The translations under genes and the position numbers were made by a program. Shown here one piece after another: positions 1-64,000 of a stretch of 64,000 bases of DNA. Origin of the DNA: Haliea sp. GTDB lineage: Bacteria > Pseudomonadota > Gammaproteobacteria > Pseudomonadales > Halieaceae. The notes beneath the pieces were generated by a model that saw nothing but the letters and a program-made list of their open reading frames with translations, searched no databases and was not told where the DNA came from. The stretch lies in assembly GCA_031409615.1 (NCBI GenBank), contig JANNXP010000141.1, positions 25 through 64,024 of the forward strand, in the 5' to 3' direction. Numbering within the stretch: the stretch's first letter is position 1; every line of letters starts with the position of its first letter.

Positions 1-1290
1 TACCGCAAAGCGCTTCTTGGCACGCACCTGTATCGGGTTCAGATTGGGCCGATCTAGGCCAGTACGGGCATACGAGAACCCTGCAAAGAGATCCCGGTGT
101 TGCTCAGGATCACTGACCACTGATACCAGGTGCTTAATCAGTGCTTCTCCGGTGGCACCAAAATATAAACCACAACTTGTTTTCAACTGGTCGACAAATT
201 CTTGGGTATCCTGCCCTCCGGTCTCAGGGAACATTTCTGCGGGTAGGGCAATATCCAGTATACGTACCCGTTGACCAGTGGTACCGGTACTCGATGAGGA
301 GTTCTCAACCTGCCATTCCAGAGGATACTCACCGGTACTGCCTATCTGGGTCTTCCAACGGTAACGCTCCCGCATTTGACGGTCACCCGTCATTGCGGAT
401 TTTCCAACCCCACCAGCGAGGTTGTAAATGACGCTACCCAGATCAGACATTTTATTGGTACCCACTTCATCCAGCGGCAAAAATATGTCATTGGCGCTCT
501 GTGCGAGCCCCTCAAGTGCGTTAGCGGTAGTATTCCAGCGTTGGATTATCGTGTCAGTTGGATTCTCCTCAGGGTCTGAACCATTGCCCCAGACACTGGC
601 CCCTACCTGAAGTGCGGTAGTCTTTCCCATGCTGCTGAGTCCATACAGGTGGAATCCCCCACCGGTGAGACCAAGTGGGCTCAAGAATGGGGCGGAACAG
701 GCCAAGCCACGGACAAATATCAGGTATGGATTGCCTTTGCATTTGTCGCTTACATGACGTTTCTCCTCTTCAATGGAGCAACTGGCATAGACCGAATGAT
801 GCACAGGTGACTTGCAGTCAGGGAGATGGATGGTATTTTCACCCTCAGTAACAACCTGGGTGGGCAGGGCAAAACCCTGTACTCCCATGGTGTCCGTAAA
901 CCAACCAATACGTTTCACAGCATACTCAGCTCCCACATGACGAAAGCTTTGTAAGTAGTGTAGGACTCTAGCCTGCTTGCCCGGAACGGTAGTGGCACCA
1001 ATGTCCATCAGCTTCTTGATCAGGCTGACTGCATTGTCTGCTATTAGCTGGGACCGAGGCGCATAATGATCACGTACCTCCCCGGAAACCACATCCAGAA
1101 ATTTGATGCGTACCAGGGTTGGAGAATCATCATCACGATATCGGATATTGGCATCAGACCAGATCAGGTCGCAGATTCGGTTGTCAGGGTGTACACTATG
1201 TTCATAGATGCCATGTGAGGTGATGACATAGCCTTCCGGTTGTTGGATACGGACTGTATTGCCATCAGGTAGGGTAACTGAAACTTCCAT
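1..1290 (-). CDS. DUF927-family ATPase/helicase (replication protein), partial, runs off window
   Basis: Manual translation: ATG at 1290 with GGAG RBS, at least 430 codons with no stop; GGFHLYGLSSMGKTT Walker A (619-642), RWNTTANALEG and LPLDE Walker B. Confidence 0.85.
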   Translation of the reverse strand, partial: MEVSVTLPDGNTVRIQQPEGYVITSHGIYEHSVHPDNRICDLIWSDANIRYRDDDSPTLVRIKFLDVVSGEVRDHYAPRSQLIADNAVSLIKKLMDIGATTVPGKQARVLHYLQSFRHVGAEYAVKRIGWFTDTMGVQGFALPTQVVTEGENTIHLPDCKSPVHHSVYASCSIEEEKRHVSDKCKGNPYLIFVRGLACSAPFLSPLGLTGGGFHLYGLSSMGKTTALQVGASVWGNGSDPEENPTDTIIQRWNTTANALEGLAQSANDIFLPLDEVGTNKMSDLGSVIYNLAGGVGKSAMTGDRQMRERYRWKTQIGSTGEYPLEWQVENSSSSTGTTGQRVRILDIALPAEMFPETGGQDTQEFVDQLKTSCGLYFGATGEALIKHLVSVVSDPEQHRDLFAGFSYARTGLDRPNLNPIQVRAKKRFAV

Positions 1291-1367
1291 AATAATATCT
1301 CCAAATTGAAATGACCGAACCGACATTGGTTCGATGGAGATACTCTAAATTTCGTTAGGTTGGACTA

Positions 1368-1407
1368 CTGGGTAGTAAGTAGTAGCAATTGAAACATAAC
1401 AACCTGA
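1368..1407 (-). promoter_or_regulatory. Degenerate copy of 40-bp palindromic box upstream of DUF927 gene
   Basis: CTGGGTAG-N24-CAACCTGA; same 24-nt spacer length, TAA start and ATAA end as the 6374 copy. Confidence 0.5.
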
Positions 1408-1516
1408 AATGATTCAGACTCGATTAGACATACAGTGCCAGTTTTTGTGTCTCCACCTCACGATAGCGGTCATTCTGGCCTGGATAAGTGCAGGGGCCGC
1501 TGCCACCTCACAGCGG

Positions 1517-1586
1517 TCCTACCGTAGAAGTCACCGGCGCTGCGCGGCTTTATCTCGCAGCGTCCGTCTGGACTGCCGGGTTAGGG
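1517..1586 (-). other. attC (59-base element) recombination site, R' mutated
   Basis: Minus strand CCCTAAC-CCGGC-AGTCCAGA-CGGACGCTGCG...CGCAGCGCCG-GTGACT-TCTAC-GGTAGGA; hairpin with bulged base; upstream ORF stop codon inside R''. Confidence 0.75.
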
Positions 1587-1814
1587 ATTGGGTCGACTAT
1601 CAAGGCGATGCTTTGCGTCAGCTATTAGCGACTCAAGCGCCCCAGAATCTCGCACCGAACTGACGACGACCTCTGCCATAGTTATCAATGCCTCGTCGTT
1701 AGACCCAAAGACTCTGAATCGGAGCTTTTGCCCATAGTCCCATATTTCGGCAGCGCAGCGATACGGAGGAAAAGCAGCTTCGATGTGTGAGCAAATATCT
1801 TGATCAGATAGCAT
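1581..1814 (-). CDS. Hypothetical 77-aa protein in integron-like cassette
   Basis: GGAG RBS within core-like GCTAGGA (1824-1830); stop TAA inside attC R''. Confidence 0.6.
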   Translation of the reverse strand: MLSDQDICSHIEAAFPPYRCAAEIWDYGQKLRFRVFGSNDEALITMAEVVVSSVRDSGALESLIADAKHRLDSRPNP

Positions 1815-1832
1815 TTGGGATGCTCCTAGCTT

Positions 1833-2270
1833 TTAGCGAAAGCGCTGGCAATAGACCTTTGAAATAATGAACGAGCCTGCTTGTTGATTGTCAGACCCGG
1901 AAACGATGTATTTCATATGCATACCCTGATCAAATGACCACTTGATGTCGTTGTCGGAGCAATTGCGCTGACCTATAAGTTCTTGCGCTTTAGCGAGAAA
2001 GTTCTGATCAAGATGAGCGGATGGGTAGTTCACCATCTTGATGTGATAGATGGTTGATGCTGTGCTTGCCTCAACTCTAGTGAGTTGCGTCTGGCTGTCC
2101 AGCATTGCCGGAAGCCCAAGATTCAAATCGACATTCGATTTAGCTGCCGCTTGCTGTTTATCTTGAAGAGTTGCAACTTGCTGAGGCGGTTTTTGAGCAG
2201 CGCGGCGTTCGATTTTGAAAATCGTCCAAACGAACACAACAACGATGATGATACCGATGGTCTTGAGCAT
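1833..2270 (-). CDS. Membrane-anchored exported protein, GspS/AspS pilotin-like or PA3611-like
   Basis: N-terminal TM segment; LPAMLDSQTQLTRVE...C...C pattern. Confidence 0.5.
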   Translation of the reverse strand: MLKTIGIIIVVVFVWTIFKIERRAAQKPPQQVATLQDKQQAAAKSNVDLNLGLPAMLDSQTQLTRVEASTASTIYHIKMVNYPSAHLDQNFLAKAQELIGQRNCSDNDIKWSFDQGMHMKYIVSGSDNQQAGSFIISKVYCQRFR

Positions 2271-2664
2271 ATAAACCGATAACAGTTAAGTGTACGGCAC
2301 CAACCGTATAACATGTTGCCGCCTAACACCAGAACGAGCATCCCGGAGGAACGGTTTTTCTATTTTTTCTCAACAGCTTAAAAATCTCGATTGTTATACC
2401 GTCAGGATAGTCTGCTCTCGCCGTATAACACCCTTCAGCACCTTTGTCGGTTTTGCCACTACTCAGGCACTGTTAGGATCGGCTGAACTGAATGCGAGTG
2501 GTTCGGTCTTTTTGATAGCACAGCTCAGACGGTCGCTTTTAGGCGAGGCTGTGTGAAAACGCAAAGACCGACAAAAGGAACTGAAAATTCTGGATTAATG
2601 GCTAGGTTAGAAAGAGACAACTTTAAAACCACTCTACTTCTGACCGCTGCTAAAAATGGGGGAA

Positions 2665-3141
2665 TTACCGAGGGTCATCCAATCTTAAAGCAGTAACGAC
2701 TCCATTCTCCGTGTTGCAGATGACGGATTGGTAGTATGTGGTGTCCCCTGAGGAGAGATTGTCGAAAAAGCCGCCCCCTGGATTCCTAACCTTTGGTTTA
2801 AAAGGCACCTCCTTCGCAGCGAGATAAATCTGGTATTTCATATACCCGACGACACGCGCCTCGTTACGCAAATTGGTACGTGAAGCGTAAGAACCATATC
2901 CGCTTAGATACGGGTCTCTATCTGGATAGGCGGACCTGACCGCACTCACACAACTCGCTATTGCATTATCTAGGTCACGGTTGGCAATTTTGTCCACATT
3001 GTCAGCAACCTCGTCCACTTTATTGCCACCTTCTATCATCACACCTATAATTTTGTCGCATCCGCTTAACAGCATCATCGCCCCAATGATTAGAGAGCCA
3101 CCAATCGCAGGAACCCAGTATTTCATAGTCATCGGCACCAC
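2665..3141 (-). CDS. Hypothetical lipoprotein
   Basis: Signal peptide with lipobox LLSGC. Confidence 0.6.
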   Translation of the reverse strand: MVPMTMKYWVPAIGGSLIIGAMMLLSGCDKIIGVMIEGGNKVDEVADNVDKIANRDLDNAIASCVSAVRSAYPDRDPYLSGYGSYASRTNLRNEARVVGYMKYQIYLAAKEVPFKPKVRNPGGGFFDNLSSGDTTYYQSVICNTENGVVTALRLDDPR

Positions 3142-3517
3142 CCGGTCAGCATTAAAGTGTCTAACGATAATGCTAGGTTAGACCCCTATGTTTTTACTGG
3201 AAACCGATAGATTACGCAAGTTCTTACATCTTTCAGAGCTGAGGATACTACCTTAGTTGACTGGATCAGTCGATCCCAAATCAACAGCTAGAAGAGGCAG
3301 CATACCCTGAAGGGAAGGTTAATTCTCTCTAACGCCAAGGGCCGCATTTAGGTGCGAGGCGGGAGTTCGTGCTCCAGGCTCAGCTAAGGCCGCTATAGAG
3401 TAGTAAAGCGGACGTACACCGGTGAGTTTTCGACGAGTAATTTTTGTCTTTTCCCACGTCAAAGCAGTACTTTCAGCAGTCATGACCTAGTGTCCGCTTT
3501 CATCAGGAAATTACGGT

Positions 3518-4075
3518 TCAAAATTTATTGCCCGCGCTTGGGTTTGACACTGGCCCTTCTCTGCCCCCCAGTGGTCTATTGAAGTACTCGTCTTTATAGT
3601 AGGAGTCTACTGAGCAACTATACTGCTCATACAGACCTTGTTGACGACCTCTGTACTTCTCCATCAAAACGGCACTTAAGTTTTTCCTATTTATGTGAAA
3701 CTCCATTCCAGTATCGTTCGATATTCTCCAGTCAACAAAATATATGATCGCGTAATTGGCATCACTAAAGTCAACATGTGTGGTATACCCCTCACTGGCG
3801 GTGTCGAACAGATTTATACCGCAGAAATATTTGTTGGCAATAAAACCGCCCTCTATCGCGTATTCCTTACCCCTCAATACGTGAACCTCTAAAGAACCGC
3901 ACCTATTTTTTCTGTAAGGCTTACATGAGAGAATCTTGTAAACTTCTAAAGACTCGCAGAATGAGTAGCTTCCATTATTTATACATAGCTTTTGCTTTGC
4001 GCTATCACACCCACCAAGGAAAAAGGCAATGACCAAAAGAAGGGGGATATATTTGGTATAATTGGCGATGCGCAT
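3518..4075 (-). CDS. Hypothetical lipoprotein
   Basis: Signal peptide with lipobox FLGGC; GGGAG RBS. Confidence 0.6.
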   Translation of the reverse strand: MRIANYTKYIPLLLVIAFFLGGCDSAKQKLCINNGSYSFCESLEVYKILSCKPYRKNRCGSLEVHVLRGKEYAIEGGFIANKYFCGINLFDTASEGYTTHVDFSDANYAIIYFVDWRISNDTGMEFHINRKNLSAVLMEKYRGRQQGLYEQYSCSVDSYYKDEYFNRPLGGREGPVSNPSAGNKF

Positions 4076-4173
4076 GAAAGCTCTCCCATCTCGAGTTTCA
4101 GCCGCTACATTTTGCTGTGATAAAAAACAAAGGTATTAACTCAGCTACTTAGTCTTAGATTAGAGAACGCGTC

Positions 4174-4545
4174 ATGATAAGTCAAATACTGGTGCTCTGT
4201 ACTTTTTTCTTGGTAGCGCCTGCCAGTGCCCAAGACAATTCCGACAAAGAAGCAGAAGAATTTATCGCTGCATTCACCCTCGAAACTGTCGTTGAAAAAT
4301 CTATTAATGAAGGAGCAGAAGGCCTTTATTATACCGGCTACCTGGATGCTGCGATCCATTCCGGTCAGTTCACGATAGCTCGAGATTCCGGATTGAATTA
4401 CTGTCCGCCTGGTAACCTAGCGGTTAACCATGCCACCGTTTGGAGTTCCTTCGATAGGTTCGCTGCCGCAAACTCGAAAAGCGCAACTCAAATGCATACG
4501 ATGCACAGCATCGTAACTTGGCTTTTGTGGATGTTCCCGTGTTGA
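4174..4545 (+). CDS. Rap1a/Tai-like periplasmic immunity protein
   Basis: Signal peptide, GYLDA...YCPP...FPC terminal pattern typical of Rap1a family. Confidence 0.55.
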   Translation: MISQILVLCTFFLVAPASAQDNSDKEAEEFIAAFTLETVVEKSINEGAEGLYYTGYLDAAIHSGQFTIARDSGLNYCPPGNLAVNHATVWSSFDRFAAANSKSATQMHTMHSIVTWLLWMFPC

Positions 4546-4801
4546 GGCGCGGCATGGGAAGCCGCGCTCACTGGCGCGAATGACCGCTATAAGTCGGCTG
4601 CGGCACTCAGGGCCAGTATAGCCAAAACGACCGCTTCTAGGTGCGATTAGAGACCTCCTGCTTCCGGATATTGCCCTTTTAAAAGGTCCGCTTCCGGGAA
4701 AAGTGGTTACTAGAGCTACGCCCGATAGTACACTATCTGTCGGATTCGCTCTGGTGTTTCACAATTACCCGGAATAGATTTTCTACATTTACCTCAGCAC
4801 T

Positions 4802-5980
4802 TTATGGAGGCGTTCCAAATCGTCGTGCAACGAGGGTTTTGATCCTAGCTTCGATGATGTTGTGTGTTTTTTCACCAGCAACACATTCACACCAGGAACG
4901 AATAATATCTCGAAGCTCAGAAGATTTCCCGTTTTTTGTCGGTAGCCCTATAGGCGTTGCTTCAAGTTCATAGGTGTAACCCTGCCGTTTTGCAAAGGAC
5001 ATATCATTCGATTGCGCCGCAACGGCAGAGATGTAGTTGTAGCGACTGTGTATAGCTTGGCCACCTTTCTTCAGTGCTTCTACATCTCGATCAATAGCCT
5101 TTTCGGTGTCCTGTGGCAGACGTCTAAACTGAGTATAAACATCAAAGTTCAATATATTGGTAATCAGGCGCACAGCCAAGAGAGTTGGCGCAATCAAACG
5201 AGCATCGACTTCTCGTTCAAAATAATTCAGATCATCAAGTTTCGCCTGTAAGTCATCTATGGTGGCCTCCAACTTCTCAATGAAAATGTCATCAAGAAAC
5301 CTTAGCTCCAAGCGTTCTGCCATTGGCGTAGTGATGGAGGTATAGAGCTGTCGGAAGTGCTTAATCGTGTTATCAATCTGTTCTTTTTCAGCATCAAGAT
5401 CTCGCTGTATTACCGAACCGGCAATTCCGCCGGATTTTTTGATAACCTCCTCATCTTCTTTATACATAGCAAACACCCTAGCGAGGCTTGCATAAACATC
5501 CATCCTGAAAAATTCCGGGTATGGTTCCTCATGCAGTTTCTTAAAATTTGCTTGGTCTAATGGAGCAAAGTGACGAAGATACTTTTCGGTAGTCGCTGAA
5601 ATTTGCGCATCCTTAAACAGCTCCTCGTATGCCTTGCACTTTTTTGCCGCGATGACTTTCGGCTTCCATATCTTGTCATAGTGAGACTGACTTACCGTTA
5701 CGTAATCATCAGCTGTGATCTCTGGCAAAATATCTCCAGTGTCCGGGTGAACCACCACAACACGACCATTGATATTTCTCGCTATAGGATCTAGACGGTG
5801 CATAAATATCTGTGCTCCCCCACTGTAGTCCTTTAAATATTCTCCTGTAGTAAATATGGTTCGGTCAGAAGATTTAGGCTCGTAGCCGTGTCGATCTCCT
5901 CCATAAAATGTGGCAGCAAAATCGCGTAGATCTCTGGCAGTTACACTGAACGCTTTACCTGGCTTTTTTGTTTTTGCCAT
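4802..5980 (-). CDS. Hypothetical 392-aa protein, coupled to the HTH gene
   Basis: Long ORF; TAATG stop/start overlap at 5978-5982. Confidence 0.75.
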   Translation of the reverse strand: MAKTKKPGKAFSVTARDLRDFAATFYGGDRHGYEPKSSDRTIFTTGEYLKDYSGGAQIFMHRLDPIARNINGRVVVVHPDTGDILPEITADDYVTVSQSHYDKIWKPKVIAAKKCKAYEELFKDAQISATTEKYLRHFAPLDQANFKKLHEEPYPEFFRMDVYASLARVFAMYKEDEEVIKKSGGIAGSVIQRDLDAEKEQIDNTIKHFRQLYTSITTPMAERLELRFLDDIFIEKLEATIDDLQAKLDDLNYFEREVDARLIAPTLLAVRLITNILNFDVYTQFRRLPQDTEKAIDRDVEALKKGGQAIHSRYNYISAVAAQSNDMSFAKRQGYTYELEATPIGLPTKNGKSSELRDIIRSWCECVAGEKTHNIIEARIKTLVARRFGTPP

Positions 5981-6312
5981 TAGGTGTCCATTCCTCGTGC
6001 ACGGGTGTTTATGGTGTCTACCTCAGCCAGATGCTTATATTTAGGTCGGGTGGCTAAAAAATGATCGAGGTCTGTCTTCAGGTACTTCACAGGCTTGCCA
6101 ATCTTAATGAATTTGGGTGGATCGCCACCATCGGAAATAATTCCTGTCTTTCTGACCTTCTTGAGCCATTCCTCGCTCATGCCAAGGTAGGTCGCTGCCT
6201 CGCTGGTATCCAGTACCAGCCTGTCAGAGCGGTCCAAGGAAGACGATCTGAGCGTGCTGAGAATCGCCTGAAGTGTACTGTCTATCTTTGAAATGTCGAT
6301 GATGTCGTTCAT
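5980..6312 (-). CDS. Excisionase/AlpA-like helix-turn-helix protein
   Basis: LDTSEAATYLGMSEEWLKKVR...PPKFIKIGKPVKY, downstream of integrase. Confidence 0.8.
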   Translation of the reverse strand: MNDIIDISKIDSTLQAILSTLRSSSLDRSDRLVLDTSEAATYLGMSEEWLKKVRKTGIISDGGDPPKFIKIGKPVKYLKTDLDHFLATRPKYKHLAEVDTINTRARGMDT

Positions 6313-6373
6313 TGTCTGGCCTATTTGACTCGGTTGACTGTGAACGAAATATATCGATCACCGAACTAGGTAG

Positions 6374-6413
6374 CCGGGTAGTAAACACATCAAAATCGCG
6401 CATAACTACCCAG
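6374..6413 (-). promoter_or_regulatory. 40-bp palindromic box upstream of xis
   Basis: CCGGGTAG-N24-CTACCCAG, plus extra CTAGGTAG at 6366-6373. Confidence 0.6.
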
Positions 6414-6419
6414 GCTAAT

Positions 6420-7682
6420 TTAGTCCGCCAATAACTCAACAGCGCCTGCCTTGTGGTCCTGAGCCAAGTGAGCATACCGGAGCGTGGTTCCCAGATCCGA
6501 ATGTCCCAATAACTCTCGTATAGTGTTCAGAGGCACACCGAGCATCACTAGCCTGCTAGCGAAGTGATGCCGTAAGTCATGGAATCTGAAGTCAGTAATA
6601 CCAGCAGATGCCAATACAGACTGCCACGCCGTCTTGATATCCACAAACCGGTTTTCGTTTCGGTTCTTGAACACCCAACCAGAACAGGGTGATTGCTGTT
6701 TACTCCAACTCGTTAATACCTCCATAGCCCGCTTGTTCAGGTTTACATGGCGCACCTTGCGGGATTTAGCATTAGCCGCCCGTACGGTGATTACTTTTTG
6801 ATCGAAATTAACGTCATGCCATTTCAGGCAAAATATCTCTCCTTTTCGAAGACCCGTATTAATGGCTAATAGCACCATAGGTTCAATATGGTCTACAAAC
6901 TCCCCATCCTTGAATTCGGGATACAATTCGTACCCTCGGTCTGCACGCCAGTCGTTGGCACTGGCCCTAGCTTCTGCTAGCCCACAGTGACGAAGCCGGA
7001 GGGCTTTATAGAGACTCCCCTCCTCCACCTTCGACAGATAACGGATCATCTCATCGTCCTCCTGCCTGAGGTTCTTCACTTCGGCTAGCGGATTCGTATC
7101 AATATGCTTTGTTGCAATCGCTCTTGAGAACACAGCCCGTAAGCAAGTCAGATTGCGATTAACTGTTGCTGGCTTAACTGGATTACCCTGCTTGTTGGTC
7201 CGGGCCAACTCCCCTACCTGCCACTTTTCGATCTCGGCAGCTGTAATCAGGGCTATTGGCTTGCTCATCAAGTGGTCAAAATAACGATTCAGCACATAGA
7301 TGTTTGAGCTACCTCTTTTGTTGTGCTTCAGTACCCATGGCTCGTAGTGCTCCTCAATAAATACACGCAACGTCATCGCTTGATTTCGAATCGCATTGTC
7401 TCGCTTAATCTGCTTCTCCGCTTGGGGATCTTTACCTGTGGCAATATCCCCTGCCGTGGCTTTTGCCATTTCCCGAGCTTGGGTTAGAGTCACATCCCCA
7501 TGCCTACCTAGTTTCAACCTGACCCGTTTACCCGTATTAGACTTATAGCTAAAATAGTAAGTCCGTCTACCGGTGGGCTGTATCCGCAACAGAAACCCTG
7601 GCAACTGAATATCAACTGCTTCATAGGGCTTGGCTTCGGGGATCAGTGAAATAATGCTCTTTTCAGTAAATTTGATTTTCAT
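6420..7682 (-). CDS. int: Tyrosine recombinase/integrase with N-terminal arm-binding domain (P4-like)
   Basis: TGLRKGE, HDLRHH, LGH, RYAH catalytic motifs; GFLLRIQPTGRRTYY arm-binding N-terminus. Confidence 0.93.
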   Translation of the reverse strand: MKIKFTEKSIISLIPEAKPYEAVDIQLPGFLLRIQPTGRRTYYFSYKSNTGKRVRLKLGRHGDVTLTQAREMAKATAGDIATGKDPQAEKQIKRDNAIRNQAMTLRVFIEEHYEPWVLKHNKRGSSNIYVLNRYFDHLMSKPIALITAAEIEKWQVGELARTNKQGNPVKPATVNRNLTCLRAVFSRAIATKHIDTNPLAEVKNLRQEDDEMIRYLSKVEEGSLYKALRLRHCGLAEARASANDWRADRGYELYPEFKDGEFVDHIEPMVLLAINTGLRKGEIFCLKWHDVNFDQKVITVRAANAKSRKVRHVNLNKRAMEVLTSWSKQQSPCSGWVFKNRNENRFVDIKTAWQSVLASAGITDFRFHDLRHHFASRLVMLGVPLNTIRELLGHSDLGTTLRYAHLAQDHKAGAVELLAD

Positions 7683-7741
7683 TGGAACCTCTCTAGTCTG
7701 TTGAACTGGATCAACAGCCTAAGGAGGAAAGACATTGATAT

Positions 7742-7781
7742 CTGGGTAGCTAAAGGCATCAAAATGCGAATAACTACCTAG
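7742..7781 (-). promoter_or_regulatory. 40-bp palindromic box upstream of int
   Basis: CTGGGTAG-N24-CTACCTAG; shares CATCAAAAT and ATAA with the 6374 copy. Confidence 0.6.
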
Positions 7782-7822
7782 GTGGGAAACCTGAACGGAC
7801 TGCATTCAGATGGAAGCAAAAC

Positions 7823-7944
7823 TTAAGTCCGTATTAAGTCCTTAAGTCATACTCTCAGGGATTCTTCAGTACCCCCTGCATAACCATTAACCTGTATCCA
7901 ATCAAATATTAACTGAATATAATCAATGTATTACGGGGTACTGA
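7823..7944. repeat. Short repeats beside att (candidate arm-type sites)
   Basis: TTAAGTC(C/A) x3 (7823, 7834, 7842); perfect IR TCAGTACCCC (7866-7875) / GGGGTACTGA (7935-7944). Confidence 0.5.
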
Positions 7945-7984
7945 AAGGTACTAGGGCAGTATGAGACAATAGCCCAGAATCGCT

Positions 7985-8029
7985 CTCCTAAGGGGAAGGC
8001 CGCGTGTTCGAATCTCGCAGGGCGGACCA
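7985..8029 (+). tRNA. 3' half of tRNA-Arg(CCT); att-site remnant, not a complete tRNA
   Basis: Anticodon loop CTCCTAA, GGGGA, T arm GCGTG-TTCGAAT-CTCGC, AGGGCGG-A-CCA; no matching 5' half upstream. Confidence 0.75.
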
Positions 8030-8483
8030 CTAACATACTGATATATAACATTGTATATTGAATTGGTGGAATTGTTATTTGGAGTAAATCTCCTCGTAAG
8101 TGCAACGGGTCACACTTCCTTCGATTCAGGCGTCGCACATATAGGTTAGATTCACAAATTGCGATCGCGAACAGAACAAGCCAAAGAGTATCTACCAGCG
8201 GCATGAATCAAAAGTTAAATAACGGCAAGCCTGAAGACTGCCTGAAGTGAGGCTCGCCTTTATTTCAATAGCAGACGACCCAGTAAACCGAACGTCTTAT
8301 TGAAATTCTAGCAGTTTGCGTCGTGGTCAACCTTAGAGATATTAGTGTTGTATCATCTTTGAACTCCGACTGGCCGATGCTACTTAAGATGTAGTTATTG
8401 TTCAGTGTCTGCCTGATAAACTGGTTCACGCCGGACTAAGGATACCGCTGCATGGATAGCACACAGGATTATATAAAGATGGA

Positions 8484-8641
8484 GCAACGCAGGCTGACAT
8501 TGAACCAGTAGGTTCCGACTTCATTCTTAACGAGGCCATTGGCACCCGCGGTGAGCAATCGACTTCAGGACAGCAGGCAAGGCTGTGGAGTCGCACAGGC
8601 AAGCTGCTGGCGACGACCGAAAACTGGGCTGGTTCAGGTAA
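8484..8641 (+). pseudogene. C-terminal remnant of a thioesterase-family gene
   Basis: DFILNEAIGTRGEQSTSGQQARLWSRTGKLLATTE then 1-nt frameshift into LGWFR*; no start codon. Confidence 0.45.
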
Positions 8642-8706
8642 GCGGGCCGTAAGGGGATTTATAAGTTAGCTGTCCTGCCTGCTCGGCTGCGCCAGTGATG
8701 ATCGGA

Positions 8707-9384
8707 TCAGCACAGCTGAACACCCACTGCGGTTGAAGGAATGCGATGGCGGGTAGTGATGCCCAGTGCACACAGACCCAGCGCCATAAGTGCCAAGGTG
8801 TTGGTAATCGGAACCGATGACGCAGTGGCATTCCGTACGAACCACGATCCCGTTACCCCGTCCTGATTACCCTTAAGCGTACCACGATCAGTATATGCCC
8901 ACTGAACGAAAGTACTGGGTGGGGCGGAGGCCGCCACCATTAGGGTGAGGTACGGATTGCCATCGAAATCGAGAGTACGGACGATCGCAGAAATAGCGGC
9001 GCTCCTCGAAAACTCTTCCTGCGGCGTCGTGAGCAAAAAGCCGTCGTGAGTCATGCTGAAAATCCAGCTATTGCCGAATTCAATTAGATTATCAGGCCCA
9101 GGGCCCAGCGCCGTAGATCCCAGGTAATAGTTAAAGAGACCATTCACATTGTCGACACTTGCCCAAGTCCAACCTGTGAGATCGTTGCCCCCCAGGGAGC
9201 CATTACATGACCCGGATGAGGCATCACAAACCGTATTGATGTCGTTCCAGCTATAGCCAATGAAATCCACCGGTTGCAACCATTCCAGCCCACTCACCGT
9301 GACGGGGGGCAGCAATGCGGCACTTGCAGATCCGGCCGTCAAAGAGATTAACAAAACAACCAATAAACCTGTTTTTCTTATCAT
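8707..9384 (-). CDS. PEP-CTERM-type exported surface protein (degenerate sorting signal)
   Basis: Signal peptide from ATG 9384; C-terminal VPITNTLALMALGLCALGITTRHR; paralogous to 9699-10367. Confidence 0.75.
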   Translation of the reverse strand: MIRKTGLLVVLLISLTAGSASAALLPPVTVSGLEWLQPVDFIGYSWNDINTVCDASSGSCNGSLGGNDLTGWTWASVDNVNGLFNYYLGSTALGPGPDNLIEFGNSWIFSMTHDGFLLTTPQEEFSRSAAISAIVRTLDFDGNPYLTLMVAASAPPSTFVQWAYTDRGTLKGNQDGVTGSWFVRNATASSVPITNTLALMALGLCALGITTRHRIPSTAVGVQLC

Positions 9385-9698
9385 TAATAATTCCCTCGTC
9401 CTGTCAGCTGCCAGTTCGTCTTGCATTCCCATACTGCACTATACGACAACGCAGTGGAAGACTGGACAAGATCATGTGTAAACCTCCCCATTTTAGTGAA
9501 ATCCCAAATTGGAGTTTTCCGCCCGCTCATGTTTGGCCAGATACTCCCAGTGTAAACCTCCATATAAACTCCAAAATGTACTGCCAGAATTTCAATTAGC
9601 CAACAATGACAGCACTGGCAAAGGCGAAGGCCGCTGGGATTGATGTGGATAAGGCTATTGCTGTTAGTGGCGTGGGATACCTGAACCCGGTTGGGGGG

Positions 9699-10367
9699 TT
9701 AGGTGTGTTGCTTTTGCTTCCGGCGAGTGTAGCCAAGAGCAGCGAGGCCCAAGCCTAGTAGGGGCAGGGTTGCGGGGACGGGGGCTTCTGTTGGTGGTTC
9801 TGATTGGTCACGGAAAAACCAGCCTCCGCGCGTGGGAGACACAGTGCCCACCCCAGTGAACTGGTCTGACGAAAAGGTGTCCGTCCGAGTTTCCGCTGTC
9901 CCGTCTTGTATGCTTGTTGAGTAGGCTAGCCCGGACCCATTGAGGTTGCGCAAAATGCCGCGCATACGACACTGGCCCGAGGGGCCAGCCTCACAGTCCA
10001 AGGGGATGAAGTCTTCAAAGAACGCCGGGGCCCACAAAGAATTACGCTGCGTGCGATTGCCCGGGACGAACGGATGCAAAAGGGGAGAAAAACCTGCGTC
10101 CGAGAGATACACATTAAATAAGCCGTTGATCTCGTGAATTCCCGCCCACATCCAGCCCGTTAAATCATTGCCGCCAGCACCCCCGGTGCAAATACCTGTG
10201 CTCGCGTCACACGCAGTGGCGATATCATTCCAGCTAAGATTTACAAAATCTCTCGGTTGTAACCACTCCTGCCCATTCACTGCAACGGCCGGCATCAATC
10301 CGGCATTCGCAGCCCCAGCCAAGCTAAACACCAGTGCGGCCATTGATCTACCAATTGCCTTGAACAT
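9699..10367 (-). CDS. PEP-CTERM-type exported surface protein
   Basis: Signal peptide; C-terminal VPATLPLLGLGLAALGYTRRK. Confidence 0.85.
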   Translation of the reverse strand: MFKAIGRSMAALVFSLAGAANAGLMPAVAVNGQEWLQPRDFVNLSWNDIATACDASTGICTGGAGGNDLTGWMWAGIHEINGLFNVYLSDAGFSPLLHPFVPGNRTQRNSLWAPAFFEDFIPLDCEAGPSGQCRMRGILRNLNGSGLAYSTSIQDGTAETRTDTFSSDQFTGVGTVSPTRGGWFFRDQSEPPTEAPVPATLPLLGLGLAALGYTRRKQKQHT

Positions 10368-10406
10368 CCTTATTCCCCATTATTCTATTCACGATCAATT
10401 AGACAG

Positions 10407-10421
10407 GCAAAATACGAGCCA
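10407..10421 (-). promoter_or_regulatory. Sigma-54 -24/-12 promoter
   Basis: TGGCTCGTATTTTGC with GG-N10-GC spacing, 40 bp upstream of the PEP-CTERM gene. Confidence 0.7.
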
Positions 10422-10474
10422 CGTCAATAAACACGTTGGTTGTGGCTCTACCTCTCGCGACTTGGCGGGGTTGT

Positions 10475-10491
10475 TGTAAAGAATCCTGACA
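10475..10491. promoter_or_regulatory. Candidate enhancer (bEBP) site
   Basis: TGTAAAGAATCCTGACA (TGT-N11-ACA) upstream of the sigma-54 site. Confidence 0.45.
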
Positions 10492-10613
10492 ACTCAAAGT
10501 GGGCGCCAAATACCGCAATCATCCCAGCGGGTCGTATTCTTCGTCATCCTCAATCGGCGCATTGTCCCAGCAGTTTCCTCGGCGACTCATGCTCTGCTGC
10601 ATGCGGTAGATGA

Positions 10614-11720
10614 TTACTTCCTTCGCTCAATTGCATTGAACGCCTGAGTGACGCGTTGTAGGTAGTTGTCTACGTAAAACTTTTCTATTGCTTGCTGAAC
10701 GGCCTTCCCTTCAGGTAGTGTTTTTCCATCGACTATTTGCTGTAGTAGTTCGGCTAACTTTTCTTTGTGCCCTGAGGCATATAAGCTGCCATTAACAGAC
10801 TCAGCAATAATTTCCAGTGGCCCCGTTTCACAGTCAGAACTAATTGCATAAATTCCATATGAATTAGCCTCCAGCAGAGCCATTACCAACCCTTCGTATT
10901 TGGACGTCAATATGAGGCTTGTTACCTCGCGCAGCGATTCCGTAATATAGTGCCACGGGTCATTTTGCCAACCATGCCATCGGATCTGGCCTGTAATATT
11001 TAGTTTATTGGCAAGTGCTTTTAACTCAAATTCATCTTCGCCTGAACCAACAATATTGAGCATCCAATCGCCTTTGACAAAGACTAACGCTTCAAACAAT
11101 TCGCGCATATTTTTCTGCCCATCGGCAATCACGCGACCAACATATATGAATTGTTTAGTTTTTTCTGGTCTTGGAATAATGACTTCATGACGGGGTACAG
11201 GATTGTAAATTGTAAATATCGTCTTTCCATCAACTCCCATTTCGATGAGCTGATTTGTAATTCCGTCACTAATGGAAAGGTGACCATCCGCTCGACATAG
11301 ATATCTTGCCCTTGACATGCTGGTTACAGAAAAATGGACCCATGAAAGAACAACAGTTTTATGAAATGAAAATTCGCGAGCCATAACACTAATAAAACAA
11401 AGAATCGGATCCAAGCTAAGGATCAAGTCTGGTTTTTCATGACGAAATATTTTGCGTAGAGAATTTGCAAGAAACAAACGCCCTAATTTGCGGTGTCTGA
11501 CTGGTGGGGTAATTTTGCAGTAAGCCTGGCCAGCCAGCCAGTCATCGTTCACTTCCCTTCTAACTTTCCTATTCGTTTTTGCCGCTCTAAAAAAAACTAA
11601 TGAAATATTGATCGTTGGTTCACTAGCTCTAAGTAGCGTAATGAATCTAAGGATGACGGTTTCCATGCCGCCCAACCCGCTGAGTTCATTGCCTACGATG
11701 ATCACTCTATTTACTTCCAT
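10614..11720 (-). CDS. waaB: GT4 glycosyltransferase, LPS 1,6-galactosyltransferase WaaB-like
   Basis: [43 protein letters not shown] motifs colinear with enterobacterial WaaB. Confidence 0.75.
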
Positions 11721-11781
11721 AGAGACGTACTCCGCGTTGATTCACAATGAAAGTTTCTCTCATAGTGAGATCTACTAGATG

Positions 11782-11810
11782 TTGCATGAATACCGTGTAT
11801 CCGGTATTTT
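11782..11810 (+). promoter_or_regulatory. Sigma-70 promoter with operator for higBA
   Basis: TTGCAT-N17-TATTTT; ATACCG-N6-CGGTAT palindrome at 11790-11807. Confidence 0.7.
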
Positions 11811-11816
11811 CGGCAT

Positions 11817-12106
11817 ATGATCACATCATTTGGCAACAGGGCACATCTGACCTATTTCACGGCATACCTAGCCGCTATGCCAGAAAGCTGCCAAGCCAAA
11901 TACACGAACTCGCGCTGTACAAGCTCGATGTTCTGAATGCTGCTCAAGCCCTTGATGACCTACGCTCTCCTCCGGGAAATAGGCTCGAGACTTTAAAGGG
12001 TGAACTTAAAGGCTTTTGCAGCATTCGCATTAATTCCCAGTGGCGTATCATTTTCCGCTGGATAGACAGTAGCGCCACCGATGTTCAAATTTTGGACTAT
12101 CACTAG
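11817..12106 (+). pseudogene. higB: HigB (RelE/ParE family) toxin with 1-nt deletion near 11842
   Basis: MITSFGNRA in one frame, TSDLFHG...DLRSPPGNRLE...SIRINSQWRIIFRW...DYH in another. Confidence 0.75.
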
Positions 12107-12123
12107 CACTTGAGAGGTATCAT

Positions 12124-12414
12124 ATGATTCCCAGCAATAGAACAGCAACACATCCAGGAGTCATTTTGCTCAAAGACTTTCTTGAGCCACTGGAATTGAC
12201 ACAAACGGCATTGGCGGCACACGTCGGCGTCCCGGTGCAACGAGTAAATGAAATTGTTCGTGGCAAGCGCGGCATTACACCAGAAACAGCATGGCTTCTT
12301 TCTGAAGCATTGCGTACAACTCCAGAGTTTTGGCTTAACCTTCAGTCCACTCATGATTTATCTGCAAATCGTCCCGATCATCATGTTGGGCCTTTGGTTG
12401 CTGCGGGCATGTAA
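12124..12414 (+). CDS. higA: HigA antitoxin (HTH-XRE)
   Basis: THPGVILLKDFLEPL...RVNEIVRGKRGITPETA...FWLNLQ. Confidence 0.92.
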   Translation: MIPSNRTATHPGVILLKDFLEPLELTQTALAAHVGVPVQRVNEIVRGKRGITPETAWLLSEALRTTPEFWLNLQSTHDLSANRPDHHVGPLVAAGM

Positions 12415-12465
12415 CAAGACCATGTTGCGGACAACTTACGGTTGCCGCAAATAGCGGCGTGAAGG
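12409..12465 (+). other. attC site terminating the higBA cassette
   Basis: ATGTAAC-AAGAC-CAT[G]TTGC-GG[A]CAAC-TTACG-GTTGCC-GCAAATA-GCGGC-GTGAAGG; two bulged bases; higA stop in R''. Confidence 0.7.
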
Positions 12466-12539
12466 CCCACTGACTAACTAATCCCGATGATTTATGCTAT
12501 TACTGAGCGGCAAACTACGTCCACATCGAGGCTATTCAA

Positions 12540-12866
12540 ATGACCGTCAGAAAAATCGTTAGTTGCTTTGCGTTACTCACTGTCTTCTTTGCAACCGCGT
12601 CCATAGCCGTAGCACAAGACGGTAGCACTACTGGCTCTACGCCAACTCTGGTAGCTCCTGATACCGATGCCTTTGAGCAGGAAAAAGCAGAGGCCAAGGA
12701 ACCCGCTGGCGAATGTTGTCATACTAGAGGGGTTCCAGAGTGCGGCGGTGCTTGCGATATTTGTTGCGAGACGGGCGAACAAGCGTCCTGTGTCGCGGGT
12801 AGCTGCGATCCGAACAACACATTTGCCTGCACGTGTGCAGTGACCACATCGTGCAGTTGTAACTAG
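12540..12866 (+). CDS. Secreted cysteine-rich small protein
   Basis: Signal peptide, acidic/Thr linker, 12 Cys in the last ~50 aa. Confidence 0.7.
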   Translation: MTVRKIVSCFALLTVFFATASIAVAQDGSTTGSTPTLVAPDTDAFEQEKAEAKEPAGECCHTRGVPECGGACDICCETGEQASCVAGSCDPNNTFACTCAVTTSCSCN

Positions 12867-12889
12867 TCGCCGTATACAACGTGTGTCTG

Positions 12890-13300
12890 CTAAGGGGCAG
12901 GCACAGTACGGTGCGGATACAATTCAGCGGTCAGGCGGTAGAGCGCGGTGTCGAAACTATCCTCCGGATGTTCTTTGCAATACTTTTCCAGCCATACCAT
13001 GATCGTTTTCGTGTTCTTTTTGCCGGCAATATCGTAGGTGTTAGGCGCTAATCTGTTGATGGCCGTTAGATAGCCCATGGTGTACAGCGAAAATTCGTAG
13101 AGGGTGCCCCAGTTATCCTGGTCCTTGGCCTTGCTTAACGCGCCATTGAGTCCTGCACAACTTTCTACCGCGCTCATTGCTCGCACCTGATACTGCCTGT
13201 CTGTATCCGCAGCAAAGCCAGGGGCACTTGTCACGGACAACACAACAGCCAACAGGACGAGGGGACAACTGCGGCGCGGCGGCATCACAGTAGGCCGCAT
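12890..13300 (-). CDS. Exported hypothetical protein (HdeA/Rap1a-like helical fold?)
   Basis: Signal peptide; SC...GYLTAIN...WLEKYCKEHP; TGATG overlap with upstream gene. Confidence 0.6.
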   Translation of the reverse strand: MRPTVMPPRRSCPLVLLAVVLSVTSAPGFAADTDRQYQVRAMSAVESCAGLNGALSKAKDQDNWGTLYEFSLYTMGYLTAINRLAPNTYDIAGKKNTKTIMVWLEKYCKEHPEDSFDTALYRLTAELYPHRTVPAP

Positions 13301-13827
13301 CAGCAATGCCTGGCGAGCTGAGCAGCCAGCTTCGCTTTCATCGGCAACACCCACTGTGCCTTGAGCTGGGCTGATAACAGGCCGACCTCGTCCAGGTCAT
13401 CGCACAGTTTCATCTGGTGCGTGAAATCGAACAGGTCAAACTGGCGGCAAATCTGCGCCTTATCATTCAGGGTCAAGAACGAAACACCGGGCGTTTCAAA
13501 ATAGCTGCCATCAGTACGCGTCCCGGGGCCCCGGTTCATCCAGTGGGTAATCAGCTGGTTGCCCGCACCCGTGTAAATCCCCATGTAGGGAAACGTCCAG
13601 CCGTCCCAGCCCACCTTCATGTCGCGCCCATAGTGCGTAGCCTTGATCTCGTCGATACCGTTGGCCGTCACCTCCATCACCCCGGCGTACTGGCAGGTAT
13701 AGATACAGTCACGGGCGTACAGTTCATCCACGAAGAATACCCAGTCGTCGGTGCGGGAGGCTTCCTCATGCGCGGCGATCAGTTTATCTGCTGTCGCCCT
13801 TAGTACCTCATTGCTCAATACATTCAT
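13300..13827 (-). CDS. SnoaL/NTF2-like protein
   Basis: Size and ELYARDCIY...G.SFLTLNDKAQICRQFDLFD pattern. Confidence 0.7.
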   Translation of the reverse strand: MNVLSNEVLRATADKLIAAHEEASRTDDWVFFVDELYARDCIYTCQYAGVMEVTANGIDEIKATHYGRDMKVGWDGWTFPYMGIYTGAGNQLITHWMNRGPGTRTDGSYFETPGVSFLTLNDKAQICRQFDLFDFTHQMKLCDDLDEVGLLSAQLKAQWVLPMKAKLAAQLARHC

Positions 13828-13878
13828 TACGTGGTCCCTGAAATCTCTCGGTGCGTAGTCAGACTCTTTTATCGATTG

Positions 13879-14772
13879 CTAGAGATAGGCCTGCGCCAGT
13901 GCGGCGACGGTAGCACGCACATTGTTGCGAGTGTAGCCCAATTCCCCATTGTCCGGCTCATAACTGATAACGGCGTTGCGCCCGGCGTACAAAATCATAT
14001 CGGGGAACAAGGGATGCTCTGCGTACGACACGTCGAGCACGACAGGGTTGCCGACAGCCTCAAAGTACATCTCCAGATAATCCTTCCAACTGAGATTCTC
14101 ATCGCCCACCAGATAGGCCTTGCCGCCGATGCCGCGCTCCAGAGCACCGGCAATCGCTTCAGACATGGATTGACTGGAGATATGGTTCACTCCGCCAGCA
14201 GGCGCAATCACGGGCATACCTTCCAGCCGCCCTGCGGCGTACTGCACCAGTGCTTGCAGATGAGGCAGCGCGAGCCCGGGGACAACCCCGAGGATAAACG
14301 GTGCGTTAAGGCTGCACACCGTGAAGGATGGGCTATTCAGCGCGCGCAGGCTTTCATCCGCCAGATGGCGGGAGCGTACGTAGGGGTTGCTGTGGATTTT
14401 CTCGGGCACTACCTGGGGATAATAAGTGCCCACGTACACAGCGCGCTCTATTCCCGCGTCCTTCGCATGTGCAAAGAAGCGCGGTATCGCCTGCGTATTC
14501 ACGCGCTCAAAAAAGAGTGCGTCGTCTGCGCCCGGAGGCAACTGACGAATATCGGCACCGGCGGCAAAGACCATCTGATCGAAATCGGCGAGCGCCTCGA
14601 CGGGAACTTCGTCATCCACGTAGTTGCCGGGAAGGTGAGCAAAGTCACGCAAACAGTCGAGCACAGGGGCACAGCGCGACATCAGTGTTACCTTGTGCCC
14701 GACCTTGCGCAGGTGCAATGCCGCGTGAGCACCCGTAAGGCCGGTACCGCCTACCACCAGAATGTTCGCCAT
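13879..14772 (-). CDS. NAD-dependent epimerase/dehydratase
   Basis: VVGGTGLTG Rossmann motif. Confidence 0.85.
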   Translation of the reverse strand: MANILVVGGTGLTGAHAALHLRKVGHKVTLMSRCAPVLDCLRDFAHLPGNYVDDEVPVEALADFDQMVFAAGADIRQLPPGADDALFFERVNTQAIPRFFAHAKDAGIERAVYVGTYYPQVVPEKIHSNPYVRSRHLADESLRALNSPSFTVCSLNAPFILGVVPGLALPHLQALVQYAAGRLEGMPVIAPAGGVNHISSQSMSEAIAGALERGIGGKAYLVGDENLSWKDYLEMYFEAVGNPVVLDVSYAEHPLFPDMILYAGRNAVISYEPDNGELGYTRNNVRATVAALAQAYL

Positions 14773-14784
14773 GACAGATGTTCC

Positions 14785-15531
14785 CTACGGGCGCATAAAT
14801 TGGCCGCCGTCCACATTCAGGATGTGACCGGTAATCCAGCTGGCCTCGTCAGACAAGAGAAATAGCGCGGCATCCGCCAGATCCTTGGGCTGACCCAGGC
14901 GCTTGATGGGCATACTCTTGATCATTTCCTGGGCGTAATCACCGGCGATCCTGGTCAGTGCACCGGTATCGGTAGGCCCTGGCGCAATCGCATTGATTCG
15001 AATCTTGCGCCAGCCCAGTTCATTGGCCAGGCTCTGGGTAATACCGTTCACCGCAAGTTTGGCAACGCCATAAAAACCCGTGCTCATCCACGCTGCCGTG
15101 GAGGACTGATTGATGATGGCACCACCGCCCGCGGCAGTCATAGCGTCAACCACCGCGCGCGTCATGATGAGACAGCCGTGCGCATTGATGCGCATGAACT
15201 TCTCCAGGTAATCCATCTCCACGTTCAGATAACCTTCGATTTTCATATCACCAAAAATAGCGGCATTGTTGATCAGGTAATTGATGGCGCCGTACGTGTC
15301 CACGGTCGCCTTGGCGCAGGCTTTGGTGGAGTCCTCGCAGCCCACATCGGTTTGCACAAACAGAGCGCTGCCGCCATTCTTGTTGATGGCGTCAGCCACG
15401 CGCTGACCACCTTCGGAATTAAGTTCGGCGATGACCACATTCATGCCGCGCTGTGCACAGGCCATGGCGTAACCTTCGCCAATGCCGCCGCCGGCGCCAG
15501 TTACAATGATCGTTTTACCCGTAAAATCCAT
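14785..15531 (-). CDS. SDR oxidoreductase
   Basis: TGAGGGIG, NNAA, YGVAK. Confidence 0.92.
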   Translation of the reverse strand: MDFTGKTIIVTGAGGGIGEGYAMACAQRGMNVVIAELNSEGGQRVADAINKNGGSALFVQTDVGCEDSTKACAKATVDTYGAINYLINNAAIFGDMKIEGYLNVEMDYLEKFMRINAHGCLIMTRAVVDAMTAAGGGAIINQSSTAAWMSTGFYGVAKLAVNGITQSLANELGWRKIRINAIAPGPTDTGALTRIAGDYAQEMIKSMPIKRLGQPKDLADAALFLLSDEASWITGHILNVDGGQFMRP

Positions 15532-15544
15532 GTGCGTGTCCTCG

Positions 15545-16318
15545 TTAGAATATTGATTTGGATGTTAGTACATTGGGGCGGATTTCCAGCAGATCAATCG
15601 CCACGCCGGGGGGCTGTGCCAGTGCGTAGCGCACTGACTCTGCCACATGACTGACGTCCATGCCGGTATCCAGATGGGTGCCTGCGTCTTTCCAGGCGGC
15701 GATCGCCGCTGCAAATGCGGCCTTGTTCCAGCCGTCCGCGAAGCTGGTCCAGGCGCCGCCGGGACGGATACAGGTCACGCCAATACCATCGCCCTGCAAT
15801 TCCAGTCGCAGATCGCGTGTAAAACGTTCTACCGCGGCCTTGGTTGCAGCGTAGATCGACAGGTGGCTGATCTCGTCGTAGTGCCAGGCACTGGCCGAGG
15901 AAATGTTGATAATGCGGGGATTGTCCCCGCCGCGCAGCAGGGGGATCGCGGCTTGTGAGCAGAACACGGTACCGAGGAAGTTGGTTTGCAGCTGCAGCAA
16001 CACCTCCTCTTCCACCAGGTCTTCAATCTTGTTGGGGGTGGCCATTCCGGCATTATTGATCAGCCCATCCAACCGCCCGAAATGTGTCTTGATTGCCGTG
16101 AATGCAACACCGATCGCCCCACGTGAACCCACATCGGCGGCCACGCCAAATGCGTGATCCGAGCCGATGTCGGTCACCGCCTGATCCAGATCGGACTGGC
16201 TGCGGCTGATCAGCCCGACGCGCGCGCCGTTCTCTACCAGATTTTTGGCAATCGCCAGGCCAAATCCCCGGGAACCCCCGGTGACGATATAAACCTTGTC
16301 TTGCAACGTGGCACTCAC
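15545..16318 (-). CDS. SDR oxidoreductase
   Basis: TGGSRGFG, NNAG, YAATK. Confidence 0.92.
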   Translation of the reverse strand: MSATLQDKVYIVTGGSRGFGLAIAKNLVENGARVGLISRSQSDLDQAVTDIGSDHAFGVAADVGSRGAIGVAFTAIKTHFGRLDGLINNAGMATPNKIEDLVEEEVLLQLQTNFLGTVFCSQAAIPLLRGGDNPRIINISSASAWHYDEISHLSIYAATKAAVERFTRDLRLELQGDGIGVTCIRPGGAWTSFADGWNKAAFAAAIAAWKDAGTHLDTGMDVSHVAESVRYALAQPPGVAIDLLEIRPNVLTSKSIF

Positions 16319-17778
16319 GAAGCAATCGCTATGGTTTTGGTTTCCAGGTATTCCTCAAAACCCTCACGGCCCATCTCGCGGCCGACACCGCTCTGCTTGT
16401 AGCCACCAAACGGCGCATCTGCCCCGTAGAAATTCCCACCGTTGACATTGACGGTGCCAGCACGGATGCGGCGCGCCACACCCAGCGCGCGCTCTTCACT
16501 CGCGGACCACACGCCTGCCGAGAGCCCATAGTCAGAATCGTTGGCGATGCGCACTGCCTCGTTCTCATCATCGTAGGCAATCACGGCCAGCACCGGACCA
16601 AAAATCTCTTCACGGGCAATGGTCATGTCATTGGTCACATCCATGAATACCGTAGGCTCCACATAATAGCCCTTGTCCAACTGCGCGGGCCTGCCGCCAC
16701 CGAGTAACAGGCGGGCGCCCTGTGCTTTCCCTTTCTCGATATAAGCGAGCACCCGGTCGCGCTGGCGTGCATTCACCAGTGAACCCATGATCTGGCTGTC
16801 AGACGTGGGATCACCGTATTTGATAAAGCCGAAATAGGTCGGCAGCAGTGCTTCCACCTCCGCCTGACGCGACCGTGGAATCAGTAACCGTGTATGTATC
16901 GCGCAACCCTGTCCCGCGTGAAAACACACGGCAAGACAACTGAGCAGGCTCGTGCCCAGATCCGCGTCGTCGAGGATAACATTGGCGGATTTCCCGCCCA
17001 GCTCCAGAAACACTTTCTTAACCGTCTGCGCGGCGCGCGCCATGATGTGCTTGCCGACGGCGGTGGAACCTGTGAAGGACACCATATCTACCCGCGGATC
17101 ACCCACCAGTTGGTCTCCCACTACCTTGGGATCTTCCGATGTAATCACGTTGAATACACCGGCAGGAATATCGGTGTACTCCTTTACCACCCGGCCCAAC
17201 ATCGTCGCCGACCACGGCGTATCAGGCGCGGCTTTCAGTATCACCGTGCAGCCTGCAGCTAGCGCAGGCACACATTTGGCAAGATTGATCTGCAGCGGCA
17301 CGTTCCAGGGGGTGATACAGGCCACCACGCCGATGGCCTCTTTCTCCACCAGGCGCCGACTCTTGCCGCCCATCATTTCAGAAATCCCAATATCGCGGCT
17401 CCACTCGTAACCGGGAAGCGTTTGCAGCGTGTAGTCGATAAATCCTATGGGCAATTCACACTGCGGGCCCATCGCTCCGCAAATGCCCAGCGGTGCACCG
17501 GTTTCTGCCGCAATCTGCAGCTTGAAGTCTGCCTCTACTGCGCGTAGCCCCTGCTGCAACTGTTGCAGACACTTGAGGCGAAAGGCGTGGTTGGTAGACC
17601 AGTCTGTCTCATCAAAGGCGCAGCGGGCGGCGGCAATGGCCCGCTCCATATCCTCGATACCGGCATCTGCCACCTGCCCCATCACTACTTCCGTGGCGGG
17701 ATTGATATTGGCGTAGGTTTTACCGGAGGCAGCGGCGCACAACTCACCGTTTATAAACAGTCTGGATTCGGGATTCAT
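16315..17778 (-). CDS. Aldehyde dehydrogenase
   Basis: PWN, FTGS, LELGGK, GQGC, EEIFGP. Confidence 0.95.
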   Translation of the reverse strand: MNPESRLFINGELCAAASGKTYANINPATEVVMGQVADAGIEDMERAIAAARCAFDETDWSTNHAFRLKCLQQLQQGLRAVEADFKLQIAAETGAPLGICGAMGPQCELPIGFIDYTLQTLPGYEWSRDIGISEMMGGKSRRLVEKEAIGVVACITPWNVPLQINLAKCVPALAAGCTVILKAAPDTPWSATMLGRVVKEYTDIPAGVFNVITSEDPKVVGDQLVGDPRVDMVSFTGSTAVGKHIMARAAQTVKKVFLELGGKSANVILDDADLGTSLLSCLAVCFHAGQGCAIHTRLLIPRSRQAEVEALLPTYFGFIKYGDPTSDSQIMGSLVNARQRDRVLAYIEKGKAQGARLLLGGGRPAQLDKGYYVEPTVFMDVTNDMTIAREEIFGPVLAVIAYDDENEAVRIANDSDYGLSAGVWSASEERALGVARRIRAGTVNVNGGNFYGADAPFGGYKQSGVGREMGREGFEEYLETKTIAIAS

Positions 17779-17792
17779 ACAGTTCGCTCCTG

Positions 17793-18668
17793 TTACGCGG
17801 GGGGCCGGGATTCATCTTTCGCGAGGAAAACATCCACGATACGGTCACGTATAAATTCGGCGGTGGGCATAACCACACCCTTGGCTGCGGCGGTACTAAT
17901 GGCACACTCCAGATCCTTGCGCCCCAAGCGGCCCATGGCACCAAAATACGGGTCCATCTGTTCCTCCGTGGACGTTTTTGCCACGGCATTGCGACCGCTG
18001 GCGAACATAGCCATTTGCTCATTCACCACACCATTGGACAGACCAACTGCACGCAATACATCCACCGATAAACCACACGCTTCGGCCAGGCGGGTCGCCT
18101 CCACCATCGCCACAAATTCGGTGTACTGAATAAAATTGTTGCACAACTTGAGCGCGATGCCGGAGCCAATGGGCCCGGCGTGCACGATTTTTTCCGCAGA
18201 AGTGGTGAACACCGGAGCAGCCATCTCGAGTTGTTCGGTACTGCCACCAACCATATAGCACAGGGTACCGTCTGCCGCCCGATGCGCTCCGCCAGTGATA
18301 GGCGCATCAATCAGGTTGAGGCCAACGGCAGAGGCCTGCTGCGCCCAGCGCAACAGATTGCTCTGCGTAACGGTGCTGTGGATTGCCACGAGCGCGCCCG
18401 GCGTTGCATGCGCGAAGATTCCCTGCTCGCCATTCAGCAACTCCTCTACCTGAGCGTCGTCACGCACACAGATGCCAATATGTGAGCAGGCTTGGGCCAG
18501 TTCAGCAATCGAGGCACAGGCGATAGCACCAGCCGCCACCAATTCTTCCACGGCCGGCGCATAGACATCGTAGACATGCGCGTTAAAGGAATCGCCAATC
18601 AGGCGGTGCGCCGAAGGCTTGCCGATATTCCCCAGCCCAATGTATCCGACATTGATTTTCCCACTCAT
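17793..18668 (-). CDS. 3-hydroxyisobutyrate/6-phosphogluconate dehydrogenase family oxidoreductase
   Basis: GYIGLGNIG, DAPITGG, KLCNN. Confidence 0.88.
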   Translation of the reverse strand: MSGKINVGYIGLGNIGKPSAHRLIGDSFNAHVYDVYAPAVEELVAAGAIACASIAELAQACSHIGICVRDDAQVEELLNGEQGIFAHATPGALVAIHSTVTQSNLLRWAQQASAVGLNLIDAPITGGAHRAADGTLCYMVGGSTEQLEMAAPVFTTSAEKIVHAGPIGSGIALKLCNNFIQYTEFVAMVEATRLAEACGLSVDVLRAVGLSNGVVNEQMAMFASGRNAVAKTSTEEQMDPYFGAMGRLGRKDLECAISTAAAKGVVMPTAEFIRDRIVDVFLAKDESRPPA

Positions 18669-18759
18669 GCGGTCTCCCCATTATTGTTCTGGTGGCATAG
18701 CAGGCCATCACTGACAGCGCCGCAGTGTAGCCGCACAAACACTATTCTGTCAATATAAA

Positions 18760-19854
18760 TTGACTAACAGTCAATTAGGGTTTACTATTTTTCCCATGAG
18801 CCAAGTCAGATCGTTTAGAACAGGACCAGAGCTGGTCTGGAACAGGTATCGGGACAATTCCTCTCGCCACCTGCTAGGCGTTGCCCACTATCTGCAGACC
18901 AGCATGATGAACACGCTGCAGGTGCAGTGTGGACACAATGATCTGCGCTTGGGATTCACACCGTATATCACACTGATAGGCGAGCACGGCCGACGTCTGG
19001 CTGACATCGCCGCCGTGCTGGGCATTTCCCGCCAGGCCTGCAACCAGGCGTCCAAAGCGATAGAGGCTGCAGGCTATATCGCTCGCACCGCTGACCCGCT
19101 GGACGGTCGTGCCAAGAATCTCTCCCTGACGCCCCAGGGCATAAAGCTACGACGCGATGGCATCCGCATCGTGGCCAGGCTCGACCAGGAATTCAGCCGT
19201 ATAGCAGGCGATGAGGCTATTGCTGACGCCAGCGTGTCCTTGGGCAGAATCTATCACCGCCTTGGCCTGGGGCCGAATCAACAGCGCGTCTCGCCGCCAC
19301 CCAACGTCGGAATGGGCGCTCTGTTACCCGCTTTGGCAGACTACACCCTGCAGCGTTTGATGGCATTGACCCGCGCTAAAGGACACCCGGGGCTACAGCT
19401 GCGTTTCGGCCAGGTACTGACGCTAATCGGGCCGTCAGGTGGACGCATCCAACAGATTGCGGCAATCCACGACATAAGCAAACAGGCCATTAGCGCAATC
19501 ACTACGGAACTGGAAGGGCTGGGCTATCTGCAGCGTCAGGCACAACCGCAGGATGCGCGCCAGATCGTGCTGCATTTTACTGCTCTGGGCGAGACACTCA
19601 TCGCCGACTCGGTGGCCAGCGTTGAAGAACTGGAACGGGAATTCGCTGCCATTGTTGGCAGGGCCGCGCTCAAACGTATGAATACCACGCTGCATGATCT
19701 GTATCGCGGTCTGCGGCTGGAACAGGACATTTTTGAAAAAAACAGCACAGCGGACATCAGTCTCCTGGCCCTGCAACTACAGCAACAACTGGACGATCAC
19801 GACTGCCAGGCACTGGCCAGGCTATTGTTGATCCCGTCCGGGAACAAGAGGTAA
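18760..19854 (+). CDS. Tandem double-MarR transcriptional regulator
   Basis: Two wHTH repeats (ISRQA...DPLDGRAK; ISKQA...QDARQ); start may lie slightly downstream. Confidence 0.8.
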   Translation: MTNSQLGFTIFPMSQVRSFRTGPELVWNRYRDNSSRHLLGVAHYLQTSMMNTLQVQCGHNDLRLGFTPYITLIGEHGRRLADIAAVLGISRQACNQASKAIEAAGYIARTADPLDGRAKNLSLTPQGIKLRRDGIRIVARLDQEFSRIAGDEAIADASVSLGRIYHRLGLGPNQQRVSPPPNVGMGALLPALADYTLQRLMALTRAKGHPGLQLRFGQVLTLIGPSGGRIQQIAAIHDISKQAISAITTELEGLGYLQRQAQPQDARQIVLHFTALGETLIADSVASVEELEREFAAIVGRAALKRMNTTLHDLYRGLRLEQDIFEKNSTADISLLALQLQQQLDDHDCQALARLLLIPSGNKR

Positions 19855-20589
19855 ATGATGATGAACAACGAGTGGCTGTCTTATCTGTGGCAACACTACC
19901 ACATAGGGTATTCATTGATGGCCCTGGCAGCGATTGCTGTGATTACAATCGTGGGTAAGCGCCTGTTGTTTCTGGTGCCGGCCCTGGCGAAAACGCGCGC
20001 GCTCAATAAAGCGAAGGATAAGGAGAGATGGGTTCAGGAAAAGTATCCGCCCATCGTACGCGCCACGCATCGGGTCGGCATGTACTGCAATATCGTGTTC
20101 TTCCTGGTGCTGCTGCCGTTTTGCATTACGGTTGCTGCGCAGCCGTGGTGGAAAGTCTTACTGGATACGTTCATCATCCTGATGTTTTACGACTTCTTGT
20201 ACTATTTATCGCACCGCTTCTGGTTTCATGGGCAGGGGGCCATGCGCAAGATCCACGCCGTGCACCACCAGGCGCGCAATCCCAGCTACCTGGACGCCCA
20301 CTATGTGCACCCGTTCGAGACGTTCGTCGGGCTGGCACTCTACATCGGCTCGATTGTCCTGTTGGCAGCACTGATGGGGCCGTTTCATATCGCCACCATC
20401 GTTTTGACCTTTCTGATCTTCTCGCAAATCAACCAGATCAATCACATCTTCTTTGACTTACCGCACTACCCTTACAAGACCGTGAACTGGATCGTGGCAA
20501 AGCATCACGTGCATCACGAGAATATGCACAAGGGCAACTACGCCACCATTACACTCTTTTACGACAAAATTTTCGGCACACTCGATTAG
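19855..20589 (+). CDS. Sterol desaturase/fatty-acid hydroxylase family protein
   Basis: His boxes HRFWFH, HAVHH, HHVHH; TM segments. Confidence 0.88.
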   Translation: MMMNNEWLSYLWQHYHIGYSLMALAAIAVITIVGKRLLFLVPALAKTRALNKAKDKERWVQEKYPPIVRATHRVGMYCNIVFFLVLLPFCITVAAQPWWKVLLDTFIILMFYDFLYYLSHRFWFHGQGAMRKIHAVHHQARNPSYLDAHYVHPFETFVGLALYIGSIVLLAALMGPFHIATIVLTFLIFSQINQINHIFFDLPHYPYKTVNWIVAKHHVHHENMHKGNYATITLFYDKIFGTLD

Positions 20590-20609
20590 ACCGATTAGAC
20601 CGATTAGAC
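20583..20609 (+). repeat. 9-bp tandem repeat (CGATTAGAC)x3
   Basis: Seen directly; contains the desaturase TAG stop. Confidence 0.9.
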
Positions 20610-20625
20610 CGACTGGAGAGCACGT

Positions 20626-21012
20626 ATGAACACTAAGGAACGCCGCGCGCTGGGCGAGAAAACCATCAAGGATGTGTACGCCGGGGATGTGGTAGTGCCG
20701 CCTGAGGGCTATGCGTTCACTGACATCATGCTCACGCAATTGTTCGCGGAGCTGTGGACGCGCGAGACGCTGTCCATGCGCGACAAACGTATCTTATTAC
20801 TGGGGATTATCGCCGAGAAGGGCGAGGCCATGACGTTCAAAATCCAGATCAAGGCATCGCTGAAGCGCGGTGAGATCAATGCGGCAGAAGCCCGCGAGTT
20901 CCTGCTGTTTATCGCGCAGTATTCCGGTTACCCCCGCGCGGCCGCCATGTTGGGCCCGGTGGAACAGGCCATTGCGGAGTTTGAAAAAGAACAGGCAGCT
21001 GCCGCCGATTGA
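20626..21012 (+). CDS. Carboxymuconolactone decarboxylase family protein
   Basis: FAELWTRETLSMRDKRI...QYSGYPRA. Confidence 0.82.
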   Translation: MNTKERRALGEKTIKDVYAGDVVVPPEGYAFTDIMLTQLFAELWTRETLSMRDKRILLLGIIAEKGEAMTFKIQIKASLKRGEINAAEAREFLLFIAQYSGYPRAAAMLGPVEQAIAEFEKEQAAAAD

Positions 21013-21015
21013 TAC

Positions 21016-21049
21016 AAAAACGCCCCCGGAGGGAATCCTCCGGGGGCGT
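21016..21049 (-). terminator. Rho-independent terminator between convergent genes
   Basis: 13-bp stem ACGCCCCCGGAGG/CCTCCGGGGGCGT; T-run on minus strand. Confidence 0.85.
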
Positions 21050-21066
21050 GAGCGTTGCACTAACGA

Positions 21067-22335
21067 TCAGGCGGCTTCTTCGGCCGTGGTCACTTCCGGG
21101 TCAAAGGTAATGTACATGCGCTTGATGCCGTTCACCAGGTTGGAACGGGTGTAGGCGATATCACCGACCAGTTTGGGGTTGCGGATGCGGGGAATGATTT
21201 CTTCGAACATCACGCGCATTTCCAGTCGCGCAAGGTGCGTACCCAAACAGAAATGCTGACCAACCCCGAACGCGCGATGCTCGTTGTACAAGTTAGGCAT
21301 GCGCTCGGCGCGACGCACATCGAACTGCATCGCGTCTGCACCGAAAATAGTCTCGTCGTGGTTCACCGTGTGGTAGTGCATGATAACCTTGTCGCCTTTC
21401 TTGATCAGGTGCCCGCCGACTTCAGTGTCTTCCAGGCACTGGCGACGCATCAGCGTAAAGGCCGTGTTGTAGCGCAGCATTTCTTCACAGGCACCCGGTA
21501 TCTTGTCAGGGTTATCTATCAGGTACTGCAACTGCTCGGGATTTTCCATCAATAAGCGCATACCCTGGGTGGTAACCGTACGGGTAGACTCGTTACCCGC
21601 AGCGATCAACATCAGAAAAAACCACACGAACTCGGCATCATTCAAACCTTCATCCTTGCCGTTACCCTGGAGCAGGGCACCGATGATGTCTTTCTTTGGA
21701 TTGGTCTTGTGTTGCTCCATCAATTTCATGGCGTATTCAATCACTTTGAAGGAGGCAGCTTCCGCCTCCTCCTGGCCTGCAGACATCTCCGGATCCTGGT
21801 TGAACATCATCTTGTTGGTCCACTCGAAAAAATCCTTACGGTCTTCGGGTGGGATCCCGCACAACTCCAGAATCGCCAGCAGCGGCAGCTCCGCCGCCAC
21901 TTCCTCCACAAACTCACACTCGCCGCGACCGGCAACCCGGTCCACAATATTGCGGGCATGCTGGCGGAAACTGGCCTCATAGGAGTTCACGGCGCTGGGC
22001 GTAAAGGTCGCCCGGACAATTTTGCGAGATTTCATCTGCCCCGGCGGGTCCTGGTTGATGGTCATATTGCGGTGGATCAGGACCATGTCATCTTCGGAAT
22101 ACTCTTCCGCAAGGGCCGAGCGCGCCTCACTGGAAAACAGCTTCGGATTCTTGGAGACGAAATCGATCTCATCGCGCCCCGTTACCAACCAATAGGGGAC
22201 GCCCATGTAGGACCCGTCCATGTAGTGCACCGGGCCAGAGGCACGTATCGCCGCGAGCGTCTCGTAAGGCATGCCGTTAACGTAGGTTTCCGGGTCAATC
22301 AGGTTGGGGAAATTGGCAAAAGGGCACTGACTCAT
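21067..22335 (-). CDS. Cytochrome P450, CYP125/CYP142-like
   Basis: DPP, AGNEST, EEMLR, FGVGQHFCLG. Confidence 0.88.
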   Translation of the reverse strand: MSQCPFANFPNLIDPETYVNGMPYETLAAIRASGPVHYMDGSYMGVPYWLVTGRDEIDFVSKNPKLFSSEARSALAEEYSEDDMVLIHRNMTINQDPPGQMKSRKIVRATFTPSAVNSYEASFRQHARNIVDRVAGRGECEFVEEVAAELPLLAILELCGIPPEDRKDFFEWTNKMMFNQDPEMSAGQEEAEAASFKVIEYAMKLMEQHKTNPKKDIIGALLQGNGKDEGLNDAEFVWFFLMLIAAGNESTRTVTTQGMRLLMENPEQLQYLIDNPDKIPGACEEMLRYNTAFTLMRRQCLEDTEVGGHLIKKGDKVIMHYHTVNHDETIFGADAMQFDVRRAERMPNLYNEHRAFGVGQHFCLGTHLARLEMRVMFEEIIPRIRNPKLVGDIAYTRSNLVNGIKRMYITFDPEVTTAEEAA

Positions 22336-22514
22336 TGATATCCACTCCAGGGTAGCTGCTCGATCTTGAACCTAGAGGCTACTAGGCGTTAGTTAACTTG
22401 TCAATTGGCAATAGTTTGCCGAGCACAGCCTCCGACTAGCCCCTTCGAGTGCCGGTTTGCCTGTCTTGCGCCTGTCGGGCTTTCCTGCATCTGGCAGGGA
22501 ACCGGCGACAGCCG

Positions 22515-24122
22515 TTACCGCTGCGCCTTGAATCCCGCAGCGCGGGCATCCCAGGTCGTCGGCGTAACGCCCCGCTCGCGCAGGCGAAACTTCTGCACCT
22601 TGTTGGTGGGTGTATACGGCAGGGAGTCAACGAATTGAATGTAGCGCGGCACGAAAAAATAGGGGGCATTGTCGTTGATGAACTGGGCCAGCTCTAAAGC
22701 CTGTAACGCCTGACCTGGCTTGACGATGACGTCCAGCATCACTTCCTGCTCCGACTCCAGTTCTTCACTGGGCACACCAAACGCTGCGCAATCAGCGATA
22801 GCAGGGTGCCTGCGCGCGGCAAGTTCGACTTCGAAGGTGGAGATATTCCGACCCTTATAGCGCACCGCGTCCTTCTTGCGATCGGAGAAAAAGTAGTACC
22901 CCTGCGCATCGCATTTGAGCATATCGCCGGTCTTGTACCACTCCCCTGCATAGGCCGCCGCCGTCGCCTCGGGATTGTCAAAATAGCCGTTAAAGATGAA
23001 ATGCGGCCAGTGGGGCTTTACCCACAGTTCGCCCGCCTCGCCCAGCGGTACGTCCTGTCCATCGTCCCCCACCAGCCTGGCCTCCAGGCCCGGCACCACA
23101 CTGCCGCAACTACCCGGGGGTTGCGTACGACCGCTAACAGGGGCCACAAGACGCATGGCCTCGCTCTGGCCCAGACCTTGCGGCAAGAGTTCCAGACCAA
23201 AACGTTTACAGAAGGGTTCCGCCACCGCCGGCGGCATGGGCACGGCCATCAATTTGCGCAGGCTGTGGTTGGCGTCATCCTCTCTCGCCGGGGCATCCCA
23301 CAGGAACATGTGCATCGCTCCCAGGGTGAAGCACTGCGTTGCTTTGTAGTAATCCACGCGCTCCCAAAATGTCCTGACCGAGAAGCTGGGATCAATCGCC
23401 AGGGGCACCCCGGCAAACAGGGCGCGAAAAATTGCCGTGACCCACACCGCTGTGTTGTACATGGGCAGGACGGTAAAAATCACGTCTCCCGCAGCGATGC
23501 CGTACTGACCTTCTTCATTATTGGCGTACGAGGCATTGAACCAGACGTTGTGGCTCTGCATCACGCCCTTGGCCTTACCGGTGGTGCCAGAGGTCCACAA
23601 CACGGCGCAGGTATCGCCGCAGCTCAGGGCAGACATATCCGGCTCCCCTGCCCCGGCCACATACAACTCCTCGAGACTGAGTGCACCGGGCAGCGATTCA
23701 TGTCCACCGTGCATCACCAGCACGTCAACCGACACTGCACCAATGACCTCCTGCAACCGGTCCAGGTGCGCCGCATCACTGACCAGGATCGTAGGCCGGG
23801 TGCCGTTGATCGTATCGAGCAGCCATGCGCCCTTGTAATCGGTATTGATCGGCACCCACACCGCACCGAGCTTGTTCGTCGCCAATACCAGGAAAATCAC
23901 CTCGGGCGCGCTGCTCATATAGAAGGCGAGTCGCTCGCCGGCACGCAATCCGGCCCGGGCCAGGCCCGCTGCCAGTTCGTTGACGCGCTGATTGACCTCG
24001 GCAAAGGTATATACCGTCTCCCCGAACAACACATAGGGATGATCACCGTGCTGCTGCGCCTGCAGTTGTATGGCACGCCCCAGATGGCGCTCGCTCGCAT
24101 CAGACATTTGCAGAATATTCAT
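22515..24122 (-). CDS. Acyl-CoA ligase (CaiC-like AMP-binding enzyme)
   Basis: TSGTTGKAKG, YKTGD, DRKKD; start at ATG 24122. Confidence 0.9.
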   Translation of the reverse strand: MNILQMSDASERHLGRAIQLQAQQHGDHPYVLFGETVYTFAEVNQRVNELAAGLARAGLRAGERLAFYMSSAPEVIFLVLATNKLGAVWVPINTDYKGAWLLDTINGTRPTILVSDAAHLDRLQEVIGAVSVDVLVMHGGHESLPGALSLEELYVAGAGEPDMSALSCGDTCAVLWTSGTTGKAKGVMQSHNVWFNASYANNEEGQYGIAAGDVIFTVLPMYNTAVWVTAIFRALFAGVPLAIDPSFSVRTFWERVDYYKATQCFTLGAMHMFLWDAPAREDDANHSLRKLMAVPMPPAVAEPFCKRFGLELLPQGLGQSEAMRLVAPVSGRTQPPGSCGSVVPGLEARLVGDDGQDVPLGEAGELWVKPHWPHFIFNGYFDNPEATAAAYAGEWYKTGDMLKCDAQGYYFFSDRKKDAVRYKGRNISTFEVELAARRHPAIADCAAFGVPSEELESEQEVMLDVIVKPGQALQALELAQFINDNAPYFFVPRYIQFVDSLPYTPTNKVQKFRLRERGVTPTTWDARAAGFKAQR

Positions 24123-24183
24123 GGATGTACCGTGTTCCCAACAGCAGGTCAGTAGAAAGGAGGCTTTAGGCGTAATCGAGTCG

Positions 24184-25623
24184 CTAGCGCCGGACCAGCT
24201 CCAGGGTTTCCCGCAGGCCGTTCCGGTCAATCAGCATCATCGCACTGCCATACGCAACAGCGCCGAGCGCCACCAGCTGCAGCAAATATAACCAGTCACC
24301 GCTGGATCCATAAACGAAAAACTGCAGAAAATACACCGTGGCATACATTATTATCCCCGCCACCACGGGACGGATCATTTGCAGGAGATAGTCGACGATG
24401 TCGAGCCCAACCACCTTGCAAGTGCGCACCGCCGTAATGAAAAATACCAGCGGATACGTGCACAGCCAGGCATACGCAAGGCCAATCACGCCCCAGTGGG
24501 TACCGGCATAGAACGCCAGTGGCATCAGCATGGCCGCAACCAGAAAGTTGGTAGCGCTGGTGTCGGGGTGACCTACACCCCACAGCAGTGGTGGAAAAAT
24601 ATTGCTCAGTAGCCGAAAGGGCATGACCACGCCCAGCAGTTGTAACAGCGGCGCCGCGGGCAGCCATTTCTCGCCCAGTAGGGACGCAATAAGCGGCTCC
24701 GCTGTGCAGCTGATGCCGAAGAACACAGGAAACGCCGCGATGCCAAGAACGCGAGTCGCCTTGAGCAAATAACCCTGCACAGTGGCAGCACTGGCAGTAG
24801 CATGAGCGTGAGAAAACGCAGGAAACGCTACGGCATTCAGCAGCCCGCTGATCTTGTGAATGGGCAGCGACGCCAACTGGCTGGCGACAGCGTAGTAGCC
24901 CAACAGCTGATTGCCCAACACTTTCCCACCGATAAACTTGTCGGACTCACTGAACACGAACCACAAGCCTCTGTCTGTGGTGACAAAACCGCCGAACGAC
25001 AGGTGCTTGCGCATGCCGCGCAATGAAAAGCTCGGCCAGACCAGATTCCTGGTGATCAGGTTAAGGCCCAACATGCGCGTCGCGTTGGTGGCCAGAGTAC
25101 CCCAGATCAGCGCCCATACGCCCAGACCCAACAGAGCCAGCACCAGCGTGGTGAGACTGCCGATCACCAGCGTGGCGAAATCCACAACAGAGCGCTGGGC
25201 GAAATCAATCTCCCGCTCCAGCTTGGACTGCGGCAGGGTCTCAAAAATCAGCAGCAGAAACTGTACCGACAACACCTGCAGAATGGGTTTGAGTGACCGT
25301 TCGCCGTAAAACGTTGCGATAGTCTCGGCGCCGAGCAGTAACAGTGCGAAAAAAAACATGTTGACGACGATAACGACACCAAAAATCTGCCGCGTCATCT
25401 GCTCATCGAGAGTCTTGTCCTGTACCAGGACAGCATCCAGCCCGAGGGTATTGAGCAACACCAGCAGTGACACCACGACCATGGCCATGGCCATCAGGCC
25501 GTAGTCGCCCGGCGAGAGCAGGCGAATCACCATGATGGTAATTCCCCAGGACACCGCTTGCCCGGTAAATCGGGCTGCCGCACTCCAGCGCAAAGCAGAC
25601 ATGACCTTGCTGCGAATATCCAT
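24184..25623 (-). CDS. Wzx/PST polysaccharide flippase (WzxC-like)
   Basis: Multi-TM; IRLLSPGDYGL, LGYYAVA; start MDIRS at 25623. Confidence 0.85.
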   Translation of the reverse strand: MDIRSKVMSALRWSAAARFTGQAVSWGITIMVIRLLSPGDYGLMAMAMVVVSLLVLLNTLGLDAVLVQDKTLDEQMTRQIFGVVIVVNMFFFALLLLGAETIATFYGERSLKPILQVLSVQFLLLIFETLPQSKLEREIDFAQRSVVDFATLVIGSLTTLVLALLGLGVWALIWGTLATNATRMLGLNLITRNLVWPSFSLRGMRKHLSFGGFVTTDRGLWFVFSESDKFIGGKVLGNQLLGYYAVASQLASLPIHKISGLLNAVAFPAFSHAHATASAATVQGYLLKATRVLGIAAFPVFFGISCTAEPLIASLLGEKWLPAAPLLQLLGVVMPFRLLSNIFPPLLWGVGHPDTSATNFLVAAMLMPLAFYAGTHWGVIGLAYAWLCTYPLVFFITAVRTCKVVGLDIVDYLLQMIRPVVAGIIMYATVYFLQFFVYGSSGDWLYLLQLVALGAVAYGSAMMLIDRNGLRETLELVRR

Positions 25624-25855
25624 CCTCAATCTCTCGGGCGGTGTACGGTGTACGATGTACGTTGTGCCTTGACCTGAACCGGCCCGGTCCGGCCTGCTGC
25701 ACAGAGTAACCCAGTTTTTCCAGCGGCACTGACATTTGTCGCGCCGCAGTGCGAGCGGCGACGCCCCATACTGCCAACACCGCTGCAGGCGCCGTTGGTA
25801 AAATGACTGACATAGCCTAGACTGCAAGCATTCTATGCGAAAGGATCACACCACA

Positions 25856-27112
25856 ATGCCTGCAATCGATGTATTGGCAGATGCCGCCGAAAGAGCCAAC
25901 CAGGACCCCTACTCGCTGCCACTGGACAAGATCAATGTGGCCAATCCCTTTCTCTTCGCGCGCGACATTCACGGCCCCTGGTTCAAGCGCTTGCGCGACG
26001 AGGCGCCGGTGCATTATTGCGCCGACAGTTTTTTCGGTCCGTACTGGTCGATTACGCGGCATAAAGACATTGTTACCGTGGATACCTCCCACGACATTTT
26101 CTCCTCCGAACCGGCCATCACCATCGGTGACACCGTAGACAGTTTCCATCTTCCCATGTTTATCGCCATGGACCGGCCAAAACACGACGCGCAGCGCAAG
26201 GTAGTGAGCCCCGTCACCGGGGCCGAAAATCTGCGCAATTTCGAGCCGATTATTCGCCAGCGCACGATTGAAGTGCTTGATCAGCTACCGGTGGGCGAAA
26301 CCTTTGACTGGGTAGAACAGGTGTCCGTTGAGCTAACCACACGGATGCTGGCCACACTGTTTGATTTTCCCTTTGACGAACGCCGCAAACTGACGCGCTG
26401 GTCGGACGTCGCAACGGCGATTCCGGGCATGCAGATCATTGACACGGAGGAGCAGCGCCAGCAGGAACTGCTGGGATGCCTGGAGTATTTTACGGGGTTG
26501 TGGAATGAGCGGGTTAAAAAGCCGCCGGGCAATGACCTGGTGTCCATGCTGGCCCACGGCGAGGCGACCCGCAACATGCCACCGCTTGAGTACCTGGGCA
26601 ATCTGGTACTGCTTATCGTGGGCGGCAATGACACCACCCGCAGCACGATGACGGCCAGCGCGCTCGCCCTGCACCAGAATCCGGATCAGTTCCAAAAACT
26701 GGTGGCGAATCCGCAGCTGATCGACAGCATGGTCGCGGAAACGATTCGCTGGCAGACCCCGCTGGCGCATATGCGTCGCATGTGCAAGGTAGACACTGAA
26801 CTGGGCGGACAACAGATCAAAGCCGGCGACAAAGTCGTGATGTGGTACGTCTCTGGCAACCGTGATGAACGCTTTATGCAAACTCCGGACGCGTTCATCA
26901 TCGACCGTCCCGATGTACGCCAGCACCTCTCCTTTGGTTTTGGCATCCACCGCTGCATGGGCAACCGGCTGGCGGAGATGCAGCTGCGTATCCTGTGGGA
27001 AGAACTACTGCAGCGCTTCGAGCGTATCGAAGTCATGGGCGCACCCGAGCGCACCGTATCGAGCTTCGTACACGGCTTTACCGCGCTGCCAGTGCGCCTG
27101 CATGCGCTATAA
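25856..27112 (+). CDS. Cytochrome P450 CYP153 family (alkane/fatty-acid omega-hydroxylase)
   Basis: PMFIAMDRPKHD, GGNDTT, FGFGIHRCMG. Confidence 0.9.
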   Translation: MPAIDVLADAAERANQDPYSLPLDKINVANPFLFARDIHGPWFKRLRDEAPVHYCADSFFGPYWSITRHKDIVTVDTSHDIFSSEPAITIGDTVDSFHLPMFIAMDRPKHDAQRKVVSPVTGAENLRNFEPIIRQRTIEVLDQLPVGETFDWVEQVSVELTTRMLATLFDFPFDERRKLTRWSDVATAIPGMQIIDTEEQRQQELLGCLEYFTGLWNERVKKPPGNDLVSMLAHGEATRNMPPLEYLGNLVLLIVGGNDTTRSTMTASALALHQNPDQFQKLVANPQLIDSMVAETIRWQTPLAHMRRMCKVDTELGGQQIKAGDKVVMWYVSGNRDERFMQTPDAFIIDRPDVRQHLSFGFGIHRCMGNRLAEMQLRILWEELLQRFERIEVMGAPERTVSSFVHGFTALPVRLHAL

Positions 27113-27982
27113 CTGGGGGATTTCCGCCAGGTCGATGGGCAGTTCACTGCGCCCTATACGCGCAGCGCGTTCGCGCAGTGTGACCTCGGCCTCCTCGACC
27201 CTTATCATGATCACAAAGCGTTTCTCTCGCACGCCGTCCAGACAGTAGCGAGCCAACTCATCCAGATCCTGGAAATCCAGCGTCCAGCCCGCCTTTTCGG
27301 CGGCCACCTTGAAGTCCTGCACGGTCGGTACCGGCGCATAGGGTTTCTCCCTGGCCAGATCCTTGGGACGATTGCGGTCGGTGGTCCAGATACCGGTGTC
27401 CAGCAGGCCACCGGAGGGATAAAACACCGACGCTGCCAGCTGCGTACCCTCACTTTGTAACTGTGCGGCGAGGCACTCGCTGATACAGGACACGGCTGCC
27501 TTGCTCGATGCGTAGACCGACTGGTACGGCAGCGGTGAGATGCCGCCATCACCGGAGGACGTATTAATCACATGCCCCTCTTCGCCAGAGGCGATCATAC
27601 GCGGCACGAACGCCTGAATACCGTGCACCACACCAAGGACGTTGACCCCGTGGACCCATTTCCAGTCGTTGTCAGTGGTTTCCCATACGTTGGCCGAGGG
27701 CGCCGCGACGCCCGCATTGTTGAACAACAGGTGACAGGCCCCGAATGTCTGAAACACGGTGTCGGCCAGCGCATTGACCGAGTCCGCCCGGGATACATCG
27801 GTGACGACCCCCAGCAATTCGCCAGCGCCGGCAAATTCCGCCAACACCCGGTCCAGAGCCTTTTGCTCGACATCGCCAACGACCACCCTGGCACCTGCTA
27901 CCAGGAGTTCCTTGACCAGAGATCGACCGATGCCGCTTGCTCCACCCGTCACTACTGCCACTTTTCCTGTGAAGTCTTTCAT
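27107..27982 (-). CDS. SDR oxidoreductase
   Basis: TGGASGIG, NNAG, YASSK. Confidence 0.9.
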   Translation of the reverse strand: MKDFTGKVAVVTGGASGIGRSLVKELLVAGARVVVGDVEQKALDRVLAEFAGAGELLGVVTDVSRADSVNALADTVFQTFGACHLLFNNAGVAAPSANVWETTDNDWKWVHGVNVLGVVHGIQAFVPRMIASGEEGHVINTSSGDGGISPLPYQSVYASSKAAVSCISECLAAQLQSEGTQLAASVFYPSGGLLDTGIWTTDRNRPKDLAREKPYAPVPTVQDFKVAAEKAGWTLDFQDLDELARYCLDGVREKRFVIMIRVEEAEVTLRERAARIGRSELPIDLAEIPQL

Positions 27983-28117
27983 TGTGCTCGTTGTCCTGCG
28001 AAGGAGAAGAGAGGTCTTATGCCATAGTTTCTGGCGTGACTCCAGCCCGCGCGGATGCTTTGGCAAACCGCTCGCTGCTTTATGTACCAGCGCAGATGAC
28101 GTAGGATAAATTTCACC

Positions 28118-29617
28118 ATGCGGCGACCGGTGTTGCCTGCAACGTACCTGACAGGGGGAAGTGTTTTGATTGTGCCGCTAACGGGCGCGGACCGCACCGA
28201 TCTGCTGCGCAGCCTGCGCCAGTGTCTGGGTGACAATGGCGTGATCGATGAGCCCGAATCGCAACGCCCTTTTGAGTGTGATGCGCTGACCCTCTATCGC
28301 GATCTGCCACTGGCGGTGGCGCTGCCCGCCACGGTGGAACAGGTGCAACAGACATTGCGCATTTGCCACCAATTTAATGTCCCGGTAGTCGCCAGGGGTG
28401 CCGGCACCGGCCTGTGCGCGGGGGCCATGCCACACCCGGACGGTGTGTTGCTGGTCCTGAGCAAGCTCGATCGCATTCTGGATATCGACCCGCTGGCACG
28501 CACCGCCCGCGTGCAGCCCGGGGTCACTAATTTGGCTATTTCTGAAGCCGTCGCCTGTCACGACCTGTATTATGGCCCCGATCCGTCATCCCAAGTTGCC
28601 TGCACTATCGGCGGCAACGTGGCGGAAAATTCCGGCGGCGTGCACTGCCTCAAATACGGGCTGACCGTGCACAATATTCTATCGCTGAACATACTCACCG
28701 TGGCGGGAGATGCCCTGACCATCGGCAGCCTGGGCCTGGACAGTCCAGGCTACGATCTGCTGGCGCTGTTGACAGGCTCAGAAGGCTTGTTGGGCATCGT
28801 CACAGAAATCACGGTGCGCCTGCTGCCTGCGCCTGAGCTGGCCCGGGTCATCATGGGCGGCTTTGACACCGTCAGCGCAGCCGGGGATGCGGTGGGCGCC
28901 GTCATCGCTGCCGGCATTATCCCCGCCGGTCTGGAAATGATGGACCGGCTGGCGATACAGGCGGCGGAAGACTTCGCCCATGCGGGCTACCCGCGAGATG
29001 CTGCAGCCATTCTGCTGTGCGAGGTGGATGGGAGCCGTGAGGAAGTGGCGCAACACGTGGCGGCAGTAGCACACCTGTTCACCAGCATGGGGGCGACCTC
29101 ACTGGTGACGTCACACGATGAAGCCCAACGTGCGCTGCTGTGGAAGGGGCGCAAGTCAGCCTTTCCCGCCGTGGGACGACTGGCACCGGATTACTACTGC
29201 ATGGACGGCACCATTCCACGCGGCCAGGTCTCCTACATGCTCAGTGAGATCTACCGCCTGTCGGCGCACTACGGCTTGCGCGTCGCCAATGTGTTTCACG
29301 CCGGAGACGGCAATTTACACCCCCTCATCCTGTTCGACGCCAGTGACCCGAAGGAAGTCCACAAAGCGGAAAAATTTGGCGCCGACATTCTGGATTTATC
29401 AGTGCGCGTCGGCGGCTGCATCACTGGCGAGCACGGTGTGGGGGTGGAGAAACTAAGCAAGATGGCCAGTCAATTCAGTACGCAGGAACTGCTGCAAATG
29501 GAGGACATCAAATACGCCTTCGACCCCGCACTCAACCTCAATCCAGGCAAAGGCATTCCCATCCTCAAACGCTGCCAGGAATACCGAGCCCTCCCCGCCC
29601 GTCACCAGCATGACTGA
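28118..29617 (+). CDS. glcD: Glycolate oxidase subunit GlcD
   Basis: FAD-linked oxidase motifs; HAGDGNLH, GEHGVG. Confidence 0.9.
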   Translation: MRRPVLPATYLTGGSVLIVPLTGADRTDLLRSLRQCLGDNGVIDEPESQRPFECDALTLYRDLPLAVALPATVEQVQQTLRICHQFNVPVVARGAGTGLCAGAMPHPDGVLLVLSKLDRILDIDPLARTARVQPGVTNLAISEAVACHDLYYGPDPSSQVACTIGGNVAENSGGVHCLKYGLTVHNILSLNILTVAGDALTIGSLGLDSPGYDLLALLTGSEGLLGIVTEITVRLLPAPELARVIMGGFDTVSAAGDAVGAVIAAGIIPAGLEMMDRLAIQAAEDFAHAGYPRDAAAILLCEVDGSREEVAQHVAAVAHLFTSMGATSLVTSHDEAQRALLWKGRKSAFPAVGRLAPDYYCMDGTIPRGQVSYMLSEIYRLSAHYGLRVANVFHAGDGNLHPLILFDASDPKEVHKAEKFGADILDLSVRVGGCITGEHGVGVEKLSKMASQFSTQELLQMEDIKYAFDPALNLNPGKGIPILKRCQEYRALPARHQHD

Positions 29618-30692
29618 GCCACGCGACATCGCCGCCGATCGCAGCGAAGCCATTATCGCGGCGCTGCGCCAGGCGCGTGAAAACCGTCGCCCCGTGACGA
29701 TCAGCGCCGGCAACAGCAAGCGTCATCTGGCAGGTCGCGAGTGCGAGTACGCGCCTCTGGACGTCGGCGGCCACCGCGGCATCGTCGACTATGAACCGCG
29801 AGAGCTGGTGATCACCGCACGGGCCGGGACACCATTGACTGACATCATTGCAACGCTGCAGGAGCAGCAGCAAGTGCTGTCCTTTGAACCGCCGCTGTTC
29901 GATGGCAAGGCCACCCTGGGCGGTACACTGGCGTGCAACCTCTCGGGACCCGCCAGGCCCTGGGGCGGCTCGATCCGCGACATGGTGCTGGGCGTACAGT
30001 TGATCAACGGCAGGTGTGAACGCCTTAACTTCGGCGGCAGGGTCATCAAGAATGTGGCCGGCTATGATGTTTCGCGTCTGCAGGCCGGAGCCCTGGGCAC
30101 GCTGGGCGTGTTATCCGAAGTGACCCTGAAAGTCCTGCCGCGGCCAGAAAAGACGCTGACCCTGCACTATGCAATGTCGGCTGCAGACGCCGTCCTGTGC
30201 ATGAACCGCCGCGCCGGTGAACCAAAACCACTGTCGGGCGCCTTCTGGCTCGACGGTCATTTACACCTGCGCCTGTCTGGTGCTGCCAGTGCGGTTGAGG
30301 GCACTGCCACGCAATGGGGCGGCGACATCGTTATGGAGGATGCTCAGATCTGGGAGAGCCTACGCGACATGACGCTACCGTTTTTTGCCGGTGATGCGCC
30401 GTTGTGGCGTTTTTCCGTTAAACCTTCCGCACCGGTTAAGACCGACTTCGGAGCCGCCCTCATCGATTGGTGTGGTGCCCAGCGCTGGGTGCGCGGCGCC
30501 CACTCCCTGGATATATTACAACGCGCCGCCGCCGAGGCCGGGGGCCATGTCATCGCATTTCGCGGTGGCGACCGCAGCGCGGAGGTGCGTGCGCCGCTGA
30601 GCGCCGTTGAACAAGGTTTGCAGCAACGGCTTAAACACGCCTTCGACCCGGACCGTATTCTCAATCCGGGCCGTCTGTACAGTTGGCTGTAG
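29610..30692 (+). CDS. glcE: Glycolate oxidase FAD subunit GlcE
   Basis: GGRVIKNVAGYDVSRL; FDPDRILNPGRLY. Confidence 0.9.
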   Translation: MTEPRDIAADRSEAIIAALRQARENRRPVTISAGNSKRHLAGRECEYAPLDVGGHRGIVDYEPRELVITARAGTPLTDIIATLQEQQQVLSFEPPLFDGKATLGGTLACNLSGPARPWGGSIRDMVLGVQLINGRCERLNFGGRVIKNVAGYDVSRLQAGALGTLGVLSEVTLKVLPRPEKTLTLHYAMSAADAVLCMNRRAGEPKPLSGAFWLDGHLHLRLSGAASAVEGTATQWGGDIVMEDAQIWESLRDMTLPFFAGDAPLWRFSVKPSAPVKTDFGAALIDWCGAQRWVRGAHSLDILQRAAAEAGGHVIAFRGGDRSAEVRAPLSAVEQGLQQRLKHAFDPDRILNPGRLYSWL

Positions 30693-30703
30693 GAGCCGTC
30701 GCC

Positions 30704-31915
30704 ATGCACGTAGAGTTACATCCGCGCTTTGAAGGCACCGCTGCAGGCCAGACCGCCAAGGCACTAACCAGCGCCTGTGTGCACTGCGGGCTTTGCCTGA
30801 CCACCTGCCCCACGTACGTCGATAGCCGCGACGAAAGAGATAGCCCGCGCGGCCGTATCTATCTGATCAAACACCTGCTGGAAAGCGGTGCCGCAAGCGC
30901 GCAGACCCAGTTGCACCTCGATCGCTGTCTCACCTGTCGCAATTGCGAAACTGCCTGCCCCTCCGGTATGCAGTATGGCGAGTTACTGGACATCGGCCGC
31001 GGGCTGATGGAGCAGCAGGTGCCCCGCCCGGTTGTTTCCAGAAGCCTACGCTGGCTGCTGCGATTCACGCTGTCCAAGCCGTCACTGCTGGCTGCGGCAC
31101 TGGCCCTGGGACACACCGTGCGGCCACTCCTGCCCGGTCGCTTACGCCGGAACATTCCGGTGCGCCAACATCCCCGGTCGGTGCCGAGTGGGCAACACGC
31201 GCGCAGCATGCTGCTACTGGAAGGCTGCGTGCAGCGCGCAGCCACACCCAATACCAATGCCGCCGCGCGACGCGTACTCAACCGGTTGGGTATCACGCTC
31301 ATCAGCGCACCACAGGCGGGCTGTTGCGGCGCAGTCAATTACCATTTGGCGGCACACGCCGACGGCCTGGCTGATATGCGCCGCAATATCGATGCCTGGT
31401 GGCCCTACATTGAGAACGGCGCTGAGGCTATCGTCAGCAGCGCCAGCGGCTGCGGCGCCATGCTGGTGGATTACGGACGCTTGCTTGCCACCGACCCGAC
31501 CTATGCGAAAAAGGCGCTACGTGTATCACAGCTGTGTCGTGACCTGGGGGAAATCCTGCTACAGGAAGATCTGAATCCGCTGACAATAAATACGCAGGTC
31601 GGCACAGTGGCGATTCACACGCCATGCACCCTACAACACGCACTGCAGCAACCGCAGCTGCTGCACACCCTGCTCCAGCGAGCGGGATTTGATATTGCGC
31701 CCACCGCGCAAAAACTCCTGTGCTGCGGCTCGGCTGGCACCTACTCCATCCTGCAATCGGACATCAGCGAACGGCTGCTCGCAACGACACTGAGCACACT
31801 CACCAGTGCTCAACCCGACCTGATTATCACCGCCAATATTGGCTGCCAGCTGCATTTGCAATCGGCGGCGTACATTCCTGTGGTGCACTGGATTGAGCTA
31901 TTTGATAAACCCTGA
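30704..31915 (+). CDS. glcF: Glycolate oxidase Fe-S subunit GlcF
   Basis: CVHCGLC..CP, CLTCRNCETACP, CCG domains. Confidence 0.92.
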   Translation: MHVELHPRFEGTAAGQTAKALTSACVHCGLCLTTCPTYVDSRDERDSPRGRIYLIKHLLESGAASAQTQLHLDRCLTCRNCETACPSGMQYGELLDIGRGLMEQQVPRPVVSRSLRWLLRFTLSKPSLLAAALALGHTVRPLLPGRLRRNIPVRQHPRSVPSGQHARSMLLLEGCVQRAATPNTNAAARRVLNRLGITLISAPQAGCCGAVNYHLAAHADGLADMRRNIDAWWPYIENGAEAIVSSASGCGAMLVDYGRLLATDPTYAKKALRVSQLCRDLGEILLQEDLNPLTINTQVGTVAIHTPCTLQHALQQPQLLHTLLQRAGFDIAPTAQKLLCCGSAGTYSILQSDISERLLATTLSTLTSAQPDLIITANIGCQLHLQSAAYIPVVHWIELFDKP

Positions 31916-31945
31916 CGGGGCCCGCCTACTGCCGCTATCAACACC

Positions 31946-32290
31946 CTACATCTGGACCTTCTTCACGAACTCTGATTTCAGTTTCATCGCCCCAATGCCG
32001 TCGACTTTGCAATCGATATTGTGATCACCGTCTACGAGACGGATATTTTTCACGCGCGTACCCACCTTAAGCACCGCAGAGGAGCCCTTTACCTTTAAAT
32101 CCTTGATCACGGTAACCGTATCGCCATCAGACAGTGTGTTGCCATTGGCATCGTGCACCTCGTGGACTTCATCTGCTGCAGTCACCGTATCCCCGGACCA
32201 CTCGTGCGCGCACGTGGGGCACACGTAGAGGCTCCTGTCCTCATAGGTATAAGGGGAATCACACTGTGGGCATTGGGGTAGATTACTCAT
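31946..32290 (-). CDS. phnA: PhnA/YjdM zinc-ribbon protein
   Basis: CPQC...[27 protein letters not shown]. Confidence 0.9.
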
Positions 32291-32582
32291 GGCTTTCTCC
32301 TGGAGAGCATGGGTTGTGGCGGGAATGATACGGGCACCCGTAGGTCGATACGTCACCACCAAGTTATATCAATAGTCGTGTTCAGAACAAAACAATCGTC
32401 GACTTGCGACCCCGACTTTGGTTTTATTGAAGCGTGCCCTCTGGGCACCCTTCGCTGTATTGCTTCGCCTTACGACAAGCCTATACACGCATCACATCGT
32501 TAGTTACCCATGCCGCCAGCAGGCGCGAGCGCAACGTGTACGCGGCCTGTCGGGGGCTCAATCTGCCTCGGAGGCATACTCT

Positions 32583-32786
32583 ATGAGAAGACAGAAGCGC
32601 GATATGAATTCCAGAGCATTTAATCGAGGCTACCAGGTCGGCCTCGCTGGGCGCAGCCTCGACTTATGCCCACATGAAGAAGATGAGCATCGGCAAAACT
32701 GGATGACGGGATGGCGCGAAGGCCGCAGCGATCAGTGGGACGGCCTGACCGGCGTATCCGGGGTGCATAAGTTACGCGCGATCTGA
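32583..32786 (+). CDS. rmf: Ribosome modulation factor
   Basis: MRRQKRD...RGYQVGLAGRS...W..GWREG. Confidence 0.9.
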   Translation: MRRQKRDMNSRAFNRGYQVGLAGRSLDLCPHEEDEHRQNWMTGWREGRSDQWDGLTGVSGVHKLRAI

Positions 32787-32822
32787 ATTTTTCAACGCTG
32801 TTGCAGGTTATTGCAGGCGGCC

Positions 32823-35072
32823 TCATTTTATCCCGGCCGCCTGTTTGTAGGCGGCCAGCTCCAGCATTATCTCGGCCGTCGGCGTGAGCTCAAAGGCGCG
32901 TTGTGCCAAGACCAGAGCCTCGACGTGATTGCCCTTTGCCTTCGCTGACAGTGCTCTTAGACGCAGCACAGCGGGCGCCTCCGGAGCCACAGTGACCAGT
33001 GTCGCCAGGTACTGCTCAAACGGCTCAGAGGCGCCGTCACTGTGCGCGCTTCTCGCCAGATCAATCAGGGCGGGCATGTGCCGCGGGTCGTGCTTGATAA
33101 CCTCCATCAGCTCCTGTTCAGCTTTTTGTTTGTCACCCGTCTCACGGGCGACCGTCGCCAGTAGGTAGTGAAATTGAGGTGATTCAGGTTTGGCGTCTAC
33201 CAGCTGCTGCAGCACTATCCGGGCGCTTGCGTACTGTTGCTGCGCGACGTAGGCCACGGCGGTCATTTCCAGCACGCGAGGAGATTGTCGTTGCAATGCA
33301 GAGAGTTTAGCCAACAAGGGTACAACTTTTTCGGGACGCCCCGCACCGACGTAATGACCTGCCAGGCGCAGGCGTGGCTCCAGTGCCTTGGGGTGAGCTG
33401 CCACAGCAAGCTTCAGCGCAGCGACCGTTGCCGCGCTATTGTTCTGGCTAGCTTCAAGGGTGGCCAGATCCAGTAGCGTGGTCAGGTCATCCGCATAGTA
33501 TTGCAGTATCGTCCGGTAGTAACGCCGTGCCGTGTCTGGATCCTGCGCCGCCAACGCCAGCAGGGCCAGGCCCTGGTTGGCGGCAGGGTTTCCAGGGTCG
33601 CGCCGCAGCGCCTTGTCATAGACGTCGCGTGCTTCTGCAGTCTTACCGGCGGCAACGTAGACTCGGCCCAGTACAGCATAAGGTCCGAGACTTTTAAGGT
33701 CCCTGTACTGGTAGGATTTCGCGGCCTCGATGGCGCCCTGGAAATCCTTCTCACCAAGCAATTTCACTATCGCCAGAATATCGGACTGCGGAAAGTTTGC
33801 CGTCTTACCCGCTGCGTCGGCGGGGACCGAAGGCGCCTCGTCGCTGGCGTCTGGCACCACCAACCCCGCCTCCCGCCGCAATGGGACAAAATCCCAGTCC
33901 GGTTGCAGCTGCGTTATCCGGTCATAGAGTTCAAACCCCGCATCCGGGTGGTGATCCAACAGCAGGGCATTCGCCATGATGTTCAGCGCCGCCACATCGT
34001 CGGGATCGCTATCCAGCGCGGGTTGCAGCATATCCCGGGCATCCTGCAGCTTGTCCCGCAGTATCAGAATGGCGGCCAGGAGCTTTCTACCGTTGCTATC
34101 GTTGGGAGCGTTCTTTACAAAAAGATCCGCATACTTTGTGGCGTGCTTCAGATCCTTGTCGATCAGGTAGCCCATACTCAGGTAGTACAGGACCAAAGGA
34201 AATTCTCGGGCCGCCGGTTCGGCCAAGGTCAGAGCCGTGATCGCCTTACGATACTGTTTGTTCTTAAAGTCCAGTAAGCCCTGTACATAGTTGGCCGCGG
34301 GGTCTTTAGGGGAGTGCTCCAGCAGGAGCGCCGCATCGATCTGGGCGGCTGCATAGTCCTGCAACTGCAGGTTGATAAGCGCCCGCGCAAGGCGTTCGGG
34401 AACGTTTATCGGCGAGTGCGCTATCGCTTGATCAAATGCGACGCGAGCCTCCTCCGGCTTACCCTGCTGGGCGAGTACGTGCCCCTTGAGCCCCCACGCT
34501 TCGCCACTATCGGGTGACGTTGCCAATAATGCGTCTAGCAGGGCGGTGGCACGGTCGAGGTCACCCTCGTGGACGACAAGGGTGGCCTCTGCCAATTTCG
34601 CCTGCAGCAACTGCGGCGCTTTGCTCACTGCCAGTGCCAGCAGCGCGTGGGCTTTTTCCGCTTGATGGTCTGATACCGCCGCCAGCGCCTGACTCGACAG
34701 CAAATGTGCGGCGGCGGCGGCGTTGAGATCCTGATAGTCCAGCGCCAGGACAGCCTGAAACTTGCCCTGAGCCAAAAGGGCCTGCGCCAGCGCTGGGCTG
34801 ATGTCGTTATGGGTCCAGCCCAGGACCTGAGCTTGCTGCAGCTCAAACTGCGCCTCCTGGACGTTCCCCGTCTCGAGGTACGCGCTGCCCAGGAGCCAGC
34901 GAACCTCGGCTGCGTTGCTGTCCAGCTGTAACGCGCGCTCCAACTCGACGGTAGCCGCCAGATAATCGGACTGGGCTATAAAGTCTTTCGCGCGGGCGAG
35001 GTGTTGTTCTTTGGATGCGCCACCACAGGCCGCCAGACCAAGCAGCAGCAAGGTAAAAAAAAGTTTCCGCAT
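32823..35072 (-). CDS. TPR lipoprotein, PrsT-like (PEP-CTERM/XrtA system)
   Basis: Lipobox LAAC, many TPR repeats. Confidence 0.7.
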   Translation of the reverse strand: MRKLFFTLLLLGLAACGGASKEQHLARAKDFIAQSDYLAATVELERALQLDSNAAEVRWLLGSAYLETGNVQEAQFELQQAQVLGWTHNDISPALAQALLAQGKFQAVLALDYQDLNAAAAAHLLSSQALAAVSDHQAEKAHALLALAVSKAPQLLQAKLAEATLVVHEGDLDRATALLDALLATSPDSGEAWGLKGHVLAQQGKPEEARVAFDQAIAHSPINVPERLARALINLQLQDYAAAQIDAALLLEHSPKDPAANYVQGLLDFKNKQYRKAITALTLAEPAAREFPLVLYYLSMGYLIDKDLKHATKYADLFVKNAPNDSNGRKLLAAILILRDKLQDARDMLQPALDSDPDDVAALNIMANALLLDHHPDAGFELYDRITQLQPDWDFVPLRREAGLVVPDASDEAPSVPADAAGKTANFPQSDILAIVKLLGEKDFQGAIEAAKSYQYRDLKSLGPYAVLGRVYVAAGKTAEARDVYDKALRRDPGNPAANQGLALLALAAQDPDTARRYYRTILQYYADDLTTLLDLATLEASQNNSAATVAALKLAVAAHPKALEPRLRLAGHYVGAGRPEKVVPLLAKLSALQRQSPRVLEMTAVAYVAQQQYASARIVLQQLVDAKPESPQFHYLLATVARETGDKQKAEQELMEVIKHDPRHMPALIDLARSAHSDGASEPFEQYLATLVTVAPEAPAVLRLRALSAKAKGNHVEALVLAQRAFELTPTAEIMLELAAYKQAAGIK

Positions 35073-35451
35073 AGGTGCTCCAGCAGCAGAGGTCAGAGCC
35101 ACTCGCTGCCATGTCATTGTTCTAATTATTCAATACACCAGGTAGCACAGTGCACATCGTAAGACGCCAGGCAGTCGTGGCATTGCCGCTTTGCTGGCTT
35201 CCCTGTTGTCGCATTATCTACACTTTTTGTCAGTCAGGCAAAAGCAGGCCGTGCGCCTTTGCGGTATGTTGCAGCACGGAACTTTTCAGCGGCCTGCAAG
35301 TCACAGCTGTCGCTCGCCGGGGCGACTTACCAATACACACTGGACGGGCAGGCATCTTTGGCTACAATGCGGTGCTCTCGCGAGGCAGCGTCGAACCAGC
35401 GCAACCTCGCTGCCCTAACGGTTACTGATAAATAACACCACAGGAGAACGC

Positions 35452-36408
35452 GTGGCTAACACACACATCCAAGCACTTGAGCACTGGCTTAGCGGGCAAA
35501 TCATCGGCCAGAGCCATCTGGTACAGCGCCTCATTATCGCGCTGCTTGCCGACGGACACCTGCTGGTTGAGGGCGCTCCCGGGCTCGCCAAGACGCGGGC
35601 CATTAAATCCCTGGCCGAGGGTCTGGAAGGCAGTTTTCACCGTGTCCAGTTTACCCCTGACTTATTGCCCGGCGACATCACGGGTACGGAGATCTACCGA
35701 CCACAGGACGCCAGCTTTCACTTCCAGAAAGGTCCGATTTTTCACAACCTCGTGCTAGCGGACGAGGTCAACCGTGCACCGGCCAAGGTGCAGTCGGCCC
35801 TGCTTGAAGCCATGGCGGAACGCCAGGTCAGTGTGGGCAGCCAGACTTACCCGCTGCCCGACCTGTTCCTGGTGATGGCCACGCAGAACCCGATAGAGCA
35901 GGAGGGCACCTATCCCCTGCCCGAGGCACAGCTGGACCGTTTCCTGATGCATGTCAGCGTCGATTATCCCGATACCGCTGCCGAGACCGAAATCCTGCGC
36001 CTCACTCGCACGGAAGCGAGCCGTGGTAGCGACAAACCGTCGGCGCCCCTGCCGCAGGAGAGCGTCTTCGCCGCACGGCAGGAGATCCTGGCGCTGCATA
36101 TGGCCGAGGCGGTGGAACAGTACATGGTGCAGCTGGTCATCGCGACGCGCTCACCCGCCCGCTACAGCGAAAAACTGGCGGGCTGGATTGAATACGGCGG
36201 CAGCCCCCGCGCTACCATCGCCATTGATCGCTGCGCCAGGGCGCACGCATGGCTCAAGGGGCGGGACTTTGTCAGCCCGGATGATATCCAGGCCGTGACT
36301 GCCGATGTACTGCGCCATCGGCTCATACTCAGTTTTGAGGCCGAGGCCAATGGTGTTACGCCAGACACGGTGATTGAGGAACTGCTGTCAATTGTTCCCG
36401 TGGGCTGA
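35452..36408 (+). CDS. moxR: MoxR AAA+ ATPase
   Basis: GAPGLAKT, LADEVNRA, ATQNP.EQEGTYPLPEAQLDRF. Confidence 0.95.
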   Translation: MANTHIQALEHWLSGQIIGQSHLVQRLIIALLADGHLLVEGAPGLAKTRAIKSLAEGLEGSFHRVQFTPDLLPGDITGTEIYRPQDASFHFQKGPIFHNLVLADEVNRAPAKVQSALLEAMAERQVSVGSQTYPLPDLFLVMATQNPIEQEGTYPLPEAQLDRFLMHVSVDYPDTAAETEILRLTRTEASRGSDKPSAPLPQESVFAARQEILALHMAEAVEQYMVQLVIATRSPARYSEKLAGWIEYGGSPRATIAIDRCARAHAWLKGRDFVSPDDIQAVTADVLRHRLILSFEAEANGVTPDTVIEELLSIVPVG

Positions 36409-36416
36409 GAACCTGT

Positions 36417-37358
36417 ATGCACCTCGCCGATATCACTGTTCCCGCCCGCGGTGCCCATGCGGACCTGAGCGAACTGATCACACTGCGCTTTCCTGCCACG
36501 CAACTGAAGCTGGGGCGCAGAAACAGGGCTCTGCACACCCTGGCGGGGCCCATTAAATCCAACTTTCGCGGACGTGGCATCGATTTTGAAGAAGTCCGCA
36601 GCTACCAGCCCGGCGACGATATTCGCACGATAGACTGGCGCGTAACCGCCCGCACTGGAAAAGCCCATACCAAGGTGTTTCGCGAAGAACGGGAGCGCCC
36701 GGTACTGGTGGTCATCGACCAGCGCAGTAGCATGTTTTTTGGCTCCAGCTACTGCTTCAAATCGGTACTGGCAGCACAGCTGGCCAGCCTGCTGGCCTGG
36801 AGTGCCCTGCACAGCGGTGACCGGGTGGGTGGACTTGTATTCAATGAGGACTCTCACCAGGAGATCCGGCCCCGGCGCAGTCGTAAAACGGTGCTGGCGC
36901 TGCTGTCACAGATCGCCACTTACAATCGGGCCCTACCCCTGAACGCCACCGCTGAGCAGAACAGCTTCGCTCATATGTTGTCCAACCTGCGGCATATAGC
37001 GCGTCCGGGCAGCAGCTTGTTCATGATCAGTGATTTTCGCGGTGCGTCCGACGACGGCGCCAGGGAACACCTGTTCGAGCTGGCCAAACACACCGAGCTG
37101 ACCGCGGTCGCCTGCAACGATCCGCTGGAGTCCGAGCTTCCCAGGGCCGGCACCTATGCCGTGACCAATGGCAGCGCACGCAGTGAATTGCACACTGGCG
37201 ATCACCAATTGCGTCGCGACTATCGCCTTCGGCTGCAGCAACAGCGCGACCTGTTGCGCACTGACCTGCTGCGCCTGGGTGTGCCGTTGCTGCAGGCGTC
37301 TACTGACCAGCCACCGTTCAGCCTGCTAAAAAATTACTACGGGGACACACGCCGGTGA
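36417..37358 (+). CDS. DUF58 protein
   Basis: DFEEVRSYQPGDDIRTIDWRVTAR. Confidence 0.93.
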   Translation: MHLADITVPARGAHADLSELITLRFPATQLKLGRRNRALHTLAGPIKSNFRGRGIDFEEVRSYQPGDDIRTIDWRVTARTGKAHTKVFREERERPVLVVIDQRSSMFFGSSYCFKSVLAAQLASLLAWSALHSGDRVGGLVFNEDSHQEIRPRRSRKTVLALLSQIATYNRALPLNATAEQNSFAHMLSNLRHIARPGSSLFMISDFRGASDDGAREHLFELAKHTELTAVACNDPLESELPRAGTYAVTNGSARSELHTGDHQLRRDYRLRLQQQRDLLRTDLLRLGVPLLQASTDQPPFSLLKNYYGDTRR

Positions 37359-37831
37359 ACCCCCAGGACCCCCTCGCTGATCTGCACCCGCTGCGCGCAC
37401 CACAGCTGATCGGATGGTGGCCATTGGCGCCCGGCTGGTGGCTGTTGTTGCTCGCCGGGATAATCGTGCTGGGCGGCCTGGCCTACCTGTTGCACAGACG
37501 CTACAGGCGCAACATCTACCGCCGTCAAGCACTGCGCCAGTTGCAGGCACTGCATGCGGATTACCTGACCAAAATGGACGTCAGTCACTTCCTCGGCCAG
37601 CTCAATGCCCTGCTAAAAAGTGTGGCCCTGCTGGCCTATCCGCCGCCCACAATAGCGGCGCAGCACGGTGCACACTGGCGGGCATTTCTCAACGGCAGTC
37701 TGCCCCCCGACAGACAGCTACCACCTGCATTTGACGATGCGGCCTACCAAAAGACCTGCCCCGAGATCGATGTCACGCAGGTGCAGCAGGCCGCACAACA
37801 CTGGATCAAACACCATAGGGCGATGCCATGA
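37355..37831 (+). CDS. DUF4381 protein
   Basis: WWPLAPGWW plus TM; Bat operon position. Confidence 0.85.
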   Translation: MNPQDPLADLHPLRAPQLIGWWPLAPGWWLLLLAGIIVLGGLAYLLHRRYRRNIYRRQALRQLQALHADYLTKMDVSHFLGQLNALLKSVALLAYPPPTIAAQHGAHWRAFLNGSLPPDRQLPPAFDDAAYQKTCPEIDVTQVQQAAQHWIKHHRAMP

Positions 37832-38874
37832 TTGAGTGGCTCTGGCCTGGCATGTTGCTGTTGGCGCCCCTGCCTTGGCTGGTCCGCCGGGTGCTACCCG
37901 CTGCGAATAGCGAGCAACCTGCCGTGCGCGCGCCGTTTTTTCGTGAATGGCAGCAGATGAGTGACGCCCAGGTCGGCCGTTCATCGCGCAGCGGCCTGGT
38001 GGCTACCTTAGCGCTGTGGTTGTTGTGGCTACTACTGCTGCTGGCTGCGGCGCGACCCACCTGGATTGGCGAGGCCGTTGAACTGCCCAACAGTGGGCGC
38101 GACCTGATGATGGCGGTGGACATTTCCGGCTCCATGCAGGTCGAGGACATGCAGGTGGGCGAGACGTTGGTTGCGCGAGTCGATGCTGTGCGGCAGGTGG
38201 GTGCGGACTTTATCAGCCACCGTACCGGCGACCGACTGGGCCTGATCCTCTTTGGCAGCAAAGCCTATGTGCAATCCCCGTTGAGCTTCGATACCGCCAC
38301 GGTAAAGCGCTTCCTGGCGGACGCCCAGATCGGCTTTGCGGGATCGGAAACCGCTATCGGCGATGCTATCGGTCTGGCGGTCAAACGCCTCAAGGAACGC
38401 CCCGCCGACAGCCGTGTACTGATTTTGCTCACCGACGGACAGGACACGGCCAGCTCGGTCAAACCGCTGGAGGCCGCGCAGTTAGCGGCGCAGATGGGTA
38501 TCCGTATTTACACCATTGGGATCGGCGCGGATGCTATGACCCTGCCCGGCCTGTTCGGCTCCAGTTTCGGCAGCCGTCGCGTCAACCCGTCAGTAGAACT
38601 GGACGAGGCCGGATTGCAGGAAATTGCAAAGCTTACAGGAGGCGAATATTTCCGCGCCCGTAATCCGCAGGAACTGGCCACTATCTATCAACTCATGGAT
38701 CAACTGGAACCGGTAGAGCAGGAAACCACCGTGTACCGGCCGCGACAGGCGCTGGGCTACCTACCACTGCTCGCCGCCCTGTTGCTCAGCTTTGTGCTGG
38801 CGCTGCGCCACTGCTGGCAGACTATTAATTGGCGTGGCACCGACGCTGCTCTTAGCTCGCAGGAAGAGCGCTGA
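37828..38874 (+). CDS. batA: VWA protein BatA-like
   Basis: DISGSM MIDAS, LLTDG. Confidence 0.9.
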   Translation: MIEWLWPGMLLLAPLPWLVRRVLPAANSEQPAVRAPFFREWQQMSDAQVGRSSRSGLVATLALWLLWLLLLLAAARPTWIGEAVELPNSGRDLMMAVDISGSMQVEDMQVGETLVARVDAVRQVGADFISHRTGDRLGLILFGSKAYVQSPLSFDTATVKRFLADAQIGFAGSETAIGDAIGLAVKRLKERPADSRVLILLTDGQDTASSVKPLEAAQLAAQMGIRIYTIGIGADAMTLPGLFGSSFGSRRVNPSVELDEAGLQEIAKLTGGEYFRARNPQELATIYQLMDQLEPVEQETTVYRPRQALGYLPLLAALLLSFVLALRHCWQTINWRGTDAALSSQEER

Positions 38875-40721
38875 TGGAACTGCATCTGATAAGGCCTCTG
38901 TGGCTGTGGACGCTGCTGCCCGCCCTGCTACTGCTGTTGCTACTGTGGCGCCAGCGCGGGCGCCAAGGCAGCTGGCATTCCGTCATTGCACCTGAGCTGC
39001 TGCGTTATCTCGTCGATGACACGGGTGCCGCCAGAGGCCGCAACTTTCTGCCTCTGGTGTTCCTGGGATGGCTGCTCGCCGCTCTGGCTGCCAGCGGTCC
39101 CAGCTGGCACAAGATTCCGCAACCGGTGCACCAGAAACAGGATGCCCTCGTGGTGATGCTGGATCTGAGCTACTCCATGAAATCGGCGGATCTGGCCCCT
39201 TCGCGGCTGGAACGGGCGCGGCAGAAACTGCTGGACCTATTGCAGCAGCGCCGGGAGGGACAAACGGGGCTCATCGCCTACGCCGGCGATGCCCATATCG
39301 TGACGCCACTCACCGATGACACGCCGACCATCGCCAACCTGCTACCTGCCCTGCAGCCGGACATGATGCCCCTGCCCGGCAGTGAACCCGTCAGCGCCGT
39401 AACCCAGGCGCTGGAGCTGCTGCGTTCTGCGGGAATTCGCCAGGGCAAATTGTTGCTGGTGACAGACGGTGTGTCCGCCAAGGATCGCCAGGGTATTGAG
39501 CAGGTGATGTCGGGCAGCGCTTCGCATTTGACTATCATGGGAGTGGGCACCCCTGCGGGCGCGCCGATCCCACTGCCTAACGGTGGATTTCTCAAGGACC
39601 GGGCAGGGACCATTGTTATGCCGGGGCTGGATGAGCAGGGCCTGCGCGAGTTGGCCAGTGCCGTCGGTGGCAACTACAGGCGTATGCAACTCGACGACAG
39701 CGACCTCGCCTACCTGCTGGCCGGTAGCCCATTGAACGAAACTGAAGAGACGCTGGCGCTGGACAGGACCGCTGACACCTGGGAGGACCAGGGCTACTGG
39801 CTGCTCCTGGCGCTGCTACCGCTGGCGCTGGCACTGTTTCGGCGCGGCTGGCTCTTAACCCTGCTACCCCTGTTGCTGCTGGCGCAACCCGAACCCGCCA
39901 GTGCGCAGAGCTGGGATGACCTGTGGCTCACGCCGGATCAGCAGGGGCAGCGGGCATTGCAACAGGGCGACAATGCGGCCGCGGCGGCCCTTTTTGAAAA
40001 CCCCGAGTGGGCCGGCACGGCAGCCTATCAGAACGAAGACTACGAATCGGCTATCGATCGCTTTAACAACCCGGATAACGCCGACACCCTCTACAACCGG
40101 GGCAACGCTCTGGCACGGGCGGGACAAATGGATGAAGCCATCGCCGCTTATGAGCAGTCACTGCAGCGTCAGCCCGATCAGACTGACGCCCGGGAGAACC
40201 TCGAACTACTGAAGAAGCTCAAAGAGCAGCAGGAGCAAGAACAACCGCAAGATCAAAAGCAGAACCAGGATCAGCAGCAAGACCAGCAACAGGACCAGCA
40301 ACAGAACCAGAACCAGAACCAACAGCAGCAACAACAACAGCAGGACCAGAGCCAACAAGACCAACAAGAGGGCCAAAGCCAGGCCCAGGATCAGCAGCAA
40401 CCACAAGATGGTGAGCAGCAGACCGAGGATCAAGCGCAGCAAGACCCAAGTACACCACAGGAGCAGCAGGCAGACGGCGACGAGCAGCAACAGGCTCAGG
40501 AGGCCAGTGGTGGAGAGCCCCGGGAGGAAGATACCGAGAGAGATTCACAGGGCCAGGCAGCTCGCGCCGAAGCGGGAGATGCAGAGCGCGACCAGGCGAT
40601 GGAGCAATGGCTGCGCCGCATACCGGACGATCCATCAGGTCTGTTACGAGAAAAATTTCGCTACGAAAGTAGGCAACGGCAGGAACAGGGGGCCCGGAGG
40701 GAAGATGAAGCTTATTGGTAA
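38874..40721 (+). CDS. VWA-TPR protein BatB/C-like with Gln-rich linker
   Basis: DLSYSM, TPR YNRGNA, poly-Q tract, WLRRIPDDP. Confidence 0.88.
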   Translation: MELHLIRPLWLWTLLPALLLLLLLWRQRGRQGSWHSVIAPELLRYLVDDTGAARGRNFLPLVFLGWLLAALAASGPSWHKIPQPVHQKQDALVVMLDLSYSMKSADLAPSRLERARQKLLDLLQQRREGQTGLIAYAGDAHIVTPLTDDTPTIANLLPALQPDMMPLPGSEPVSAVTQALELLRSAGIRQGKLLLVTDGVSAKDRQGIEQVMSGSASHLTIMGVGTPAGAPIPLPNGGFLKDRAGTIVMPGLDEQGLRELASAVGGNYRRMQLDDSDLAYLLAGSPLNETEETLALDRTADTWEDQGYWLLLALLPLALALFRRGWLLTLLPLLLLAQPEPASAQSWDDLWLTPDQQGQRALQQGDNAAAAALFENPEWAGTAAYQNEDYESAIDRFNNPDNADTLYNRGNALARAGQMDEAIAAYEQSLQRQPDQTDARENLELLKKLKEQQEQEQPQDQKQNQDQQQDQQQDQQQNQNQNQQQQQQQQDQSQQDQQEGQSQAQDQQQPQDGEQQTEDQAQQDPSTPQEQQADGDEQQQAQEASGGEPREEDTERDSQGQAARAEAGDAERDQAMEQWLRRIPDDPSGLLREKFRYESRQRQEQGARREDEAYW

Positions 40722-42399
40722 AACGCTCGCCATTTTGGCCTTACTGGTGGTGACCATGGGCGGCACTGTGGCGCTGGCGGCAGTATCAGCCAGCCTGGAT
40801 CGCAACCGGGTCTCTCTGGGTGACACGCTGCGGCTAACCGTGACTGCGACCGAAGACGAAGAACTCGATGATGCGGACCTGCGCGTGCTGCTGGATGATT
40901 TCGAGATTCTCCAGCGCTCGACCAGCAGCAATACGAGCATTGTCAATGGTCGCATGTCACGCGTCCGGCAAATCATCATCGATCTGACTCCAACCAGGCA
41001 AGGTAACTTGCAGATACCTCCGCTACACCTTGGAGACAGCACCACGTCAAGTCTGTCGGTGCTGGTCAGCGTCGCCCAGGATACCCCGGCAGACGATGAA
41101 ACCGTGGTGTTCGAGGCGACGGTGGATCAGCAGAACGTCTACGTGCAGGGCCAGGTCATTTTAACCCTGCGTGTGCAGCAGTCGGTGAATCTGGAAGGAC
41201 GCAGCATTTCCGAGCTGAAGCTGGACAACGCGTTCGTCAAGCCGCTGGAACAGCACTCCTTCCAACGCACTATTGACGGTCGCCAGTGGCTGGTCGATGA
41301 ACTGCGCTACGCGATCTTCCCGGAGCAGAGCGGAACGCTGGAGATTCCCGCCCAGGTGTTCTCCGGCCGCGTCAACCAACGCCAGCGGAGCTTCTTTGAT
41401 CTGGGCGGTGGCGGGCGACAGCTGCGCCGCAGCACCGCGCCAGTATCCATCAATGTGCTGCCCAAGCCAGACAGTTTTAGCGCAGACACCTGGCTACCAG
41501 CACGGGGCCTGACACTGGAGGAAACCTGGTCAACACCGCCCGAACAGCTGCACGTCGGCGAATCCGCCACGCGCACCATCCGGATTCAGGGTGAAGGTTT
41601 GCAGGGCGCCCAACTGCCGCCGATCCTGTTTGCTCCCATCGATGGTCTGAAGTTCTACCCCGATCAACCCCAGATCAGTGAGCAGGAAACCGCTAACGGT
41701 CTGCTGGGCATCCGACAGGATAGTGCTGCCGTGGTCCCCACGCGCGCTGGCACCTATTTAATTCCGCAAATTCGTATCCCTTGGTGGGACACGCAGACTG
41801 AGCAGGTACGCTATGCGGTGCTGCCCGAGCGGGAAATCAGCGTGGCCGAAGCCGCGCCAGGCAACAGCCCCACTGACACTCCAGCACCCTCCCCCGCAGC
41901 GATCGACACAGCTGGCGGCGCTGAGCTTGCTGCTGCCCCTGCCTTCGCAAGGGGACCCAACACAGCGTGGCAAGTCCTCAGTGCGGTGAGCACCCTGGGC
42001 TGGCTGTTGACCCTGCTGTATCTTTGGCGGCGAGGCCGTCAGCGCCTGCAACAGCCGTCGCCCCCCCAGGACAGCACGTCGGAAAAGCAGGCTTTCAAAA
42101 CACTGGTGGCTGCATGCGCCGCCGGTGATGCAGCAGGTGCACGCAGCGCTGTTATCGCGTGGACCGCTGCTGTGAGTCCAGACACCACCGCAGTGTCCCT
42201 CGACCAAGTGGCCAGGCATTTCGGGGACGTGGACTTCACGCGGGAGCTTGAGCGACTTGATGCCCGGCTTTACAGTCCTGGGCAGGATCACTGGACGGGA
42301 AGTGGACTTGCCGACGGCGTACGCAGGCTGCGCGGGGGACACGCCAGCGGCACTGCTAACAAGGAAGAAGAGTTGCGCTTGTACCCGACGCCCAAATGA
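40705..42399 (+). CDS. batD: BatD-like protein
   Basis: Signal peptide at ATG 40705, VYVQGQV and PWW motifs, C-terminal TM. Confidence 0.85.
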   Translation: MKLIGKTLAILALLVVTMGGTVALAAVSASLDRNRVSLGDTLRLTVTATEDEELDDADLRVLLDDFEILQRSTSSNTSIVNGRMSRVRQIIIDLTPTRQGNLQIPPLHLGDSTTSSLSVLVSVAQDTPADDETVVFEATVDQQNVYVQGQVILTLRVQQSVNLEGRSISELKLDNAFVKPLEQHSFQRTIDGRQWLVDELRYAIFPEQSGTLEIPAQVFSGRVNQRQRSFFDLGGGGRQLRRSTAPVSINVLPKPDSFSADTWLPARGLTLEETWSTPPEQLHVGESATRTIRIQGEGLQGAQLPPILFAPIDGLKFYPDQPQISEQETANGLLGIRQDSAAVVPTRAGTYLIPQIRIPWWDTQTEQVRYAVLPEREISVAEAAPGNSPTDTPAPSPAAIDTAGGAELAAAPAFARGPNTAWQVLSAVSTLGWLLTLLYLWRRGRQRLQQPSPPQDSTSEKQAFKTLVAACAAGDAAGARSAVIAWTAAVSPDTTAVSLDQVARHFGDVDFTRELERLDARLYSPGQDHWTGSGLADGVRRLRGGHASGTANKEEELRLYPTPK

Positions 42400-42492
42400 C
42401 AACCGATAAAACGGCTTGCCAAGACCAGTACCGACGCGAAGCCGGCTAGCGCAGTATCGCTAACACCGTCTGTGAGGGCGAGAAGTAGAAGA

Positions 42493-42519
42493 GCGGTGGC
42501 ACCGCCACCGCAGTTTTTT
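42493..42519 (+). terminator. Rho-independent terminator
   Basis: GCGGTGGC-ACC-GCCACCGC followed by T6. Confidence 0.65.
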
Positions 42520-42538
42520 AGAGGCTTAGATTACTGGC

Positions 42539-42745
42539 CTAGAGAGGTTTGACGTTGTTGGCGCAAGGACCTTTCTGGCCCTGGCCTACTTCAAACTCCA
42601 CTGCCTGGCCATCTTTAAGTGTTGCGTAACCGCCGCCACTCTTGATTTCTGAATGATGAACGAAAAGATCCTTACCACCGTCTTCAGGAGTGATAAAACC
42701 AAAACCCTTGTCTGCATTGAACCACTTAACCGTACCTTTACTCAT
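42539..42745 (-). CDS. Cold-shock protein
   Basis: [21 protein letters not shown]. Confidence 0.95.
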
Positions 42746-42834
42746 ATTACATACTCAAAATGATTGGTGAATGATTGTAAGTTTCCACATTCGCATTCAC
42801 CGGTACGAAGTGGAAATTTCGCAACATCAACACA

Positions 42835-43002
42835 TTACGTGTTGTCGCCTGAGGAAGGTCGACCCTCCCCCTCAGCGGTTATATTAGCATCTTGTGGCAG
42901 AAAATCGCCCTCTTCAGACTTTTTCAAGCGTTTTTCTTCTTTTTTCTTCTTTTTTGCCAGCTCTTTTTGCCTTTTCTCAAACGCGTAGTTAGGTTTGGCC
43001 AT
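42835..43002 (-). CDS. 55-aa lysine-rich small protein (below ORF-track cutoff)
   Basis: MAKPNYAFEKRQKELAKKKKKEEKRLKK..., manual translation. Confidence 0.65.
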   Translation of the reverse strand: MAKPNYAFEKRQKELAKKKKKEEKRLKKSEEGDFLPQDANITAEGEGRPSSGDNT

Positions 43003-43125
43003 CGGGGTTCTCTTCTAGAAAGGTTGGGCCGCGAGACGCCCGCTGCCTGAATTTAACACACCTGTAAAGCAAATGCTGCCTGCTATCAGGCCGCCTTGCT
43101 GTGTGCCACGCCCTGGAATGTCCAT

Positions 43126-45783
43126 TTACTCCAGCGATTTGGTTACCACTTCAAATACATCAGGCGAGAGCGCCGGCACTGTCGCCAGGCGCTCCAGCTC
43201 AGCGCGCATCAACTCTGCCCTGCCGGTGTAGTTGCGCCACTTGGTCAGGGGTGTCAGCAGGCGCGACGCAATTTGCGGGTTGAGCCTGTTTAACTCGATA
43301 ACAATATCACCGAGGAAGCGATAACCCGCGCCATCAACACGGTGAAAATTGACTGGATTCTGGTTGGTGAAGCCGCCTACCAGTGCTCGTACCTTATTGG
43401 GATTACGCAGTTCAAAATCCCCGTGTGATAGCAACGTCTGCACCCGCGACAGTCCCTCCACATCGGGGATCGCTGCCTGTACCTGAAACCACTGGTTGAC
43501 TACCAGCGCCTCGTGTCGCCAGTCCTGGTAAAATTGGTCGAGGGTGCTATCACGAAGACTGCCCTCGCCATAAAAAGCGATCTCTTTCAGTGCGGCCAGT
43601 CGATCCGTCATATTGCCGGCATGCCGATACTGCCTTGAGGCGAGCTCAAGATTGTGCGCATCGGCGCTAACCAGATAGGCCAAACATGTATTGCGCAGAC
43701 TGCGCCTCGCAATCTGCTGCGCGTCGGGCGCATAGGGTAACAGGGTCTCCAGGTCGCAATAGCGGGCAAGAAACGGCTCCGCAAGAGCCCTACCCAACGC
43801 GGCGCGCACGAGGTTGCGTGCCTGATGAATAGTATCAACGTTGGCACCGCCCGCCTGGCTCGCCAGCTCCGCCAAATAGTCTTCGCTGGGGAGGCGCAAC
43901 ATTTCAGCCACCATGGCAGCATCCAGTGATGTATCGCGCAATAGACCGTCGCACGCCTCGATGAACAGCGGGTCAACTGCCGGCAGCGTGCCGCTGGCAA
44001 GTTGCACCTCTACCTCCCCGATAATCCGGGTGGCGAACGCCTGGGCACTGTCCCAGCGCACAAAGCCATCGCCGTCGCGGCGCATCAGAGCGCAGAGGTC
44101 GCTCTTACTATAGTCATAATGCAAGCGCACCGGCGCGGAGAATCCGCGCAGCAGTGACGGTACTGGGCGCTCCGTCACTCCCGTAAACACAAATGTTTGT
44201 CCGGGTTGGTCAATCGTTAGCACCGTGTGGGTATTGTCACTGGTGTCCGGATCCGGCGCGCTACCGGACCACCGCAGGGGCAAATTCCCTGCCTCGCCCA
44301 GCAGGCCCATCGCCAAGGGGATTACGAAGGGAAGCTTCTCCAACTGGCCCGGTGTAACCGGACAGGACTGCTGCACATGCAGGGTATAAGACTGACCCGC
44401 CTCGTCATACTCGTCCCGTACGGTAAGGTGGGGGGTGCCGGCCTGAGAGTACCATTGCCGAAACTGGCGCAGATCCACCCCGCTGGAATCCTCCATGGCT
44501 TGCACAAAGTCGTCACAGGTCACCGCCTGACCGTCATGCCTATTAAAATACAGGTCCGATCCGAGGCGAAAGCGCTCTGCACCCAACAGCGTGTGCATCA
44601 TACGCACCACTTCAGCACCTTTTTCGTAGACCGTCAAAGTGTAGAAATTGTTGATCTCCATAAATGATTCAGGCCGCACCGGGTGCGCCATGGGGCCGGC
44701 ATCCTCCGCGAACTGGGCGGTGCGCAGCAGCGTAACGTCCTCCACACGCTTGACCGTCGGCGAGCCCATATCGGCAGAGAACTGCGCGTCTCTAAAGACC
44801 GTAAAGCCCTCCTTTAGACTGAGCTGGAACCAGTCGCGACAGGTCACCCGATTGCCACTCCAGTTGTGGAAATACTCGTGTGCGACGATAGCTTGCACCC
44901 GTTGAAAACCCACATCGGTGGTGATCTCTGGACTACACAGCACGCAGGATGTATTGAAAATGTTAAGACTCTTGTTCTCCATCGCGCCCATGTTGAAGTC
45001 ATCCACGGCCACAATATTAAACATATCGAGGTCGTATTCACGGCCGTAGATGTCCTCATCCCAGCGCATGGCTTGTTGCAATGAACGCATCGCGTGCGCG
45101 CACTTGTCGATATCCCTTTTCTCGACATAGATGCGCAACGTCACCTGGCGCCCGCTGGCTGTTATAAAGCTGTCCTGGGTATGAGCCAGCTCGCCGGCAA
45201 CGAGGGCAAACAGATACGCGGGCTTGGGAAAAGGATCGTGCCAGACCGCCTGATGGCGTCCGTCTGCCAGCTCTTGCTCGTCATGGAGATTGCCATTGCT
45301 GAGCAGCACCGGATAACGCTTTCTGTCAGCCTCTACCGTCACAGTGAACACCGCCATAACGTCGGGTCGGTCGAGGTAGTAGGTGATCTTACGAAAACCT
45401 TCCGCCTCACACTGGGTACAAAACAAATTGCGTGACTTGTACAGTCCAGAAAGTGAGGAATTTTCCTGTGGGCGAATGCGCGTGCGGCACGCGACGACAC
45501 ACTGCTGTGGCACGCAGTGGATGAGCAGCGTATCCACAGAGACGAGATACTCTCCCGCGGTGAGTTCGCAGCCATCTACCGCCACCGATAACAGCTCCAG
45601 CTCCTGTCCGTGTAACTCAAGCGAGTTGCTTTGCGCGACCGAATCGTCGCGCAAGAGATGGAGGCGCGAACTGACAATCGCACAGTCCTCGTACAGCTCA
45701 AAGCGCAGTTCCGTCCGATTGATCAGGTACGCTGGCGGCCTGTAATCCTTAAGGTAGACCGTCTTCGGTTTGGCATCGCGCAT
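43126..45783 (-). CDS. pepN: Aminopeptidase N
   Basis: GAMEN, HEYFH..E, YEKGAEV. Confidence 0.97.
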   Translation of the reverse strand: MRDAKPKTVYLKDYRPPAYLINRTELRFELYEDCAIVSSRLHLLRDDSVAQSNSLELHGQELELLSVAVDGCELTAGEYLVSVDTLLIHCVPQQCVVACRTRIRPQENSSLSGLYKSRNLFCTQCEAEGFRKITYYLDRPDVMAVFTVTVEADRKRYPVLLSNGNLHDEQELADGRHQAVWHDPFPKPAYLFALVAGELAHTQDSFITASGRQVTLRIYVEKRDIDKCAHAMRSLQQAMRWDEDIYGREYDLDMFNIVAVDDFNMGAMENKSLNIFNTSCVLCSPEITTDVGFQRVQAIVAHEYFHNWSGNRVTCRDWFQLSLKEGFTVFRDAQFSADMGSPTVKRVEDVTLLRTAQFAEDAGPMAHPVRPESFMEINNFYTLTVYEKGAEVVRMMHTLLGAERFRLGSDLYFNRHDGQAVTCDDFVQAMEDSSGVDLRQFRQWYSQAGTPHLTVRDEYDEAGQSYTLHVQQSCPVTPGQLEKLPFVIPLAMGLLGEAGNLPLRWSGSAPDPDTSDNTHTVLTIDQPGQTFVFTGVTERPVPSLLRGFSAPVRLHYDYSKSDLCALMRRDGDGFVRWDSAQAFATRIIGEVEVQLASGTLPAVDPLFIEACDGLLRDTSLDAAMVAEMLRLPSEDYLAELASQAGGANVDTIHQARNLVRAALGRALAEPFLARYCDLETLLPYAPDAQQIARRSLRNTCLAYLVSADAHNLELASRQYRHAGNMTDRLAALKEIAFYGEGSLRDSTLDQFYQDWRHEALVVNQWFQVQAAIPDVEGLSRVQTLLSHGDFELRNPNKVRALVGGFTNQNPVNFHRVDGAGYRFLGDIVIELNRLNPQIASRLLTPLTKWRNYTGRAELMRAELERLATVPALSPDVFEVVTKSLE

Positions 45784-45787
45784 GATT

Positions 45788-46624
45788 TTAACCAGCGGTG
45801 TGCAGGGACAATTGATAACCACCGTACTTGCGCATATTGATAACACCGCTATCAAATATCAAATACTGGCCCTTCATGCCCAACAGCGTGCCACCAATGG
45901 ATGGCGTTTTATCGAGATTAAAGGATGCAACCTTAGCCGGATACTCCAGCACTGGGTAACTGATTTGAACTTCCGACTGGCCAGGTAACTCTGTGATCGC
46001 CTGTAGGCCGCGCTCCTTAGTCAGCACTGCCAGCTCCTCGGCACACGCTTCCATCAACCGACATCGCACCTGCTCCAGGTCACACGGCGGCGTGGCCCCC
46101 TTCAGCATCGCCTGCCAGTTGGTCTTATCTGCAACATGTTCCTTAAAGAGAACTTCCACCAGCCCCGAGTAAAAGCGCGTGGCCACACGAAAAATCGGTA
46201 GTGCCTGAGTCGCGCCCTGATCCATCCAGCGTGTCGGCACTTGTGATCCTCGTGTAATGCCGACTTTGATCCCTGAGGTATTGGCGAGATACACGATGTG
46301 GTCGATCATACAGTGTTGTTCGCCCCACTCCGGCTCGCGACAGGTGCCCGCATTAAAATGGCATTTCTGTGGGCTGATGATACAACTGTCACATTGTGCC
46401 AGGCGCATAAAACAGGGGTAACAGTATCCTTGGTTAAAACTTTTTTTGGTCTTGCGATCACAGTGAATGCAACTGATCGTGCCATGAAAATCCAGTTGCA
46501 GTTGTTTACCAAGATAGTGGTTTAGCGGAATTTCATGCTCTCCGAGCAACATTGTGTACTGCACGGGACTTTGCAGCAGCGTTTTCATCTTGCGCACAGT
46601 GCCTGTAGCCACGAGGTCGACCAA
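45788..46624 (-). CDS. DUF2797 protein
   Basis: C..C...KKSFNQGYCYPC; KVGITR...RWMDQGA. Confidence 0.85.
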   Translation of the reverse strand: MVDLVATGTVRKMKTLLQSPVQYTMLLGEHEIPLNHYLGKQLQLDFHGTISCIHCDRKTKKSFNQGYCYPCFMRLAQCDSCIISPQKCHFNAGTCREPEWGEQHCMIDHIVYLANTSGIKVGITRGSQVPTRWMDQGATQALPIFRVATRFYSGLVEVLFKEHVADKTNWQAMLKGATPPCDLEQVRCRLMEACAEELAVLTKERGLQAITELPGQSEVQISYPVLEYPAKVASFNLDKTPSIGGTLLGMKGQYLIFDSGVINMRKYGGYQLSLHTAG

Positions 46625-46633
46625 ACAGTTCTC

Positions 46634-46888
46634 CTACTCTGACCATTTCAACGGTGTAGCAGCGGGCGCATCACACTGTTCATCGACTCTTTGCTTCTTT
46701 TCTACATATCCCACACGATCGCTTTCCGCCAAATGCCGCTCCCCCCAGGCGATAATAGCCTGCATCGCGTTTGCACGTTGCTCAGCCGTCAGAACTTTGC
46801 CATCGGGCCACTTACCCAATGCTACCGAGCGCAACAGGCTCTGGTAGATTTGTGGTGACATGGTCTCGATCAGTTGCAGATAATCCAT
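46634..46888 (-). CDS. YeaC/DUF1315 protein
   Basis: IYQSL...VALGKWPDGK.LT.EQ. Confidence 0.85.
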   Translation of the reverse strand: MDYLQLIETMSPQIYQSLLRSVALGKWPDGKVLTAEQRANAMQAIIAWGERHLAESDRVGYVEKKQRVDEQCDAPAATPLKWSE

Positions 46889-46932
46889 CAGTTTTTACAG
46901 ACAGCAGGGGAGCTTGATTATACCGTTGCGGC

Positions 46933-47793
46933 TCAGGTTTTGTCGCCGCCCATTCTGGATAGCGCACCAAATATCACTCCCAGCACCGCACCGCAAACCA
47001 GGCCACCGACATGGGCCGCGTTGGCAATAGCGCCAAAACCGAGTACCTCTACCATACCAGCCATGCACAACACCAACCAGCCCACCATAAACAACATGAT
47101 TGCTGACGAGGGTTGGATACGCCAGCTCGGTTGCAGCAGGGGAGCCACCCAGGAAAAACCCAGCAGACCATAGACCACCCCGGACATACCCCCAAACAGG
47201 CCCGTACCACCGAATGCGAACTGGCTGACGTTGGACACCACGGCAATGGCGAGAAACAGCATGAGCATATTGAAATGCCCCAGGATCCGCTCCATGCGCC
47301 CACCCAGATCCCATAGCCAGAGACTGTTGAATACAATATGCAACCAACCAAAATGCAGGAAGACCGGAGTTACCAAGCGCCAATATTGGCCATCGAAGCC
47401 CTGGAACACCAGTTGGTCGCCCTCCAGTCCAAAGGCGGTGAAGGTCAGCAAGCTGACCCAGGCCACTGGAGCCGATAGGTAGATGATAAGAAACCCGCAG
47501 ATGCTCAATAGAATCAGGCTAAGAGTAACAGGCGCCGCACGCCACTGCAGCGCAGCAGAGCCGAGGGCAGCAGGTCGCTCATTGCGAACGAGCTCTATCT
47601 GCACCTTGCCGGCGCGCCAAGCTTCGTAGAGCGATTTAACCTCGAGCACCTGTGACGCCTGATCCACCATGACGACCTGGCAACCGCGCTCCTCAAAGAT
47701 GCGATGCACGACACCACGCTGGTGCAGCAGCGCACTCAGCGGCAGTAGGTCCTCCTCAACAGCGACGCTGAGGGCCTGATGAGAGTCTGCCAT
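46933..47793 (-). CDS. glpG: Rhomboid intramembrane protease
   Basis: WRLVTP.FLH, FN, GMSG.VYG, AHVGG. Confidence 0.9.
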   Translation of the reverse strand: MADSHQALSVAVEEDLLPLSALLHQRGVVHRIFEERGCQVVMVDQASQVLEVKSLYEAWRAGKVQIELVRNERPAALGSAALQWRAAPVTLSLILLSICGFLIIYLSAPVAWVSLLTFTAFGLEGDQLVFQGFDGQYWRLVTPVFLHFGWLHIVFNSLWLWDLGGRMERILGHFNMLMLFLAIAVVSNVSQFAFGGTGLFGGMSGVVYGLLGFSWVAPLLQPSWRIQPSSAIMLFMVGWLVLCMAGMVEVLGFGAIANAAHVGGLVCGAVLGVIFGALSRMGGDKT

Positions 47794-48677
47794 CAGTTGA
47801 CCAGCGCATTGCTCCAGCGCAGCTTGTCCCTGCAACTGGCGTAGAAGCTGTGACCTCGTGGATGCAGTAACGTAAGGCGATGCGGATGCTTACAGATGTA
47901 CACCGAATCCCCGGGGCGCGCCTTCATCTTGACTTGCCCGTCACAGGTCACCGGAGGGTGGATACGATTGCGCGCCAATACATCCAGGCGAATCTCCGAG
48001 CCTCCCTCTACCACTATGGGTCGACTGCTGAGTGCATGGGGGAACATGGGCACCAGCACAATCGCGTCGAGCGTGGGGTGCATGATAGGTCCCCCTCCCG
48101 ACAGGGAATAAGCCGTAGAACCGGTCGGGGTTGACACGATCAAGCCGTCTGCGCGCTGGCGGTACACAAATGTATCATTGATATACAACTCGAACTCAAT
48201 CATCTGCGCGGAGGTTCCGGAGTTAACAACGACGTCATTGAGCGCGTCGCCGCGACCCAACACCTGGTTGTCGCGCCGCACTTCGACACACAGCAGAAAG
48301 CGGCTTTCCCGCTCGAATTGACCATCCAAAACTGCGGGAATCTGTTGGGCGATGTCATCCGGCATAATATCTGTGAGAAACCCAAGACGGCCGCGATTGA
48401 CCCCCAGCACCGGCGTATCATATTGCGCCAGGGTGCGAGCGGCGCTGAGCAGGCTGCCATCGCCCCCTACCACAATAACCAGATCAACCTCCTGCCCGAT
48501 CTCATCGAGCGTGGCGAGACGTTGCTGATGGTCAGGCAGCACATCACCGAGCTTGTCTTCCAGCACCACTTCAAGACCACGGGCCTCCAACAGCTCCAGC
48601 AATAGCCGCAATACGCCCGTCTGCCCCCGCTGTCGACTGCGCCCTGCCAATCCAATTTTCTTGAAAGATGACTGCAT
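47793..48677 (-). CDS. nadK: NAD+ kinase
   Basis: GGDG, NRGRLGFL, ND, TPTGSTAY. Confidence 0.95.
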   Translation of the reverse strand: MQSSFKKIGLAGRSRQRGQTGVLRLLLELLEARGLEVVLEDKLGDVLPDHQQRLATLDEIGQEVDLVIVVGGDGSLLSAARTLAQYDTPVLGVNRGRLGFLTDIMPDDIAQQIPAVLDGQFERESRFLLCVEVRRDNQVLGRGDALNDVVVNSGTSAQMIEFELYINDTFVYRQRADGLIVSTPTGSTAYSLSGGGPIMHPTLDAIVLVPMFPHALSSRPIVVEGGSEIRLDVLARNRIHPPVTCDGQVKMKARPGDSVYICKHPHRLTLLHPRGHSFYASCRDKLRWSNALVN

Positions 48678-48913
48678 TAGGCCTGCTTCCATGCCGTTAA
48701 TCACGGCTATTATAACCACGGAAGAAGAGTGTAGCGCAGTGCTCACCAATTATCCCTACCGGACCCCGAAGGCTCTGGCTTTTTTCCTGCAGCAAAACCC
48801 CACCACTGATCCGATCGCGCGCCATCGTTCAAAGTTGTGCCACATATACCAGTACCCTTGTCCATGGCCTCCACCTATACTTGATGGGGATAACCACTGC
48901 CGGATGAGTACAA

Positions 48914-49789
48914 ATGTCGAGCCGCCACGGTCCCCAATGGCCCTTCCGCTGGGATCTGCTCCTGCGCTACCGCTTTATCGAAACGCTCGCGCTGTGGGAG
49001 GGTCGCCTGACCACCCGCCACCTGTGTGACACGTTCGGCATTGGCCGGCAGCAAGCCAGCAAGGATATCAACAATTACATGCGCGATGTCGGCCCAGGCA
49101 ACCTGCAGTACGACAAGTTTCTCAAAGGCTACAAACCGACACCTGCCTTCGAGCCCCGGGTGACGCAAGGTCTTGCCGATGAGTACCTGCACCTGATGGC
49201 GCGCAACAATGAACTGATGAATGTGTTCGAGTCACTGTCACTGAATGTGGCCAATGTCGAGGTACTGTCGCTGCCGGTGCGAGATGTCAAACCGGAAGTG
49301 CTGCGCCCCATCATGCAAGCTGCCCGACAGCAAAAGCGGCTGGACGTGGACTATGTCTCCCTCAACCATCCCGACCGCGAGGGGCGCATCATCGTGCCTC
49401 ACACACTGGTGTATAGCGGCCTGCGCTGGCATGTGCGCGCCTGGTGTGAGAAGAACTGCGAGTACCGCGACTTTGTCCTGAGTCGTTTTCGGGGGATTCC
49501 GGAGATCATGGACGGGTCGGAGCACGGTGTCGATAACGATGCCCAGTGGAATACACTCGTCGTTGTTCGAATAGCGCCCGATCCACGGCTCACACTGGAA
49601 CAGCGCGAAGTGGTCGAAATGGACTACGGTATGGAGAATGGTGTGTTGGAAATTTCTACGCGCGCCAGACTGGTACCGTACGTGCTGCAACTGTTACACA
49701 TCGAGCCAAACGAACTGGCGGAAGACCCGACGAGGCAGCAGATTGTCGTAGAGAACCGCAGTGCACTGGCGCCATGGTTATTCGGGTGA
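48914..49789 (+). CDS. wHTH-WYL-WCX transcriptional regulator (CapW/BrxR-like)
   Basis: WEGRLT...FGIGRQQASKD; PH.LVYSGLRWHVRAWC...RDFVLSR. Confidence 0.88.
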   Translation: MSSRHGPQWPFRWDLLLRYRFIETLALWEGRLTTRHLCDTFGIGRQQASKDINNYMRDVGPGNLQYDKFLKGYKPTPAFEPRVTQGLADEYLHLMARNNELMNVFESLSLNVANVEVLSLPVRDVKPEVLRPIMQAARQQKRLDVDYVSLNHPDREGRIIVPHTLVYSGLRWHVRAWCEKNCEYRDFVLSRFRGIPEIMDGSEHGVDNDAQWNTLVVVRIAPDPRLTLEQREVVEMDYGMENGVLEISTRARLVPYVLQLLHIEPNELAEDPTRQQIVVENRSALAPWLFG

Positions 49790-49801
49790 GTGGATACGCG
49801 C

Positions 49802-50209
49802 ATGAGTGAAAACAACAAATTTGAGGCTGCCTATTCCGACCACCGGTTTCGGGACAAGTTGAAGCGCTATGCCAAATCTGCCGGTCGGGAAGTCGTGGAG
49901 AAAGCGTTACTGCTGTTTTACGCCGCGCAGGAAGAAAAAGCTCCCGCCTGGGCCAAGGCGACCATCGCCGCCGCTTTGGGCTACTTTATTGTCCCACTGG
50001 ATGCCATCACCGACCTGGCGCCCGCAATCGGCTATGCCGACGATCTGGGTGTTCTGGTGCTGGCAATTGCCGCTGTAAGCCGTTACATCAATGACAATGT
50101 GCGAGCCAAAACCGCCAAGCGAATGCGTGCCTGGTTTGGCGAGGAGGCACAGGATGTGGAATTTTCAGACGTTGAGCCGGATACGAAAAAAATCACCTCG
50201 CGCGACTAG
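49802..50209 (+). CDS. YkvA/DUF1232 membrane protein
   Basis: ALGYFIVPLDAITD...GYADD. Confidence 0.88.
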   Translation: MSENNKFEAAYSDHRFRDKLKRYAKSAGREVVEKALLLFYAAQEEKAPAWAKATIAAALGYFIVPLDAITDLAPAIGYADDLGVLVLAIAAVSRYINDNVRAKTAKRMRAWFGEEAQDVEFSDVEPDTKKITSRD

Positions 50210-50342
50210 GTCTTTGCTGCCTGGCGCTGCGACGAAGGACTATTTCATGGCCTTTATCCATCGAGCGTTCATCTATCGAGCCTATAGGAGCCTGAGCGAC
50301 AAAGTGGTTAACTAAGCGCTGAACTTTCTGAGGTAGCAACGC

Positions 50343-51569
50343 ATGGCCGCCGCACTAGACCGACGCAGATTCCTGCAACTGGCAGCTCTGGCCACCGCTG
50401 GCGCCCACCTGTCATCCTGCAATAGCGACGAACCTGACACTCGTTACACCAGCACGGATATCACCGCGCTGGCGCAGCAACGGCTTGCAGAGGGAGCTCA
50501 CTCCGGACAGGGCCCGTTTGGGCCACTGCAATTCAAAGGTTATCGCGGTCTGGCTGAATTGCCCTGGTTTGAACTTGATCGAAATGGGGAACTTTATCTG
50601 GTCGCCCTTGATCTACCCAAAGCGATCGATATGCACTGCCACTTGGGTATGTCGCTGTTACTGGCGCCCAACATTGATTTACAGCAACGCACCGGACGCG
50701 TCATGCATCTGCTGGATTGCGATGCGACCAATCCGGGCTGCGAGTTGGATCTTGACGTCTATATCAACCGCAACTTCAGTGATGAGGCGCTCGATGCGTT
50801 GTGGTGGGGGTCGGCGGCCTCGGGATTATGGGGCAGCAAGAGCGCAAGAACCCAGACTATTCCTAACCTGTTACACGAGATGGATGCCTGCGGCGTAGAG
50901 CGCGCCAGCATTATGCCGATTGCCTTCGACCTGCCTTTTGGCGACGACCTGACCGAGCGCTGGATACGCGCGATAGACACAGCAGGTGCCAGAGATCGAC
51001 TGCTACCCGGCTGCTCGGTGCACCCGCAGGACCCCGCAAGATTTACCCGGTTGCGCGGCTATGCAGCTGCCGGCGCGCGCATCATCAAGTTTCATCCCAC
51101 CATGCAGCGCGCCTATCCTGATTCCGATGCGATGATGGAACTGTATGCCGAGTGCGAGCGGCTGGGGTTGATCGTCTTCTTCCATTGCGGCCGCGCCGGT
51201 ATCGAGCCGGAGTCGACCCACCGCTATGCCCTGCCTCGTCACTATGAGGCGGCACTCAAGACCTACCCCAAATTGCAATTTATCCTCGGTCACTCTGGAG
51301 CGCGCGACGTGGCTGAAGCCGTGCCGCTGGCACAGCGCTACGACAATGTGTGGCTGGACACCCACGGCCAGGGTGTCAGCACCTTGCACGACATGCTCGA
51401 ACGCACCGGTGGCGAACGGATGCTATTTGGCTCCGATTGGCCCTTCTACCACCTTGCGGCTAGCCTGGCCAAGCTGTTGATCGTTACCGAGGGACGACCG
51501 GACGTGCGCTATGCAATGCTGCGCGGCAATGCGCAGCGAGTACTTGCGTCTTCAATAGCGCCCGGATGA
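50343..51569 (+). CDS. Amidohydrolase-2 family enzyme with Tat/lipoprotein signal
   Basis: RRRFLQ...LSSC; DMHCH, KFHP, FHCG, GHSG, FGSDWP. Confidence 0.8.
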   Translation: MAAALDRRRFLQLAALATAGAHLSSCNSDEPDTRYTSTDITALAQQRLAEGAHSGQGPFGPLQFKGYRGLAELPWFELDRNGELYLVALDLPKAIDMHCHLGMSLLLAPNIDLQQRTGRVMHLLDCDATNPGCELDLDVYINRNFSDEALDALWWGSAASGLWGSKSARTQTIPNLLHEMDACGVERASIMPIAFDLPFGDDLTERWIRAIDTAGARDRLLPGCSVHPQDPARFTRLRGYAAAGARIIKFHPTMQRAYPDSDAMMELYAECERLGLIVFFHCGRAGIEPESTHRYALPRHYEAALKTYPKLQFILGHSGARDVAEAVPLAQRYDNVWLDTHGQGVSTLHDMLERTGGERMLFGSDWPFYHLAASLAKLLIVTEGRPDVRYAMLRGNAQRVLASSIAPG

Positions 51570-51580
51570 TCCTGAATTTG

Positions 51581-51790
51581 TTATCTAAGCGCAAATAGCG
51601 TGGCGCCAGCGAGTACCGCCCACAGCAGTTCCTCCAGATAACTACCCACGATAAACAGACCAGCCGTAACCGCCAGAATGGCGATCAAGCGGTCTGCCCA
51701 TAGGTTCGCGTCCTGCGCTTCGCCGACCATCCCTCTGCGCTGCAGAATCTGCTGGGTAATGCAATATTCAATATGCTTTGACGCTGTCAT
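51581..51790 (-). CDS. Small hypothetical membrane protein
   Basis: Two hydrophobic segments; weak support. Confidence 0.35.
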   Translation of the reverse strand: MTASKHIEYCITQQILQRRGMVGEAQDANLWADRLIAILAVTAGLFIVGSYLEELLWAVLAGATLFALR

Positions 51791-52196
51791 GGTGCCACTC
51801 CCTGTCGAATCCGAAGATCATGGCTGCATCATCATTGCCCAGCGACTAACACACCATCTGTCCACTTTCCAAACTGTTCGGAAACACTACAGGTGCAAAA
51901 CGGAACCATGACTACAGTAAAACGAATCCCGGCGGCCACTCTTTCCGGTAGGTTACAATCATGGCAAGGAGCGTCGAAACTGTCCGGCTGCTGGCCGCGA
52001 TAAACAACGTCGCGGTAAAACCAGTGTGATCACATTGGTCGATGCGTTAGTAATGGGTTTCTGGGAAGAGTTGGTGATGTTGCGGCCCTGTATGCTGCCT
52101 ATGTCGGCGCCGCGGGCTCTACTCCTGTGGCAACGCACAAGGGCGAGGTAAAGACAGCCACCAGTAGCATGCCCCTAACTATCGATGACCAGCAGC

Positions 52197-53102
52197 CTAA
52201 CCATGACCAGCAGCGGCAAACGTATTGCAGGCATCGACATTTCCCGATTCAAATCCAGCCTTGAACCACTTGACCCGCTGCGCCGAGGTTCCGTGCGTAA
52301 AACTGTCCGGGACTATCTGGCGCCCCGCTTCACTTTGTAAACGATCATCACCAATCGCCGTCGCCGCCTGCAACGCCTCCTCGAGGTCGCCCGGATCCAA
52401 CAGCTGGCGCTCCTTATTGGCGGCGTGACCCCATACACCAGCAAAACAGTCGGCCTGCAATTCCTGCAGTACGGACATAGCATTCACCTTGGCCTCGCTC
52501 GCTCCCTCGCGGGCAGCGGCCACCTGTTCGCTGATACCCAACAGTGTTTGCACGTGGTGCCCCACTTCATGGGCGATCACGTAAGCCTGGGCAAAGTCGC
52601 CGGGGGCGCCGTGCCGCGCCTTTAGATCCTGAAAAAATGACAGGTCAATATAGAGCTTTTGGTCGCTAGGGCAATAAAAAGGTCCCGCTGCAGCACTGGC
52701 ATTGCCACAGGCGGAATTCACACTGCCCGTAAACAACACCAGCGTGGGCTCACGGTAGTCGCGACCCAGCTGGCTAAAAATTGGGGTCCAGGTGTCTTCA
52801 GTGTCGCCCAGCACCACCGACACGAAATCGGCCATCTGCTGGTCGGCCTCACTGAGTGGCGCCGCAGACTGGCCGGAAGTGACTCCACCGCCTGCAAACA
52901 GCGACAGCACATCGAACCCCAGCATGCGCCCACCGAATATCACCACGATACCGGTGATGAGAATAATACGCCCCACCTTGGTACGGATCAGGTTGGGTAC
53001 CAGCCGCAGTATCACCGGCAGCGCCGCTGCGGCTCCCACAACAGGGCCCATCCCGCGCCGGTCCTCTACGTTATCGCTACGTCTTCCACCTTGCCAGCGC
53101 AT
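52197..53102 (-). CDS. ypfJ: Neutral zinc metallopeptidase YpfJ-like
   Basis: FYCP.D, HEVGHHVQ, ELQADC, HGTS.QR. Confidence 0.92.
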   Translation of the reverse strand: MRWQGGRRSDNVEDRRGMGPVVGAAAALPVILRLVPNLIRTKVGRIILITGIVVIFGGRMLGFDVLSLFAGGGVTSGQSAAPLSEADQQMADFVSVVLGDTEDTWTPIFSQLGRDYREPTLVLFTGSVNSACGNASAAAGPFYCPSDQKLYIDLSFFQDLKARHGAPGDFAQAYVIAHEVGHHVQTLLGISEQVAAAREGASEAKVNAMSVLQELQADCFAGVWGHAANKERQLLDPGDLEEALQAATAIGDDRLQSEAGRQIVPDSFTHGTSAQRVKWFKAGFESGNVDACNTFAAAGHG

Positions 53103-53189
53103 GATATATTCCTGTCGATACCCAGTAGGGCCTTGATTATACTATGCACTATCACGTTCAGCAGTATGCAAATCAAGGACAATCGCAGC

Positions 53190-54653
53190 ATGACCGACGG
53201 CATTCTCATAGGCGGCTCTCCAGCCGGCCAAGTCTTCCTCAATCCGCGCTACGCCAACCGCCACGGACTCGTGGCAGGCGCCACCGGCACTGGCAAAACG
53301 ATTACCCTGCAGTGCCTGGCCGAGGGCTTCTCCGATCTGGGAGTGCCAGTCTTCCTCGCGGATGTCAAAGGTGACCTGTCCGGATTGTGCCAACCCGGCA
53401 CGCCGCACCCCAAGGTGGATCAAAGGGTGCAAGCAATAGGGATTAAGGACTACAGTCAGAAGGCCTATCCAGTCGCCTTCTGGGATCTATTCGGCCAAAA
53501 GGGCACACCGGTTCGCTCGACAATATCGGAGATGGGGCCACAATTAATCTCGCGGCTACTCGATCTCAATGAAACCCAGGAAAGCGTGATTACCTTGGTT
53601 TTTGAGTTCGCGGACACCGAGGGCATGTTGCTGGTGGACCTGAAGGACCTGCGTACCACTCTGGAATACCTCGGCGACAACAGCAAGGAGCTGGGTACGG
53701 GGTTTGGCGTGTCCAAGGCTTCGGTTAACGCCATCCTGCGTCGCCTGCTCATGCTCGAACGCGAAGGGGGCGACCAGTTCTTTGGGGAACCCGCGCTGCA
53801 ATTGCATGATTTTATGCGCACCAGCGTCGACGGCCGCGGCATGATCAATATACTGGCAGCCGACACACTCATCAACAGTCCCCGGGTTTACGCCACCTTC
53901 CTGCTATGGCTGCTATCGGAGTTGTTTGAACAACTGCCAGAGCTGGGCGATCCGGAACTGCCCGTGCTGGTGTTTTTCTTCGACGAGGCGCACCTGCTAT
54001 TTCGGGATGCTCCCAAGGCGCTATTGGAGAAAATTGAACAGGTGGTACGTCTGATACGGTCGAAGGGCGTTGGCATTTATTTCATCTCCCAAAGCCCCGG
54101 CGATATTCCAGACACAGTGCTGGCCCAGTTGGGCAATCGCGTACAACACGCGTTACGCGCTTACACTCCCAACGAACAAAAGGTTGTCAAAGTCGCGGCG
54201 CAGTCATTCCGGGTGAACCCCGAGCTCGATACCGTCACTGCCATCACCGAACTGGGCGTGGGCGAAGCGCTGATCTCCATGCTGCAGGACCAAGGCATAC
54301 CGGCGCCGGTGCAGCGCGTCATGGTGTGCCCACCACGGTCACGGATGGGCGCAGCCACCATGGCCGAGCGTCAAGCCGTCCTGGACAAAGACAGCAACCA
54401 ACAGCGCTATGCCACACCGGTCGATCCTCAATCTGCCCACGAGGTACTGCTGCAGCGCACCGCCGCCAGGCAGAAACAGGCGCACGATAAAGACATAGCT
54501 GAACACACTGCCAAGTCGGAGAACACGCCAAAACCCCGTGCGAGCAATCGTGAAAGTGCCGGTGAGGCGTTTCTTAAAAGTGTCGCTCGCGCTGCCGGCA
54601 GTAGCCTGGGACGTAAACTGTTTCGTGGCGTACTGGGATCGCTGCTGAAGTAG
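53190..54653 (+). CDS. HerA-like ATPase DUF853 (YjgR)
   Basis: NRHGLVAGATGTGKT, FFDEAH, RSKGVG. Confidence 0.9.
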   Translation: MTDGILIGGSPAGQVFLNPRYANRHGLVAGATGTGKTITLQCLAEGFSDLGVPVFLADVKGDLSGLCQPGTPHPKVDQRVQAIGIKDYSQKAYPVAFWDLFGQKGTPVRSTISEMGPQLISRLLDLNETQESVITLVFEFADTEGMLLVDLKDLRTTLEYLGDNSKELGTGFGVSKASVNAILRRLLMLEREGGDQFFGEPALQLHDFMRTSVDGRGMINILAADTLINSPRVYATFLLWLLSELFEQLPELGDPELPVLVFFFDEAHLLFRDAPKALLEKIEQVVRLIRSKGVGIYFISQSPGDIPDTVLAQLGNRVQHALRAYTPNEQKVVKVAAQSFRVNPELDTVTAITELGVGEALISMLQDQGIPAPVQRVMVCPPRSRMGAATMAERQAVLDKDSNQQRYATPVDPQSAHEVLLQRTAARQKQAHDKDIAEHTAKSENTPKPRASNRESAGEAFLKSVARAAGSSLGRKLFRGVLGSLLK

Positions 54654-54671
54654 AGGCAAAAAAGTGGAGCG

Positions 54672-55613
54672 TCAGCCGCCTCGCAGGCGTTGCCACAACA
54701 CCACAATCGTCAAAACAACGGCGCCTGCAACCATTCCTATCACGATAGCAGCGAGCGTTGGGGTCAGTGCTGCCAGCACCGGACCGATCGCGGCGACCTC
54801 CCCCAACTGTGCTGCCAGCGACCTGATTACTTCGTCCAACACATGGAAACCATGCACCAGAATTCCGCCACCAACCATAAACATAGCGATGGTCCCCACC
54901 ACCGCCAGGAATTTCATCAGCCATGGTGCAAATAAGACCAAACGCACGCCACACCAGCGCAGTGCCTTTGGCCATACACCCGGCCCCTTCTGCTGCATCA
55001 AATACAATCCGGCATCGTCCAGCTTTACAATGACCGCGACCAACCCATAGACACCCACGGTCATAATGAGGCTGATGCCTGACAGTACCAGCACCTTACC
55101 CAAAAAATCCATTGCAGCGACGATGCCCAGCGTGAGCACAATAATTTCCGCCGACAGTATAAAATCGGTGCGCACAGCACCCTTGATCTTCTGTTGCTCA
55201 TATTGCACCAGATCAACCGCGGGATCTGCCAGATGCTCGACCAGCTCTGCGTGGTGAGCGGCCTCCTCGGCAGCGGTGTGCAGGAATGTGTGTGCGACCT
55301 TTTCAAAGCCTTCGTAACACAGGAACAAGCCGCCGAGAATGAGTAAAGGAGTGATGAGCCAGGGTGCTACAACAGAGATCGCCAAGGCCGCAGGCACCAG
55401 AATACATTTGTTACGAAAGGAACCTTTTGCGACGGCCCAGACTACGGGAAGTTCTCGCTCAGCCCGCACACCACTCGCTTTTTCGGCATTGACCGCCAGA
55501 TCATCGCCAAGCACACCGGCGGTTTTTTTTGCCGCGACCTTCGTCATCAATGCGACATCATCCAGCACTGCAGCGATATCATCCAACAGTAGAAGTAAAC
55601 TGCCGCCCGCCAT
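54672..55613 (-). CDS. DUF808 (YedI) membrane protein
   Basis: LLDDIAAVLDDV...GDDLAVNA. Confidence 0.92.
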   Translation of the reverse strand: MAGGSLLLLLDDIAAVLDDVALMTKVAAKKTAGVLGDDLAVNAEKASGVRAERELPVVWAVAKGSFRNKCILVPAALAISVVAPWLITPLLILGGLFLCYEGFEKVAHTFLHTAAEEAAHHAELVEHLADPAVDLVQYEQQKIKGAVRTDFILSAEIIVLTLGIVAAMDFLGKVLVLSGISLIMTVGVYGLVAVIVKLDDAGLYLMQQKGPGVWPKALRWCGVRLVLFAPWLMKFLAVVGTIAMFMVGGGILVHGFHVLDEVIRSLAAQLGEVAAIGPVLAALTPTLAAIVIGMVAGAVVLTIVVLWQRLRGG

Positions 55614-55731
55614 TAAGAAATACTCCCGCCAGAGCAGTCACCTAAACCGGCATACTGCAGGGTATAAGTTGAAACCGTATTGCGTTGCGGCGGGAACAGC
55701 TTATGGATATGTGACCGACCGCGAAAACGTT

Positions 55732-56100
55732 CTAGCCAAAGTGACAAAAGCAAATCTTATTGCCATCGGCATCGCGAAAGTAACCGCCGTAAAACCCGTC
55801 CATGCGCTGTCCGGGTGCACCCTCATCGGTGCCGCCAAGCGTCAGGGCCTTGGCATGGAGTTTGTCCACTAATTCCTTCGATCCGGGTGTAATGGCAACC
55901 ATATTGCCATTTCCAGGACTGGGAGCCTCGCCATTATGCGGCGTGCACACTGCGAGCATGGCCCCACCTGAGGGGGAGCCGAGCGCCGCAAGTCGTCCAA
56001 TATCCATGAACACTGTCACCCCCATATCCTGAAGCAGGTCCAGATAGAAGGCCTTAGCCTTTGCTATATCGGCGGTACCAATAGTGGTGTATGCAATCAT
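55732..56100 (-). CDS. VOC/glyoxalase family protein
   Basis: TIGT.D...FY; GNGNMVA; YFRDADGNK. Confidence 0.88.
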   Translation of the reverse strand: MIAYTTIGTADIAKAKAFYLDLLQDMGVTVFMDIGRLAALGSPSGGAMLAVCTPHNGEAPSPGNGNMVAITPGSKELVDKLHAKALTLGGTDEGAPGQRMDGFYGGYFRDADGNKICFCHFG

Positions 56101-56206
56101 GTCTTTTCTCCATACGAATTGAGTTTTCGATGCCAGGAAGTGCGGTTAGCTGAAAGGCAACCGAGCTCGGAAGTGTACACTCCTCATTACTCTGAGCAAG
56201 AGCCCT

Positions 56207-58360
56207 TCAAGACGTTGTCTGTCGTCGACGACGGGCTGGCTGGTTCATTTTTGACTTTGGATAGCGCGGCAACTTTCCGGTAGTAAGGTAGGTGTGGATG
56301 CTCTCCTGCGAGCGGATCCTGGCAGCCTTCTTTTTGACCGGCACATAGGTATTGGTTTGGTGCCGGTCCAGTAATCGCGCTTTGACATTGTCATGCCACT
56401 GCTGATCAAGAATATCCTGAATCATACGCTTGGCATCCTCATCCAGGATCGGACAAAGCACCTCTACACGAAAGTCCAGATTGCGCGTCATCAGGTCGGC
56501 CGAGCCAATCAGGTAGCGTGGCGCGCCGCGATTGTGAAAGACGTAGACCCTGGCATGTTCAAGATATCTGTCGACGATGCTGATGCCCTGTATATTTTCC
56601 GACAGATCCTTTACCCCGGCGAGTAGGGAACACATCCCACGAACTATCAACTGGATCGTTACACCGGCCTGGCTGGCCTCATAGAGTTTCATCACCAGTT
56701 CCTTATCCACAAGATTGTTGCACTTAAGAATCATGGAACCGCGATACCCTGCACGGACGTTCTCAATCTCCTGGTTTATCAGTTCAAGTAGACCGCTGCG
56801 AATGCTGTGGGGCGAGACGAGCAGCAGCCGATAATTGGGGCGCTTATAATTGTACTGGAGAAATTCGAAAACACTATTGACGTCCTTACCAATACTCTGG
56901 TCGTAGGTGACAAGACTGAAATCCGTGTACAGCTTGGCGGTTTTCTCATTGAAGTTGCCATTGCTGATATAGCTGTAATAGCGAATTGCGTGATCCTCCT
57001 TGCGCTCGATCAGCAAAAGTTTACTGTGCACTTTCAATCCTGGAATACCAAAAATAACGTCGATACCGTTCTCTGTCAGCCTTTGCGCCCAGTTGATGTT
57101 GGCAGCCTCATCAAAGCGCGCCGCTAACTCCACGACGGCAAGCACCTTCTTGCCATTTTGTACGGCATTCACCAGTGCGTCGATCACCCGTGAGTCTCTG
57201 GCGACACGGTACAAACAGATTTTTATCCTCACGACATTGGGATCGAGAGCGGCGGTTTTCAGCAGATCAATGACGCTGCTATATCGATGGTAGGGAAAAT
57301 AGAGCAAAACATCCTTTTTTCGAATCGTCTCAAATATGGCACTGCTTTGATCCACATGCGCAATACGCGAGGGGGGCAGTTTCTTGAATTCCAGATACTT
57401 GGATCCCACATTGGGGAAACTCATGAAGTCTTTGGAATTGTGGTAACGTCCTCCAGCAATCAGCGTATTTTGCTTGCCAAAGCCAAAGCGACCACAAAGC
57501 TGATCCAATAGGCGTTGCGGCATCGTTCCGTCATAGACCATGCGTACTGTTTCCGCTTTGCGTCGCTGCTTCAGACTCACGGCCATTTTATCTATCAGGC
57601 TCTGGGTGATACCGGTATCAATTGCCAATTCCGCATCCCGCGAAAATTTGAAACAATACGCTTCGGCAGCGGTAATCGGAAAAACCCCACGAAACACTTG
57701 TGGCAGGCAGGCTCGGATAATATTGTCCAACACTATAAAGACCTTGCCACCCTTGCCACCCTTGCCTTTTCTGGGGGGGATCTCGACAAAACGAGACAGA
57801 CGATCAGTGGGAACTTCCACGACGGCAGAGTGATAGGTAACCCCCGAGCTGATATCAACAGCAAGGTAAATAGACTCATCAGTCAATACAGGGATTTTAA
57901 ACTCCTCCCTCAGCAGTATCGGCTCGAGCTCAGGCAGCACCTTGCTGGCAAAGTAGTTGCGCACAAATACAGCCTGCCCCTCGTCCAACTGAGTTTCGTT
58001 TATCAGGTAAATACGATGTTCTGCGAGTGCATGCATGATCTCGATATAGATACGGTCGAACTCTTTCTGCAGCTCCAGCACACGTTTCTGAATGGCCACC
58101 AGCAAATCCTTTGACTGCTGCTTCATTTCGCCGGGAGACACTGTCATCAGGCGTCGTACTTCCGCCACTCTGACCCGAAAAAACTCGTCCGCATTATTGG
58201 AGTAGATGCCCAGATAGCGCAGACGCTCAATCACTGGCACCGACTCGTCCGCTGCTTCTTGCAGGACGCGCGCATTGAAGGAGAGCCAGCTGAGCTCCCG
58301 TGGCATAAAGAGATCGTGATCGAGGAGATCCGCCAGACGCTTCTTGATTATATTCGGCAT
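56207..58360 (-). CDS. ppk1: Polyphosphate kinase 1
   Basis: RELSWLSFN.RVLQEA, DEFF.VRVA, KVHSK, YLEH.R. Confidence 0.96.
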   Translation of the reverse strand: MPNIIKKRLADLLDHDLFMPRELSWLSFNARVLQEAADESVPVIERLRYLGIYSNNADEFFRVRVAEVRRLMTVSPGEMKQQSKDLLVAIQKRVLELQKEFDRIYIEIMHALAEHRIYLINETQLDEGQAVFVRNYFASKVLPELEPILLREEFKIPVLTDESIYLAVDISSGVTYHSAVVEVPTDRLSRFVEIPPRKGKGGKGGKVFIVLDNIIRACLPQVFRGVFPITAAEAYCFKFSRDAELAIDTGITQSLIDKMAVSLKQRRKAETVRMVYDGTMPQRLLDQLCGRFGFGKQNTLIAGGRYHNSKDFMSFPNVGSKYLEFKKLPPSRIAHVDQSSAIFETIRKKDVLLYFPYHRYSSVIDLLKTAALDPNVVRIKICLYRVARDSRVIDALVNAVQNGKKVLAVVELAARFDEAANINWAQRLTENGIDVIFGIPGLKVHSKLLLIERKEDHAIRYYSYISNGNFNEKTAKLYTDFSLVTYDQSIGKDVNSVFEFLQYNYKRPNYRLLLVSPHSIRSGLLELINQEIENVRAGYRGSMILKCNNLVDKELVMKLYEASQAGVTIQLIVRGMCSLLAGVKDLSENIQGISIVDRYLEHARVYVFHNRGAPRYLIGSADLMTRNLDFRVEVLCPILDEDAKRMIQDILDQQWHDNVKARLLDRHQTNTYVPVKKKAARIRSQESIHTYLTTGKLPRYPKSKMNQPARRRRQTTS

Positions 58361-58937
58361 AACAACTCCAACGACAACACAGAATGACCTGAGACTTGCA
58401 TGCAGTCACCAAGATTTGGTCAATGTTCAGCTCAAAAGACTTCAATGAGTAGCGCAGACCCCGTGACAGTTTACGCGCCTCGAACGACATAAATATGACA
58501 GAAATCAACACCCGGCTGGCCTGGACTTTGGGCTTAATGCTTGGCTGCCATAGGACAAAAATCGTTTCGAGGCGCCAACTAATGATAATAATAGCCATCA
58601 TTAATCTTGAGGAATGACTTTAACATCTAGTGTTAGTAAGTTAATAGATATAAAAAAGCCCGCATCTCATGAAATGAAAGCGGGCCAAATAGCCGTATGC
58701 TTCGGGGCAGAAACATCGGCCAGGGGACGTGTCAGCACGCGCAGGGAATGCGACGTGCTGTAAACAAAAATAGACGGTATTAACGATATATCAAGGTCGC
58801 TGCAGAAATATTTTTGCGGCTCTATTACAGCACTGCGGCCAGACGGACCAACGAGTGACCTTTTTAGGGCACCGGGCGCGCCCAACTAGCGCCATCCCAC
58901 CGACAACGATCCGGCAAGGACCTTGTTACCTGGTCCG

Positions 58938-59462
58938 CTAAAGCCGGGAAAATTCCTTGTTCAACTCATAGTGGCGCGAGGTGACATAGGACTCCATGTT
59001 CGCAACGCGCAGGAGCGCCGCGTCCAGACGTTCGCGAGCGCGCTGTAAACGCACCGAGCCACTGTCGCTATAGCGAAATACTTTACGTGGCCGATAATCG
59101 TGGCGTCGTTCGTCATATTCCATGTCGATCTCGCCTGCCTCGAATTCCAATTCCCCGGAAGAGCGTCCATCGGCGTCGGTTCTGGAAGGTCTGCGCGCCA
59201 GAACCAGCCACGCCCCCAGATACACCCATAGGGCCAGCGTGCCAGTTAACAGGAACGCGCCCACCCACATGAGTCGCATCACCCAGGGCGCAATATCCCA
59301 GTGATCTGCCAGGCCTGCGGCGACACCGCCAATTTTTCCGTCGCGTGTATTACGGTACAGGTTTAGCCCCCACCCACCACGCCGGCGTGCATAGAAATGC
59401 TGCCAGCTACTGCGGAAACCGTCGACGTTATGTTGACTGCGGTAGCGTTGTTGCTCTGCCAT
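58938..59462 (-). CDS. pspC: Phage shock protein C
   Basis: LYRN..DGKIGGVAAGLA...R PspC domain. Confidence 0.88.
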   Translation of the reverse strand: MAEQQRYRSQHNVDGFRSSWQHFYARRRGGWGLNLYRNTRDGKIGGVAAGLADHWDIAPWVMRLMWVGAFLLTGTLALWVYLGAWLVLARRPSRTDADGRSSGELEFEAGEIDMEYDERRHDYRPRKVFRYSDSGSVRLQRARERLDAALLRVANMESYVTSRHYELNKEFSRL

Positions 59463-59465
59463 GCA

Positions 59466-59729
59466 TTACTCCTTATCAGGTGCCCGTTCGTGGCGGCTCA
59501 GCTGCTGCCGCCATTGCGGATGGTCAGCATCCAGAATGGATTCCAATGCGCCAATACGAGCCGTAAGTTTGTCCACTGTTTCAAGCATATGCTCGATGGA
59601 CGCCTGGTCCTCCACGTTAAGACTCCGAGAGGAACGACTTACGCTGCGGTAGTGCATGGTGATCCACATCGGCGCCACAATAACCAAAAATAGAATGGTC
59701 GGGACAAACATGAATTTCCAGAATTCCAT
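59466..59729 (-). CDS. pspB: Phage shock protein B
   Basis: FLVIVAPMW..MHY...RI.ALESILDADHPQWR. Confidence 0.9.
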   Translation of the reverse strand: MEFWKFMFVPTILFLVIVAPMWITMHYRSVSRSSRSLNVEDQASIEHMLETVDKLTARIGALESILDADHPQWRQQLSRHERAPDKE

Positions 59730-59816
59730 TGATTTTCTTCCTGGGATGAGTGGCGTAGAAAAATCTTGTCGTCATTATAATGGGCGCTATCCATCTGTAC
59801 GGCAGCAGCGAATCGA

Positions 59817-60494
59817 CTACCCAACACGCGTGTCGCTCATTTCAGTTTTGAGGCGCTGCAGCTCATCCGTAATCCGCTCATCGTCCTGCAGTGCGCTGAT
59901 CTGCGCGGCGAGATCCGGCGGTACCTCCCTGCCCAAATCCATCGACTCCAGCTGACTTTCCAGTGAATCCATGCGCCGTTCGAAACGCTCGAAGCGATGG
60001 AAGGCGTCATCGAGAGCCTCCCGGTGCATCTGCCGCTTCACCTTAATACGCGACTCCACGGTCTTGCTGCGCATGGTCAGCGCCTTTTGCCGGGCCCTCG
60101 CGTCATCCAGCTTATACTGCAACTGGGCCACCTCATTGGTCAGCTGCGCGATATGCTCGTCAGTGGCCCTCAGCTCTGCTTCGACGACCGACACTTCTTC
60201 CTCAATGGCACGCTTCTCCTGCAGTGCCGCCCGCGCCAGGTCCTCCCGCTCTTTGGCGATCGCCAGTCGCGCCTTTTCTTCCCAGGTCGCGGCTTCGACC
60301 CGCACTTGCTCCAGGCGTCGTGACGCCTCCTTGCGGTCTGCCAGCACTCTGGCGGAAGAACTGCGCACCTCTACCAGCGTGTCCTCCATCTCCTGAATGA
60401 TCAAGCGCACCATCTTCTCCGGCTCTTCGGCTTGATCCAGCATCGCATTGATATTGGAATTGATGATGTCGGTCATACGTGAAAATATACCCAT
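59817..60494 (-). CDS. pspA: Phage shock protein A
   Basis: MGIFSRMTDIINSNINAMLDQAEEPEKMVRLIIQEMEDTLVEVR. Confidence 0.95.
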   Translation of the reverse strand: MGIFSRMTDIINSNINAMLDQAEEPEKMVRLIIQEMEDTLVEVRSSSARVLADRKEASRRLEQVRVEAATWEEKARLAIAKEREDLARAALQEKRAIEEEVSVVEAELRATDEHIAQLTNEVAQLQYKLDDARARQKALTMRSKTVESRIKVKRQMHREALDDAFHRFERFERRMDSLESQLESMDLGREVPPDLAAQISALQDDERITDELQRLKTEMSDTRVG

Positions 60495-60535
60495 GCCGTC
60501 TCTCCTCTAGTCTGGCCCGCGTCAACCTGTCCTTA

Positions 60536-60550
60536 ACAGGATGCGTGCCA
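60536..60550 (-). promoter_or_regulatory. Sigma-54 promoter of pspA
   Basis: TGGCACGCATCCTGT (GG-N10-GT) upstream of pspA, divergent from pspF. Confidence 0.6.
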
Positions 60551-60683
60551 GTTCTGCTATCTTTTTGAAAAGTATATAATTTCGCTAAATAGGCGTACTT
60601 TTAAATGCGCCCTCCCATGGTTTGTGGGCGGTATATACCTCATCATCGGTTCAAACTACTCCTTTATCGGCGGATTTAACCTT

Positions 60684-61691
60684 ATGAGGCCACAGGAAAG
60701 TATCATTGGTAATTCCCCTGCCCTGGCGGGCGCTCTGGATCACCTTTCCCACCTGGCCCGGATCAACCGGCCAATATTGCTAGTGGGCGAGCGCGGCACC
60801 GGCAAGGAACTGGCGGCACAGAGGTTACATTTTCTGTCCGCACGTTGGCAGGCACCCCTGTTAAAGGTTAACTGCGCCGCCCTTGCCGACAGCCTGTTGG
60901 AATCGGAATTATTCGGTCACGAACCGGGCGCGTTTACCGGGGCCACACGTCTACAGAAGGGGCGCTTTGAGCGCGCCGCCGGGGGCACCCTATTCCTGGA
61001 CGAACTGGGCACCATGTCCATGCGATTGCAGGAAAAGCTATTACGTCTGGTGGAGTATGGCGAATTTGAACGACTCGGTGGGCAGGAAACCCTGCAGGTC
61101 GATGTGCGTGTGATCGCGGCGACCAACATCGACCTGAGGATACAGGTGTCCGAACATCGATTTCGAGCAGATCTTCTTGACCGTTTATGTTTTGACGTTG
61201 TACACCTGCCAGCGCTGCGCCATAGGGTAGAGGATATCGCCGAGTTGGCTCAGCATTTTGCGGTGCAGATGAGCGCCGAACTGGGTTGGAGCCTGTTCGC
61301 TGGATTCACCGATGCGGCATTGCGCACGCTGCAGCAACACAGCTGGCCCGGCAACATACGCGAGTTAAAAAACGCCGTAGAGCGCTCCCTGTTTCGCTGG
61401 GACGATCCAGAGCGTCAGGTGGACACAGTAGTCATCGACCCCTTTCTCTCGCCCTTCGCCGATGAGATCGTCGTTGCAGCGCATGTTGAACCCATAGATT
61501 CCGGCACCGTCGACGCTACACCGGCCGTTGATTTTCAAACGCGGGTGCAGCAACTTGAGACGACGCTGTTGCGCGATGCACTGGCAAAAAGCGGACAAAA
61601 TCAACGTCGAGCCGCACTCTCGCTGGGCCTGAGTTATGACCAAATGCGTGGCATGGTGCGTAAACATAAGCTCGCTATCAACACCAGCTGA
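60684..61691 (+). CDS. pspF: PspF sigma-54 activator
   Basis: GERGTGKE, GAFTGA, LFLDE, WPGNIREL; no N-terminal sensor domain. Confidence 0.93.
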   Translation: MRPQESIIGNSPALAGALDHLSHLARINRPILLVGERGTGKELAAQRLHFLSARWQAPLLKVNCAALADSLLESELFGHEPGAFTGATRLQKGRFERAAGGTLFLDELGTMSMRLQEKLLRLVEYGEFERLGGQETLQVDVRVIAATNIDLRIQVSEHRFRADLLDRLCFDVVHLPALRHRVEDIAELAQHFAVQMSAELGWSLFAGFTDAALRTLQQHSWPGNIRELKNAVERSLFRWDDPERQVDTVVIDPFLSPFADEIVVAAHVEPIDSGTVDATPAVDFQTRVQQLETTLLRDALAKSGQNQRRAALSLGLSYDQMRGMVRKHKLAINTS

Positions 61692-61697
61692 GCCGAT

Positions 61698-62444
61698 CTA
61701 GATTGGGAGCTTTGCTAACACGGCTGTGGGCAAAGATCGGATTATCAACATAATCAAGCGCCAGTAGCCCGGCACGTAACACACTCTACTACCGCGTGCT
61801 ATCGCCCGGTAAATAGCAGGCGCAATTGCCGGCGGAGTAGACCAGATCGCGCTGTGCTGCATGTCTGCTGTCATGGGGCTGATCACCATACCTGGCTTGA
61901 TGTTTACGACTCTCACCGCACTGCCAGAAAATCTACCCTGTAATCCCTGCAGCAGTGTGTCAATACCCGCTTTGGCTGCGCCGTACACGTAATTACTTTT
62001 CCGCCCACGATCACCGGCCACGGACGATATGACCGCGAGGGTGCCACGCCCCTGCAGTGACAACTGCTGTGCACATGCCTGAACGATTATAGCGGTACTG
62101 GTGAAATTATCATCCATACAGGCTTTTACGGCAGCACTGGAGGTCTCGCACTCAGCCTGATCAGGCAGTGATCCGTGTGCCACGATCGCAATATCGATGT
62201 TACCCAGGCACTCACGCCCCTGCATAACACAGGGCTCGTGTTGCTGCCAATCATTGAAGTCGTAGCTGGCGGTGCCGCCAATCGCCCCGCCTCGAGCAAC
62301 GAGATCATCAGCAATCGCTGCCAGTTTCTGGTGATTTCTTCCCACCAGAAAGAACTGCGCCCCCTTAACTGCGTAGAGTTTTAGTACCTCATGACAAATT
62401 GCGGAATTGGCGCCAAAAACAAATATACGAGGCCCAGTGTTCAT
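61698..62444 (-). CDS. SDR, DprE2-like 2-keto-pentose reductase
   Basis: GANSAI, SSVAGDRGRKSNYVYGAAK. Confidence 0.82.
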   Translation of the reverse strand: MNTGPRIFVFGANSAICHEVLKLYAVKGAQFFLVGRNHQKLAAIADDLVARGGAIGGTASYDFNDWQQHEPCVMQGRECLGNIDIAIVAHGSLPDQAECETSSAAVKACMDDNFTSTAIIVQACAQQLSLQGRGTLAVISSVAGDRGRKSNYVYGAAKAGIDTLLQGLQGRFSGSAVRVVNIKPGMVISPMTADMQHSAIWSTPPAIAPAIYRAIARGSRVCYVPGYWRLIMLIIRSLPTAVLAKLPI

Positions 62445-63745
62445 TCCTGCACCCTGCGCCAAAAAGCTGAAGAGAACTTGGGATCCATTTGTGACATAAA
62501 AAGCTCCACTCCGGGGAAACCTGTCGCGAATAATTCGGCGGACATTCTCGCATCTTTGGCCGGGTACAGGGCGCCACCGACTGACAGGACGGTCTCATCA
62601 AATGACGACAGAAGGTGTTTCGTCTTCTCGCCCCGGTTGGGGAAATCGAGCGCCAGAGTCAGACCGGGTCGTGGGAAAGACAGTAGTCCGGGAGATCGCT
62701 GAGCGCCGAACTCCTTGAGTACAGCAAGGAACGAGGCCTCCCCACTAGTCTCAATTTCGCGCAACAATCTCTCTATTGCCTGCTCTGCGCCCTCATGTGG
62801 CACCACACACTGGTACTGGTAAAAACCATCGCGCCCATAGACTCGATTCCAGTTGGCAATGGCATCCAGCGGAAAGAAAAACGATTGGTAGTGCCGGTGT
62901 TGCAACCCTCTCCTGCGACTACCTAACCAGAAGTAGGCGCGATTAAAAAAATCGACCGTCCACTTATTCACTAGTGAGACAGGCGGCGCAAAGGGCACAG
63001 CCACTCGTGGACTGCTACGCCCAGGCAACAGTTTGCCGCGATTTTGTGTGTGTCGCGCGCGGGAAAAAATACCTCGCCCAACCTGACCGTTCCTGCCAAA
63101 CGTGTCAATCCATGACACCGTATACTCCCAATCGGCCGACTCTCGACTGAGCGCCATAAACTCCTTGACGCAGGAAAAGGTCAGGTCCTCTACCACGAGT
63201 TCATCACTGGTGATGGGGATCAGGGTCACTTCGGCACTGGTGATGAGCCCGGTGAGTCCAAGCCCACCAATGGTAGCGGCAAAGAGCTGGCCATTTTCGC
63301 CAGGTGTGCAGTGGTGCCGCCCTCCATCGCTGCGCAGCAACGTCAGGGAGCGAACATGACAACCGAAGGAACCGGCGTGGTGATGGTTCTTTCCGTGCAC
63401 ATCGTTGGCAATAGCACCGCCCAGGGTGACAAACCGGGTACCGGGGACGACGGGGAGAAACCATCCACGGGGGATGATCACTTGCAGTATTTCATCCAGC
63501 GTCAGCCCCGCCTCGCAATGCAGGATACCCCGGTCTGCATCAAATTGAATAAAGCGGTTGAGCCGCCGTGTACTTATCTGCGTGGCATGGCTGTTAATGC
63601 AACTATCACCGTAACTGCGGCCGCGCCCATAGGCGAGTGCCGTGTCAGTTCCGGTAAACGCAGGCAAGGTCTCAAAGCGCCAGTCCCGCTCTAGGATACG
63701 GTCAGCGCCCGCTATGGGCAGGCAACCCCAGCTGGTGTTCATCAC
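62441..63745 (-). CDS. FAD oxidoreductase, DprE1-like
   Basis: GRGRSYGD, PGTRFVTLGGAIANDVHGKNHH, YPAKD. Confidence 0.85.
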   Translation of the reverse strand: MMNTSWGCLPIAGADRILERDWRFETLPAFTGTDTALAYGRGRSYGDSCINSHATQISTRRLNRFIQFDADRGILHCEAGLTLDEILQVIIPRGWFLPVVPGTRFVTLGGAIANDVHGKNHHHAGSFGCHVRSLTLLRSDGGRHHCTPGENGQLFAATIGGLGLTGLITSAEVTLIPITSDELVVEDLTFSCVKEFMALSRESADWEYTVSWIDTFGRNGQVGRGIFSRARHTQNRGKLLPGRSSPRVAVPFAPPVSLVNKWTVDFFNRAYFWLGSRRRGLQHRHYQSFFFPLDAIANWNRVYGRDGFYQYQCVVPHEGAEQAIERLLREIETSGEASFLAVLKEFGAQRSPGLLSFPRPGLTLALDFPNRGEKTKHLLSSFDETVLSVGGALYPAKDARMSAELFATGFPGVELFMSQMDPKFSSAFWRRVQE

Positions 63746-64000
63746 AGCGCTGCCATGACCGTCACCAGGCCGAGCCCAAACACGAGATAACTGATGCGGT
63801 CACGCGTGGCAAAGATAACAGGGTCCTGATTCAGTTCGCCGCGACTGGCCACCAGCCATATACGCCCGATCCAATACATTAACAATGGGCAGAGCAGCCA
63901 CATCATTCGGTGATTGTCATACAACCCCACTACATCCTCGCTATCAATATACAAGGCCAATACCAGGGTGGAGATATAGCCTGATGCCGCACCAAGTTGG
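63742..64000 (-). CDS. UbiA-family prenyl-phosphate phosphoribosyltransferase, C-terminal part only
   Basis: YWIGRIWL...RGEL..DPVIFA..D; open to window edge. Confidence 0.75.
   Translation of the reverse strand, partial: QLGAASGYISTLVLALYIDSEDVVGLYDNHRMMWLLCPLLMYWIGRIWLVASRGELNQDPVIFATRDRISYLVFGLGLVTVMAAL

Follow-up and report, generated by a model that had tools for sequence, protein, structure and literature searches.

A recurrent inverted-repeat box upstream of the integrase, excisionase-like and replication genes of an integrative element resembles Rep origin iterons

Introduction

Small integrative elements that carry int, an excisionase-like gene and a self-loading helicase, such as PICI-like satellites and SCC-like elements, are common, and little is understood of how they link excision with replication when no repressor is present. 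The C-terminal winged helix of SaPI Reps binds iterons of 5-6 nt, and opposed iterons surround an AT-rich centre (PMC9371898). The origin of the self-loading Rep helicases of SaPIs and PICIs lies directly after rep (PMC9371898, PMC6092414). Here we describe a 40-base box that recurs upstream of three genes in an element lying at the left of a 64-kb stretch of Haliea sp. DNA (the window). Like SaPI/PICI origins, the box has short G-rich repeats of 6-8 nt opposed around an A+T-rich stretch. Unlike them, it has one repeat per side rather than 2-6, fewer than any characterised SaPI/PICI-type origin, and in place of a single cluster of 6-12 iterons right after rep, the window holds three dispersed pairs, each 60-78 nt upstream of a start codon over promoter-like sequence. 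In mini-F, the repE promoter is autoregulated by RepE dimers, which bind inverted repeats located there (PMC13028717). The window element resembles these operators in having inverted repeats of iteron-like sequence at the rep promoter, an arrangement by which the initiator controls its own synthesis, but its initiator, a DUF927 AAA+ helicase, is unrelated to the RepE winged-helix pair, its arms are separated by 24 nt, and its operator also precedes int and xis.

The gene order int, small HTH gene, replication gene is that of EcCICFT073 (PMC6092414) and Pf4 (PMC7379572). A further likeness to the AlpA and XisF4 systems is that of a small excisionase-like protein that turns on itself and replication, with the repressor gene absent; binding sites for AlpA and XisF4 are not given in the accessible text of the two papers. 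The window element agrees with Gram-negative PICIs in that its int, HTH_17 and DUF927 genes are co-oriented on the minus strand and adjoin a tRNA-Arg(CCU) 3' fragment. It differs in that its regulator scores as HTH_17 (PF12728) and is RdfS-like, whereas EcCICFT073 AlpA is PF05930, and in that its close relatives have no origin cluster after rep; EcCICFT073 also has a D5_N-type Pri-Rep and lacks an 8-24-8 box at both int and alpA. The origin iterons of EcCICFT073, GGTAGAYA, share CTACC with the box arms, a likeness that we treated as coincidence because its Pri-Rep is unrelated.

The int gene of P4 is regulated by Int and Vis. In KplE1, the intS promoter overlaps attL and is repressed by IntS and TorI (PMC2951348). 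As in KplE1 and P4, where recombination proteins repress at this place, the presumed int promoter of the window element falls within the att arm beside the tRNA-Arg site, with the tRNA fragment and int divergent. In those elements the sites are confined to att, whereas the box recurs here at two remote promoters. [quoted passage not shown] A GGG-containing element and a hairpin in the rep leader are also present here. P. aeruginosa AlpA is unlike the window protein, however: it is larger, has a 21Q-like fold rather than an RdfS-like winged helix, and binds as one molecule per site with no palindrome. We rejected membership in this antiterminator model on the grounds of protein size and fold.

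Results

Three boxes precede the backbone genes. Read directly from the sequence, each box consists of an 8-nt arm, a 24-nt spacer and an inverted 8-nt arm (40 bases), oriented on the minus strand. Box 1 (7742-7781), upstream of int, reads CTGGGTAG-24-CTACCTAG on the plus strand and CTAGGTAG-24-CTACCCAG on the coding strand. Its spacer contains a -35-like TTGATG (plus-strand 7757-7762), and a -10-like TATCAA (plus-strand 7735-7740) lies 1 nt beyond the proximal arm. Box 2 (6374-6413), upstream of the xis-like HTH_17 gene and 6 nt past the int stop codon, reads CCGGGTAG-24-CTACCCAG on the plus strand (CTGGGTAG-24-CTACCCGG on the coding strand) and has TTGATG in its spacer at plus-strand 6388-6393. 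Box 3 (1368-1407), upstream of the DUF927 rep gene, is degenerate, with a perfect proximal and a weak distal arm: CTGGGTAG-24-CAACCTGA on the plus strand and TCAGGTTG-24-CTACCCAG on the coding strand. From box end to ATG we measured 60 nt for int (7682), 62 nt for the HTH_17 gene (6312) and 78 nt for the DUF927 gene (1290). The spacers of boxes 1 and 2 have CATCAAAAT in common, which contains TTGATG on the coding strand; its assignment as a -35 element is plausible, and the -10-like hexamers are weak. A simple promoter scan of the window reported no site at any of the three boxes. Spacer G+C is 25-33%, compared with 47% element-wide.

A degenerate pattern search of the 64 kb returned the three boxes as its sole matches, against 0.18 expected from 100 shuffles, and 0/100 shuffles attained three. 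The exact 8-mer CTACCCAG/CTGGGTAG occurs five times in the window, three of them within boxes. The box positions, the three offsets and the shared TTGATG-containing spacer motif of the original prediction were all borne out by these readings. One might still suppose that the boxes bind no protein and are an RNA hairpin, a terminator or a palindrome that arose by chance, given that the int stop codon directly precedes box 2. The count of three against 0.18 speaks against chance; the conserved stem is just 5-6 bp with a loop of 24-28 nt, and the outer arm positions are frequently mismatched; box 1 has no upstream gene needing termination; and box position and spacing are maintained across lineages with differing arms. 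We consider this explanation very improbable.

The backbone genes int, HTH_17, X and DUF927 rep all lie on the minus strand. The first (6420-7682) encodes a tyrosine integrase of P4/CP4 type (PF00589, 1e-32) with an Arm-DNA-bind_3 N-terminal domain (PF13356, 2e-17; 3JTZ). The second (5980-6312) encodes a 110-aa winged-helix protein of excisionase/RDF type (RdfS 8DGL, E 4.7e-6) with an extra N-terminal helix; in a family scan the protein scored with HTH_17 (PF12728) alone. Its AF2 model (pLDDT 75) matches RdfS, BldC, Pukovnik Xis and Tn916 Xis, and it has the hallmarks of an RDF, namely a small winged-helix fold akin to known RDFs and a gene adjoining int. Protein X (4802-5980; 392 aa, function unassigned) starts in overlap with the HTH_17 stop codon and evolves fast, at 17-23% identity among elements; we rejected it as the box binder, since its copies are 17-31% identical in elements whose arms do not differ. 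The DUF927 replication initiator-helicase is represented by its N-terminal 429 aa (1-1290), its gene running past the left edge of the window. Capsid, terminase and redirecting genes had no Pfam or PHROG match in the visible part of the element or in relative L133. The integrase as translated had no record in the contig index, a search with the HTH_17 protein led only to one 3.8-kb contig, and the HTH_17 profile matched nothing among viral contigs. The sequence is recorded in DNA metagenomes only, apart from a 185-nt contig inside the xis and X genes in one run that may be RNA.

Between box 3 and the rep ATG lies a leader structure (1294-1344, minus strand; z = -3.0) in which UAUCUCC pairs with the Shine-Dalgarno sequence GGAGAUA, enclosing an inner hairpin. 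All of its pairs are invariant in the four relatives compared. A search with the leader motif gave just two Halioglobus MAGs among 45 matches.

The boxes are conserved and their arms covary. Boxes were present at the same three places in every relative found with the int/HTH_17/X/DUF927 backbone; the loci number 12 and come from metagenomes and from MAGs of Halioglobus. The position of box 1 was matched in L126, L133, L142, L143, L135 and L139, and that of box 2 in L126, L127, L128, L133, L012, L142, L144, L134/L135 and L139; at the position of box 3, better palindromes occur in L133/L112 (TTGGGTAG-24-CTACCCAG), L012, L126 and L127. The spacer is 24 nt long at all but a single site, and the rep-box spacers are unrelated in sequence from lineage to lineage. 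In 16 class-1 boxes the arm cores hold 2.0 bits per position against 0.1-0.6 for the flanks. The arms vary symmetrically and at all sites within a lineage, as GGGTAG, as GGGTAC/GGGCAC (L144), as GGGGAR (L134/L135) or as a G-run/C-run, GGGGGG (L139). The motif comparison across homologous elements suggested with the original prediction thus found the box kept in all relatives, not lost from them. On this sequence evidence (position, 24-nt spacing and symmetric arm covariation), a shared protein-binding operator ahead of the integration, excision and replication genes is well supported, as had been proposed; the binders proposed with it, Xis/AlpA or Int, are not the best candidates.

Box presence appears to track DUF927 among relatives. 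The outgroup L137/L138 has Int and HTH_17 homologues with an HTH_36 replication gene instead, and the box is absent. L149, the nearest same-backbone outgroup, has a normal origin after rep without promoter boxes, so the placement at promoters is lineage-specific. Recurring 8-24-8 boxes were not found in the Int relatives L001-L011, L058 and L070; matches to the pattern in L004 sit in repeats of about 100 bp that resemble, by eye, integron attC sites. An exact-box DNA search of GTDB genomes gave four matches, all in Bacteroidota contigs, which we took for chance.

A recombination role had also been suggested for boxes 1 and 2, which are similar and have spacers in the same direction; as recombination sites around int they would permit its deletion or inversion. 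This was not supported: every relative keeps int between its boxes, frameshifts and not a deletion account for the loss of int in the decayed copy L012, and four metagenome runs gave no deletion joint, with the proviso that rare forms would escape notice in contigs. Recombination also fits poorly with a third box at rep and a fixed distance to the start codon, and we give this idea almost no credence.

The att arm holds separate repeat families. The att core (7985-8029, plus strand) is a displaced 3' portion of tRNA-Arg(CCU) that spans the anticodon loop through CCA. Loose ends have GGATAGAGCGTCCCC ahead of 7985, which completes the anticodon stem, and the element extends to the left of the core. 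Scans of the window and the att region with ARAGORN and Rfam gave no tRNA and no RNA family, and an att-core repeat was not found in L012, L126 or L133. The tRNA fragment and the int start (7682, minus strand) are divergent, and the 300 bp between them contain three repeat families. Three direct repeats, GACTTAAG/GACTTAAT/GGACTTAAG (7822-7848, minus strand), are candidate RDF or Int arm-type sites separate from the box. These GGACTTAA repeats are spaced 11 bp apart and co-vary with the HTH_17 recognition helix across classes. The GGGGTAC-type repeats (CAGTACCCC / GGGGTACTG, 7867-7943) form another conserved motif. The likeness that had been noted between them and the box arms is only partial, and the repeats stay GTAC-type where the arms became GGGGAR.

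This arrangement bears on whether the arms are arm-type sites of the Int N-terminal domain, in which case Int would repress int itself, on the KplE1 and P4 pattern, and also xis and rep from the distant boxes. Box 1 is part of the att arm, some 200 bp away from the core, and overlaps the presumed int promoter; the divergent tRNA fragment and int form the 'OD' shape, predicted to be autoregulated (PMC2951348); and the Int N-domain differs in each of the three arm classes. Boxes 2 and 3, however, are 1.4 and 6.4 kb from att, and Int relatives of 39-45% identity lack such boxes. We know of no case of Int acting at remote promoters. The CAGTACC and GGACTTAA families, closer to the core, are better arm-site candidates, and a role for Int leaves the likeness of the arms to iterons (below) unexplained. 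We regard Int as an improbable binder.

A stronger case can be made for the 110-aa HTH_17 protein. The box would be its operator, and it would activate the int and rep promoters along with its own, forming a positive-feedback switch on the model of Gram-negative PICIs and Pf4. PICI AlpA turns on its own promoter and drives excision as well as replication (PMC6092414), and XisF4 of Pf4 activates itself and the rep-int operon (PMC7379572). The HTH_17 protein belongs to the RDF-type winged helices; the weakness of the -35 and -10 elements would fit an activator; a half-site of GGTAG followed by A+T-rich TTAT fits a helix-plus-wing reader; and K-to-I in the recognition helix goes together with G-to-C in both arms of the L144 lineage. 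Against this, RDF/BldC-type proteins target direct repeats one helical turn apart (PMC7498355; 6AMA). The recognition helix MSEEWLKK.RKTG is identical in classes 1 and 2 though all box arms differ (T to G), and it tracks instead the GGACTTAA repeats of the att arm, which classes 1 and 2 have in common and which read GGACCATA in class 3. To our knowledge, no RDF/BldC-type protein binds inverted sites with a 32-bp separation. In class 3 the protein is without the N-terminal helix and the 8-24-8 geometry is nonetheless retained, EcCICFT073 has no comparable box at int and alpA, and the likeness of the arms to Rep-origin iterons is again left unexplained. We therefore consider the HTH_17 protein a rather unlikely binder.

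Box arms resemble origin iterons of DUF927 Rep relatives. Distant relatives of the Rep have iteron clusters directly after rep, every one with a GGG core and, in L156, L157, L150, L149 and others, with a SaPI/PICI-type layout. The iterons read CTGGGGAA in L156, GYGGGTACG in L157, CGGGATA in L150 and L149, NGGGACA in L151, L155, L162 and L163, GTGGGGCA in L159 and L161, and AGTGGGAAG in L160; by analogy with SaPIs and PICIs, they would be sites bound by Rep. By sequence comparison, the arms GGGTAG, GGGTAC, GGGGAR and GGGGGG fall within the iteron family of these 11 relatives and are akin to it, although the GGG core is short and the likeness may partly be coincidence. The L156 iteron matches the class-2 box arm, and the L156 origin holds the 8-24-8 unit twice, once on each side of an AT-rich centre. 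The L156 Rep is 40% identical to the class-2 Rep and 31-33% identical to class-1 Reps. Inverted iterons are 29-34 nt apart, start to start, in five origins, compared with 30 in the box. No iteron cluster was found in the 5-6 kb after rep of three class-1 elements (L133, L147 and L148), nor in the 8 kb of the element that the window covers. The existence, conservation, spacing and arm covariation of the boxes, and this kinship to the origin iterons of Rep relatives, are observations; the kinship is the new point beyond the box itself.

Discussion

We propose, at roughly even chance, that the arms of each box are two Rep iterons in inverted orientation, superimposed on the -35 element and spacer of Pint, Pxis and Prep and forming a shared Rep operator and possibly a minimal origin. 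What binds the boxes, whether binding represses or activates, where the promoters lie and any function as an origin are our inferences from the observations. The two arms would be binding sites (core GGGTAG) for the DUF927 replication initiator-helicase and, being 32 bp apart centre to centre, or about three helical turns, would lie on one face of the DNA. They would flank the 24-nt A+T-rich spacer and straddle the core of a weak promoter of sigma-70 type, in which the spacer supplies the -35-like hexamer and the gene-proximal iteron abuts the -10-like hexamer. Because the pair would span the promoter core, Rep bound at the three boxes would set transcription of int, the xis-X operon and rep, most likely by feedback repression in the style of iteron plasmids. 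Such control would tie excision and integration to the state of replication. Since the arms match origin repeats of the Rep family, a single protein probably links replication of the island with its excision.

The lack of an iteron cluster after rep in the closest relatives suggests that at least one box is probably also a Rep loading site, that is, a minimal origin. The window's element may nevertheless have a normal origin, because the Rep C-terminus (presumed to bind DNA) and the left end lie beyond the window. More tentatively, and as a possibility that we would not favour, the family may have no separate origin at all; the three boxes would then be the only Rep sites, serving as minimal origins and operators alike, with Rep as master regulator of the integration and excision genes and with transcription and replication initiation using one common 40 bp.

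If origin-type Rep sites have moved onto the int, xis and rep promoters, the initiator itself would be the coordinating signal, a link that has not been described for satellites or islands. If true, this would also provide an annotation rule for the control regions of the family: iteron-like inverted pairs, 24 nt apart, upstream of the backbone genes.

Three copies of one box in a low-G+C island

The first 8 kb of the window are part of a low-G+C island (47% G+C versus ~58% in the host). Its backbone genes share the minus-strand orientation. They encode a tyrosine integrase of P4/CP4 type that carries an Arm-DNA-bind_3 domain (int, 6420-7682), a 110-aa HTH_17 protein (the excisionase-like xis gene, 5980-6312), a 392-aa protein X of no family (4802-5980; its start overlaps the stop codon of the preceding gene), and a DUF927 primase/helicase-type protein, Rep, whose gene starts at 1290 and continues past the window edge, leaving its 3' end outside. 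The original prediction placed one shared box, an 8-nt arm, a 24-nt spacer and an inverted 8-nt arm, before int, xis and rep. Read directly, the three boxes stand where they were proposed, at 7742-7781, 6374-6413 and 1368-1407, with the predicted arms and spacer and with 60, 62 and 78 nt to the respective ATGs. When the 64 kb were scanned with a degenerate form of the pattern, no other site matched; 0.18 sites were expected by chance. In the third copy the gene-proximal arm is perfect and the distal arm poor. The box spacers are 25-33% G+C.

The boxes are accompanied by promoter-like elements. A -10-like hexamer (TATCAA, TATAAG, TTTAAA, TATATA, TGTAAT and others) usually lies 0-3 nt past the proximal arm, and 16-19 nt before this hexamer the spacers of the int and xis boxes contain TTGATG or a sequence close to it. 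A simple promoter scan called none of these elements; they are weak, and the promoter positions are putative. The rep leader (1294-1344, minus strand) has a predicted fold of -20.7 kcal/mol (z = -3.0), in which UAUCUCC pairs with the Shine-Dalgarno sequence GGAGAUA around an inner hairpin, CGAACC/GGUUCG. This sequence is kept in three relatives (L012, L133 and L127) with all pairs invariant; the predicted fold suggests translational control or attenuation of rep.

A cargo of ~3 kb separates X from the DUF927 gene; it holds small ORFs of 77, 145, 158, 185 and 123 aa (1600-4700) with no Pfam matches. Its content varies: in another sample (metagenome run X3), a variant at 95-97% keeps the backbone and is without ~2700-3300 and 3600-4500. 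At 1523-1584, a stretch of ~45-60 bp (gtcaccggcgctgcgcggctttatctcgcagcgtccgtctggactgccggg) occurs at 15-60x the depth of the flanking contig in four freshwater-sediment metagenomes. It is a short repeat in many contexts, because many different sequences adjoin it on both sides, and it had no Rfam match.

The element was seen from its att end only, its far end lying outside the window. No tRNA gene is present in the window, and 7985-8029 matches the 3' part of a tRNA, from anticodon loop to CCA. In metagenome contigs whose sequence departs from the window immediately before 7985, this position is preceded by GGATAGAGCGTCCCC, which completes a tRNA-Arg(CCU) anticodon stem; 7985-8029 is thus a displaced tRNA-Arg(CCU) 3' fragment, with the element to its left. 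The int gene lies at this end, divergent from the fragment. The same layout is found in relatives, whose fragments differ from locus to locus in their T-stem halves. The att arm contains (i) three direct GACTTAAG-type repeats at 7822-7848, two of them 11 bp apart, identical in the relatives L134 and L135 and replaced by GGACCATA in L139; and (ii) the pair CAGTACCCC/GGGGTACTG, inverted with respect to each other and enclosing 59 nt of A+T-rich sequence (7867-7943). Both repeat families are conserved and are likely candidates for RDF and Int arm-type sites. Beyond att, on its right side, 8031-13000 is also low in G+C (42-53%), carries a group-1 glycosyltransferase gene (10614-11720) and a HigB-like toxin gene (11747-12106), and may be another island or remnant.

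The arms covary between lineages

Searches that made no use of the box found relatives: the integrase led to L012, the HTH_17 protein and its profile to L126-L128, L133-L135, L139-L140 and L142-L144, and a leader motif to L112. The family is rare: about a dozen loci were found, in Halioglobus MAGs and in metagenomes of marine and freshwater origin. The box is kept: in every element it is present at each of the three places covered by the contig. The spacer is 24 nt at all sites except the L143 xis box (25 nt). Over 16 boxes with GGGTAG-type arms (class 1), the cores GGTAG and CTACC carry 2.0 bits per position, their flanks 0.1-0.6, and the first four spacer bases (TTAT) 1.3-1.7, while the remaining spacer is free. 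Rep-box spacers show no relatedness between lineages, and the proximal arm is better conserved than the distal one.

The arm reads GGGTAG in the window, L012, L126, L127, L133, L142 and L143; GGGTAC/GGGCAC in L144; GGGGAA/GGGGAG in L134 and L135 (class 2); and a G-run and C-run in L139 (class 3). Between lineages, such changes always hit both arms and all sites of an element, a pattern characteristic of a symmetric protein-binding site. An RNA or DNA hairpin is not credible, because the conserved stem spans just 5-6 bp, the loop would measure 24-28 nt and outer positions are frequently mismatched. The ~100-bp repeats of a Thalassotalea MAG (L004, 1590-1730 and 3125-3265) that contain GTTGGCTT-24-TAGCCAAC resemble integron attC sites and are unrelated to the box.

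The alternative raised at the outset, that the int and xis boxes recombine with each other, found no support: int is kept between them in all relatives, and no deletion joint occurred in contigs of four metagenome runs, where rare events could escape. A decaying copy in a Halioglobus MAG (L012, 10001-11700 of JAWKZM010000002.1) lost int by frameshifts, not by deletion. This copy has int broken up over three ORFs, a truncated HTH_17 gene and degenerate arms at the int box; its xis and rep boxes are intact.

The X gene belongs to the family backbone, always in the order HTH_17 gene, X, rep (L126 10324-11577; L133 7077-8120; L135 2017-3411; L139 2271-3293). The protein diverges very fast, with 17-23% identity between elements, and matched neither Pfam nor PHROG families. 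X is a poor candidate for the box binder: where the arms are identical, the X proteins of different elements reach just 17-31% identity.

Box arms resemble origin iterons of Rep relatives

A DUF927 profile search of genomes returned 15 more distant relatives (30-36% identity), most of which have a textbook iteron origin directly after rep. The iterons are CTGGGGAA in L156, GYGGGTACG in L157, CGGGATA in L150 and L149, NGGGACA in L151, L155, L162 and L163, GTGGGGCA in L159 and L161, and AGTGGGAAG in L160. Each of these iterons contains the GGG core seen in the box arms. The repeat of L156 matches the arm of class 2, and that of L157 has the GGGTAC core of the L144 arms. The L156 origin (Candidatus Obscuribacteraceae MAG, 6715-7060) has at least 12 CTGGGGAA/TTCCCCAG repeats, including CTGGGGAA-24-TTCCCCAG and GTGGGGAA-24-TTCCCCAG, one on each side of an AT-rich centre. 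Judged by sequence, these 8-24-8 units are the box unit itself. The repeats surround a ~130-bp stretch that is A+T-rich by eye; the origin directly follows rep, which is split into two ORFs and immediately preceded by a Toprim primase gene. In five origins, the innermost inverted iterons lie 29-34 bp apart, versus 30 bp in the box. The apparent likeness concerns motifs of 6-8 nt and is supported by this common geometry.

L156 and L149 share this kind of backbone: the gene for an Arm-DNA-bind_3 integrase is followed, in order, by one for a small protein (of HTH_17 type in L149), one for a primase or X-like protein, and DUF927. The L156 Rep is nearer the class-2 Rep than class-1 Reps. L137/L138, an outgroup with homologues of Int and HTH_17, has a different replication gene and no box. 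In SaPIs, iterons of this sort are bound by the C-terminal winged helix of Rep and lie in opposed orientation on either side of an AT-rich centre (PMC9371898).

Which protein may bind the box

We give about even odds to the reading in which Rep binds the box and the box acts as a shared operator. The HTH_17 protein, an excisionase-type winged helix whose profile matches RdfS (8DGL) and whose structural model resembles RdfS, BldC, Pukovnik Xis and Tn916 Xis with a predicted extra N-terminal helix, is a less likely candidate. Proteins of this kind are documented regulators: PICI AlpA is self-activating and sets off excision and replication (PMC6092414), Pf4 XisF4 activates its own gene and the rep-int operon (PMC7379572), and TorI and IntS repress the int promoter of KplE1, which overlaps attL (PMC2951348). 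However, excisionase-type proteins bind direct repeats, and the HTH_17 recognition helix is the same in classes 1 and 2 although their arms differ; it follows another motif, the GGACTTAA direct repeats of the att arm. The N-domain of Int does differ across all three arm classes, but two of the boxes lie kilobases from att, and binding by the Int arm domain seems very improbable. Other or host factors take up the remainder.

A proposed shared operator at origin-type repeats

Iteron origins, initiator autoregulation at inverted repeats and control of int promoters inside att arms are already known. In EcCICFT073, a studied Gram-negative PICI, there is nothing comparable to the box at int or alpA, and we know of no case in which origin-type inverted iteron pairs with a fixed 24-nt spacing sit on integration, excision and replication promoters. 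No iteron cluster was found within 5-6 kb after rep in the box-bearing elements, and this clade seems to be without a separate origin. One or more boxes may also serve as origin, since no other Rep sites were seen in the closest relatives. With Rep as the binder, the box would be an opposed iteron pair, three helical turns apart around an A+T-rich spacer, overlying the -35/spacer region of three weak putative promoters. By analogy with RepE, which acts at an inverted-repeat operator (PMC13028717), the control would be repression, and Rep occupancy would jointly govern int, xis-X and rep.

Follow-up and report, generated by a model that had tools for sequence, protein, structure and literature searches.

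What are the paired GDCCGCT hairpins that stand in the gaps between accessory genes of a Haliea sp. integrase island? The stretch analysed here (64,000 nucleotides; the window) was described in an earlier note, made from the letters alone, which listed such units, paired them at offsets of 47, 48 and 47 bp, and took them for a second, non-attC class of cassette boundary. All the units that it had listed were recovered, and a box at 2642 besides; two of the boxes, at 2642 and 3492, stand alone:

1495-1518, hairpin GGCCGCT-N10-AGCGGTC
3388-3413, hairpin GGCCGCT-N12-AGCGGAC
1465-1471 (minus strand), 3340 (GGCCGCA), 4582, 4629 and 4686, further boxes
2642-2648, plus strand, lone GACCGCT box in the 2271-2664 intergenic gap, with no hairpin partner
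3492-3498, plus strand, lone GTCCGCT box directly 3' of site B (see below)

A common loop, T[CT]TAGGTGCG, occurs at 3346-3355 and 4636-4645. The GDCCGCT 7-mer was observed 31 times in the window against 32.5 expected, so that there is no overall enrichment. Ten of the 31 boxes fall within 1448-4706, which is 5% of the window (binomial P = 1.9e-6), and all ten of this cluster are intergenic. The complete hairpin pattern was found twice against 0.02 expected, a count reached in 0 of 300 dinucleotide shuffles. The three same-strand pairs are also non-random (p about 0.007), with p = 0.006 when boxes are placed randomly in the window and p = 0.008 when they are restricted to the four intergenic gaps, and relatives in other genomes show the 47-48-nt spacing too. 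The GACCGCT box at 2642-2648 may be a chance match.

The cluster lies in an island with the following parts, the related loci being cited by L numbers:

1-1326, minus strand, DUF927 primase/helicase-like backbone gene (Pfam PF06048, E = 4e-42), continuing beyond the window
1441-4801, cargo block of about 3.35 kb between gene X and the DUF927 gene
1581-1814 (minus), 1833-2270 (minus), 2665-3141 (minus), 3518-4075 (minus) and 4174-4545 (plus), five orphan ORFs of the cargo
4802-5980, minus strand, backbone gene X (392 aa), without a Pfam family
5980-6312, minus strand, HTH_17/AlpA-like backbone gene (Pfam)
6420-7682, minus strand, P4-type tyrosine integrase of the backbone (Pfam)
7985-8029, plus strand, 3' fragment of a tRNA gene (...GTTCGAATC...CCA), recognised by sequence

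The DUF927 gene has homologues of 75-80% identity in related islands, and the backbone at 5980-7682 shares 74-80% nucleotide identity with L046, L047, and L048. Gene X was an orphan in a word-based protein search; BLASTP aligned it at 28-31% with genes of 347 and 417 aa at the equivalent position of related islands (E = 1e-15 and 5e-14), and by this similarity it appears to be their fast-diverging homologue. A tRNA search found no complete tRNA. The piece 7985-8048 is common to other organisms and its loose ends run on as tRNA-like sequence; the fragment at 7985-8029 is an attachment-site remnant marking the right end of the island. In related islands the gene order is int, HTH_17, X, about 145 nt, and DUF927, with an X-DUF927 spacer of 143-150 nt in L046 and L048-L051. 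No X gene was called in L047. The related islands (L046-L051) contain no nucleotide or protein homologue of the cargo block, and these comparisons indicate that the block is an insertion into the short X-DUF927 spacer of a P4-type integrase island; its exact left limit (1355-1448) is tentative. The cargo ORFs gave no Pfam match, and three or four of them have, judged by eye, a signal peptide, lipoprotein or transmembrane N-terminus. The placing of the repeat class in cargo gaps was borne out, with two sites, A and C, at both ends of a block that is missing from five related island loci.

Of the three sites, B, in the interior of the cargo, is by far the best preserved:

3322-3470, plus strand, site B, near-consensus full copy of a repeat family (nhmmer, covariance model and identity to relatives)
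3322 onwards, plus strand, leader TTCTCTCTAACGC, then box1 at 3340-3362 and the box2 hairpin at 3388-3413
3432-3448, plus strand, P3 hairpin, followed by a decayed 3' terminal box at 3449-3470

It matched the family profile with E = 1.3e-35 (nhmmer) and the covariance model with 133.6 bits (E = 4e-33), is 82-90% identical to L023, L025, and L033, and is presumably a recent copy. The family is a structured, modular, non-coding intergenic repeat of roughly 140-150 nt, recovered from three Gammaproteobacteria MAGs, one Halioglobus MAG (a diverged copy, E = 4e-15) and five metagenome contigs. A pattern scan of 185,579 species genomes gave 36 matches, mostly chance, among them three true relatives, all 'uncultured Gammaproteobacteria' MAGs with one exact match per genome; the exact pattern fits only about half of the known family copies. 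Five distinct copies came from a metagenome scan, and a spurious ORF spanning the element, used as a query for further copies, recovered only one. Profile and covariance-model searches found no family copy in the window's 51 kb of core DNA, and pattern and DUF927 scans of viral contigs gave no match. The family is thus a low-copy one of the chromosomes of Halieaceae-like sediment Gammaproteobacteria. Rfam 15 gave no match at gathering score in the window and chance-level matches only at E<=10 (window 1300-4850; L038 5100-6300), and a literature search with strings of the conserved core found no paper.

The family begins with a leader, TTCTCTCTAAYGC, and box1 (GRCCGS..TAGGYG), followed 47-48 nt later by box2, a CCGCT/AGCGG hairpin with a GAGTAG loop. 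The next stretch, GTACA..GGTGAGTTTTCGACGAGTGATTTTTGTCTCT, is nearly invariant and contains a second hairpin, and the 3' end is an inverted terminal box, CACCTC-N4-GCGGYC. The core is far better conserved than flanks or adjacent genes, and linker and tail are better conserved than the palindromes. The modules (terminator module, leader, box1, box2 plus tail, box3) are variously combined among copies. A protein-coding reading was rejected because the frames vary among copies, 1-nt indels occur, and the tail lacks variation even where third codon positions would fall.

Decay has gone much further at sites A and C:

1437-1518, minus strand, site A, decayed copy, left arm of an inverted repeat
1449-1471 and 1495-1518, minus strand, boxes of site A, with heads at 1471 and 1518, 47 nt apart
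4582-4655, plus strand, site C, right arm of the inverted repeat
4582-4604 and 4629-4654, plus strand, boxes of site C, 47 nt apart
4686-4797, plus strand, third C-side box (GTCCGCT at 4686) and possible decayed tail, extending to the gene X stop codon

The units therefore form a real class, as the earlier note had it, but not one of equal members. Site A matched the profile to family positions 4-65 with E = 2.1, and the best covariance-model match besides B, 4624-4673, had E = 0.63 and was aligned as an internally deleted copy. A weaker match at 4715-4816 (E = 7.6) lies where a decayed tail of the C copy may have been. The local-alignment p was about 0.01 for A and likewise for C. It could be argued that the likeness of A and C to B is due to chance, or that they are regulatory palindromes of this island alone and have no relation to B, which would then be the sole family member; their profile E-values are indeed non-significant in a window-wide search, and neither shows added metagenomic depth. 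However, the 47-nt box spacing is that of the family (p about 0.007), the second box of C resembles family box1 and is identical to that of L023 at 20 of 24 positions, and the same spacer in related islands has no such boxes. Moreover, the reverse complement of A aligned with C at a score of 44, against 23.3 +/- 3.9 in shuffles (0 of 300; z about 5), and as a pair they constitute an inverted repeat that is imperfect and about 80 nt long. We consider the chance reading highly improbable. That A and C are old, decayed family copies is part of the explanation preferred below.

Site A adjoins another repeat:

1519-1591, 71-nt attC-like high-copy palindromic repeat

This repeat follows directly after 1518, and the statement that an attC abuts one of the units is reasonable because metagenome copies of the repeat carry GCCCAAC...GTTGGGC; copies elsewhere read GCCCAA|C ... 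GGGTTGGGC. The stop codon of the ORF at 1581-1814 (minus strand) lies inside its CCCTAAC box, loose ends occur at 1518-1531 and 1565-1584, and the fold z-scores are -2.0 and -2.7. Its summed depth was 68-86 in the source study, against 3-9 for the flanks, and values in a second study reached about 5000.

The GDCCGCT units themselves are not attC sites, in agreement with the first description, as shown by fold and core-site tests. An attC was required to have R'' (RYYYAAC) and R' (GTTRRRY), mutually complementary and 57-141 nt apart. Site B has CTCTAAC at 3327-3333, but the complementary GTTAGAG is missing at the other end, and the GTTGAGT that the family consensus has in the box2 loop does not complement CTCTAAC. 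The DNA fold of 3326-3470 (z -0.51 on the plus and +0.93 on the minus strand) is branched and of low frequency, hence not one long imperfect hairpin, and RNAalifold placed three local helices in the family instead of one. The DNA fold rules out an attC identity. The repeat resembles attC in lying between small orphan ORFs, forming hairpins of conserved structure, and having a GTTAGAG/CTCTAAC-like core at one end. It differs in having neither an overall imperfect palindrome nor a complementary R''/R' pair, in the conservation of its primary sequence across genomes, in a junction at the polymorphic site that is not at G|TT, and in the absence of an IntI gene nearby; a Pfam scan of ORFs that extended to 17.8 kb brought up the P4-type integrase only.

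The best explanation, on which we see the scales as level, is that a MITE/BIME-like repeat, mobile or recombinogenic, has the GDCCGCT units as its boxes and bounds the inserted cargo with its copies. The repeat would be a non-autonomous element spreading in trans or through recombination between copies, and its copies would act as portable joints for the gain, loss or shuffling of accessory genes. The cargo of about 3.35 kb, at whose two ends A and C lie inverted with box heads inward, may have come in already bounded by repeats, in the manner of a mobile insertion cassette, or may have been inserted into the middle of a head-to-head doublet that was there before. Fetched element-bearing loci contained no 'empty' doublet of this kind (GCGGTC|GACCGC). 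The existence of the family, its build, its place at the limits of the cargo and its transcription somewhere are observed; that it moves, by which enzyme, and whether it causes genes to be acquired are what we infer; the passenger genes are bounded by inverted copies and missing from relatives, as in composite transposons and mobile insertion cassettes.

The paired structure and the transcription, given below with the RNA reading, count for this explanation as well. Copies at other loci show signs of a mobile or turning-over element. Their genomic context differs at every locus, and pristine copies stand beside decayed ones (L038 6148, L025 3604, L042 1875, L047 1088). One locus was compared between genomes whose adjacent gene is 89% identical; the element there differs, and synteny stops at the element's 5' end. 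In L038, L042, and L047 copies flank accessory or exported-protein genes. The units are thus not scattered uniformly like a generic REP, since A and C lie at the cargo ends, other copies lie beside accessory genes and one marks a synteny break; this is in line with the proposed link to gain and loss breakpoints.

Several observations weigh against the mobile-repeat explanation. No direct repeat of >=7 nt was found at the outer ends of A and C, and inspection of the flanks of B and other full copies revealed no evident target-site duplication. The terminal inverted repeats are weak, box1 and the inverted 3' box sharing GRCCGC-N4-AGG-GCGA at about 9-12 of 20 positions. The box heads of A and C point toward the cargo, the opposite of a simple composite using the element's outer ends, and both matches are marginal (E = 2.1 and 0.63). 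One match per genome is low for a REP/BIME-type repeat. No transposase for the whole A/C unit was identified in Pfam scans of window ORFs and neighbouring genes; no transposase, RAYT or recombinase is consistently near copies across loci, and no RAYT was found among 10 neighbouring ORFs scanned in fetched loci. An IS4-type element beside the L041 copy was rejected as a source, its 34-nt inverted repeats being unrelated. A dif/Xer site, Tn3 or IS5 ends, and sigma-54/ECF promoters were considered and dropped because the resemblances were short.

Genes flanked by repeats were seen, but the pattern is partly due to paralogous exported-protein genes duplicated together with their flanks, a further point against the mobile-repeat explanation. 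Taken to its end, this would make the repeat an ordinary flank (3' UTR plus terminator module) of such genes, copied by segmental duplication and horizontal transfer, and the flanking pattern a by-product. The terminator module found upstream of the element also recurs:

L047 977-1105 and 4602-4688, repeated terminator module
Merged L042/L041 2546-2674, repeated terminator module
L033 2324-2418, repeated terminator module

Downstream of this module L042/L041 has a full copy and L047 a short variant, and L033 has none; the DNA beyond the element is non-syntenic, which leaves no clean empty site. The flanked gene of L047 also shares a domain with the L033/L042 lipoprotein gene (tblastx 57-60%). 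On the other hand, the proteins of the window cargo, L038 and L023 are dissimilar to one another and to that family, and the element core is far better conserved than flanks or neighbour genes. Such a passive origin seems very unlikely.

The earlier note had suggested that the units possibly belong to an uncharacterised gene-capture system. They would be its recombination sites, a non-attC analogue of integron cassettes, perhaps recognised as folded single strands, and would build arrays of exported-protein genes. Consistent with this, A and C bracket the inserted cargo, B subdivides it, exported-protein genes of L038, L042, and L047 stand between direct copies, synteny breaks at one copy, hairpin conservation is accompanied by covariation, and the attC-like repeat meets A exactly at the expected attC crossover (G|TT), CTACG|GTAGGACCGCT. 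However, the search for a co-occurring recombinase or transposase yielded none across loci: homologues of int, DUF927, and AlpA are missing from the other element-bearing loci, and the neighbour genes of copies are unrelated to one another. Between copies there are two to three genes rather than one, in mixed orientation. Contigs of the source study (four runs), which are blind to rare forms, contained no deletion, excision or circle joints. The orientation of copies is inconsistent, direct in some loci and inverted in the window and L023, and the L042/L033 junction breaks 9 nt from the sole GTT-like core. We find this reading unsupported and quite unlikely. Equally doubtful is a bolder version, in which an undescribed structure-specific system, with an unlinked HUH or tyrosine enzyme that recognises the repeat as folded single-stranded DNA, would move exported-protein modules between Halieaceae-like chromosomes and integrase islands, with a second kind of cassette joined to the integron kind at 1518/1519.

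The conserved helices raise a further possibility, that the family is primarily a structured RNA, acting as a small RNA or, in cis, as a leader or 3'-UTR element of genes for exported proteins, so that its DNA copies would be genes or regulatory sites and not mobile DNA. Read from the plus strand, it would form helices P1-P3 and carry an anti-Shine-Dalgarno-like CACCUC near its 3' end. In the alignment 95.6% of cells are paired, against about 50% with partners slid, and double changes occur at four pairs against 1.0 in shuffles, 1 of 500 of which reached four, so that the family helices show modest covariation. The G-U pairs are strand-specific, the sole variable paired position of P3 changing from G-U to A-U or G-C, and the reverse strand of the consensus folds far worse (-6.7 vs -14 kcal/mol). 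The family is transcribed, with many variants in two sediment metatranscriptomes and a summed depth of up to 1155 against about 8 for a neighbouring gene, although Logan contigs are strandless and the depth is a sum over many variants; the window's own copy was in no RNA run. The element is often co-oriented with, and close up- or downstream of, an exported- or membrane-protein gene (L023, L033, L039, L040, L042, L045, L047, and site C of the window). However, the next start codon is a variable 67 to 458 nt away, and B, L038, and the upstream copy of L023 are not co-oriented with any neighbour gene. No promoter or terminator was predicted within the element, no Rfam family matched even at E<=10, and decayed fragments in differing contexts are atypical of an RNA gene. 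A primarily RNA nature is unlikely, and it is compatible with the mobile-repeat explanation because REP-like repeats are also transcribed.

Composite units flanked by MITEs are known as the MICs of Bacillus cereus and the MITE-flanked class 1 integrons of Acinetobacter. The Haliea repeat is similarly short, non-coding, structured and multi-copy, with pristine and decayed copies coexisting, and two inverted copies bracket passengers that include attC-like material with no transposase inside. It differs in the missing target-site duplication, weak terminal inverted repeats, the opposite polarity of the A/C arms to an outer-end composite, few copies per genome, and no identified parent insertion sequence. 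REP/BIME repeats are present in tens to hundreds of copies per genome, and REPINs are mobilised by RAYT (Y1) transposases. The likeness to them lies in extragenic imperfect palindromes of about 24 nt (CCGCT/AGCGG stem, 10/10 intergenic) combined with other conserved motifs in mosaics, in singlets, direct doublets and inverted doublets, in transcription, and in GTAG within the box1 and box2 loops. In contrast, about one exact-pattern match per genome is not a high copy number, linker and tail outdo the palindromes in conservation, GTAG is within the loop and not 5' of the stem, and no RAYT was seen among the ORFs scanned near copies. A relation to IS200/IS605-type PATEs is a lead only. Like these, the repeat lacks a target-site duplication and has subterminal hairpins near both ends, and several copies start directly after (G/A)ATGA; however, the window copy is preceded by GGTTA, and no TnpA/TnpB gene occurs at any locus.

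The import would be far greater if the repeats were to turn out a mobile structured RNA, or to serve a dedicated cassette system as its sites. If the mobile-repeat explanation is true, our results would add a small, so far undescribed family of repeats found in sediments in Gammaproteobacteria that are uncultured, and provide a clear example of accessory genes entering the compact backbone of a P4-type integrase/DUF927 island at repeat-bounded joints, alongside integron-type material. This would also be useful in annotating such islands and in telling backbone from cargo.

The window comes from a freshwater-sediment metagenome-assembled genome, as one contig, and its first ~13 kb have a G+C content of 44-52%, compared with ~58% in the remainder. 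The features that concern us are the following:

1-1326, minus strand, DUF927 primase/helicase-like gene (Pfam)
1437-1518, minus strand, repeat site A
3322-3470, plus strand, repeat site B
4582-4655, plus strand, repeat site C
4802-5980, gene X, no Pfam family, between the HTH_17 gene and DUF927
5980-6312, minus strand, HTH_17 (AlpA-like) gene (Pfam)
6420-7682, minus strand, P4-type tyrosine integrase gene (Pfam)
7985-8029, tRNA gene remnant (3' portion, with T-arm and CCA end), adjoining the integrase gene

The tRNA fragment marks the attachment site of the island, and no complete tRNA was found within the window. Beyond the island end, 8484-8645 is 85-95% identical to contigs from other organisms and studies, 10614-11720 encodes a group 1 glycosyltransferase, and a HigB-like toxin ORF (11747-12106; PF05015, E=1e-22) lies in a second low-G+C stretch.

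Islands for comparison were chosen by a DUF927 protein 75-80% identical to that of the window. In five of them (L046 and L048-L051) the gene order is integrase, HTH_17, a 347-417-aa gene, 143-150 nt, and DUF927, while L047, from a Halioglobus MAG, keeps the DUF927 gene and a similar spacer, with a partial integrase and no X gene called. Gene X appeared to be an orphan in a word-based protein search; it shares 28-31% identity with the middle gene of the related islands (E=1e-15 and 5e-14), of which it is a diverged homologue. This gene diverges very fast (window 4802-5980; L046 8597-9850; L048 7077-8120) compared with its neighbours at 75-80% identity. Nucleotide homology between the window and its relatives covers the integrase and HTH_17 genes and resumes from 1354, just upstream of DUF927. 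Because 1355-4801 had no nucleotide or protein match in the related islands, whose X-DUF927 spacer is short, the cargo is a ~3.35-kb insertion into what is otherwise a short spacer of the backbone; A and C lie at the ends of this insertion and B lies within it. The spacer alignment, in which the distal portion on its own was not significant, suggests that the backbone spacer is located almost entirely next to DUF927 (1327-1440). None of the five small ORFs between DUF927 and gene X has a Pfam family, and visual inspection suggests for three or four of them an N-terminus of the signal-peptide, lipoprotein or transmembrane type. A GGGTAG...CTACCC-type palindrome upstream of DUF927 (window 1365-1400, L048 8170-8200, L046 9905-9930) keeps its position across related islands and is probably a backbone operator, separate from the GDCCGCT repeats.

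The earlier note had described paired GDCCGCT hairpin repeats, noticed only in the intergenic gaps of this cargo, and our results confirm the observation: every unit that it listed is present at its position. GDCCGCT is not enriched window-wide (31 seen vs 32.5 expected), but 10 of the 31 boxes cluster in the 5% of the window spanned by 1448-4706 (binomial P=1.9e-6), and each of these 10 lies in one of the four intergenic gaps there. We found two full hairpins of the form GDCCGCT-N8-14-AGCGGHC (1495-1518 and 3388-3413), compared with a mean of 0.02 in dinucleotide shuffles, none of which (300 in all) contained two. Three same-strand pairs are spaced at 47, 48 and 47 bp (p=0.006 for random placement in the window; p=0.008 with boxes limited to intergenic gaps and any spacing bin allowed).

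The paired boxes belong to a larger element of ~140-150 nt, of which B is a full member. Positions 3360-3464 recur at ~83-88% identity in metagenome samples of unrelated studies, where most of the island is absent. When a hairpin-derived pattern with 18 specified bases was scanned over 185,579 species genomes, 36 matches were obtained (~17 expected by chance, by our own estimate), with similarity reaching past the pattern in only three, all "uncultured Gammaproteobacteria" MAGs of 57-62% G+C (L023, L025, L033). A conserved-tail pattern recovered eight metagenome contigs, five of them distinct. The family alignment (A4) shows these parts:

first part of the element, leader, TTCTCTCTAAYGC
after the leader, box1, GRCCGS..TAGGYG
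47-48 nt beyond box1, box2, a CCGCT/AGCGG hairpin with a GAGTAG loop
near-invariant stretch, GTACA..GGTGAGTTTTCGACGAGTGATTTTTGTCTCT, which holds a GACGAG/TTTGTC hairpin
last part of the element, inverted box, CACCTC-N4-GCGGYC

Scored against the family, site B reached E=1.3e-35 with the nhmmer profile and 133.6 bits, E=4e-33, with the covariance model (R1). Each alone, A and C match weakly (profile E=2.1 and 0.63, each the best match outside B in its search; p ~0.01 each for local alignment to the family), and both have the 47-nt box spacing of the family. The window cargo contains one fresh copy, B, and two decayed copies, A and C. Rfam yielded no family match for the element, even at E<=10, and it was not found in the viral contigs searched. 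A protein-coding reading was rejected: frames vary among copies, 1-nt indels occur, and the tail is constant at would-be third codon positions. The repeat is a previously undescribed, modular, structured intergenic family of Halieaceae-like Gammaproteobacteria, more specific than a generic REP.

On the plus strand of the element RNAalifold predicted three helices, and the reverse strand folded much more poorly. In the predicted helices 95.6% of cells are paired, compared with 46-53% with partners slid, and four pairs changed on both sides vs 1.0 in shuffles (four was reached by 1 of 500). Only one paired position in the last hairpin varies, with G-U replaced by A-U in one copy and by G-C in a second one. 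This covariation gives modest support to the predicted structure, not proof, as it comes from nine related sequences and the structure was derived from the same nine. In two sediment metatranscriptomes many variants of the element were present, with a summed depth of up to 1155 (a neighbouring gene reached ~8). Transcription of the element thus occurs somewhere, but a discrete RNA is not implied, because these contigs are unstranded and depth was summed across variants. Promoter and terminator predictions gave nothing within the element. Two more conserved non-coding modules lie upstream of it (L038 5234-5355 and L025 6054-6178; 82% identical over 125 nt) and are strong in sediment metatranscriptomes, with a depth of up to 594; the window copy is without them. 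Some genomes may have a longer non-coding unit of which the element forms the 3' part. A primarily RNA-level function of the repeat, compatible with our main explanation, seems rather unlikely.

The genomic neighbourhood is different for every copy of the element. At four loci, decayed or partial copies lie a few hundred bases to ~2.6 kb from near-consensus ones:

L038, 6148-6276
L025, 3604-3691
L042, 1875-1962
L047, 1088-1176

The lipoprotein gene of L042/L041 is 89% identical to that of L033; upstream of it, one genome has a near-consensus element and the other a strongly diverged one, and downstream the homology ends exactly at the start of the element's leader. The pattern scan gave one match per genome and none of the element was found in the window's 51 kb of core DNA, so copy number per genome appears to be low. 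Neither a clean empty site nor a target-site duplication was found. A low-copy mobile or recombinogenic repeat fits this behaviour better than a resident RNA gene. A terminator-like module of ~95 nt (GGCTC-TTTCG-GGAGCC, a T-rich tract, then AAAGCCGATGA), often immediately 5' of the leader, is a dispersed repeat itself:

L047, 977-1105 and 4602-4688
merged L042/L041, 2546-2674
L033, reverse complement, 2324-2418

Sites A and C have inverted similarity over ~80 nt (score 44 vs 23.3 +/- 3.9 in shuffles; 0 of 300), and this decayed pair brackets the inserted cargo:

1437-1518 (A) and 4582-4655 (C), inverted-repeat arms, GACCGCT heads toward the 3,063 bp between

Without the cargo, the flanks would meet as AGCGGTC joined to GACCGCT, at the midpoint of a long hairpin (-30 kcal/mol, DNA parameters). 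A single unit terminated by the two arms could have been transferred intact, in the manner of a mobile insertion cassette or a MITE-flanked composite; alternatively, a head-to-head doublet could have been there first, with the cargo inserted at its apex. The heads point inward, a polarity not expected of a composite built on the outer ends of two B-type elements; this mildly favours the doublet-first reading, or else a more complicated history. No such doublet occurs in the fetched element-bearing loci.

An attC-like repeat at 1519-1591 adjoins A where an attC crossover would lie; at this junction other copies have ...CTAC followed by GTTGGGC (minus strand), compared with ...CTACG followed by GTAGGACCGCT in the window. 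Sediment metagenomes from several studies contain this 71-nt palindromic repeat in extremely large numbers: its summed depth is 68-86 in the source study and reaches ~5000 elsewhere. Like attC sites, other copies have complementary cores, GCCCAAC and GTTGGGC/GTTAGGC; in the window copy the core is degenerate on the side abutting A. Position 1555 is G, which lengthens the central stem, in nearly all other copies vs T in the window, and two copies stand head to tail in one contig (joint 1591 to 1521). The non-coding cargo gap 2271-2664 (2280-2347 and 2305-2543) recurs in unrelated metagenomes at ~87% identity and has attC-like cores (GTATAAC 2309, GCCTAAC 2322, GTTATAC 2393, GTTAGGA 2473); it is a candidate second attC-type site.

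The earlier note had proposed that the repeat is a non-attC cassette boundary or a recombination or insertion target, possibly of an uncharacterised gene-capture system. Part of this proposal holds, in that A and C lie at the cargo ends and two copies flank a 129-aa membrane protein gene in L038, a 448-aa lipoprotein gene in L042 and an exported-protein gene, PEP-CTERM-like by eye, in L047. However, no integrase, DUF927, AlpA homologue or other recombinase or transposase recurs near copies across loci, and the ends of the one transposase that adjoins a copy are unrelated. Between copies lie two or three genes that do not all point the same way, and the copies themselves are direct repeats at some loci and inverted repeats elsewhere. 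No excision joints were seen in contigs of four source-study runs, in which rare circular or excised forms are invisible. In addition, the terminator module that precedes the element is a repeat in its own right, and two flanked genes are paralogues; therefore, some of these layouts may be simple segmental duplications. A dedicated capture system is quite improbable. The outcome that the earlier note named as refuting its idea, uniform scatter in the manner of a REP without a link to breakpoints of gene gain or loss, was not what we observed. We assign the repeat to the MITE/BIME-like repeats that mark, and perhaps mediate, gene gain; we give this main explanation as a whole, with a mobility mechanism that we infer, about even chances.

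Follow-up and report, generated by a model that had tools for sequence, protein, structure and literature searches.

A probable integron-type cassette with a decayed attC site in the cargo hotspot of a P4-integrase element from Haliea sp.

Positions 2282-1523 of the minus strand of the DNA considered here, a stretch of 64,000 nucleotides from Haliea sp. (the window, whose numbering is used throughout), are probably one integron-type cassette, consisting of the two genes p145 and p77 and a single attC site, a judgement that takes in the history proposed for it below. The unit lies in a variable hotspot of an element with a P4-type integrase. A reading made from sequence only had seen in 3333-1517 a decayed array of 4-5 cassettes; there is one cassette, and the other heptamers taken as unit boundaries are attributable to chance. 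The features discussed are collected in Table 1.

Table 1. Features of the element, its cargo and the putative cassette, with the heptamers listed by the sequence-only reading. Positions are those of the window.
Feature	Position	Strand	Basis or remark
DUF927 primase/helicase-type gene, backbone, extends past window	1..1290	-	PF06048, E 4e-42
variable cargo block between p392 gene and DUF927 gene	1355..4801	-	missing from both related elements
predicted attC site, decayed	1517..1586	-	covariance model, homologous sites, compensatory changes, depth
p77, second cassette gene, 77-aa DUF1652 protein	1581..1814	-	PF07865
p145, first cassette gene	1833..2270	-	24 homologues, alignment, AlphaFold2, Foldseek
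probable 5' cassette junction G|TTATCG (G2283 / T2282)	2277..2283	-	homology start, unit starts elsewhere
p158, predicted lipoprotein, cargo gene	2665..3141	-	ORFan; no evidence for cassette status
perfect inverted repeat GTCTAAC-N11-GTTAGAC, 25 nt	3159..3183	.	18 nt upstream of p158 GTG start
AlpA/excisionase-like HTH_17 protein, backbone	5980..6312	-	PF12728, E 6e-7
P4-type tyrosine integrase	6420..7682	-	PF00589 + PF13356 Arm-DNA-bind_3
tRNA 3'-end-like fragment (T-arm + acceptor end with CCA) adjoining integrase gene	7985..8029	+	read from sequence
listed core-site heptamers GTTAGAG, GTTAGAC, GTTAGGC, GCTAGGA, GGTAGGA	3333, 3165, 2327, 1830, 1523	-	
listed R'' heptamers GTCTAAC, TTCTAAC, CCCTAAC	3183-3177, 2612-2606, 1586-1580	-	

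An attC site is recombined by IntI as a folded bottom strand. It is recognized by an R'' box RYYYAAC and an R' box GTTRRRY, by L boxes lying about 5-6 unpaired nt from the R boxes, by one or more extra bases on the L'' side, and by a length of 57-141 nt. The 70 nt at 1586-1517 lie directly 3' of the co-oriented p77, a position relative to the gene that is alike in six lineages, and read R'' CCCTAAC, spacer CCGGC, L'' AGTCCAGAC, a GC-rich central hairpin, L' GGTGACT, spacer TCTAC and R' GGTAGGA (1523-1517). This arrangement is the canonical one, R''(7)-5 nt-L'' (including extra bases) followed by L'-5/6 nt-R'(7). R'' has the AAC and, at position 1, a C in place of a purine; CCTAAC is invariant in all five copies of the aligned attC family, and another related locus (L112) reads CCCTAAT. 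In R' the GTT triplet reads GGT, with G1523 as the conserved crossover G, where relatives have GTTAGGG, GTTGACC, GTTAATT or GTTCGAA; because of this change the site is probably dead. It had been proposed that the hairpin is an attC holding its gene's stop codon. The TAA of p77 (ORF 1814-1581) does sit within R'', and independent evidence bears out the attC identity, in a site with a broken R' GTT. Comparison of sequences thus makes 1517-1586 a decayed attC, a damaged member of the class rather than a non-member.

Part of that evidence comes from a home-made covariance model, whose E-values are rough; only attCs of real class-1 cassettes, 15 in number, went into it. Alignment of full-length attCs by MAFFT split the L' boxes, and sequences trimmed to 30+30 nt were used instead. 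The model recovered about 20 known attCs, untrained ones included, at 17-68 bits. In an unfiltered run it aligned over its full length with the window at exactly 1586-1517, pairing AGUCCAgAC with GGUGACU and leaving CCGGC and UCUAC as spacers. This match is weak (8.1 bits, E 1.6 in 16 kb), and the remainder of the window suggests that about 0.5-0.7 matches of its strength would arise by chance in 8.2 kb. Homologous sites after the DUF1652 gene elsewhere score higher: 20.2 bits (E 0.0036) in L098/L099, 12.8 in L111, 11.7 in L095 and 11.3 in L083. A profile of the attC family, of which the window holds only one copy, found its best non-family matches, among all sequences gathered, in the class-1 attCs of aadA5 and gcuC. 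Rfam and ARAGORN found no match in the window.

The family alignment also preserves the fold. Paired cells make up 80.5% of it, as compared to 27-37% in slid controls, with compensatory change at four pairs; helix 2 is 100% paired and has two compensatory pairs. Where the window has AGTC/GACT, for example, L083 and L098 have GCTC/GAGC, in the L boxes and central stem. The pair C7-G65 is invariant, and the six bases that follow it vary by context (TCAGCG, TTGACC, TTAATT, TTAGGG, GTAGGA). In the minimum-energy fold with longer flanks R'' and R' are not paired with each other.

Abundance and context in the source environment point the same way. A stretch of about 62 nt of the attC is approximately 100-fold over-represented in the freshwater-sediment metagenomes from which the genome came: in four of them the element has a depth of 4-7 as against about 560-710 at 1539-1565, figures that refer to assembler contigs rather than raw reads, and 13-17 contigs per run carry 1539-1565. 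Loose ends accumulate at 1523-1533 and at 1565-1567/1583-1584, and contexts diverge at CTAAC (1584) and at G1523. After that G other copies continue TTGAGT, TTGACC, TTGAAG, TTAAAG, TTGAAT or TTGGGC, that is, TT and then mostly purines, and their upstream halves read GCCCAAC-CCTGC-RTTCCAC. The family is accordingly one joined to many contexts, with the sequence switching at G|TT. The attC core pattern had no match in viral contigs.

The two genes upstream of the site behave as a unit. A p77-type gene lies downstream of a p145-type gene in L083, L087/88, L095-102 and L111, among quite different neighbours; in L112 it is preceded by a different gene, of 194 aa. PF07865 was recorded for the homologues of p77 as well. 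The homologues of p145 are all metagenomic. The protein has an N-terminal membrane helix and a conserved domain of about 100 aa with two near-conserved cysteines, and its AlphaFold2 model (pLDDT 74.6) found as best Foldseek match 3npd (E 2e-4), followed by the pilotins 6i2v and 4ftf; the predicted fold thus resembles PA3611 and type 2 secretion pilotins. Neither p145 nor p77 had a tblastn match in plasmids, and PADLOC, PHROGs and NCBIfam returned nothing useful on the cargo proteins. No contig carrying the p145-p77 unit has a second attC or IntI, so that none of its copies has been met within a true integron. In one of them (L087) a different palindromic repeat, of about 110 nt, stands at the position of the attC; these repeats were considered as attCs and rejected, since they occur in both orientations and R boxes are absent, and they represent another kind of palindromic repeat. 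Two further loci hint that such cassettes may land repeatedly in elements of the P4-integrase/primase type: in L112 the cassette family of the window has a non-IntI tyrosine recombinase as its neighbour, and L084, another P4-like element, includes a p145-type gene.

The 5' end of the unit had been placed at 2327. Comparison places it at 2283|2282, where homology with L083 starts. Elsewhere the unit starts with GTTAGGG (L095, L089, L111, L112), ATTAGGG (L087) or CTTAGAG (L098), and TTAGGG is complementary to the CCCTAA of R''. The motif of L112 lies about 70 nt upstream of an ATG that has its own ribosome-binding site, so it is more than a Shine-Dalgarno sequence. The window's TTATCG agrees with TTAGGG at four of six positions and is probably its degenerate counterpart, with the cassette probably beginning at G2283|T2282. 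The L114/L112 breakpoint falls inside a gene and was set aside as uninformative.

The surroundings of the cassette are, as had been claimed, those of an integrative element with a P4-type integrase: the region is low in GC, and an Arm-DNA-bind_3 N-terminus, an AlpA-like HTH protein and a DUF927 helicase were all found. The claim that the integrase is not IntI-like also held, TIGR02249 giving 51.8 bits against a cut-off of 265. Integron-integrase models fall far under their cut-offs on the protein, which shares 28% identity with IntI1, in the catalytic domain only. It is the sole tyrosine recombinase in the 64 kb window; a search there found no intI, as had been stated, and hence no complete integron. 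Only two relatives of the element were found, both distant (L012 and L081, on genome and metagenome contigs), and DNA homology to them is limited to about 8050-6025 and 1354-2 of the window. The HTH_17 protein is conserved in both, and the DUF927 gene has 75-80% identity in both. The tRNA-like fragment, conserved in L081, is probably a copy of the att core; ARAGORN and Rfam called no complete tRNA there. Viral contigs contained no close relative of the element, and no relative with an empty site was found. Genes for helper exploitation (capsid size redirection, packaging, helper derepression) were recognised neither in window 1-8050 nor in L081, a complete relative in which the other ORFs match no Pfam family. 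On its left side the element continues beyond the window, and it can be called no more than a putative phage 'satellite'.

The cassette sits in the part of the element that varies. In L081 the distance from the p392-like gene to the DUF927 gene is 144 bp, and the two related elements put the limits of the window's cargo block at about 4801 and 1354, not at the heptamers with which the cargo boundaries were said to coincide. Nor are all the cargo genes co-oriented, as had been supposed: ORF 4174-4545, which has a signal peptide, lies on the plus strand.

How the cassette came there may be envisaged as follows. Its source would be the family whose attC is over-represented roughly 100-fold in these freshwater-sediment communities, where large chromosomal integron arrays presumably carry it. 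A trans-acting integron integrase, through which capture is plausible, would have cut the cassette out as a circle, and the circle would have been inserted in the hotspot between the p392 and DUF927 genes of the small P4-integrase element, with a non-canonical, attG-like site of the genome as the most likely target. Either an insertion of this kind or a subsequent T-to-G change could have left R' G|GTAGGA in place of G|TTRRRY. Since that R' breaks the conserved GTT/AAC triplet at the crossover, the cassette can probably no longer be excised; it would now move only with the element, transcribed along with the other minus-strand genes. The G|GT at the junction does not match GWT, the insertion consensus reported for IntI1 (bioRxiv 10.1101/2022.09.11.507474).

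Divergence from all other copies begins exactly at the canonical crossover G, the flanks of the cassette have neither a same-family attC nor similarity to the contigs that carry the unit, and no larger shared block is seen. All this tells against the arrival of a real cassette within a larger piece of DNA, entering the hotspot by homologous or illegitimate recombination or by the element's integrase rather than by IntI. I consider such an arrival unlikely, though several observations speak for it. The whole 3.4-kb block 4801-1355 is missing from both relatives, so single-cassette insertion is not the sole means by which the hotspot acquires DNA. At the junction, the triplet GGT departs from GWT, and related cassettes adjoin non-IntI tyrosine recombinases, with a p145-type gene in another P4-like satellite-type element (L112, L084). 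A variant contig in run X3 has 1154-1552 without adjacent DUF927 sequence, which suggests local recombination.

The array of 4-5 cassettes, with boundaries at 3333, 3165, 2327, 1830 and 1523 and attCs mutated past easy recognition, is disfavoured, and I hold it to be quite unlikely. The heptamers on which it was founded all occur where they were listed, but their recurrence is not above chance: on the minus strand of 1400-3400 strict GTTRRRY was seen three times as against 2.1 expected, and strict RYYYAAC three times as against 1.95. The listed calls tolerated one mismatch, and at that tolerance there are 33 candidates for each type of heptamer in the same interval; two of the five listed core sites, GCTAGGA and GGTAGGA, are two mismatches from GTTRRRY. 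Heptamer enrichment was therefore rejected as evidence for an array. The boundary called at 1830 dissolves on comparison: GCTAGGA there is p77's ribosome-binding site, with AGGAG 8 nt ahead of the ATG, and lies within the two-gene unit, in which the spacing of 15-27 nt and the AGGA are kept in all p77-bearing homologues. What had been separate cassettes at 2327-1830 and 1830-1523 are together a single two-gene cassette.

Older attCs could conceivably be masked by decay, and one candidate is the inverted repeat 3183-3159, a perfect R''/R' pair. Its score of 16 bits in the covariance model (E 0.015) is due to the R box only, the alignment having passed over the interior; L boxes are absent, a perfect pair of RYYYAAC and its complement turns up in 8% of shuffles of the 8.2 kb, and the repeat is not over-represented in the metagenome. 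It may be due to chance. The gene beside it, p158, is an ORFan that leaves nothing for comparison, having no homologue except itself among 5.8 billion proteins, and the 380 nt downstream of it gave no match to the attC model and no significant fold (z -0.35). An 11-nt repeat, TCTAACCTAGC, is common to 3182-3172 and 2611-2601, but exact 11-mers number three in 3.6 kb as against about 1.5 expected. TTCTAAC at 2612 was ruled out as the start of an attC, there being no hairpin, and the fold of 2625-2400 is not significant (z -0.35). TCCTAAC-AGTGC at 2478, which by eye agrees with the 5' half of the attC family at 14 of 20 positions, was tried as a second copy and was matched by neither the covariance model nor the family profile. 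The sites at 3333, 2327 and 2612 have no support from the covariance model (filters off), folding, repeats or comparison, and contigs of the sediment metagenomes show no other depth spike or context break in 1-8200.

That 1523-1584 is instead a repetitive extragenic palindrome, a terminator-like element or a MITE fragment that follows the operon by chance is very unlikely: the hairpin is GC-rich and of high copy number, none of its contigs shows IntI or a multi-attC array, and L087 has its different palindromic repeat in the same place, but recognition is reciprocal between real attCs and the family, the R/L-box geometry has spacers of 5/6 nt together with extra bases in the L'' arm, AAC and G do not vary and the context changes exactly at G|TT, other copies have RYYYAAC-5 nt-L'' halves, the stop codon falls within R'', the first six bases of the unit are complementary to its own R'', and the T-run of a terminator is absent.

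A single two-gene cassette, as preferred here, has consequences for several questions. Stray cassettes outside integrons show the escape of integron cargo from its platform, and a cassette locked into a self-integrating element would be a tangible example of how one mobile system supplies another. Reading a heptamer 'grammar' by eye greatly over-calls cassettes: of the five junctions proposed, a single one proved real, and the actual 5' junction was not among them. The abundance of the attC family in freshwater sediment is a sign of a large chromosomal integron not yet sampled; the DUF1652/p145 unit appears as a widespread cassette of unknown function. It is a speculative and rather improbable extension that hotspots of P4-integrase/primase elements form a recurrent landing pad for cassettes delivered by resident IntI; were it true, cassettes of sedentary chromosomal integrons would have a second way to move between genomes, one that depends on a helper or on the element.

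Among known systems, the element shares with P4-like integrase-AlpA-primase elements an arm-binding P4-type integrase, an AlpA-like HTH regulator, a primase/helicase-type gene, a tRNA-3'-like att fragment and a variable accessory hotspot. It differs from P4-like satellites in that no genes for capsid remodelling, packaging or helper exploitation were seen in the window or L081. The attC family recalls sedentary chromosomal integrons, such as those with Vibrio VCRs, in its near-identical copies in many contexts within one community, and the cassette recalls theirs in the overlap of R'' with the stop codon and in its small proteins of unknown function; in contrast to those integrons, an array and IntI are not seen, and the window's copy is isolated and damaged. 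A CALIN is a cluster of at least two attC sites without integrase (IntegronFinder, PMC9024848), within a few kb. Like a CALIN, the window has an attC-type site without IntI, as the sequence-only reading proposed, but only one full attC with L boxes, the second candidate at 3183-3159 having R boxes only and perhaps arising by chance. Closest are SALINs (single attC lacking integron integrase), for which Loot et al. (bioRxiv 10.1101/2022.09.11.507474) described both isolated cassettes in genomes and insertion by IntI at attG sites. The window's cassette is unlike them in lying in the accessory hotspot of a small integrative element rather than in a chromosome, in carrying two genes, in a crossover triplet, GGT, that matches neither GTT nor GWT, and in an attC called by a home-made model and comparative data rather than by IntegronFinder. 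Like them, it is an ORF unit followed by a single attC, outside any integron, with no intI, attI or further attC nearby, and its 3' junction is non-canonical, as expected for insertion at a genomic site. The stray cassette, carried by a P4-integrase/DUF927 element, is SALIN-like and of a kind already known.

From 1 to ~8050 the window holds the right-hand portion of an element of low GC content (44-52%, in a genome of 57-62%), whose features are collected in the table. As the sequence-only reading had held, the element's own integrase is not IntI-like (51.8 bits against the integron-integrase model TIGR02249, cut-off 265), and an IntI1 search of the 64 kb window matched nothing besides this P4-type enzyme. 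The tRNA-like fragment lies between the integrase gene and the point (~8037-8050) where homology with two relatives of the element, L081 and L012, ends. It is also kept in L081 (~5030-5075) and is probably a copy of the att core; no complete tRNA was called at it, and an intact one would be expected outside the window, where the element has its opposite end. Low GC (42-53%) persists for ~5 kb past the element (8050-13000), a stretch with a GT4 glycosyltransferase gene (10614-11720), several ORFs without families and a partial match to the attC model (14 bits, 12414-12460, plus strand), and possibly a second island.

Features of the element, and layouts of the attC sites of the window and of contigs carrying a homologous unit
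Feature	Position	Strand	Detail
tRNA 3'-end-like fragment	7985-8029	+	45 nt: T-arm, acceptor end, CCA; beside integrase gene
P4-type integrase	7682-6420	-	PF00589 + Arm-DNA-bind_3
AlpA-like HTH_17 protein	6312-5980	-	
p392	5980-4802	-	392-aa protein
Block of small genes	between p392 and DUF927 genes	-, except ORF 4174-4545 (+)	
p158	3141-2665	-	predicted lipoprotein
p145	2270-1833	-	
p77	1814-1581	-	
DUF927 helicase gene	start 1290, continues off window	-	
attC, window	1586-1517	-	CCCTAAC-CCGGC-AGTCCAGAC-[hairpin]-GGTGACT-TCTAC-GGTAGGA
attC, L083			CCCTAAC-ACTGC-GCTCCAAG-[hairpin]-CTGAGC-TTAGG-GTTGACC
attC, L098			CCCTAAC-ATGGC-GCTCCAGG-...-GCTTGAGC-TAACAC-GTCAGCG
attC, L111			CCCTAAC ... GTTAGGG, perfect R box
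attC, L112			CCCTAAT-ACTGC-GCTCCAAG-...-TGAAC-GTTCGAA

The two relatives are distant, L012 being a Halioglobus MAG and L081 a metagenome contig whose integrase and DUF927 are each 75% identical to those of the window. DNA homology to them is confined to ~8050-6025 and 1354-2. In L081, which is intact, the integrase gene is followed by the HTH gene, then by a gene for a 347-aa protein with 28% identity to p392, and last by DUF927, the gap between these final two genes being just 144 bp. The cargo of the window is therefore about 4801-1355, a hotspot insertion. These outer limits are unrelated to the heptamers at which cargo boundaries had been proposed, nor is all the cargo co-oriented: the ORF at 4174-4545, which encodes 123 aa with a clear, typical signal peptide, has the reverse orientation to the other cargo genes and overlaps a weaker minus-strand ORF (4359-4141).

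No homologues of p158 were found among 5.8 billion proteins. Those of p145, a membrane-anchored protein with a conserved domain, number 24, all metagenomic. In most of the contigs a gene for a DUF1652 protein of 77-81 aa (p77 in the window) follows the p145-type gene by 15-27 nt, and the flanking genes on both sides are entirely different from contig to contig; p145-p77 is a travelling unit. Similarity across contexts opens at a (G)TTAGGG motif, which in the p145-carrying contigs precedes the start codon of the first gene by a few nt, and closes just past a hairpin that follows the DUF1652 stop codon and whose boxes are arranged as in an attC (table). The unit opens with the six bases TTAGGG, complementary to the CCCTAA of its R'', which is the expectation for a cassette linearised at G/TT. 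The motif is not merely a Shine-Dalgarno sequence, since in L112, which carries a related cassette, it lies ~70 nt from a start codon with a separate ribosome-binding site. The p145 domain has a predicted fold (pLDDT 74.6) similar to those of PA3611 and of type 2 secretion pilotins; neither p145 nor p77 matched known defence families. Up to the 5' junction (2277-2291, minus strand) the window reads ACTTAAC-T-GTTATCG, R''-like and R'-like heptamers one base apart, and a similarly short CAATAAC-N26-GTTAGGG precedes the cassette in L112 (8780-8819).

In an attC, conservation is highest in the AAC/GTT triplets, which flank the cleavage point. A covariance model, R1, was built from 15 distinct attCs of class-1 integron arrays on eight plasmids, their folding verified, with long sites cut to 30+30 nt and aligned and the R-box and L-box pairs specified. 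About 20 known attCs, including long and several untrained ones, scored 17-68 bits as a positive control. With filters off, R1 applied to window 1-8200 aligned full length at exactly 1586-1517 (8.1 bits, E 1.6), where an attC hairpin had been proposed, matched the R box only at 3183-3159 (16 bits, E 0.015), and gave no match at 3333, 2327, 1830 or 2612. The 8.1 bits are not significant alone, because the remaining 55.8 kb gives three matches of 9-14 bits; the weight of the site comes from its homology with significant copies. The homologous sites score 20.2 bits (L098/L099, E 0.0036), 12.8 (L111), 11.7 (L095) and 11.3 (L083), each the top match of its own contig. In the reverse test, with an nhmmer profile of the family, a single copy is detected across the whole window, and the profile's best non-family matches among the sequences analysed are the genuine class-1 attCs of aadA5 and gcuC.

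When the sites of five lineages are aligned (five sequences, a small sample), 80.5% of cells are paired, as compared to 27-37% with partners slid, and four pairs show compensatory changes (e.g., L box AGTC/GACT in the window, GCTC/GAGC elsewhere). The C-G pair at the crossover is invariant, and the outer R' bases change with context, as predicted for cassette boundaries. Contigs of four freshwater-sediment metagenome runs, the kind of metagenome from which the window comes, were aligned to window 1-8200. The element has a depth of 4-7 across the runs; at 1539-1565 depth reaches ~560-710, from 13-17 contigs per run. It drops to ~60-100 at 1521-1529 and 1566-1583, and past 1584 it is at background level. 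Loose contig ends pile up at 1523-1533 and, on the other side, at 1565-1567 and 1583-1584. After G1523, where the window has GTAGGA, other copies have TTGAGT, TTGACC, TTGAAG, TTAAAG, TTGAAT or TTGGGC, and their upstream halves read GCCCAAC-CCTGC-RTTCCAC or carry GG ahead of CTAAC. The spike together with the context breaks is characteristic of an attC family of high copy number whose members join unrelated cassettes and switch context at G/TT; no comparable spike occurs elsewhere in 1-8200, including 3183-3159. In run X3, a 1165-nt contig of higher depth (10.5) matches window 1154-1552, and its other 766 nt have no match of at least 90% to the window's DUF927 gene; it appears to be a variant element sharing the attC-proximal junction.

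Relatives of the unit occur in varied settings. In L112 (1166-9870), the gene for a 204-aa tyrosine recombinase, which is not related to IntI, is followed directly by the cassette (a 194-aa protein, DUF1652 and an attC whose R'' is CCCTAAT); genes with TIR_2 and PGDYG domains are nearby, and the setting resembles a defence island. L084 (8026-8724), L085 and L086 encode a 232-aa protein, the p145 domain plus extra N-terminal membrane helices, within a P4-like element (integrase, AlpA, RepB_primase, PriCT_1/AAA_25, Terminase_2, Phage_P4_cII) that has no DUF1652 gene and no attC match. In L098 (740-2200) a p151-p81-attC unit lies together with two genes for small membrane proteins in an islet of lower GC, flanked by GC-rich host genes (DUF4124, LysE-type); this 2.8-kb contig contains no recombinase. 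L087 (~40% GC) has an imperfect palindromic repeat of ~110 nt three times (733-860, 1676-1795, 4318-4440) between co-oriented small genes, and a second hairpin family (1797-1862, 4250-4320). Its repeats were rejected as attCs, the ~110-nt one occurring in both orientations and lacking R boxes; they are MITE- or REP-like instead. None of the short contigs carrying the unit has IntI or a second attC.

The heptamers from which the sequence-only reading had built an array of four or five units are all present. They are not enriched: on the minus strand of 1400-3400, strict GTTRRRY is seen 3 times (2.1 expected) and strict RYYYAAC 3 times (1.95 expected), and each type has 33 sites with one mismatch allowed. 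The palindrome at 3183-3159, GTCTAAC-N11-GTTAGAC (a perfect 7-bp inverted repeat, 25 nt in total, 18 nt upstream of p158), has canonical R'' and R' sequences without L boxes. A perfect R-box pair like it arises in 8% of shuffles of the 8.2 kb, and the palindrome may be what is left of an attC, a simple double-stranded site for a recombinase, an operator, or chance. The proposed unit boundary at 2327 is 44 nt upstream from the 5' junction that comparison gives, G2283/T2282 (GTTATCG); 3333 falls, without a partner, within a doubtful 54-aa ORF; no significant fold (z -0.35) follows TTCTAAC at 2612; and the p77 gene, inside the two-gene unit, has GCTAGGA at 1830 as its AGGAG ribosome-binding site. 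An 11-nt repeat, TCTAACCTAGC, begins with an R''-like heptamer at both 3182-3172 and 2611-2601 (minus strand), and TAACCTAGC occurs a third time at 4413-4421 (plus strand), inside ORF 4174-4545; the three exact 11-mer repeats, this one included, are within chance expectation (~1.5).

What is left is a single decayed attC with a single stranded cassette, in an element that has a P4-type integrase and DUF927 but no IntI. The sequence-only observation thus holds in part, and its interpretation has partial support: integron-type cargo is present, its capture through a trans-acting IntI is plausible, and there is no array of four or five units. On the best reading, a single two-gene cassette, 2282-1523, would have been excised from an integron by an integron integrase acting in trans, inserted by the same action into the element's hotspot, and would now be fixed, because its crossover triplet is GGT instead of GTT. 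No empty-site version of the element was found among the relatives. Isolated cassettes (SALINs) have been described, and so has insertion by IntI into attG sites of genomes, for which the consensus is GWT (bioRxiv 10.1101/2022.09.11.507474); the window's junction, G/GT, does not fit that consensus. The stranded cassette is a further example of the isolated kind already described.

Follow-up and report, generated by a model that had tools for sequence, protein, structure and literature searches.

A probable solitary higBA integron cassette, truncated and decaying, at the edge of a tRNA-Arg-linked segment in Haliea

The 678-bp unit at 11782–12459 (+ strand) of the 64-kb Haliea sp. window, by which we mean the whole 64,000-nucleotide stretch analysed, is very probably a solitary integron gene cassette of the SALIN type, a member of a widespread higBA family that has become stranded and is decaying. 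An earlier note on this DNA had proposed an integron cassette of about 680 bp with an attC; homology to units in cassette arrays and a covariance model match to the attC both support this. Searching the 64-kb window by tblastn revealed no IntI, and neither an attI nor a second attC was detected in it, in keeping with the earlier remark that no neighbouring cassette or attI was evident. The locus adds one more well-documented natural solitary cassette to a class that was recently defined, and as an example it is ordinary; it leaves the understanding of integrons and of higBA unchanged.

A G at 11781 is followed by TTGCAT at 11782–11787, as claimed, and homology to cassette relatives starts at this left junction, G/TTGCAT (11781–11787, + strand; slashes within sequences mark junctions or crossover points). 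Two genes follow on the + strand. The first, higB (11817–12106), encodes a RelE/HigB-like toxin (PF05015, E = 1.2e-22) and has suffered a 1-nt deletion after 11837; the second, higA (12124–12414), is intact and encodes a 96-aa HTH_3 antitoxin (PF01381, E = 3.8e-12). HigB is an mRNA-cleaving toxin of the RelE type, and HigA is an HTH antitoxin and repressor. The toxin gene lies upstream of the HTH antitoxin gene, the type II HigBA layout, with the same 17-nt gap as in intact relatives. A 57-nt attC hairpin (12409–12465, + strand), identified by covariance model and homology, closes the unit and overlaps the 7 nt TGAAGGC (12460–12466, + strand), which are foreign both to the cassette relatives and to the flank of a related population that lacks the segment (X21, below). 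In the closest copy, L091, the cassette measures 698 bp and is 85.8% identical to the window unit; relative to it the window unit misses exactly the opening 19 nt and a single nucleotide within higB. Exact-protein look-ups for both neighbouring genes returned no record, and Rfam and tRNA scans of the window gave no match.

The family to which the unit belongs is large. HigA relatives at E ≤ 1e-10 numbered 4627, and the best 120 of the 4627, which were 85–95% identical, came mostly from aquatic Gammaproteobacteria. Copies in unrelated contexts delimit the unit at the nucleotide level (those compared were in Marinobacter ELB17, beside IS elements; in a Pseudomonadales MAG, between pepN and norB; and in Haliea, Amphritea and JGI contigs). 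Homology to them starts at 11775–11782 and ends at 12460–12466 in copies with the window attC type, at 12453 in L012, and earlier in copies with another attC type or with none. Contigs of other organisms from public runs diverge just after 12460, into TTATGT, TTAATC, TTAGCA or TTGAGG, sequences with which cassettes typically begin.

Copies 80–86% identical to the unit sit in cassette arrays. That of L091 consists of BrnT/A, HigBA, YoeB/Phd and CcdAB units; L091, with 7 attC matches, and L098, with 6, both hold arrays in which TA cassettes stand among others. Homologous units also lie in arrays beside an integron integrase. The order in L027 is intI, attI, a first cassette, its attC and then G/TTATGC...higBA, making higBA the second cassette, and in L033 intI is found about 4 kb from higBA; the L027 and L033 integrases score 455 and 449 bits against TIGR02249 (cut-off 265). 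In distant relatives R'' reads GCATAAC and likewise overlaps the higA stop, and GTTATGC stands upstream of the promoter.

HigA proteins 82–84% identical are shared between Gammaproteobacteria and cyanobacterial symbiont MAGs (L016, L017, Prochloron-type), and proteins 58–70% identical, often encoded beside an attC, occur in Balneolales, Chloroflexota, Acidobacteriota and Actinomycetota (L029 and L033–L035, Balneolales; L036–L088). This distribution suggests that higBA cassette traffic crosses phyla very widely. With members in Gammaproteobacteria, Balneolales, Chloroflexota, Acidobacteriota and cyanobacteria, the family is a handy metagenome marker of such traffic.

The window attC has the expected layout up to its last element. 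R'' reads ATGTAAC at 12409–12415, where the earlier note had placed it, with the higA stop TAA (12412–12414) inside; it ends in AAC, as an inverse core should, and aligns to the invariant TAAC of 10–18 array attCs. After it come a 3-nt spacer, the L-box stem, an inner stem-loop and a hybrid R', GTGAAGG (12459–12465), the canonical crossover falling between G12459 and T12460. The two bulged bases that had been claimed are G12424 and A12431, single extrahelical bases of the 5' arm, bulged at the same columns as in the attCs of the L027 integron. R' does begin with GTG rather than GTT, again as described. Array homologues of this attC read GTTATGT or GTTGAGG at R', and a core R' of the form GTTRRRY complementary to R'' is missing from the window copy, where the R box GTGAAGG is unpaired in the fold. 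This is damage to an attC, not the mark of another class of site.

Two simple measures were rejected as evidence by themselves. Heptamer complementarity is no more than chance would give, since inverted pairs of at least 7 nt number 29 in an 821-bp stretch, and the folding energy of the hairpin is unremarkable against shuffles (z about −1.1). The significance of the attC comes from the homology boundaries together with an independent covariance match, not from pairing or energy. The seeds for the covariance model (R1) were 10 attCs of other cassettes (L027, L026, L098, L080), none of them of the window's type; they were picked as clear cases with a heuristic finder combining AAC/GTT with constrained folding, which served for nothing else because it let too much through in GC-rich DNA. 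Paired cells made up 79.5% of the seed alignment, versus 31–40% with partners slid, and compensatory changes were seen in 16 of 24 pairs, values that 0 of 500 shuffles reached.

Applied to the whole 64-kb window, this self-built and roughly calibrated model, which may miss other attC types, gave as its top match 12409–12465 (+ strand, full length) at 19.4 bits and a modest E of 0.016; the second-best window match scored 13.9 bits (E = 0.48). A run on 1–16000 with filters off placed 12409–12465 at E = 0.004, and the bulged G and A sit in the bulge columns of R1. Across 25 loci R1 made 47 matches at E ≤ 1; every one was on the strand of higA, and together they outlined arrays (seven in L091, six in L098, seven in L027). 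Sites homologous to the window attC scored 16–39 bits (L003 38.6, L091 27.8, L001 16.4). The earlier note had named failure of the hairpin against attC models as a result that would count against it; in the covariance search that it proposed, 12409–12465 passes.

These results bear directly on the reading of the unit as an ordinary chromosomal higBA operon followed by a terminator-like hairpin, with no cassette involved. The unremarkable hairpin energy and the empty Rfam scan would suit such an operon, and the several non-pairs in the native R box count against a cassette and attC. On the other side, copies of the unit are found again in arrays and in complete integrons, the independent attC model matches the hairpin, no T-run lies 3' of the stem, and the same attC follows other genes: in at least five further metagenomes the window attC sequence (12412–12460) stands behind another gene, whose end reads ...GAAGGCTTCGGGGGT. 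We regard the ordinary operon as refuted by the attC model results in the window and the 25 loci, and as scarcely credible; the unit is much better read as a cassette.

Exchange between genes and attCs was seen in both directions. The window attC type follows another coding end, ...CCAGAAGTTATCCGCGAAGGCTTCGGGGGT/TAACAAG (contig ends at 12412: X1, X2, X7, X8, X9, X14, X22), and the close higBA copies L094–L098 bear other attC types. Genes and attCs are swapped as modules.

A perfect 8-nt inverted repeat, TGGGCCTT and AAGGCCCA (12387–12394 and 12462–12469), brackets the attC in the window copy only. One arm lies in the 3' end of higA and the other in the 7 nt TGAAGGC plus CCA; about 0.1 such pairs would be expected by chance. 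The string at 12459–12469 (GTGAAGG-C-CCA) was considered as a tRNA 3' end and rejected, the preceding stem-loop belonging to the attC in all relatives and having no T-loop.

The earlier note had the cassette inserted at a secondary site, to be recognised in relatives as an empty site TAGATG/TGAAGG. The published secondary-site consensus for genomic insertion is GWT (10.1101/2022.09.11.507474); the GTG junction is off this consensus, and no empty site was found either as a pattern in metagenome_contigs (0 matches) or as a joint in contigs of 14 runs. A 22-mer of the left flank had 0 matches in metagenome_contigs, and none of the contigs of the 14 runs skipped 11782–12459. Neither mark of an attC x attG insertion, a GWT target and an empty site in relatives, was found at this locus.

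A single relative lacking higBA was recovered, the X21 population. Its contig, 96% identical over the right flank, reads ATCTCGCAGGGCAGA and then continues as window 12467 onward; the ATCTCGCAGGGCAGA 15-mer equals window 8012–8026 with one mismatch, a stretch from the 3' end of the tRNA-Arg(CCT) half-copy (3' half, 7975–8029, + strand), which serves the neighbouring integrative element as its att repeat. In X21 the tRNA-Arg abuts 12467 or 12470 onward, and the whole segment 8030–12466 is absent. This variable 4.4-kb segment carries two PEP-CTERM-like genes, a glycosyltransferase gene and higBA, and is bounded by the 5-bp repeat CCACT at 8027–8031 and 12467–12471. The breakpoints of the sole higBA-lacking relative are thus at about 8030 and 12467, not at the cassette ends. 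Breakpoints elsewhere were the outcome that the earlier note had itself given as refuting its insertion model, and that outcome has been reached. The right breakpoint of X21 lies 7–12 bp past the attC crossover, leaving TGAAGGC (12460–12466) accounted for by neither side; these 7 nt resemble the TTGAGGC that follows the window attC type in L001, L091 and X15. The X21 state may be ancestral or may have arisen by a CCACT-mediated deletion.

It is possible, in our tentative estimate, that the cassette never inserted here alone, having come with the 4.4-kb segment 8030–12466 or being the remnant of a larger island or array after deletions. Both junctions would then stem from illegitimate recombination, with the attC hairpin possibly a fragile end point. 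The joining of tRNA-Arg to 12467/12470 in X21, which makes the segment one indel between CCACT repeats, speaks for this, as do the likeness of TGAAGGC to the TTGAGGC found after this attC and the different DNA that other populations have beyond tRNA-Arg and the next 19 bp. Against it, a left breakpoint exactly on a GTT look-alike would have to be coincidental, TGAAGGC and TTGAGGC resemble each other weakly (p about 0.04, post hoc), and X21 could equally well be a secondary deletion.

By whichever route it came, the stranded cassette has stayed in place. Its left junction is spanned by contigs 94–97% identical from other samples (X6, X8, X14), and its right junction by a 93% identical X6 contig in which the GTG is kept. 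Since the same junctions are present in several related populations, the insertion is old and fixed in the lineage. Pairing with R'' is impossible for the hybrid R' GTGAAGG, and together with the fixed junctions this upholds the earlier view that the cassette was immobilised.

The tRNA-Arg(CCT) 3' end has at least three different occupants among related populations (7975–8048, 12467–12480): the native flank with nothing in between (X21, and probably X13 and X14 too), 8030–8048 followed by unrelated DNA (X8, X13), and, in the window, an integrative element with the 4.4-kb segment. The populations in which tRNA-Arg and 8030–8048 run into unrelated DNA mark it as a hot spot of integration that has had more than one occupant. 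In an X6 contig, 11700–11904 matches at 94% identity but the DNA left of 11700, a point that in the window lies 20 nt inside the glycosyltransferase gene, is unrelated; variability thus extends to the cassette's left neighbour.

The left end of the cassette departs from that of its relatives. In cassette context, all close relatives begin G/TTACATG(Y)CC(C)TTTT..., with TTGCATG 19–20 nt further on (L001, L003–L010, L012, L091/092 and L094–097; contig ends of X1, X2, X9 and X14), and GTTACAT is a perfect complement of R'' ATGTAAC. The TTACAT(G) core is missing from the window copy. TTGCAT, the conserved −35 hexamer, is a 6/7 look-alike of it, and the unit does not start with a core G/TTRRRY of its own that pairs with R''. 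The proposal that the core site doubles as the −35 box accordingly fell: the relatives' true core is 19–20 bp upstream of TTGCAT, and because they start at G/TTACATG, with 19 nt missing from the window compared with L091, TTGCAT is the −35 box only. Judged from the alignment with these relatives, the window copy is 5'-truncated onto the look-alike G/TTGCAT. The coincidence of −35 box and core is an accident of truncation, or possibly an off-target recombination footprint; it is no design feature.

The pairing that the earlier note had seen between the two ends, 7 of 7 positions with one G-T wobble, stood in part. There are six Watson-Crick pairs of seven and one T.G, on the top strand only (the reverse complement of GTTGCAT is ATGCAAC). 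Integron integrases recombine attC through its folded bottom strand, and in that strand the wobble is replaced by a C.A mismatch. Bottom-strand folds gave −13.3 kcal/mol with a canonical R' and −9.9 kcal/mol with TTGCAT; the native GTGAAGG forms no R box.

The cassette could have arrived either by IntI-catalysed insertion into the island or a donor, with loss of the leader afterwards, or by import with the island. For the first of these, a full cassette would have been inserted canonically by IntI (attC x attG), here or in a donor, the leader then being deleted between GTTACATG and GTTGCATG and R' changed by a T-to-G point mutation. We consider this history possible, on a tentative footing. 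The two sequences are imperfect 8-bp direct repeats, 7/8 identical and 19–20 bp apart in all close relatives, and loss between them by slippage or microhomology leaves precisely the junction observed; further decay is evident at the locus in the frameshift of higB and, in X6, in drift at positions 11781 and 11786. The cost is two extra events, no intermediate with a leader has been seen at this site, and the TGAAGGC right flank is absent from the X21-type flank.

A different use of the same look-alike would have IntI cross over at G/TTGCAT itself, for example in an attC x look-alike reaction, releasing a leaderless circle that was inserted at TAGATG/TGAAGG and immobilised by the poor GTG junction. 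The left breakpoint lies within 1–3 bp of the GTT in a 6/7 core copy, the right breakpoint against cassette copies is the canonical G/T, the TTGCAT bottom strand still folds attC-like, and imprecise IntI excision at nearby genomic sites is documented (10.1101/2022.09.11.507474). Set against these points are the bottom-strand C.A mismatch, a GTG that does not fit the GWT attG consensus, the failure to find an empty site, a sole higBA-lacking relative that breaks at about 8030 and 12467 with TGAAGGC left over, and the fact that no other copy in the family was seen to start at TTGCAT straight after an attC. On balance we find this route rather unlikely. More doubtful still is the stronger claim that off-target IntI activity in nature left its footprint in the left junction: attC would have recombined with the −35 box, GTTGCATG being a near-copy of the core GTTACATG, and the leaderless variant would have landed outside an integron. 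If it were true, core-like promoter elements in TA cassettes could be alternative crossover points that reshape cassettes in nature.

TTGCAT-N17-TATTTT (−35 at 11782–11787, −10 at 11805–11810, + strand) is present before the ATG at 11817, as reported. It agrees with the sigma-70 consensus at 7/12 positions, and a consensus scan reported no such promoter. Between the hexamers, overlapping the −10, lies a palindrome, AATACCG-N6-CGGTATT (11789–11795 and 11802–11808, + strand), a probable HigA/HigBA operator. The −10 ends 6 nt upstream of the higB ATG, and the higB mRNA is probably leaderless. Copies across the family, down to those of Balneolales, keep the hexamers 17 nt apart with the palindrome in between and the start codon 6 nt after the −10, and this conservation supports an internal, autoregulated and probably leaderless promoter, in line with the earlier suggestion that the cassette carries its own. 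The higB start is GTG, not ATG, in several close relatives (L012, L094–L097); a GTG at the predicted 5' end of a leaderless mRNA fits oddly with leaderless translation.

In intact members of the family, a weak sigma-70 promoter, TTGCAT-17-TAxxxT, with a palindromic operator between its hexamers would drive a probably leaderless higB-higA operon, and the attC allows excision and reinsertion of the unit by an integron integrase via the folded bottom strand. The window unit has lost its first 19–20 bp, including the TTACAT core, so that its left junction lies on G/TTGCAT, and its R' has a foreign downstream half (GTGAAGG) unable to pair with R''; it forms the outer edge of a 4.4-kb accessory segment beside the tRNA-Arg integration hot spot.

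The toxin gene has decayed too. Intact relatives encode a HigB of 96 aa in 291 nt, and the window higB has 290 nt. A frameshift was suspected because the Pfam match of the window HigB begins only at profile position 19, with ATG 11817 in another frame. Related contigs of X1, X2, X6, X8, X9 and X14 have an extra A or T after 11836/11837, and the deletion is reproduced by independent exact contigs from the source samples and by one X14 contig. The HigBA toxin frame is therefore not intact in the window: with the 1-nt deletion after 11837 the toxin is dead in this strain and the antitoxin intact, which on the reading frames leaves only an apparent antitoxin/repressor. A promoter-like TTCGCA-16-TATCAT (9/12) at 12024–12051, inside the 3' part of higB and upstream of higA, could yield antitoxin-only transcription now that higB is broken. 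Three independent lesions on a self-promoted cassette, namely the lost core, the foreign R' and the dead toxin, show decay after stranding.

The locus agrees with a SALIN in pairing one gene unit with one attC and in having, within the 64-kb window, neither an integrase nor an attI nor a further attC around it. As in SALINs, the cassette brings its own expression, and altered junctions are known to arise from imprecise events at sites close by. It differs in a right junction that is GTG rather than GWT, in a 5' leader whose true core is missing, and in its position at the edge of a larger tRNA-linked indel.

TA cassettes, higBA included, are found in sedentary chromosomal integrons such as the Vibrio cholerae superintegron (cf. 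PMC13108822). The window unit shares with these the toxin gene upstream of the antitoxin gene, a promoter inside the cassette and an attC immediately behind the antitoxin gene, and its homologues lie in TA-rich arrays (L091, L098) and complete integrons (L027, L033). Unlike them it is outside any array, its toxin is frameshifted and its attC crippled; the window cassette is no longer able to stabilise an array or be mobilised. With CALINs and decayed arrays (Cury et al. 2016, PMC4889954) it has in common an attC-bearing cassette without an integrase, but the window holds only one detectable attC in 64 kb and no intI pseudogene.

A shorter form of the gene pair was noted at two other loci. The last 38 nt of higB plus higA make up the same truncated unit in L093 (4947–5291) and L098 (1887–2233), with homology beginning at window-equivalent 12069. 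The L093 copy lies between aat and sucD and has no attC, and the L098 copy lies behind a glyoxalase gene within one cassette. The truncated unit is either a recurrent breakpoint or a separate higA-only variant.
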